Shown one piece after another: positions 1 through 6,883 of a stretch of DNA of 6,883 nucleotides. Numbering within the stretch: the first letter of the stretch is position 1; each line of letters opens with the position of its first letter. The DNA comes from Salmonella phage IKe. Below the pieces are notes generated by a model, which did no database searches, was not told where the DNA came from, and saw only the letters and a program-made list of their open reading frames with translations. The stretch lies in sequence record NC_002014.1. One strand, given 5' to 3'. The translations under genes and the position numbers were made by a program.

Positions 1-6
1 GAATTC

Positions 7-1272
7 ATGATCGACATGCTGGTGTTAAGGATACCTTTTAAAAGCTCTCTTGTGTCGGAGCGTCTTGATTCTAAGGGAAATTATGTTTCCCATGTGAATC
101 TTGCTGAGGTTGCACGACTCTCCGGTCTGACTCTCGCAGCACATACCGTTGAATATGCCATTGATGGTGATTTAACTGTATCCGGCCTTAAGCATCCTTA
201 CGAATCTCTTCCGTCTCATTATGCGGGTATCGCGCTGAAAATTTTTGAGGGCGGTAAAAACTTCGAGCCTTGTGTAGAGTTGAAAGCATCTCCGGCGAAG
301 TTGTTACAAGGTCACAACGTTTTTGGCCCGACTTCCTTTGAATTGTGTGGATTGGAGTTTTTCGGCGCTTTTGCGGCGGCTATGCCTGAACTGTATGACT
401 TGTGCGATGTAACTAATACTGTAGTTGGTCGTATTGACGTTACATTTAGTGCAAAGGTTGCTAACGATCATATTGCTAATCAGGTCATTTCCTTCCTTCG
501 TAATGTTTCTAATGGTCAGACCAAAAAGACTCGCGCCCTTGATTATGAAACCACTGTTATGTGGAACGAAGGGAGTCGCCATCGTACCCTTGTTGCATAT
601 TTGAAACATCATGAGGTACAGGCTCAGATCAAGAGACTACAAAAAAAGAAAAGCTCTCATCTTACGATCTACGAAAAAAATTGCTTGGAAGTATTAAGCA
701 ATCCTGATTTGCAATTATATGCAGTTGGCCTTGTTAGATTTGAGGCTAGACTTCATACACGTTTTTTTGAAAATTTTGGCTTGCCTAGAAAGTTCTTTGA
801 TATAGTTAAATATCAAGATAATTATGAAAGTGGCTCATTTAATTTAATTTGTGACCTGTGGAAAAAATCGTTTAAAGATCTGTTTGATGCCTTTAAAGGT
901 TCTGATATGAATGTTTATGATGATTCTAAAGTTTATGATGCTTTAATAAATAACTTTTCTTCTGTTACTAAATCAGGCAATATTTCTAATTCCAAAGCTA
1001 ACCGTTTATTTGGTTTTTATCGTCGCTTGGTGAATGAAGGTTATGATAATGTAGCTCAAACGATGGAACGCACTACATTCTGGCGCTCTCTAAAGGAATT
1101 AACTTCTGTAGGTTTGTCAAAGGCTCAATTAATGAACCTTTCGACGGATAATAATGTAGTGCCGTTGGTTCAAATGATTAATGTTGATTTTTCTCAGCAA
1201 TATCCTGAATGGTATGTTGAACCGGTATCTATTTTTAATCGTTCTAATGTAGTCAGCATTAACGCTGCTTAA
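7..1272 (+). CDS. II: Replication initiation endonuclease gpII (rolling-circle nickase/ligase), 421 aa
   Basis: Full ORF from the track. The N-terminus MIDMLVLRIPF and long stretches (TVEYAIDGDLTVSGL, LRNVSNGQTK, RHRTLVAYLKH, GLVRFEAR, FGFYRRLVNEGYD, QLMNLSTDNNVVPLV, INVDFS) match f1/M13 gene II protein as I recall it. It is the first gene after the IG, as in Ff phages. Confidence 0.97.
   Translation: MIDMLVLRIPFKSSLVSERLDSKGNYVSHVNLAEVARLSGLTLAAHTVEYAIDGDLTVSGLKHPYESLPSHYAGIALKIFEGGKNFEPCVELKASPAKLLQGHNVFGPTSFELCGLEFFGAFAAAMPELYDLCDVTNTVVGRIDVTFSAKVANDHIANQVISFLRNVSNGQTKKTRALDYETTVMWNEGSRHRTLVAYLKHHEVQAQIKRLQKKKSSHLTIYEKNCLEVLSNPDLQLYAVGLVRFEARLHTRFFENFGLPRKFFDIVKYQDNYESGSFNLICDLWKKSFKDLFDAFKGSDMNVYDDSKVYDALINNFSSVTKSGNISNSKANRLFGFYRRLVNEGYDNVAQTMERTTFWRSLKELTSVGLSKAQLMNLSTDNNVVPLVQMINVDFSQQYPEWYVEPVSIFNRSNVVSINAA
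907..1272 (+). CDS. X: gpX, in-frame internal restart product of gene II (C-terminal 121 aa)
   Basis: In-frame ATG at 907 (…KGSD-MNVYDDSKVYDAL) aligns with the f1 gene X start (MNIYDDSAVLDAI). AAGG lies 7-8 nt upstream (896-899). Nested gene X is established for Ff phages, but its expression here is inferred by homology only. Confidence 0.7.
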   Translation: MNVYDDSKVYDALINNFSSVTKSGNISNSKANRLFGFYRRLVNEGYDNVAQTMERTTFWRSLKELTSVGLSKAQLMNLSTDNNVVPLVQMINVDFSQQYPEWYVEPVSIFNRSNVVSINAA

Positions 1273-1295
1273 TTTAAATAATCGAGAGATATATT

Positions 1296-1562
1296 ATGTT
1301 AACTGTTGAAATTCACGATTCTCAAGTTTCTGTTAAAGAGCGCTCTGGCGTTTCTCAAAAGTCCGGTAAGCCTTATACTATTCGTGAGCAGGAAGCCTAT
1401 ATTGATCTCGGCGGCGTTTATCCTGCGCTGTTTAACTTTAATCTTGAGGACGGTCAGCAACCTTACCCCGCTGGCAAGTACCGTTTACATCCTGCATCTT
1501 TCAAGATTAATAATTTTGGTCAGGTTGCTGTTGGTCGCGTTCTGCTTGAATCGGTTAAATGA
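1296..1562 (+). CDS. V: ssDNA-binding protein gpV, 88 aa
   Basis: The ORF follows gene II with GAGAG (1284-1288) 7 nt before the ATG. Size, position and the OB-fold-like sequence (YTIREQEAYIDLGG…GKYRL…FKINNFGQV) correspond to Ff/IKe gene V protein. Confidence 0.97.
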   Translation: MLTVEIHDSQVSVKERSGVSQKSGKPYTIREQEAYIDLGGVYPALFNFNLEDGQQPYPAGKYRLHPASFKINNFGQVAVGRVLLESVK

Positions 1563-1564
1563 GC

Positions 1565-1657
1565 ATGACTAGTGACGATATAATTTATGTTGTATTTGCT
1601 CTTGGCCTTGTTGTTTCATTTGGGTTAGGTGCAATTACTGCTGGAGTGTTCCGATGA
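1565..1657 (+). CDS. VII: Minor virion cap protein gpVII (about 30 aa; alternative in-frame start at 1559 gives 32 aa)
   Basis: Not in the ORF track because it is too short; I translated it by hand as MTSDDIIYVVFALGLVVSFGLGAITAGVFR*. It is a hydrophobic mini-protein. Its C-terminal 22 residues align with f1 gpVII (…ISVVLCFALGIIAGGQR), and DDIIY aligns with f1 FDTIY. The upstream in-frame ATG at 1559 overlaps the gene V stop (ATGA), so the true start is ambiguous. Confidence 0.75.
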   Translation: MTSDDIIYVVFALGLVVSFGLGAITAGVFR

Positions 1658-1755
1658 TTGATTATGTTGGTTCTTTCCTCGGTGCATATTTCTTGGGCTT
1701 TGCCCTCTTTTATGGAATTGGTTTTTTCAAATCAATTTCGAATCGTATCATTTAA
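1654..1755 (+). CDS. IX: Minor virion cap protein gpIX, 33 aa
   Basis: Hand translation gives MIDYVGSFLGAYFLGFALFYGIGFFKSISNRII*. The ATG at 1654 overlaps the gene VII stop (ATGA at 1654-1657). It is a hydrophobic helix with a basic or polar tail. Size and position (between VII and VIII) match Ff gpIX. Confidence 0.8.
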   Translation: MIDYVGSFLGAYFLGFALFYGIGFFKSISNRII

Positions 1756-1765
1756 GGAAAATAAA

Positions 1766-2014
1766 ATGCGTGTTCTCTCTACCGTTTTAGCTGCTAAAAA
1801 CAAAATTGCTCTGGGTGCTGCTACTATGCTGGTTTCTGCTGGTTCCTTCGCTGCTGAACCTAACGCAGCTACTAACTATGCTACCGAAGCAATGGACAGC
1901 CTTAAAACTCAGGCTATTGATCTCATTTCTCAGACTTGGCCTGTTGTAACGACTGTTGTAGTTGCTGGTCTTGTAATTCGCCTCTTTAAGAAGTTCTCTT
2001 CTAAAGCTGTTTAA
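1766..2014 (+). CDS. VIII: Major coat protein precursor gpVIII, 82 aa (29-aa signal peptide plus 53-aa mature protein)
   Basis: ATG at 1766 is preceded by AAGGAAA (1754-1760). The signal peptide MRVLSTVLAAKNKIALGAATMLVSAGSFA is followed by an acidic N-terminus (AEPNAAT…), a hydrophobic core (WPVVTTVVVAGLVI) and a basic C-terminus (RLFKKFSSKAV), which is the inovirus class I coat architecture. The track ORF start at 1658 is an upstream in-frame extension overlapping gene IX and is not used. Confidence 0.97.
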   Translation: MRVLSTVLAAKNKIALGAATMLVSAGSFAAEPNAATNYATEAMDSLKTQAIDLISQTWPVVTTVVVAGLVIRLFKKFSSKAV

Positions 2015-2030
2015 TTTTCAGCGTTATTTA

Positions 2031-2056
2031 AGGGGCGCTATTGCGCCCTTTTTTTT
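2031..2056 (+). terminator. Rho-independent terminator after gene VIII
   Basis: The GC stem GGGCGC (2033-2038) pairs with GCGCCC (2043-2048) around a TATT loop, followed by a run of 8 T (2049-2056). It lies 17 nt after the gene VIII stop. Ff phages have their central strong terminator at the same place. Confidence 0.9.
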
Positions 2057-2081
2057 ACTTTAATTCAGCTAAGGCGTAATT

Positions 2082-3386
2082 GTGAAAAGAAAAATAATAG
2101 CAATTTCTTTATTTTTATACATCCCTTTGTCTAATGCTGATAATTGGGAGTCTATTACTAAAAGCTATTACACTGGCTTTGCCATTTCTAAAACTGTTGA
2201 ATCAAAAGATAAGGATGGTAAACCAGTTCGTAAAGAGGTTATAACTCAGGCTGATTTAACTACCGCCTGTAATGATGCTAAAGCCTCCGCACAAAATGTT
2301 TTTAATCAAATCAAGCTAACATTATCTGGTACATGGCCTAATTCTCAGTTTCGCCTTGTAACTGGTGATACCTGCGTTTATAACGGTTCGCCTGGTGAAA
2401 AAACTGAATCTTGGTCTATTCGCGCTCAGGTTGAGGGTGATATACAACGTTCTGTACCAGATGAAGAACCTTCTGAACAAACGCCAGAAGAAATTTGTGA
2501 AGCCAAACCTCCTATTGATGGCGTTTTTAATAACGTCTTTAAGGGTGACGAAGGAGGCTTTTATATTAATTATAATGGCTGTGAATATGAGGCAACTGGC
2601 GTTACTGTTTGCCAGAATGATGGAACTGTCTGTTCCTCCTCCGCTTGGAAGCCAACAGGTTACGTTCCCGAATCTGGAGAACCTTCCTCCTCTCCTCTGA
2701 AAGACGGTGACACTGGCGGTACTGGTGAAGGTGGTTCTGATACTGGCGGTGATACCGGTGGCGGTGATACTGGTGGTGGTTCTACTGGCGGCGATACTGG
2801 CGGTTCTTCTGGTGGCGGTTCGTCTGGTGGCGGTTCGTCTGGTGGATCAACTGGTAAATCACTGACAAAGGAAGATGTAACCGCAGCAATACATGTTGCT
2901 TCCCCTTCTATTGGTGATGCTGTTAAAGATTCTCTTACAGAAGATAATGACCAGTACGACAATCAGAAGAAAGCAGATGAACAATCAGCTAAAGCCTCTG
3001 CTTCTGTATCTGACGCTATCTCTGATGGTATGCGTGGCGTTGGTAATTTCGTTGACGATTTTGGCGGTGAGTCGTCGCAATACGGTACAGGCAATTCTGA
3101 AATGGATCTTTCCGTTAGCCTGGCTAAAGGGCAACTTGGAATTGATCGTGAGGGTCATGGTTCAGCTTGGGAATCTTTTTTAAATGATGGTGCTTTACGT
3201 CCCTCCATTCCTACTGGTCATGGTTGCACTAATTTTGTCATGTATCAGGGTTCTGTTTATCAGATTGAAATTGGCTGTGACAAATTAAATGATATTAAAT
3301 CAGTATTATCTTGGGTTATGTACTGTTTAACATTCTGGTATGTATTCCAGTCTGTTACTTCATTACTTCGTAAAGGTGAACAATAA
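2082..3386 (+). CDS. III: Adsorption/minor coat protein gpIII, 434 aa, GTG start
   Basis: GTG start with AAGG (2071-2074) 7 nt upstream; f1 gene III also starts with GTG. It has a signal peptide ([19 protein letters not shown]|DNW), Cys-containing N-terminal domains, one Gly/Ser/Thr/Asp-rich linker, and a C-terminal hydrophobic anchor ([27 protein letters not shown]). Confidence 0.95.
2706..2855 (+). repeat. Gly-rich linker-coding tandem repeats inside gene III
   Basis: The region encodes [50 protein letters not shown]. It includes three consecutive 15-nt units GGTTC(T/G)TCTGGTGG(C/A) at 2802-2816, 2817-2831 and 2832-2846, plus GGTGATAC(C/T)GGTGG-type units upstream. Confidence 0.9.
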
Positions 3387-3736
3387 TGCCAGCTTTATTG
3401 GGTATACCGGCTTTAATTCGTTTTATTATGGGGCTTGTTCCCATTGCTATTGGTTACTTTGCTAAGTTTCTCGGAATGATAATTACTCGCAATGGGTTAA
3501 TGGCGTCCGCTTTAATTGGCGCTATTCTTTCAGTTGTTTCGTTTTCCATTCAGCTATTGGGTGATGCTTTATCATCTTCGATGGGTGGGATATCTGCTGA
3601 TTTTGGTAATTTAATGTCGTCTGTGTTACCTGATGGCACTACAACCTGTATTACAGTAATTATTACTACTAGAATTGCCGTTTTTGTTTTTGACATTAAA
3701 GATCGTTTACTCGGCATTGCTAATAAGGTTATTTGA
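3386..3736 (+). CDS. VI: Minor coat protein gpVI, 116 aa
   Basis: The ATG overlaps the gene III stop by one base (TAATG). AGGTG (3374-3378) lies 7 nt upstream. It is a very hydrophobic multi-helix small protein in the Ff gene VI position. Confidence 0.93.
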
Positions 3737-3737
3737 T

Positions 3738-4835
3738 ATGGCTGTTTATGTTGTTACAGGTAAATTAGGTGCTGGTAAAACTCTGGTTGCTGTATCACGT
3801 ATTCAGCGCACATTAGCGAAAGGTGGCATTGTTGCCACCAATTTAAATCTTAAACTGCATCATTTTCCTCAAGTTGGAAGATATGCAAAACAATGCCGTG
3901 TTATGCGTATTGCTGATAAGCCAACTCTGGAGGATTTAGAATCTATTGGTCGCGGTAATTTAACTTATGATGAATCAAAGAATGGCTTATTAGTTCTTGA
4001 TGAATGTGGTACTTGGTTTAACTCAAGAAACTGGAGCGATAAATCAAGGCAGCCTGTTATTGATTGGTGTTTACATGCACGTAAATTAGGTTGGGATATT
4101 ATCTTTATTATTCAGGATATTTCTCTGATGGATAAGCAAGCGCGTGATGCTTTGGCTGAGCACGTTGTCTATTGTCGTCGCTTGGATAAATTGAATATAC
4201 CAATCATCGGTGGGTTAATATCTGTATTATCTGGTGGTAGATTACCGTTACCAAAAGTGCATTTTGGTATTGTTAAATATGGTGATAATCCTCAATCTTT
4301 AACTGTCGATAAATGGGTTTATACGGGTACAGATTTATATGCTGCTTATGACACTAAACAGATATTCACCAGTGACCGCGAGATAAGCCCTCCTTACTGC
4401 CCGCTTTCTCCTTATTATACTCATGGTATTTTTTCTGTAAAAAGGGATGCAAAATATTATATGCGCATGACTAAAATCTATTTCAAAAAAATGAATCGCG
4501 TTTTTTTAATGGCCTCTTTTCTTGCTCTTGGTGCTGCCTGTGGCATTTTTTATAAATCTCAAGCCTATTCTAATCAGCTTCAACATATCCAAGACAATTC
4601 TAAAACATCTGTGATCAGCAAAACCGATCAAAGCGCGGAAATATTACCTAGATTATCGATCAACTCATATTCTCAAATGGGTTATGATGTATCTGTTACG
4701 TTTAAAGACGCTAAAGCCAAAATCTATAACTCATTCGATTTGATTAAAGATGGTTATAGAGTGGATATTAAAGATGCGTGCCATGTAACCATTGTTAAGA
4801 AATCATATATACAACAAATTACTTGTGAAGGTTGA
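3738..4835 (+). CDS. I: Assembly ATPase gpI (Zot-like, Walker A GKLGAGKT), 365 aa
   Basis: The start at 3738 (MAVYVVTGKLGAGKTLV…) aligns residue-for-residue with f1 gpI (MAVYFVTGKLGAGKTLV). AAGG (3725-3728) lies upstream, and the start is 1 nt after the gene VI stop. Conserved blocks include LLVLDECGTWFN, IDWCLHARKLGWDIIF and ALAEHVVYCRRLD, with a transmembrane segment VFLMASFLALGAACGIFY. The track start at 3675 is an upstream extension overlapping gene VI. Confidence 0.95.
   Translation: MAVYVVTGKLGAGKTLVAVSRIQRTLAKGGIVATNLNLKLHHFPQVGRYAKQCRVMRIADKPTLEDLESIGRGNLTYDESKNGLLVLDECGTWFNSRNWSDKSRQPVIDWCLHARKLGWDIIFIIQDISLMDKQARDALAEHVVYCRRLDKLNIPIIGGLISVLSGGRLPLPKVHFGIVKYGDNPQSLTVDKWVYTGTDLYAAYDTKQIFTSDREISPPYCPLSPYYTHGIFSVKRDAKYYMRMTKIYFKKMNRVFLMASFLALGAACGIFYKSQAYSNQLQHIQDNSKTSVISKTDQSAEILPRLSINSYSQMGYDVSVTFKDAKAKIYNSFDLIKDGYRVDIKDACHVTIVKKSYIQQITCEG
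4461..4835 (+). CDS. XI: gpXI, in-frame internal restart product of gene I (C-terminal 124 aa; membrane and periplasmic part)
   Basis: In-frame ATG at 4461 (MRMTKIYFKKMNRVF) aligns with the f1 gene XI start (MKLTKIYLKKFSRVL) just before the transmembrane segment. The SD is weak (GGGA 13 nt upstream), and a second ATG sits at 4467. The call rests on Ff homology only. Confidence 0.6.
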   Translation: MRMTKIYFKKMNRVFLMASFLALGAACGIFYKSQAYSNQLQHIQDNSKTSVISKTDQSAEILPRLSINSYSQMGYDVSVTFKDAKAKIYNSFDLIKDGYRVDIKDACHVTIVKKSYIQQITCEG

Positions 4836-4837
4836 TT

Positions 4838-6151
4838 ATGAAATTACAGGCTGAAAAGAAATTAATTTTTGGGTATGTTGCTCTCTGTTTCCTTATGACA
4901 TTAGGCATTGCATTTAATGTTCTGGCTGATCCGGTCAATTTAAATAACGCTCCGGTGCGTTCGTTTGTGCAATGGTATTCGCAAAAATCTAATAAAGCTG
5001 TTGTTGTAAATCCTGATGTTAAAGGAAATATTACTGTATTTAATGCAGATGTTAATCAGGCCAATATTGATGATTTCTTTAAGTCTGTTCTTAACGCTAA
5101 TGGCTTTGTTCTTATGGCTGGTGATCCTTCAGGTGTGTCTACTCCGTCAAAGCTGCCTTCTCAACAGACCGATAATGATGATGATTATGAAGATTCCGCG
5201 GATTATGTTCCGGTTGGTGATTCTGTTCCGGTATCTGCCCAACCGCAAAAGCCTTTAGATCTTACCGTTCGCAATTTTAAGTTAACCCGCGTGCGTTCTT
5301 CTGACGTTCTTCCGCTTGCCAAAATCTTTGTCGATTCCAACGGTGGCGGCGATGTTATTGATTACCCAGGCAATAACAGCCTGTTGGTTTCTGGTTCTGC
5401 TGCTATCATGAATGCCCTGGCTGATTTCATTACGTCAATCGACGTTGCCCGTGATCAGGTTCTTATTCAGTCGCTTATGTTTGAAACCAGCTTAGTTAAT
5501 GGCGTGGATCTTTCTTTTGCTGCCGGTTCTGCTTCTGGTGATAAGGTCGCAGGCGGTTTCAATACATCTGCTCTTGGCACTGCACTTTCAACTGCTGGCG
5601 GTTCCTTCGGCATCTTTAACGGTAATGTTTTAGCGTTATCCATTCAGGCGGTAAAAAATGACTCTAATTCAAAAGTTATTTCTACCCCGCGCATCCTGAC
5701 GCAATCAGGTCAGACAGGTTACATCTCTGTAGGTCAAAATGTGCCGTTTGTCACTGGTAAGGTAACGGGTGAGGCTGCAAATGTTAACAACCCTTTCCAG
5801 ACCATTGAGCGCCGCGATGTTGGTGTTTCTCTTAAGGTGACGCCTGTTGTCATGGGTAATGGTCAGCTTGTTCTTACCATTGATACCAAAGCTGACTCCC
5901 TAACCAGTCAAATGACTGCTAGCGACATCATTACTAATCAGCGTCATATGCAAACGACAGTGCAGATAAAAGACGGTCAGACGCTTTTGCTTGGTGGTCT
6001 TATCGATTCCAATACAACTGACGGTAATCGCTCTGTACCTTGGTTTGAAAGCGTACCTGTGATTGGCTGGTTGTTCCGCAGCCATAGTGATTCGCATAAC
6101 GAAAGAACTATGTTTGTTCTCCTTACCGCGCACGTTATTAAGGCGCTTTGA
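4838..6151 (+). CDS. IV: Outer-membrane secretin gpIV, 437 aa
   Basis: ATG at 4838 with GAAGG (4827-4831) 6 nt upstream, 2 nt after the gene I stop. The signal peptide runs up to …NVLA|DPV. The secretin core closely matches f1 pIV (GGSFGIFNG, STPRILT, SVGQNVPF(V/I)TG, ANVNNPFQTIER, DGQTLLLGGL). The TTG at 4832 used by the ORF track is less likely as the start. Confidence 0.95.
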   Translation: MKLQAEKKLIFGYVALCFLMTLGIAFNVLADPVNLNNAPVRSFVQWYSQKSNKAVVVNPDVKGNITVFNADVNQANIDDFFKSVLNANGFVLMAGDPSGVSTPSKLPSQQTDNDDDYEDSADYVPVGDSVPVSAQPQKPLDLTVRNFKLTRVRSSDVLPLAKIFVDSNGGGDVIDYPGNNSLLVSGSAAIMNALADFITSIDVARDQVLIQSLMFETSLVNGVDLSFAAGSASGDKVAGGFNTSALGTALSTAGGSFGIFNGNVLALSIQAVKNDSNSKVISTPRILTQSGQTGYISVGQNVPFVTGKVTGEAANVNNPFQTIERRDVGVSLKVTPVVMGNGQLVLTIDTKADSLTSQMTASDIITNQRHMQTTVQIKDGQTLLLGGLIDSNTTDGNRSVPWFESVPVIGWLFRSHSDSHNERTMFVLLTAHVIKAL

Positions 6152-6197
6152 GGCTGCCGGGTAGGTGCGCTAGCCCTGCCCGTAGACTCTTGCGCCT
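6141..6197 (+). other. Long imperfect GC-rich hairpin across the gene IV stop; candidate packaging (morphogenetic) signal and/or gene IV terminator
   Basis: Hand-folded pairs are 6141-6146/6192-6197 (AGGCGC/GCGCCT), 6150-6152/6187-6189, 6154-6155/6184-6185, and an 8-bp inner stem 6158-6165/6175-6182 (CGGGTAGG/CCTGCCCG, one G.T). In Ff the packaging hairpin is the first IG element after gene IV, so the assignment here is positional only. The true signal may extend further toward about 6275. Confidence 0.35.
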
Positions 6198-6275
6198 CTC
6201 CGTGTGCGCGGCTTCGATACAACGTATGTTCCTCGGTTTTCACATCCATAATGGCTGCGGTGCTAACGGCTAGTT

Positions 6276-6376
6276 AGTACGTGATAATTTTCACGTACTC
6301 CGCCCTTCTCTTTCGGCGTTCTCCGGCGTCGAATCGTCAAACGCTAAATCGTGGGGGCCCCTTTGGGCCGATTTAG
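6276..6376 (+). other. Complementary (-) strand origin region (RNA-polymerase primer hairpins)
   Basis: A perfect 9-bp hairpin AGTACGTGA(6276-6284)/TCACGTACT(6291-6299) is followed by a pyrimidine-rich tract. A second hairpin CTAAATCG(6344-6351)/CGATTTAG(6369-6376) encloses GGGGGCCCCTTTGGGC. The stretch GTCAAACGCTAAATCGTGGGGGCCCCTTTGGGCCGATTTAGTGATTTACGACAC closely parallels f1 GTCAAGCTCTAAATCGGGGGCTCCCTTTAGGGTTCCGATTTAGTGCTTTACGGCAC, which is part of the f1 (-) origin. Confidence 0.65.
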
Positions 6377-6409
6377 TGATTTACGACACTCCATAAATAT
6401 CCTTGTTAT

Positions 6410-6455
6410 GGGTGATGGTTCACGTAGTGGGCCATCGCCTTGTTAGACGTTTTTT
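6410..6455 (+). other. Highly conserved IG block shared with Ff (stem GGTGATGG/CCATCGCC)
   Basis: GGGTGATGGTTCACGTAGTGGGCCATCGCC (6410-6439) is identical over 30 nt to the f1 ori sequence as I recall it. It is followed by TTGTTAGACGTTTTT versus f1 CTGATAGACGGTTTTT. It can form an 8-bp stem 6411-6418/6432-6439 with one G.T pair. Confidence 0.6.
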
Positions 6456-6553
6456 TCTTTTGGTGATCGATAAGCGATTTTGTAGTTTGACGGTCGTAGA
6501 CGAAAGGACGTGGAAGCGGCGATTTTGGATCTGGCAGTCGGCTCGGTCGTGGT

Positions 6554-6597
6554 GAGTCCACTATGTTTAATAGTGGACTCTTGTTGCATTTTGCAAC
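6554..6597 (+). other. Viral (+) strand origin core: gpII nick-site hairpin plus adjacent hairpin
   Basis: GAGTCCACTAT(6554-6564)-gttta-ATAGTGGACTC(6570-6580) is followed by GTTGCA(6583-6588)-ttt-TGCAAC(6592-6597). f1 has GAGTCCACGTTCTTT^AATAGTGGACTCTTGTTCCAAACTGGAAC. By homology the nick is predicted between T6568 and A6569. Confidence 0.85.
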
Positions 6598-6600
6598 GTG

Positions 6601-6798
6601 CTACAGCCCTCTCTCCTTCAAAACTCCTTCGATTGCTTCTTCAAGTTTATGTTTTATAAGATAATTTATCAGTTCTGATTTTTTTATAGGCAAACCAGCT
6701 CTTTTTGTTGCTTCGACAGTTGCCGTTACCAGTAAATTTTGCATGTGCCTATTGATAGTTACTGTAGTTCTACTGCCTCTTTTACCTAGTGTATTCAT
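6601..6798 (-). CDS. Hypothetical 65-aa protein, possible ribbon-helix-helix (CopG/Arc/MetJ-like) DNA-binding regulator, divergent from gene II
   Basis: This is the only ORF of 65 aa or more that does not overlap a canonical gene. On the minus strand, ATG (6798-6796) is preceded by AGGA (6810-6807) with an 8-nt spacer. The sequence fits strand-helix-turn-helix: SRTTVTINRH (alternating beta pattern), MQNLLVTATVEATKRAG, then LPIKKSELINYLIKHKLEEAI, where the SELI-type helix start is typical of RHH helix B. Against a real gene: it is short, rich in rare codons (AGA x4, AGG, ATA x3, CTA), and has no convincing sigma70 promoter by eye. No search was possible. Confidence 0.4.
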   Translation of the reverse strand: MNTLGKRGSRTTVTINRHMQNLLVTATVEATKRAGLPIKKSELINYLIKHKLEEAIEGVLKERGL

Positions 6799-6828
6799 AA
6801 AATAAATCCTAAAGATCTTTACAAATAG

Positions 6829-6856
6829 TTGCGTTTAAATTTACATGTGTTAAATT
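6829..6856 (+). promoter_or_regulatory. Candidate gene II promoter (-35 TTGCGT, 16-nt spacer, extended -10 TGtTAAATT)
   Basis: TTGCGT lies at 6829-6834, TG at 6848-6849 and TAAATT at 6851-6856. This predicts a start near 6863 and a leader of roughly 27 nt that wraps to the gene II ATG at 7. The motif match is by eye only. Ff phages have a strong promoter directly upstream of gene II. Confidence 0.3.
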
Positions 6857-6883
6857 ACGCACATGGTGAGTGTTTGAGTGCTT

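What the first reader, a model, noticed from the sequence alone, without database searches (positions are those of the whole stretch)
6598..6830. Ff-type replication enhancer (ori domain B) is not recognisable; its position is occupied by the antisense ORF
The (-) origin, the 30-nt block and the nick hairpins are strongly conserved with f1. Similarity stops abruptly after the second hairpin (6597). In f1 the next ~100 nt are the A+T-rich enhancer (domain B, with IHF sites) that ends in the gene II promoter. Here the equivalent roughly 200 nt show no resemblance to f1 that I can see and instead form an open reading frame on the opposite strand. I found no clear IHF consensus (WATCAANNNNTTR) by eye. 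Either the enhancer has been replaced by a module with a different function, or it is a diverged enhancer that happens to be open in one frame.
Basis: partly seen in the sequence, partly recalled or inferred. Interest (0 to 1): 0.4.

Follow-up and report, generated by a model that had tools for sequence, protein, structure and literature searches.

The report
Overlooked antisense regulator gene overlapping IKe origin
The stretch next to the replication origin of this IKe-type filamentous phage is not empty enhancer DNA: it holds a conserved, unannotated 65-residue gene for a small DNA-binding protein on the opposite strand, and half of that gene also appears to serve as origin DNA.

Summary

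No IHF consensus (≤1 mismatch) is present.

The gene's origin-proximal half (6601-6693, +33 to +125 from the nick, 30% G+C) is conserved at synonymous sites. pS falls to 0.14, against 0.7-0.9 in the 5' half. An 18-nt block (6643-6660) is identical in L021, where the protein is only ~46% identical. This is where Ff has domain B, so gene and enhancer-like cis element probably overlap.

The gene starts 91 nt from gene II, back to back with a conserved extended -10 gene II promoter flanked by an inverted repeat. The most likely role is a CopG-like repressor of gene II, inferred but not shown. An origin-accessory role is the main rival.

The parts
6552..6597 (+). Core (+) origin: nick hairpin and second hairpin. 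The inferred gpII nick lies between T6568 and A6569, so +1 = 6569.
   Evidence: Near-identical to f1 5769-5810. Cross-lineage identity is 0.84-1.0. The nick position is inferred from homology to the f1 TTCTTT^AATAGTGG site (f1 AATAG starts at 5781).
6598..6619 (+). Right end of the Ff-like core origin. It overlaps the ORF stop codon (6601-6603) and its last codons.
   Evidence: Ungapped 12/16 match of 6604-6619 to f1 5816-5831.
6601..6798 (-). Gene for a 65-aa ribbon-helix-helix-like protein (MNTLGKRGSRTTVTINRHMQNLLVTATVEATKRAGLPIKKSELINYLIKHKLEEAIEGVLKERGL). It is not annotated in the related GenBank records examined (PEar4, I2-2).
6613..6644 (+). Three direct repeats CTCCTTCAA / CTCCTTCGA / CTTCTTCAA spaced 11-12 nt apart, between the core origin and the 18-nt block.
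   Evidence: Partly conserved across lineages. They could equally reflect the amphipathic-helix periodicity of the encoded peptide.
6634..6669 (.). Minimum of synonymous variation (codons 44-55). pS = 0.14, roughly equal to pN.
   Evidence: Sliding-window analysis. N-half pS 0.71 against C-half 0.41, with 0 of 1000 permutations reaching that difference.
6643..6660 (.). 18-nt block AAGTTTATGTTTTATAAG (antisense codons L47-I-K-H-K-L52), starting at +75 from the nick. Candidate protein-binding core of the enhancer-equivalent.
   Evidence: Identical in L021/L022, where the protein is only ~46% identical, and 17/18 in L019. Leu is CTT in 14 of 16 block Leu codons, against 1 of 40 elsewhere. Not conserved in I2-2 (10/18 by eye on the sequence), which has a different gene II type.
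6680..6690 (.). Second copy of the motif (TTTTTTATAGG here; TGTTTTATAGG in most relatives), 30 nt from the first. It encodes P37-I-K-(K/Q)40.
   Evidence: Cross-lineage identity is 0.95 for 6682-6691. Absent from the remote lineages L019 and L021.
6807..6811 (-). Shine-Dalgarno TAGGA, 8 nt upstream of the ORF's ATG (6798-6796).
   Evidence: Invariant in 8 lineages although the flanking sequence diverges.
6829..6856 (+). Inferred gene II promoter: -35 TTGCGT (6829-6834), 16-nt spacer, extended -10 TGtTAAATT (6848-6856). The inferred start is near 6861-6863.
   Evidence: The same positional candidate occurs in all 8 lineages (TTGnnn-16-TGnTAnnnT, with the -10 ending 33-35 nt before the gene II ATG). 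TTG, TG and TA...T are invariant. Not mapped experimentally.
6844..6865 (.). Inverted repeat CATGTG-N10-CACATG bracketing the gene II -10 hexamer. Candidate operator.
   Evidence: At least 6 bp per arm in 5 of 8 IKe-type lineages and degenerate in 3. I2-2-type phages have a different palindromic or tandem element (ATACGTGTATACACGTAT) at the equivalent place.
6825..6853 (-). Weak candidate promoter for the antisense gene: -35 TTAACA (6853-6848), 17-nt spacer, -10 AACTAT (6830-6825). Its -35 overlaps the gene II extended -10.
   Evidence: Consensus scan, 8/12. A positionally equivalent candidate exists in most lineages. The stricter tool scan found no promoter. Low confidence.
6868..6883 (+). 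Gene II leader with two tandem 8-nt repeats, GAGTGTTT GAGTGCTT.
   Evidence: Every lineage has 2-5 tandem 8-nt repeats here, but the sequences differ (L021 TTCATTTA x3-4; I2-2 TATACnnn x3).

Best explanation
The interval holds three overlapping features.

(1) The right end of an Ff-like core (+) origin, running to about 6619.

(2) A real minus-strand gene (6798→6601) for a 65-residue ribbon-helix-helix (RHH) DNA-binding protein. It has its own conserved ribosome-binding site and is transcribed divergently from gene II.

(3) An A+T-rich cis-acting DNA element inside the 3' half of that gene (about 6620-6693, +52 to +125 from the nick). This is the IKe-type counterpart of Ff origin domain B. Its core is the invariant 18-nt block at 6643-6660.

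The RHH protein most likely binds as a dimer or tetramer at the 91-nt region it shares with gene II. There the gene II extended -10 promoter, a flanking inverted repeat and the candidate promoter of the RHH gene overlap. Binding would repress transcription of the replication initiator gene II and of its own gene. That would set replicative-form copy number and phage burden, and could exclude superinfecting relatives, much as CopG does for RepB in rolling-circle plasmids.

Shown here: the gene is real and conserved, its fold is RHH-like, and the DNA carries constraint beyond what coding requires. Inferred: the promoter positions, the operator, repression, and the enhancer function of the constrained DNA.
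For: Gene reality. There are 14 homologues of 62-66 aa at 63-97% identity on contigs of about 6.4-7 kb. They always lie between gene IV and gene II, antisense and divergent from gene II, in at least 5 lineages whose gene II proteins are 72-98% identical to IKe's. Pairwise dN/dS is 0.06-0.40 with a third-position excess. TAGGA-N8-ATG is invariant. Remote relatives at 33-46% identity, from the representative-library profile search, occupy the same position next to Phage_CRI genes. A 25%-identical subfamily occurs in I2-2-like phages (hhalign probability 84%, E 7.5e-6; 26 intact proteins of about 65 aa).

Overlapping cis element. pS is 0.71 in codons 10-37 and 0.41 in codons 38-65, with 0 of 1000 permutations reaching that difference, and the minimum is 0.14 at 6634-6669. 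The 18-nt block is identical in lineages whose gene II is only 49-52% identical. CTT is used for Leu in 14 of 16 block Leu codons, against 1 of 40 elsewhere. G+C is 30%. Cross-lineage identity is 0.70-0.95 over 6592-6691, against less than 0.55 upstream of the nick hairpin apart from one 10-nt bin, 6332-6341 at 0.71. The position, +33 to +125, matches f1 domain B at +40 to about +130 (PMC5405960). The block is not kept in I2-2, which has a different gene II type, even though the protein motif is partly kept.

Regulatory architecture. A conserved gene II promoter lies back to back with the RHH gene, and an inverted repeat brackets its -10.
Against: No expression data were available: no transcript, no protein, and no mapped promoter for the antisense gene. 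Its best promoter candidate scores only 8/12, and the stricter scan found none.

The inverted repeat is degenerate in 3 of 8 IKe-type lineages. The remote lineages L019 and L021 keep the RTT(I/V)(S/T)IN strand but have quite different gene II upstream sequences. That fits a promoter operator less well than it fits a target inside the conserved block.

The similarity of the constrained DNA to f1 domain B is not significant on its own, and there is no good IHF consensus.

Synonymous constraint could have other causes, such as an RNA-level signal.
Confidence: 0.6

Rival explanations
1. The RHH protein is an origin accessory, or enhancer-binding, factor rather than a promoter repressor, or in addition to being one. 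It would bind the invariant 18-nt block, and its second copy 30 nt away, inside its own gene. It would bend the DNA next to the nick site and help gpII start (+)-strand synthesis. This would replace or supplement the IHF-dependent enhancer of Ff, as RHH accessory proteins such as TraY do for relaxases at oriT.
For: The presumed DNA-reading strand, R-T-T-(V/I)-(T/S)-I-N, is kept from IKe to the remote relatives P0016 and P0020. The only intergenic DNA that is likewise kept across those lineages is the nick region and the 18-nt block. The gene II upstream regions are not kept. In P0021/L023 both the strand (RDTSVGIN) and the block have changed. The block starts at +75/+76, at +86, and (diverged copy) at +66 from the nick in different lineages. 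These steps of about 10 nt are compatible with helical phasing. No IHF consensus is present.
Against: The phasing argument rests on three distinct values. The co-variation argument rests on a single contrasting lineage, which is more diverged everywhere. I2-2-type phages keep the protein family without the block, so the block is not needed for the protein's generic function. The second copy of the motif is absent in L019 and L021. Divergent placement against a rep promoter is the classic layout of a transcriptional regulator. No binding data exist.
Confidence: 0.2
2. The segment is purely a cis-acting, diverged Ff-type enhancer, and the open frame is fortuitous.
For: Its position and A+T richness match domain B. 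There is DNA-level conservation at 6601-6693.
Against: The 5' half of the ORF (6694-6798) shows saturated synonymous change with conserved amino acids (pS 0.7-0.9, pN 0.1-0.3). The frame, length (60-66 aa), start codon and Shine-Dalgarno sequence are conserved down to 25-46% protein identity, including in phages with a different gene II type. The protein gives a confident fold.
Confidence: 0.02
3. The gene is real, but the reduced synonymous variation in its 3' half does not reflect a replication enhancer. It could reflect an mRNA-level signal (stability, translation or an antisense interaction), a secondary gpII recognition or termination-like sequence, or repeated recombination that homogenises origin-proximal DNA.
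For: The block TATGTTTTATA differs at one position from the nick-site sequence TATGTTTAATA. The 5' half of the gene is a recombination mosaic: IKe against L005 is about 90% identical genome-wide but only 33% in 6721-6780. This shows exchange breakpoints inside the gene. The f1 similarity is not significant.
Against: The block is identical in lineages with only 49-52% gene II identity, where neighbouring codons have diverged. This argues against recent exchange. The nick-side sequence changes in L019 and L021 (ATCTTT, ATCTCT) without a matching change in the block. Rfam found no RNA family.
Confidence: 0.15

Closest known systems
CopG (RepA) of rolling-circle plasmid pMV158, a 45-aa RHH repressor of the copG-repB promoter
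   Same: It is a small stand-alone RHH protein encoded next to the initiator gene of a rolling-circle replicon. Its N-terminal strand is K-R-x-T-x-T, and hhalign aligns KRTTVTIN with KRLTITLS. Copy-number control through the rep promoter is the role inferred here.
   Different: copG is co-transcribed with repB, whereas this gene is divergent from gene II. There is no significant sequence similarity (hhalign probability 2.6%). The protein here is 20 residues longer. The gene overlaps the origin. Repression has not been shown.
Ff (f1/M13/fd) origin domain B, the IHF-dependent replication enhancer (5820 to about 5910; PMC5405960)
   Same: It lies immediately 3' of a near-identical core origin, has similar length and A+T content, and is conserved DNA. 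A colinear 16/21 match falls inside f1's primary IHF footprint.
   Different: Here the DNA also encodes protein on the other strand. There is no IHF consensus at up to 1 mismatch; my by-eye reading finds only a 7/9 candidate, AAACATAAACTTG. The f1 similarity is not statistically significant. About 22 extra nt separate the core from the block.
Divergently transcribed repressors next to the rep gene of temperate inoviruses (for example RstR of CTXphi, Pf4r of Pf4; PMC8402870)
   Same: A small regulator gene sits beside the replication initiator gene, and a variable 5' segment differs between close relatives. The variable segment recalls CTXphi immunity regions; the CTXphi comparison and the divergent orientation of these repressors are from memory.
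   Different: Those repressors are not known to me to be RHH proteins; that they are helix-turn-helix type is from memory and was not checked. They belong to integrating phages. IKe and I2-2 are described as non-integrating, and this region is described as intergenic (PMC7307601).
RHH accessory proteins of conjugative relaxosomes (TraY, ArtA, TrwA-type)
   Different: Binding near the nick has not been shown here. The gene's layout against a promoter suggests transcription control.
ORF13 of Pseudomonas filamentous phage PMBT54, an omega-like RHH protein (PMC10534721)
   Same: An RHH protein in a non-integrating inovirus, which its authors suggest has a copy-number or maintenance role.
   Different: No detectable sequence relationship was found in my searches. 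Its genomic position relative to the origin was not compared.

Membership tests
Ribbon-helix-helix (MetJ/Arc/CopG) superfamily | Beta-alpha-alpha topology of about 45 residues | tested here: met
Ribbon-helix-helix (MetJ/Arc/CopG) superfamily | N-terminal strand with alternating polar (DNA-reading) and hydrophobic residues | tested here: met
   R10-T-T12-V-T14-I-N16 is nearly invariant across the family. It aligns to CopG K-R-L-T-I-T-L-S.
Ribbon-helix-helix (MetJ/Arc/CopG) superfamily | Match to a curated RHH sequence family at threshold | tested here: not met
   The IKe protein has no Pfam hit. RHH_3 is below threshold in 5 of 11 relatives (best E 0.013) and RHH_5 in one. NCBIfam gave nothing. 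PDB sequence searches gave nothing.
Ribbon-helix-helix (MetJ/Arc/CopG) superfamily | Homodimer with an intermolecular two-stranded sheet that binds the DNA major groove | not testable with these tools
   Only monomer prediction was available.
Ff-type (+) origin domain B (replication enhancer) | Located directly 3' of the core origin (about +40 to +130) and A+T-rich | tested here: met
   The constrained DNA spans +33 to +125 and is 30% G+C, against 33% for f1 domain B. f1 coordinates are from PMC5405960.
Ff-type (+) origin domain B (replication enhancer) | IHF binding site(s) | tested here: not met
   There is no WATCAANNNNTTR match with up to 1 mismatch in 6598-6830. A 2-mismatch candidate, AAACATAAACTTG (minus strand, 6642-6654), is colinear with f1's core, and its variable positions across lineages fall at the N positions (my reading). 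Actual binding is not testable here.
Ff-type (+) origin domain B (replication enhancer) | Sequence homology to f1/M13 domain B | tested here: inconclusive
   16/21 at 6647-6667 against f1 5837-5857, but 325 of 1000 shuffles score as well.
Ff-type (+) origin domain B (replication enhancer) | Required in cis for efficient gpII-dependent initiation | not testable with these tools
   Needs ori-plasmid assays. The 1987 IKe origin-mapping paper (Peeters et al., DNA 6:139) was not available in the library.
CopG-type copy-control repressors of rolling-circle replicons | Encoded in the same operon as rep and upstream of it | tested here: not met
   The gene is divergent from gene II. The start codons are 91 nt apart on opposite strands.
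CopG-type copy-control repressors of rolling-circle replicons | Operator overlapping the rep promoter | tested here: inconclusive
   CATGTG-N10-CACATG brackets the inferred gene II -10 in 5 of 8 lineages. Binding is untested.
Type II antitoxins with an RHH domain (TacA, RelB, ParD) | Adjacent co-transcribed toxin gene | tested here: not met

The most novel reading that the evidence does not exclude
The 65-aa RHH protein is a phage-encoded origin-enhancer-binding protein. It would recognise the invariant 18-bp block, helically phased with the nick site, inside its own coding sequence, and take over the DNA-bending role that host IHF plays at the Ff enhancer. It might also repress gene II. One 200-bp stretch would then encode both a trans-acting factor and its own cis-acting replication site. 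That would be a relaxosome-like accessory system for a filamentous-phage initiator.
Probability: 0.2. Interest if true: 0.7.

Novelty: new member of a known kind. Interest (0 to 1): 0.5.

Why it matters
IKe and I2-2 have been reference filamentous phages since 1985 and 1992. In the records and papers I could read, the region between gene IV and gene II is treated as non-coding. PMC7307601 calls it intergenic in I2-2, IKe and M13. The PEar4 and I2-2 GenBank records annotate nothing there.

A conserved extra gene for a DNA-binding protein, placed against the promoter of the replication initiator, implies a layer of transcriptional or origin-level control that the Ff paradigm lacks. In Ff, gene II is controlled by gene V protein and the enhancer by IHF.

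This affects how IKe-type origins are used in vectors, because an 'origin fragment' may carry part of a regulator gene. It also bears on how copy number and superinfection are controlled in non-integrating inoviruses.

The dual use of about 90 bp as both coding sequence and origin element is a clear, testable case of overlapping genetic codes.

Tried and rejected
- Pfam, NCBIfam and PDB sequence searches with the single protein and with profiles found no family at threshold.
- An Rfam scan of 6100-6883 found nothing.
- The strict promoter and terminator scan found no promoter in 6100-6883. My looser scan gives a convincing conserved gene II promoter but only weak candidates for the antisense gene.
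- The IHF consensus search was negative.
- A local alignment of 6614-6830 against f1 domain B was not significant.
- I looked for a remnant of the RHH gene antisense to f1 domain B with tblastn and three-frame translation. Nothing credible appeared. The best hit, 'ESTIKERGL', lies in the nick hairpin and is a coincidence.
- I looked for short words shared by the intergenic regions of both IKe-type and I2-2-type phages, as a possible common operator. Five A/T-rich 6-mers are shared, but in I2-2 they are not contiguous, and TGTTTTATA is absent from its intergenic region.
- Plus-strand ORFs overlapping the block (6563-6664 and others) were dismissed, because single-base indels in relatives break them.
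- The literature search found no accessible report of the antisense ORF or of the mapped IKe enhancer. My recollection that Peeters et al. 1987 mapped a core origin plus an enhancer in IKe could not be checked and is not used.

Full report
**What the window is.** The 6883-nt window has the gene order of an IKe-type inovirus. Gene II is at 7-1272, and genes V, VII, IX, VIII, III, VI and I follow. Gene IV ends at 6151, and the large intergenic region runs from 6152 to 6883 and wraps to position 6. The nearest records in the phage collection are the Erwinia phages PEar1, 2, 4 and 6, with f1/M13/fd more distant.

**Checking the observation.**
- The minus-strand ORF at 6601-6798 (65 aa) exists.
- Alignment with f1 confirms strong identity over the (-) origin and the nick hairpins.
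- Similarity does not end at 6597. With no gap after the nick, 6604-6619 matches f1 5816-5831 at 12 of 16 positions. This spans the f1 domain A/B border (coordinates from PMC5405960). The core origin therefore overlaps the ORF's stop codon.
- Beyond that point, the best match to f1 domain B is 16/21 (6647-6667 against f1 5837-5857). It lies inside f1's primary IHF footprint, but 325 of 1000 shuffles score as well.
- No IHF consensus with up to 1 mismatch occurs in the interval.

**The ORF is a gene.**
- A search of 5.8 billion proteins found 14 homologues of 62-66 aa (one is truncated) at 63-97% identity.
- Their contigs are inovirus genomes of 6.4-7 kb. In every case the ORF lies between gene IV and gene II, on the opposite strand and diverging from gene II. 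The lineages differ in genes III, VI and IV, and their gene II proteins are 72-98% identical to IKe's.
- Pairwise dN/dS is 0.06-0.40 with a clear third-position excess.
- TAGGA-N8-ATG is invariant in eight lineages, although the surrounding bases differ.
- A profile search of 1.8 billion representative proteins added three remote relatives of 60-61 aa at 33-46% identity. Two of them are again divergent from a Phage_CRI gene II, and the third sits on a short contig without an identifiable gene II. In all three loci the stop codon lies 27-37 nt from a recognisable nick hairpin.
- 'A frame that happens to be open' is excluded.

**What the protein looks like.**
- AlphaFold2 gives pLDDT 85, with an extended segment followed by helices at 17-34 and 40-62.
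- Foldseek is not significant, and no curated sequence family is reached. RHH_3 appears below threshold in 5 of 11 relatives.
- The nearly invariant R-T-T-V-T-I-N strand aligns with CopG's R-L-T-I-T-L-S.
- I accept an RHH fold with roughly 0.8 confidence. It is not a member of any named sequence family. PHROGs has it as phrog_2503, function unknown.

**The unexpected part: the gene's 3' half is also constrained as DNA.**
- Third codon positions vary freely in codons 10-37 but are almost frozen in codons 38-65.
- Across seven lineages, pS is 0.71 in the first half and 0.41 in the second, with 0 of 1000 permutations reaching that difference. A sliding window reaches pS 0.14, about equal to pN, at 6634-6669.
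- The 18-nt block AAGTTTATGTTTTATAAG (6643-6660, antisense LIKHKL) is identical in L021/L022 and 17/18 in L019. There the gene II proteins are only 49-52% identical to IKe's and the neighbouring codons differ.
- Leu is CTT in 14 of 16 block Leu codons, against 1 of 40 elsewhere in these genes.
- A second copy of the motif, T(G/T)TTTTATAGG at 6680-6690 (antisense PIKQ), lies 30 nt away in the IKe-like lineages.
- In the cross-lineage profile, identity stays below 0.55 upstream of the nick hairpin apart from one 10-nt bin (6332-6341, 0.71). It is 0.84-1.0 over the hairpin and 0.70-0.95 from 6592 to 6691, and it drops to the wobble-limited 0.6-0.75 in the 5' half of the gene.
- This interval is +33 to +125 from the nick and 30% G+C. 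That matches the place, size and composition of Ff domain B (+40 to about +130).
- The block starts at +75/+76 in the IKe-like lineages and L019, at +86 in L021, and (in diverged form) at +66 in L023. These steps of about 10 nt suggest helical phasing but rest on few values.
- In the colinear position of f1's IHF core, the minus strand reads AAACATAAACTTG. That is 7 of the 9 specified consensus positions, and the bases that vary between lineages fall at the N positions. This is my reading, and it is only a lead.
- The simplest reading is that the IKe-type enhancer equivalent is present but overlaps the gene.

- The I2-2 reference record annotates nothing between gene IV and its gene II, which is of a different type and 346 aa long.
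- Antisense to that region are two overlapping ORFs that together make a 65-aa homologue split by one extra A.
- The reconstructed protein matches the family profile (hhalign 84%, E 7.5e-6). It has 26 intact relatives of about 65 aa in I2-2-like contigs, again divergent from gene II.
- I2-2 keeps part of the protein motif (NYVIENY) but not the 18-nt block (10/18, counted by eye on the sequence). TGTTTTATA is absent from its intergenic region.
- The block's DNA-level conservation therefore tracks the IKe-type gene II and origin, not the needs of the RHH protein. This supports a cis-acting origin role.

**The shared upstream region.**
- The two start codons are 91 nt apart.
- In all eight IKe-type lineages the same candidate gene II promoter is found: -35 TTGnnn, a 16-nt spacer, and TGnTAnnnT. 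In the window this is 6829-6834 and 6848-6856. The TTG, TG and TA...T bases are invariant.
- An inverted repeat, CATGTG-N10-CACATG (6844-6849 and 6860-6865), brackets the -10. It is kept in 5 of 8 lineages.
- The best candidate promoter for the RHH gene is TTAACA-17-AACTAT (6853→6825). It is weak, and its -35 overlaps the gene II -10. The strict scan found none.
- I2-2-type phages have a different palindromic or tandem element at the equivalent spot.

**Mechanism.**
- The layout is a small RHH gene placed back to back with the promoter of a rolling-circle initiator, with an inverted repeat over the -10 region.
- On that basis I favour a transcriptional repressor and autoregulator of gene II, analogous in function to CopG/RepB of pMV158. 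I give that function roughly 0.45 on its own.
- The main rival, at about 0.2, is that the protein binds the conserved block next to the nick and acts as an origin accessory factor.
- That rival is supported by co-conservation of the reading strand and the block in lineages whose gene II upstream regions are unrelated. I2-2, which has the protein without the block, argues against it.
- The two roles are not mutually exclusive. From memory, F-plasmid TraY does both.
- None of this is shown experimentally.

**Novelty.**
- RHH regulators beside rep genes, and origins that overlap coding sequence, are both known kinds of things.
- What is new is that the classical non-integrating phages IKe and I2-2 carry such a gene in a region treated as non-coding (PMC7307601; PMC7697814; GenBank records). 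Half of that gene also appears to serve as origin DNA.
- I rate it a new member of a known kind, with moderate interest.

Noticed in passing
L024 (I2-2, NC_001332) 2720-2918, minus strand: The I2-2 reference genome carries a homologue of the RHH gene split into two overlapping ORFs by one extra A (CTTAAACTATG, against CTTAACTATG expected from 26 intact relatives of about 65 aa). This is either a 1992 sequencing error or a genuine frameshift. The gene is not annotated in the record.
   Followed up: yes
L002 (PEar6) and L003 (PEar2), aligned to window 6483-6720: The deposited 'complete' genomes of PEar2 and PEar6 lack the whole nick hairpin and core origin and part of the RHH gene (PEar1 has similar partial coverage but was not aligned). 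A phage without a (+) origin should not replicate, so these look like assembly collapses or defective variants.
   Followed up: partly
L001 (PEar4), aligned to window 6484-6603: In PEar4 the 35 nt that follow the nick (AATAGTGGACTCTTGTTGCATTTTGCAACGTGCTA) sit about 100 nt upstream of their IKe position. The junction falls exactly at the nick site (…CTATGTTT|CAACCC…). The RHH ORF therefore loses its stop codon and runs to at least 70 aa. This could be an aberrant initiation or termination product, or an assembly artefact.
   Followed up: no
window 6661-6840, especially 6721-6780: Between close relatives (IKe against L005/PEar4-type: about 90% genome identity, gene II 98% aa identity), the 5' half of the RHH gene is a divergence hot spot. 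Chunk identity is 33% and synonymous sites are saturated. This indicates a recombination mosaic like the immunity regions of temperate inoviruses. The R-T-T reading strand is nevertheless kept.
   Followed up: partly
window 6868-6883, and the equivalent gene II leaders in L009, L019, L021, L024 and L025: Every lineage has 2-5 tandem 8-nt repeats just upstream of the gene II start, but the unit differs: GAGTGYTT in IKe-like phages, TTCAYTTA in L019/L021, and TATACnnn in I2-2-like phages. They may be the gene V protein translational operator, stacked ribosome-binding sequences, or a MetJ-style tandem operator.
   Followed up: no
window 6563-6573 compared with 6648-6658: The conserved block contains TATGTTTTATA, one base different from the nick-site sequence TATGTTT^AATA. 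The resemblance does not co-vary in L019 and L021, where the nick-side sequence changes but the block does not.
   Followed up: partly
L009-L011: gene IV stop to RHH stop, 165 nt: In one lineage only 165 nt separate gene IV from the RHH gene, against 449 nt in the window. The packaging signal, the (-) origin and the core (+) origin must therefore be far more compact there, or partly absent. Contig L009 (12.7 kb) is a head-to-tail dimer of the genome.
   Followed up: no
window 6613-6644: Three CTCCTTCAA-like repeats are spaced 11-12 nt apart. This matches both the DNA helical repeat and one turn of the encoded amphipathic alpha-helix (3.6 aa = 10.8 nt). Such a match would make it easy for a coding sequence and a phased DNA signal to coexist.
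   Followed up: no

Follow-up and report, generated by a model that had tools for sequence, protein, structure and literature searches.

An other-strand gene beside gene II of the filamentous phage IKe as a probable ribbon-helix-helix repressor of the RstR type

Introduction

Eleven types of the repressor gene rstR are distinguished, and eight of them were each shown in a lux assay to repress their own ig-2/rstAB promoter (PMC11509585). The ribbon-helix-helix (RHH) protein ParG of plasmid TP228 recognises 4-bp ACTC boxes, which are separated by 4-bp spacers, occur in either orientation and are coated cooperatively by RHH dimers (PMC3413123). Among filamentous phages, annotation alone has pointed to an Omega-like RHH ORF in one Pseudomonas inovirus (PMC10534721).

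The DNA analysed here, referred to below as the window, is a complete Ff-like inovirus genome of 6883 nt, that of Salmonella phage IKe (NC_002014.1), linearised 6 nt ahead of gene II. Sequenced in 1985, IKe has served ever since as a reference filamentous phage; it is described with ten or eleven genes, all on one strand, and an intergenic region regarded as non-coding. Our ORF map agrees with the initial annotation in placing every canonical gene (II/X, V, VII, IX, VIII, III, VI, I and IV) on the + strand. The initial annotation had further pointed to an extra ORF on the other strand and considered a small repressor at this place to lie outside the classical Ff picture, which is consistent with a literature that calls this region of IKe intergenic (PMC7307601, PMC7697814); no description of the ORF was found in the searchable literature. 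Here, we bring together comparative evidence that this ORF encodes a small RHH protein of the family of the 'environmental' RstR of CTXphi (RstR-env) and probably represses gene II through short GAGT boxes, a reading to which we assign a probability of roughly 0.6.

The ORF and its surroundings

The features discussed are collected in Table 1. The 65-aa antisense ORF with its AGGA element, as given in the initial annotation, proved exact in coordinates and sequence, and its stop codon (6603-6601) indeed lies 3 nt from an origin hairpin, the second of the two. It is divergent from gene II, the intergenic region between them being 91 nt long in the window. The + strand has nothing that overlaps it.

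Table 1. Features of the window and of the ORF product
Feature	Position	Strand	Details
ORF, 65 aa	6601..6798	-	ATG start; read from the sequence, translation matches the one quoted
AGGA, Shine-Dalgarno-like	6807..6810	-	8 nt 5' of the ORF ATG; TCCT on the + strand
Best sigma-70 candidate for the ORF	6825..6853	-	-35 TTAACA 6853-6848, 17-nt spacer, -10 AACTAT 6830-6825
(+) strand origin core	6554..6597	+	Identity to the Ff origin core
Nick-site hairpin, Ff-like	6554-6580	+	GAGTCCACTATGTTTAATAGTGGACTC; part of the origin core
Second origin hairpin	6581-6597	+	TTGTTGCATTTTGCAAC; abuts the ORF stop
Gene II promoter	6829..6856	+	-35 TTGCGT 6829-6834, 16-nt spacer, extended -10 TGT-TAAATT 6848-6856
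Candidate operator, part 1	6865..6883	+	8-bp tandem boxes GGTGAGTG, TTTGAGTG, CTT...; GAGT cores 6868-6871 and 6876-6879
Candidate operator, continuation	1..6	+	Degenerate third box (CTT)GAATTC, just before the gene II ATG at 7
Gene II, replication initiator	7..1272	+	Phage_CRI family; presumed regulatory target of the ORF product
Predicted secondary structure of the ORF product	residues ~10-16, 17-34, 40-62		beta-strand (RTTVTIN), helix A, helix B

The minus strand holds further ORFs of 102, 100, 90 and 77 aa inside + strand genes and, since longer antisense ORFs exist in the window, the length of the ORF is no proof of a gene. The earlier caution that short ORFs arise by chance in AT-rich DNA is thus justified for length alone; it fails once conservation, frame-specific purifying selection and conserved position are considered. 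The unusual codon usage, raised as another reservation, is real and can be explained as strand bias viewed from the opposite strand: at third codon positions, the + strand genes have T in 49% of cases and the ORF has A in 47%, so that the odd codons follow from the third-position bias of the + strand, complemented. An Rfam scan of 6100-6883 returned no RNA family. A 13-mer repeat (6735-6747 and 6837-6849) is not kept in the Erwinia phage PEar4 and is probably due to chance.

Homologues and selection

Judged from its homologues and their pattern of substitution, the ORF is almost certainly a genuine protein-coding gene. A search of 5.8 billion proteins yielded 14 homologues with 63-97% identity, and a profile search enlarged the ORF family to 35 members, the lowest identity being 33%; a profile scan of 1.8 billion representatives returned this small family only. 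The first 14 come from contigs of 2.4-12.8 kb, and the inovirus contigs of the family measure 6.3-8.3 kb; all relatives are found on free phage-sized contigs or 'plasmids', and those checked carry the name 'hypothetical protein'. In the index of the contig collection, two 90%-identity clusters of the protein occupy 142 and 112 blocks. A collection of 15 billion proteins lacks the exact window protein; a 97%-identical sister (P0001) is present on an independent contig. Scanning genome_contigs and metagenome_contigs with the family alignment gave no confirmed locus, and viral-contig scans using two family members (P0017 and P0020) gave no matches.

In a codon alignment of 10 genomes, the frame of the ORF shows a mean pS of 0.53 and a pN of 0.17 (ratio 0.32) and contains 0 stops. 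The four other frames of the same alignment give pN/pS values of 0.87-1.53 and 22-74 stops; the mirror frame on the opposite strand, which has its third positions in common with the ORF, reaches the same ratio, but with 14 stops. The first, second and third codon positions differ by 0.21, 0.13 and 0.41 per site, respectively. Over 66 genome pairs, pN/pS is 0.45 for the ORF as compared with 0.29 for gene II, at similar divergence depth, and dN/dS of the ORF stays below 1 in all comparisons made. The initial annotation had named conservation with synonymous-biased substitutions as what to look for, and a frame broken in close relatives over conserved nucleotides as what would speak against a gene. 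Every computational check that it suggested turned out favourable. Relatives with as little as 33% identity still have an intact ORF, and only in its frame are substitutions biased towards synonymous ones; the data are the opposite of the unfavourable case, with nucleotides that diverge strongly and a protein that is retained.

Predicted fold and relation to RstR

The ORF product very probably adopts the RHH fold. The initial annotation had recognised an RHH-like layout, and structure prediction returns the strand-helix-helix order of this superfamily, an alternating N-terminal strand followed by two helices with a short turn; the predicted monomer leaves this strand without a partner, as is to be expected of an RHH protein. 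The general RHH pattern would turn V13 and I15 towards the core and R10, T12, T14 and N16 towards the DNA groove. Among the 14 close homologues (alignment A3), R10, T11, T14 and N16 are invariant and T12 is nearly so.

Curated resources recognise this family poorly. A Foldseek search of the PDB with the ORF product returned no significant match, and neither Pfam, NCBIfam nor HMMER against PDB sequences assigned the window protein significantly to a family. RHH_3 matched 5 of 24 members below threshold (best E 0.013) and RHH_5 matched one; NCBIfam offered nothing relevant, and the protein belongs to none of the curated RHH families (RHH_1/3/5, ParG, Omega_Repress) by significant match. The sole significant family match is phrog_2503 (function unknown, E 2e-7). 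Since the PDB searches were negative and the curated hints remained below threshold, we regard the family as an RHH family outside Pfam and NCBIfam.

A named relative was found among phage repressors: by sequence comparison, the ORF product is homologous to an RHH-type RstR, the 'environmental' allele of CTXphi. In a Foldseek search of predicted viral structures (BFVD), the top match was the CTXphi RstR C9E7D4, with an E of 3.5e-3, a probability of 1.0, a TM score of 0.76 and 34% identity over 62 columns. The record GQ466611 contains an 86-aa CDS (ACV95583.1) annotated as 'environmental RstR; cryptic phage CTXphi transcriptional repressor', whose gene is divergent from rstA and lies 69 nt upstream of it; read from an internal Met, the protein begins MEKRGDTTVRINEQRKMRLQREAIKIGSATGELLKISDIVNYLIDQY and comprises ~64 aa. 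BLASTP aligns 58 residues of the window protein with RstR-env, 31% of them identical (pairwise E 3e-7). Comparing the ORF family profile with RstR-env by hhalign gave a probability of 98.6%, a value that is not independent because the profile includes P0037, the family member with 60% identity to RstR-env; P0037 itself was recovered by an RstR-free profile, with a database-wide E of 1.6e-10. With RstR-env as query, tblastn finds the pre-CTX rstR and the 'RstR-like putative transcriptional regulator' of the Vibrio phages VAI1 and VAI2. It also retrieves proteins listed as hypothetical in several inoviruses from mouth and gut and, within the 'major intergenic region' of the classical coliphage If1, an ORF that is not annotated.

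The comparison of the IKe ORF with rstR, and of its divergent placement with that of rstR and rstA, had been offered as an analogy; both go further than this, the protein showing sequence homology to one RstR class and the gene standing divergently upstream of the replication initiator. According to a comparison of primers, none of which is identical, the GQ466611 allele is not among the eight rstR alleles tested (PMC11509585). Only the reverse primer of rstR6 aligns to the 3' end of RstR-env, with one indel, and the termini of rstR6 look RHH-like. The backing that the lux assays lend to the class of the ORF is therefore indirect. A dif-like site, the mark of temperate dif-integrating phages, occurs neither in the window nor in any fetched locus, and IKe does not integrate (PMC7307601).

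A replication module with gene II and the origin

All related genomes that were inspected have the ORF divergent from a replication-initiator gene, with a short intergenic region in between; where measured, 91-136 nt lie between the start of the ORF and the conserved MID[MK] start of gene II. In all relatives of the Phage_CRI type, the ORF stop is located 0-8 nt past the second origin hairpin, and the nick motif TTTAATAGTGGACTCTTG follows ~20 nt past this stop. TCCTA on the + strand, at the Shine-Dalgarno-like site of the ORF, is kept in most relatives. Distant inoviruses with other coat and assembly genes (L007-L010 and L013) show nucleotide similarity to the window only in gene II and the ORF and, because just these two stay similar, we consider ORF, origin and gene II as one replication module. 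The gene of P0037 (locus L021) adjoins a Rep_trans (RstA-type) initiator instead of Phage_CRI. Ff has no ORF at the corresponding place, where it carries the AT-rich 'domain B' enhancer.

The closest annotated records to the window are those of the Erwinia phages PEar1, PEar2, PEar4 and PEar6, which are described as IKe-like in the literature and whose pII is 98.8% identical. Compared with PEar4, in whose record the ORF is unannotated, the flanks of the ORF are 92-100% identical, whereas the N-terminal half of the ORF is far more diverged, the dS of the ORF reaching 1.29. From this contrast in divergence, we take the diverged half to be a patch of recombination with another allele.

The gene II promoter and the candidate operator boxes

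The promoter of gene II follows a conserved pattern, TTGnnn-16-TGnTAnnnT; in most clades, 30-36 nt separate the end of its -10 element from the gene II ATG. Between this -10 element and the ATG, the window carries the 8-bp repeats GGTGAGTG, TTTGAGTG and CTTGAATT(C), which would cover roughly positions +1 to +26 of the gene II transcript. We regard the GAGT boxes of this leader as candidate operators. TGAGTG has two sites in the whole genome, which are adjacent and both lie in the candidate operator. In the window alone, repeat statistics do not place the number of boxes above chance, and the argument for an operator is thus comparative.

Nearly all clades show their strongest autocorrelation at a period of 8 (mean 0.47 vs ~0.25). 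Same-strand TGA[AG]T-N3-TGA[AG]T pairs occur in the gene II intergenic region of 11 of the 14 genomes and are confined to it in 10 of them; single TGA[AG]T sites number ~35 per genome, from which, by our own arithmetic, ~0.1 chance pairs would be expected. An additional cluster lies upstream of gene V in L017. The boxes lie on the opposite strand in L017 and L019, ten copies in both orientations are found in L020 (a number reached by 0 of 100 shuffles), and Dulem virus 52 has five GTGAGCA copies in both orientations. Such flips of orientation argue for a site in double-stranded DNA rather than for an RNA element. A generic finder of repeated 7-mers was significant for L020 only.

Three clades (L024-L026) are devoid of TGA[AG]T pairs, which counts against the operator reading. 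The same clades have an altered beta-strand, RTNVTLS in L025 and RTTFTLN in L024 and L026, and other period-8 repeats are present in L025 and L026, those of L024 being ambiguous. Ff, in which the ORF is missing, has no such 8-bp repeats. Since the boxes are situated in the leader of the gene II mRNA and overlap a Shine-Dalgarno-like GAGTG, they could instead, or in addition, be an element acting at the RNA level, for example a target of the gene V protein. The segment GGUGAGUGUUUGAGUGCUUGAAUUC of the gene II leader RNA is a candidate target of this kind.

The palindrome CATGTG-N10-CACATG (6844-6865), which brackets the -10 element of gene II, was also considered as an operator and was dropped because a half-site spacing of 16 bp suits RHH binding poorly and the palindrome is not general across clades; one possible compensatory change was seen in L008.

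Proposed function and alternatives

Most likely, in our view, the ORF product represses gene II transcription by acting on the 8-bp GAGT boxes; expression in IKe, binding to the boxes and repression are inferred from the comparison of sequences. The double-stranded replicative form would serve as template for transcription of the ORF, which runs divergently from gene II, and dimers of the ORF product would bind cooperatively to the boxes, which follow each other every 8 bp just 3' of the gene II -10 element. Binding across the transcription start and the leader would lower gene II transcription and probably also the activity of the overlapping promoter of the ORF itself. The expected outcome is a negative feedback on the level of pII and hence on the copy number of the replicative form, possibly combined with immunity to superinfecting phages that carry the same module.

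In the window, the promoter on the strand of the ORF is weak. The reservation of the initial annotation that no good promoter is present holds for the window: a stricter consensus scan of 6400-6883 found no promoter-like site. In relatives, a -10 element of the form TATTAT, TACAAT or TATAAT stands 12-18 nt before the ORF ATG, which would leave a very short leader; in the window, this conserved element beside the AGGA is degraded by a 1-nt deletion (GATC-TTTAGGA), which counts against the repressor reading. On another reading, the gene family is real but the IKe copy is a poorly expressed or decaying remnant of little function, an alternative that we hold to be unlikely. Three further observations point the same way. 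First, position 40 of the window protein is K, whereas at least 90% of the relatives have Q at this nearly invariant position, a substitution that again counts against a working repressor. Second, dN/dS between the window ORF and its closest sampled relative is 0.29 (10 nonsynonymous and 9 synonymous changes), as opposed to 0.03 for a neighbouring pair of relatives. Third, the PEar records carry truncated copies: in those of PEar1, PEar2 and PEar6, half of the ORF is absent and, if these records are correct, the ORF is dispensable for plaque formation, which likewise speaks against the repressor reading. Against a decaying copy stand the intact ORF, whose start, Shine-Dalgarno element and stop occupy conserved positions, the nearly identical sister on an independent contig, and a dN/dS that nowhere reaches 1. 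Moreover, an alternative promoter for the ORF, TTAACA-17-AACTAT (Table 1), is common to the IKe-like group; it is weak, was predicted by hexamer scoring and fully overlaps the gene II promoter.

RHH accessory proteins such as TraY, NikA and ArtA assist HUH relaxases at oriT. By analogy, the ORF product might be an accessory factor of the origin, which binds near the (+) origin, bends or organises the DNA there and helps pII to nick; it would then fill the role of the AT-rich 'domain B'/IHF enhancer of Ff. We judge this to be slightly less likely still. Tandem boxes are found only beside the gene II promoter, ~290 nt from the nick site, and none at the origin, where a lone copy of the box overlaps a hairpin arm (GAGTCCAC). 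The closest named homologue is a transcriptional repressor, and the family also accompanies a Rep_trans initiator with a different origin. Very improbable, finally, and rejected by us, are a chance frame over a cis-acting replication enhancer, a purely cis-acting element being excluded by the frame-specific purifying selection and the high synonymous divergence (pS 0.56), and the antitoxin of a toxin-antitoxin pair, since a partner ORF for a toxin of type II is missing, with the origin directly behind the stop of the ORF and gene II ahead of its start.

Implications

The map of IKe is altered by the addition of a conserved gene that lies on the opposite strand and is linked to gene II and the origin; this gene sits unnoticed in two classical model phages, IKe and If1. 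The repressor reading supplies a concrete candidate for what sets the copy number of the replicative form or excludes relatives. It also provides a name, and a function open to testing, for the protein listed as 'hypothetical' on phage-sized contigs and 'plasmids' of clinical Enterobacterales, and it bears on IKe-based vectors and display systems, which carry the segment as 'origin' DNA. At least one RstR class proves to be of the RHH rather than the helix-turn-helix type, and the finding links classical coliphages with the RstR immunity of CTXphi.

It appears to us an even bet that, in both IKe and If1, the other strand encodes a working RstR-type repressor that throttles gene II. If true, the IKe/If1 group would run a transcriptional circuit of copy-number control or immunity that is absent from Ff, and classical episomal coliphages would be close kin of the CTXphi-like temperate phages, having kept the repressor after integration was lost. 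In the form of phage-sized 'plasmids', this module is widespread among clinical isolates of E. coli, Salmonella (Typhi among them), Klebsiella and Citrobacter.

Comparison with known systems

Among plasmid-borne RHH proteins, CopG of pMV158 is co-transcribed with repB in one operon, upstream of the replication gene, whereas the IKe ORF lies on the strand opposite to gene II and is divergent from it. Helix A of the ORF product is also ~6 residues longer than that of the CopG-type RHH repressors, such as Omega of pSM19035 and ORF56 of pRN1. The operator architecture of ParG is that of the IKe boxes, GAGT being the complement of ACTC and the spacers being 4 bp in both. Its sequence similarity to the ORF product is not significant: a profile match to a ParG sequence covered the whole RHH domain with a probability of 55%, and one family member matched Pfam ParG with an E of 0.036. 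A ParA/ParF ATPase and a centromere, the companions of a ParG-type protein, do not accompany the ORF, the window holding only canonical inovirus genes, nor is there a partitioning task for it.

In filamentous phages, the same slot is occupied, presumably for the same task, by the helix-turn-helix (HTH) repressors RstR-ET of CTXphi and the Pf4 repressor, and by the 'repressor' of Pseudomonas phage 42-1, an HTH protein whose gene is divergent from a Phage_CRI gene II. Because their fold differs (XRE-like HTH), these proteins are analogous, and not homologous, to the ORF product.

The closest counterpart is RstR-env of CTXphi/pre-CTXphi together with the RstR-like proteins of VAI1/VAI2, which share the core size and the strand-helix-helix layout of the ORF product. 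The beta-strand reads RTTVTIN in the IKe ORF and DTTVRIN in RstR-env. The partner initiators differ, being Phage_CRI (pII) in IKe and Rep_trans (RstA) in CTXphi, and so do the host phages, the IKe type being non-integrating and without dif, unlike CTXphi. The box sequence, too, is different, GAGT in IKe as against GCATGC in RstR-env. Nevertheless, the gene of RstR-env holds the same position as the IKe ORF, divergent from and just upstream of the initiator gene, and its ig-2 contains short boxes at 8-bp phasing (CGCATGCA and CGCATGCG), as does the region between the ORF and gene II.

Possible rearrangements at the origin and extension of the ORF

In the Erwinia phage PEar4 (L001), the right half of the (+) origin is displaced by about 100 nt upstream (6400-6520), the breakpoint lying exactly at the nick site of the gene II product, pII, and the same change removes the stop codon of the RHH ORF, giving a 95-aa readthrough product. 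In the records of PEar6 (L002), PEar2 (L003) and PEar1 (L004), aligned to window 6470-6700, the nick motif is wholly absent, and the ORF also lacks its C-terminal half. These changes are either pII-mediated rearrangements or artefacts of short-read assembly. The stop codon has been lost in some relatives, for example in the 91-aa family protein P0025 as well as in L001, the frame then running through the origin hairpins (...CKMQQESTIKHSG...); a C-terminal extension is therefore a recurrent feature.

Two side observations concern the nick hairpin. The 8-mer TGGTGAGT occurs twice in the window, one copy abutting the left arm of this hairpin and the other forming the first operator-like box of the gene II leader. 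Within the 110 nt left of the hairpin, and directly upstream of it, about 29 nt (GATCTGGCAGTCGGCTCGGTCGTGGTGAGT) are duplicated in tandem in the close relative L014.

The origin is also matched outside phages, by tiny E. coli plasmids (2.1-2.3 kb; H38-H49, for example NZ_CP041120.1, L023), over 52 nt at 88-92% identity covering the nick hairpin and the second hairpin. Their only annotated gene is 'protein rep', and the match suggests rolling-circle plasmids which share the IKe phage origin or are able to exploit it.

Positions of the features discussed
Feature	Sequence	Position
TGGTGAGT, hairpin copy	window	6550-6557
TGGTGAGT, leader copy	window	6864-6871
Plasmid match	window	6556-6608
13-nt repeat, both copies	window	6735-6747; 6837-6849
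N-terminal divergence hotspot	window vs L001	6700-6798
Second box cluster	L017	about 1526-1542 nt from ORF start
ig-2	L033 (GQ466611)	1213-1281
RHH-family ORF of If1	L034 (NC_001954, reverse complement)	1484-1674
Further intervals of the RHH/TnpA/ORF348 entry	L034 (NC_001954, reverse complement)	962-1405; 1-753

Boxes, repeats and allele classes

In ig-2 of the RHH-type 'environmental' RstR, GCATGC boxes recur with a phasing of 8 bp (CGCATGCA|CGCATGCG ... GCATGCAA), and similar GCATGC motifs are found in L021, a locus adjoining a Rep_trans initiator; the boxes probably serve this allele class as an operator. In the related locus L017, four 8-bp TGA[AG]TAAG boxes between genes II and V form a second cluster, which could be a second operator or reflect a role of the boxes at the RNA level. 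One copy of the 13-nt direct repeat AATTTTGCATGTG / AAATTTACATGTG lies within the ORF and the other in the spacer of the gene II promoter; the repeat lacks conservation in PEar4 and probably arose by chance.

If1 is a classical coliphage. Its 'major intergenic region' harbours an unannotated member of the RHH family, followed by origin-like hairpins, and an IS200/605-like TnpA together with ORF348 (TnpB-like) is inserted directly upstream of it.

The ORF's N-terminal half stands out as a hotspot of divergence when the window is compared with PEar4 (dS of the ORF 1.29; flanks 92-100% identical), and the PEar4 allele is of the type found in other Inoviridae (P0008, P0009). The pattern is one of mosaic allele exchange and recalls the diversity of rstR.

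What the first reader, a model, noticed from the sequence alone, without database searches (positions are those of the whole stretch)
6799..6883. Repeat- and palindrome-rich 91-nt divergent region between the antisense ORF and gene II (wraps to 1-6): candidate operator
Several symmetric elements lie between the two divergent start codons. A perfect 10-bp palindrome AAAGATCTTT (6811-6820) abuts the ORF SD. Two direct repeats, GTTTAAATTTACATG (6833-6847) and GTTAAATTAC-gc-ACATG (6849-6864), are spaced about 16 nt apart. An inverted repeat CATGTG (6844-6849) / CACATG (6860-6865) is also present. The repeats overlap the spacer and -10 of the candidate gene II promoter. Tandem or inverted short repeats overlapping a promoter are the usual binding architecture for RHH dimers of dimers. 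This layout is what autoregulation plus gene II repression by the adjacent ORF product would require.
Basis: seen in the sequence. Interest (0 to 1): 0.5.

Follow-up and report, generated by a model that had tools for sequence, protein, structure and literature searches.

The report
Control region between hidden repressor and gene II

Summary
The window is a complete 6883-nt IKe-type filamentous phage genome. All the listed elements exist: the palindrome is really 12 bp (6810-6821) and DR2 ends at 6865. None is rare by chance (p = 0.046, 0.11 and 0.46). The palindrome is found in IKe only (1 of 15 related control regions), and DR1 lies in the variable promoter spacer.

What is conserved in 15 distinct relatives:
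- the ribosome-binding site of the antisense ORF;
- a sigma-70 extended -10 promoter for gene II (TTG, 16 nt, TRTGnTAnnnT; IKe 6829-6856);
- a tandem 8-bp array, TGAGTGTT|TGAGTGCT|TGAATTCA, running into the gene II ATG (6867-8; p = 0.001).

The 65-aa antisense ORF is a real gene (dN/dS 0.1-0.3) with a predicted ribbon-helix-helix fold. It always lies divergent from gene II. Relatives only 33-46% identical keep an 8-bp array at the same place but with a different unit (TTATTCAY, 2-5 copies). The unit follows the RHH beta-strand, not pV or pII.

Best reading: the RHH protein represses gene II through this region, most likely at the 8-bp array. Binding has not been tested. The module is a known kind in filamentous phages, but I found no description of it for IKe.

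The parts
6601..6798 (-). ORF65, a 65-aa predicted ribbon-helix-helix protein. It is not annotated in the related public records I could check.
6807..6811 (-). Shine-Dalgarno sequence of ORF65 (TAGGA on the minus strand), 8 nt before its ATG.
   Evidence: TCCTA is invariant in the 10-sequence alignment and changed only in L029 among the 15.
6810..6821 (.). 12-bp perfect palindrome TAAAGATCTTTA (contains a BglII site). It is specific to IKe.
   Evidence: Chance p = 0.046. It is absent at this position from the 14 other control regions, which read TATAATATCTTTA or something else.
6829..6834 (+). Predicted gene II promoter -35 element, TTGCGT (TTG is conserved).
   Evidence: TTG is invariant in the 10-sequence alignment, with a fixed 16-nt spacer. 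It is the best plus-strand promoter candidate in IKe and among the top plus-strand candidates in all 11 phages scanned.
6833..6847 (+). It lies in the variable promoter spacer.
   Evidence: Positions 6835-6843 are the most variable of the conserved block. The DR1/DR2 gapped alignment has p = 0.11.
6845..6856 (+). Extended -10 element, ATGTGT TAAATT (TRTGn followed by TAnnnT).
   Evidence: The invariant columns T63, T65, G66, T68, A69 and T73 fall on the positions expected for -17, -15, -14, -12, -11 and -7.
6844..6865 (.). It is a secondary operator candidate.
   Evidence: 8 of 11 positions pair (read). The exact arms occur in 7 of 15 relatives and a partial ATGT...ACAT in most others. An ACATGT core recurs near gene II in other RHH-type inoviruses.
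6861..6864 (+). Predicted gene II transcription start, within the conserved CACATGG.
   Evidence: Inferred from the distance to the -10. ACATG is invariant in the 10-sequence alignment. It has not been mapped experimentally.
6867..6883 (+). Tandem 8-bp array, units 1 and 2 plus the first base of unit 3: TGAGTGTT|TGAGTGCT|T. This is the main operator candidate.
   Evidence: These are the only two TGAGTG in the genome on either strand. The double unit is expected 0.01 times per genome. Offset-8 periodicity has p = 0.001. The array is present in 15 of 15 control regions. Distant homologues have TTATTCAY in 2-5 copies at the same place.
1..9 (+). The rest of unit 3 (GAATTCA), followed by the gene II start codon ATG at 7-9.
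   Evidence: The array keeps the same register up to the ATG in the IKe-like clade.

Best explanation
Positions 6799-6883 (continuing to 1-6) form the bidirectional control region between gene II (the replication initiator) and a divergently transcribed, unannotated 65-aa ribbon-helix-helix gene.

The region holds three things: the RHH gene's ribosome-binding site; a sigma-70 extended -10 promoter for gene II (-35 TTGCGT at 6829-6834, TGTGT-TAAATT at 6846-6856, start near 6863); and a roughly 27-nt leader made of three tandem 8-bp units that run into the gene II ATG.

Proposed mechanism: dimers of the RHH protein bind side by side on the 8-bp array, just downstream of the start site. They may also bind the ACATGT-type dyad next to the -10. 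This holds down gene II transcription and so sets replicative-form copy number and phage output.

Shown here: the gene is real, its fold is RHH-like by prediction, the promoter footprint is conserved, and the array is conserved and follows the RHH protein. Inferred only: that the protein binds here, the position of the start site, and the direction of regulation.
For: - ORF65 is under purifying selection: dN/dS 0.09-0.30 with synonymous sites near saturation.
- Synteny is constant. The ORF sits between gene IV and a divergent gene II in every contig recovered, including homologues only 33-46% identical.
- In the 10-sequence alignment the invariant promoter-region columns are the -35 TTG and the T.TG.TA...T of an extended -10, with a fixed 16-nt spacer. 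They stay nearly invariant in the 15-sequence set. This is also a top-ranked plus-strand promoter candidate in all 11 phages scanned.
- The tandem 8-bp array is present in 15 of 15 control regions. It is expected 0.01 times per genome by chance, and its periodicity has p = 0.001.
- Distant homologues keep the 8-bp period and the position but use a different unit, TTATTCAY in 2-5 copies. TRF gives period 8, 4.4 copies, 96% matches.
- The unit follows the RHH beta-strand. RTTVTINRH goes with TGAGTG, RTNVTLSEE with T(C/A/T)GTGYTT, RSSVTINKS with TGAATGTT, and RTTISINE with TTATTCA.
- It does not follow pV: pV is 37-49% identical in L009, L010, L015, L040 and L041, yet the array is unchanged. It does not follow pII: L039 has pII at 80% identity, yet its array is changed.
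- Other inoviruses with small divergent RHH-like genes carry their own short repeats near gene II. In L092 the copies are in both orientations, which requires a DNA-level reading.
- Ff has neither the ORF nor any such array.
Against: - There are no binding, footprint or transcript data. The transcription start is predicted only.
- The -35 matches the consensus at 3 of 6 positions, and the tool's own promoter scan reported no site in 6100-6883.
- All array units have the same orientation and lie in the transcribed leader, so an RNA-level role is equally compatible with position.
- The unit is not palindromic, unlike MetJ boxes.
- The RHH residues predicted to face DNA (R10, T12, T14, N16) are almost the same in the TGAGTG and TTATTCA groups, so the specificity change is not obviously explained.
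- The divergence hot-spot (6700-6815) covers the N-terminal half of the protein but not the array, so there is no co-variation within the IKe-like clade.
- No convincing minus-strand promoter for ORF65 was found in IKe itself.
- The link between a changed RHH beta-strand and a changed array, independent of pII, rests on only one or two lineages (L039, L042).
Confidence: 0.5

Rival explanations
1. The conserved tandem 8-nt units act in the gene II mRNA leader, not on DNA. They could be the target of the single-strand-binding protein pV for translational repression of gene II, as in Ff. They could also be repeated weak Shine-Dalgarno-like (GAGUG) ribosome-loading sites. Under this reading the RHH protein, if it regulates anything here, binds elsewhere.
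For: - The array lies wholly between the predicted start site and the ATG, all units have one orientation, and the third unit overlaps the start codon.
- The leader is about 72% G+U (counted) and unstructured, with a fold z-score of -0.3. From memory, the Ff pV target GUUUUUGGGGCUUUUC (Michel and Zinder 1989) is similar in these respects; the f1 sequence is.
- No clear canonical Shine-Dalgarno sequence precedes gene II, so GAGUG may serve that role.
Against: - L033 carries an Ff-like TTTTTTGGGGTTTCC stretch downstream of, and separate from, its 8-nt array.
- The array is identical in phages whose pV is only 37-49% identical to IKe's. It changes in L039, where the RHH beta-strand changes.
- The TTATTCAY unit of distant relatives is not Shine-Dalgarno-like.
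- Ff, where pV control is established, has no repeat.
- Comparable repeats in L092 occur in inverted copies upstream as well.
Confidence: 0.25
2. The RHH operator is the inverted repeat CATGTG-N10-CACATG flanking the -10. A dimer of dimers would occlude RNA polymerase, and the 8-bp array would have another role.
For: - The arms are invariant in the seven IKe-like control regions.
- An ACATGT-centred palindrome recurs at or near the gene II promoter in other family members. L029 has ATAACATGTTAT, L079 has TTACATGTAA twice, and L091 and L094 have TGTATACATGT twice.
- The position over the -10 is a classic repressor site.
Against: - A 6-bp inverted repeat arises by chance with p = 0.46.
- The left arm coincides with the TRTGn extended -10 motif and the right arm with the start-site region, so each is explained without an operator.
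- The pair is degraded or absent in L009, L015, L019, L040, L029 and L030-L036, which all keep the RHH gene.
- The arm centres are 16 bp apart, which puts them on opposite faces of the helix. That is unfavourable for cooperating RHH dimers (inference).
- CATG is also frequent in HTH-type loci, as in TTGACATG.
Confidence: 0.15
3. The palindrome and repeats listed by the reader are chance features of an AT-rich promoter region. Beyond ordinary promoter and translation signals, nothing in the region is an operator.
For: Chance probabilities are 0.046 for the palindrome, 0.11 for the direct repeats and 0.46 for the inverted repeat. The palindrome is present in 1 of 15 relatives. No Rfam family matches.
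Against: The 8-bp array is far from chance and is conserved in architecture across 33-97% protein identity. Positions 6841-6883 are almost invariant while the adjacent coding DNA has dS up to about 2.
Confidence: 0.07
4. The gene II promoter is an origin-derived pII-binding site, so pII represses its own transcription.
For: The L009 promoter is almost a copy of its own origin repeats (Smith-Waterman score 38, against 15.4 +/- 2.7 in shuffles). L019 is marginal, p = 0.057.
Against: In IKe and its close relatives the similarity is at chance level, p = 0.64-0.97.
Confidence: 0.03

Closest known systems
Divergent repressor / replication-gene control modules of other filamentous phages (CTXphi rstR-ig2-rstA, Pf4 pf4r, SW1 fpsR; recalled from memory and from titles listed)
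   Same: A small regulator gene is transcribed divergently from the rolling-circle initiator gene, with a short intergenic region that holds the initiator's promoter. The regulator gene is allelically variable: here the divergence hot-spot at 6700-6815. The same slot holds HTH-type repressors in other inoviruses.
   Different: The regulator here has a predicted ribbon-helix-helix fold, not helix-turn-helix. No integrase, dif site or lysogeny module was seen in the genome. The host phage IKe is described as non-integrating, and this stretch is described as intergenic (PMC7307601). Repressor function has not been tested.
RHH repressors that bind arrays of short tandem repeats: MetJ (8-bp met boxes), ParG of TP228 (ACTC boxes at 8-bp spacing), Omega of pSM19035 (7-bp heptads). 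Box sequences and spacings are recalled from memory.
   Different: There is no sequence-level family membership: Pfam and NCBIfam hits are below threshold. The unit is not palindromic, unlike a met box. The array lies downstream of the predicted start site rather than over the -35 or -10. Binding has not been shown.
Ff (f1/M13) gene II leader and pV translational operator
   Same: The position is the same, between the gene II promoter and the ATG. Both are G/U-rich and unstructured.
   Different: The Ff leader has no repeat and no sequence similarity to the IKe leader. Ff has no antisense ORF, and an AT-rich replication enhancer fills the equivalent 200 nt.
P22 Arc/Mnt immI region
   Different: The palindromic candidates here are either not conserved (the 12-bp palindrome) or explained by promoter motifs (the inverted repeat).

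Membership tests
Ribbon-helix-helix (MetJ/Arc/CopG) DNA-binding proteins (for ORF65) | An N-terminal beta-strand followed by two helices, forming an intertwined dimer. | tested here: met
Ribbon-helix-helix (MetJ/Arc/CopG) DNA-binding proteins (for ORF65) | A significant match to a curated RHH sequence family. | tested here: not met
   IKe ORF65 has no Pfam hit. Homologues hit RHH_3 at E 0.013-0.12, below the gathering score. NCBIfam gave nothing. A profile search of PDB sequences gave nothing relevant. PHROG_2503 matched, but its function is unknown.
RHH repressor-operator module | An operator made of two or more short direct or inverted repeats next to the regulated promoter. | tested here: inconclusive
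   A tandem 8-bp array (2-3 units, up to 5 in relatives) and an imperfect dyad over the -10 are both present. Which of them, if either, is bound is unknown.
RHH repressor-operator module | Sequence-specific binding of the protein to the repeats, and repression of the promoter. | not testable with these tools
   This needs EMSA or footprinting and reporter assays.
Sigma-70 extended -10 promoter (for gene II) | TG at -15/-14, a -10 hexamer with A at -11 and T at -7, and a -35 element at 16-18 nt. | tested here: met
   IKe has TTGCGT, 16 nt, then TGT-TAAATT. The matching columns are invariant in the 10-sequence alignment and nearly so in the 15-sequence set. It is a top-ranked candidate in all 11 phages scanned. 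The -35 matches only 3 of 6 positions, so the tool's stricter scan did not list it.
Sigma-70 extended -10 promoter (for gene II) | A mapped transcription start 6-8 nt downstream of the -10. | not testable with these tools
   I found no transcript data. The published mapping of IKe mRNAs that I recall (Stump et al. 1997) is not in the searchable library.
Filamentous-phage divergent repressor / initiator module (CTXphi RstR type) | A regulator gene adjacent to, and divergent from, the rolling-circle initiator gene. | tested here: met
   This holds in every contig carrying an ORF65 homologue. An HMM detects the family upstream of gene II in about 35 of 74 loci.
Filamentous-phage divergent repressor / initiator module (CTXphi RstR type) | The module confers immunity or maintains lysogeny. 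| not tested
   No integrase or dif site was looked for systematically. IKe is described as non-integrating (PMC7307601).
pV translational operator of gene II mRNA (Ff type) | An unstructured G/U-rich segment in the gene II 5' leader. | tested here: met
   The leader is about 72% G+U (counted), and its fold z-score is -0.3.
pV translational operator of gene II mRNA (Ff type) | Sequence related to the Ff operator, or co-variation with pV. | tested here: not met
   There is no similarity to the f1 leader. The array is unchanged across pV proteins of 37-94% identity. L033 has a separate Ff-like U6G4 element.

The most novel reading that the evidence does not exclude
IKe is a textbook ten-gene, non-temperate relative of M13. 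Under this reading it has an eleventh gene inside its 'intergenic region': an RHH repressor that sits on a tandem 8-bp operator in the gene II leader and throttles the replication initiator. The same protein-plus-array module, with co-evolving unit sequences and a hypervariable N-terminal half, would define immunity-like types across a large group of inoviruses.
Probability: 0.35. Interest if true: 0.6.

Novelty: new member of a known kind. Interest (0 to 1): 0.45.

Why it matters
IKe is one of the reference filamentous phages, and the stretch between its origin and gene II has been treated as non-coding. If a repressor gene and its operator lie there, models of how Ff-like phages set replicative-form copy number need a transcriptional layer, at least for the IKe lineage. 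At present those models rest on pII, pX and pV only.

The module also gives a compact, portable repressor/operator pair with natural specificity variants (TGAGTGYT, TGAATGTT, TTATTCAY). It would explain why this segment is the most variable part of otherwise 90-100% identical genomes.

For the scan itself, the result shows that the repeats a reader notices by eye in AT-rich DNA were not the functional ones. Comparative data pointed to a different repeat a few bases away.

Tried and rejected
- **Origin mimicry.** I asked whether the gene II promoter copies the origin's pII-binding repeats. This is significant only in L009, marginal in L019 and at chance in IKe, so I rejected it for this window.
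- **Structured RNA in the leader.** There is no significant fold (z = -0.3) and no Rfam family anywhere in the genome.
- **Minus-strand promoter for ORF65.** Relatives have TTTAAC-17-TATTAT abutting the Shine-Dalgarno sequence, which would give a nearly leaderless mRNA. IKe has lost that -10 and offers only a weak TGT-AAAGAT. This is unresolved.
- **Co-variation between the variable N-terminal half of the RHH and bases in 6816-6883 within the IKe-like clade.** I found none.
- **Co-occurrence of tandem repeats with RHH-type versus HTH-type regulators across 74 loci.** RHH-type loci tend to score higher, but the score is noisy and many small regulators escape the HMM. I did not use this as evidence.
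- **Literature.** I found no description of the ORF or of an operator in IKe. The primary IKe papers (Peeters 1985, Stump 1997) are not in the library.
- **Distant homologues in the viral contig collection.** Single-sequence queries found nothing. They were reached through the protein database instead.

Full report
**Identity of the window.** The 6883-nt sequence starts at an EcoRI site, and gene II begins at base 7. It has the gene order of an Ff-like filamentous phage. Length, numbering and content fit phage IKe (from memory of the IKe genome). The closest annotated records are the Erwinia phages PEar1, 2, 4 and 6, which their authors describe as IKe-like (PMC7697814). The pII nick hairpin GAGTCCACTAT/ATAGTGGACTC lies at 6554-6580. 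The finding therefore concerns the DNA between the plus-strand origin and gene II.

**Checking the observation.** The palindrome is really 12 bp (TAAAGATCTTTA, 6810-6821), and DR2 ends at 6865, not 6864. The stretch is 30% G+C, so I tested each element against dinucleotide-preserving shuffles:
- A palindrome of at least 12 bp arises in 4.6% of shuffles, and one of at least 10 bp in 14%.
- A 6-bp inverted repeat with a 3-20 nt loop arises in 46%.
- The gapped DR1/DR2 alignment is matched in 11%.

No single element is statistically remarkable, so conservation has to decide.

**The antisense ORF is a real gene with a predicted ribbon-helix-helix fold.**
- ORF65 (6601-6798, minus strand) has 14 homologue clusters at 68-97% identity, almost all on 6.4-7.5 kb inovirus contigs. 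More distant relatives at 33-46% identity were found with a profile.
- Pairwise dN/dS is 0.09-0.30 while synonymous sites approach saturation, with dS of 0.3-2.
- AlphaFold2 on the family alignment gives pLDDT 85, with an extended N-terminus and helices at 17-34 and 40-62.
- Sequence-family searches stay below threshold. Pfam RHH_3 scores E 0.013-0.12 in four of six homologues, and IKe ORF65 itself has no hit.
- The gene is not annotated in PEar4, the only record among 50,697 annotated phage genomes that contains it.
- The accessible literature calls this stretch intergenic in IKe, I2-2 and M13 (PMC7307601).

**Synteny.** In every contig recovered, the homologue lies between gene IV (the secretin) and a divergently oriented gene II. 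I scanned 74 further gene II loci from IMG/VR, with pII 36-97% identical to IKe's. An HMM of the family detects a homologue upstream on the opposite strand in about 35 of them. Most of the rest have either another small RHH-like ORF or a 110-150-aa HTH-type repressor in the same slot. A small divergent regulator beside gene II is therefore normal for this group of inoviruses. Ff is the exception: it has an AT-rich enhancer and no ORF there.

**What is conserved in the 91-nt region.** I aligned 15 distinct control regions from phages whose ORF65 homologue is 50-97% identical. The conserved columns fall into four groups:
1. TCCTA (6807-6811), the complement of the ORF's Shine-Dalgarno sequence.
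2. TTG of a -35 element (6829-6831).
3. After a fixed 16-nt spacer, T.TG.TA...T. These are the -17, -15, -14, -12, -11 and -7 positions of an extended -10 promoter of the TRTGn type. The IKe sequence is ATGTGT-TAAATT (6845-6856).
4. ACATG at the predicted start site, followed by the block GTGAGTGYTTGAGTGYTTGA running to the gene II ATG.

A simple position-weight scan ranks this promoter first on the plus strand in IKe and among the top plus-strand candidates in all 11 phages scanned. The tool's stricter consensus scan lists nothing, because the -35 matches only 3 of 6 positions.

- The palindrome is unique to IKe. All close relatives read TATAATATCTTTA or TATAAAATCTTTA, and distant ones differ entirely.
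- DR1 occupies the most variable part of the spacer.
- The exact CATGTG/CACATG pair is confined to the seven IKe-like sequences. Its left arm is the TRTGn motif and its right arm is the start-site block. Relatives such as L040, L029 and L030-L036 lack the right arm yet keep the RHH gene.
- The pair remains a possible secondary operator, because ACATGT-centred palindromes recur near gene II in several family members. The evidence for it is weak.

**The repeat that was missed.** The leader reads TGAGTGTT|TGAGTGCT|TGAATTCA|TG, three head-to-tail 8-bp units ending in the start codon.
- TGAGTG occurs only twice in the whole genome on either strand, and both copies are here.
- The double unit is expected 0.01 times per genome.
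- The offset-8 periodicity of the last 34 nt has p = 0.001.
- The array is present in all 15 control regions. L015 and L029 have three full units, and L028 has four degenerate ones.
- Phages whose RHH protein is only 33-46% identical (L030-L036) also have an array with an 8-bp period at the same position, but built from a different unit, TTATTCAY, in 2-5 copies. TRF confirms period 8, 4.4 copies and 96% matches.

The period and position are conserved while the sequence has changed. That is what one expects from a protein and its recognition site evolving together.

**Which protein?** I compared the divergence of pII, pV and the RHH protein with the array.
- *Not pV.* Phages L009, L010, L015, L040 and L041 have pV proteins only 37-49% identical to IKe's. 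That is as diverged as those of the TTATTCAY group, yet they keep the TGAGTGYT array.
- *Not pII.* L039 has a pII as close to IKe's (80%) as L009 and L010 have. Its RHH beta-strand is altered (RTNVTLSEE instead of RTTVTINRH), and its array is altered too, to T(C/A/T)GTGYTT.
- *Further support.* L042 (RSSVTINKS) has TGAATGTT units. L033 carries an Ff-like TTTTTTGGGGTTTCC stretch separate from its array, so a pV-type target and the array can coexist. In L092, a related inovirus with a small RHH-like regulator, the phage-specific motif ATTTGTGAT occurs in direct copies next to gene II and in inverted copies next to the regulator gene. That only makes sense at the DNA level.

These points favour the RHH protein as the partner of the array. 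They rest on few independent lineages and on no experiment.

**Local pattern of divergence.** Between IKe and its close relatives, identity is 90-100% in gene II and the origin. It falls to 47-53% (IKe against L005) over 6721-6810, which is the N-terminal half of ORF65 and its translation-initiation region. It returns to 87-100% from about 6816 onward. The promoter and array are therefore held constant while the regulator's head varies. There is no co-variation within the clade, which is a point against a simple immunity-type model.

**Unresolved points.**
- I could not identify a convincing leftward promoter for ORF65 in IKe. Relatives have TTTAAC-17-TATTAT abutting the Shine-Dalgarno sequence, and IKe has lost that -10.
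- The start site of gene II is inferred, not mapped.
- The RNA-level alternative, with pV or ribosomes acting on the leader, cannot be excluded. All units are co-oriented and transcribed, and the leader is G/U-rich and unstructured.

**Verdict.** The region is very probably the control region of gene II, with an RHH regulator next door, but the conserved repeat is the 8-bp array and not the palindrome or the direct repeats. This is a new member of a known kind of module, sitting unannotated in a classic phage. Interest is moderate.

Noticed in passing
L002-L004 (PEar6/2/1), aligned to window 6493-6750; L001 (PEar4) around its origin: The PEar1, 2 and 6 records lack about 265 nt, including the pII nick hairpin and the 3' half of ORF65. 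In PEar4 the two halves of the origin are permuted around the nick site, which turns ORF65 into a 90-aa read-through ORF. These are either assembly artefacts at the nick site or defective genomes.
   Followed up: partly
window 6596-6606: The ORF65 stop codon (CTA on the plus strand, 6601-6603) lies inside the third origin repeat, TGCTACAG. The C-terminal Gly-Leu-stop is invariant in the family, which suggests a double constraint from protein and origin.
   Followed up: no
L009 gene II promoter versus the L009 origin: The L009 gene II promoter (GTTGCATATTTGCTAACGTGTGCTACA) is a near copy of its own origin repeats (GTTGCATTTTGCAACGTGGCTACA), with four inserted bases that create a 16-nt promoter spacer. 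The Smith-Waterman score is 38 against 15.4 +/- 2.7 in shuffles. This hints that the promoter arose by duplication of the origin.
   Followed up: partly
L043-L046, L056, L059, L069, L087, L101, L107 (upstream of gene II): In other inoviruses with a related pII, the slot that ORF65 occupies holds a 110-150-aa HTH (XRE-like) repressor. So two unrelated regulator types alternate at one genomic position.
   Followed up: partly
L033 leader, just upstream of the gene II ATG: A TTTTTTGGGGTTTCC stretch closely resembles the Ff gene II leader segment GTTTTTGGGGCTTTTC, which is known as the pV target. It sits next to the 8-bp array.
   Followed up: no
L117 (f1) 330-340 versus window 6866-6875: The f1 origin sequence AACACTCAAC is the reverse complement of the IKe leader unit TTGAGTGTT. 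An 8-9-mer match in a 6.4-kb genome is probably chance.
   Followed up: no
L015 (contig of 12,758 nt): The contig carries two copies of the whole phage gene set, so it looks like a head-to-tail dimer of a roughly 6.4-kb genome. It could be a tandem prophage, a replication intermediate or an assembly effect.
   Followed up: no
window 2738-2845: TRF reports nested 12-, 15- and 27-nt tandem repeats (TGGCGG-rich) inside gene III. This is presumably the glycine-rich linker region.
   Followed up: no
window 6718-6751 versus 6827-6860: A stretch inside ORF65 (AGTTGCCGTTA...AATTTTGCATGTGCCTA) resembles the promoter region (AGTTGCGTTTA AATTTACATGTG). ATTTTGCA also occurs in the origin at 6588-6595. These are short matches, partly dictated by the codons for Ala-Thr, and are probably chance.
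   Followed up: no
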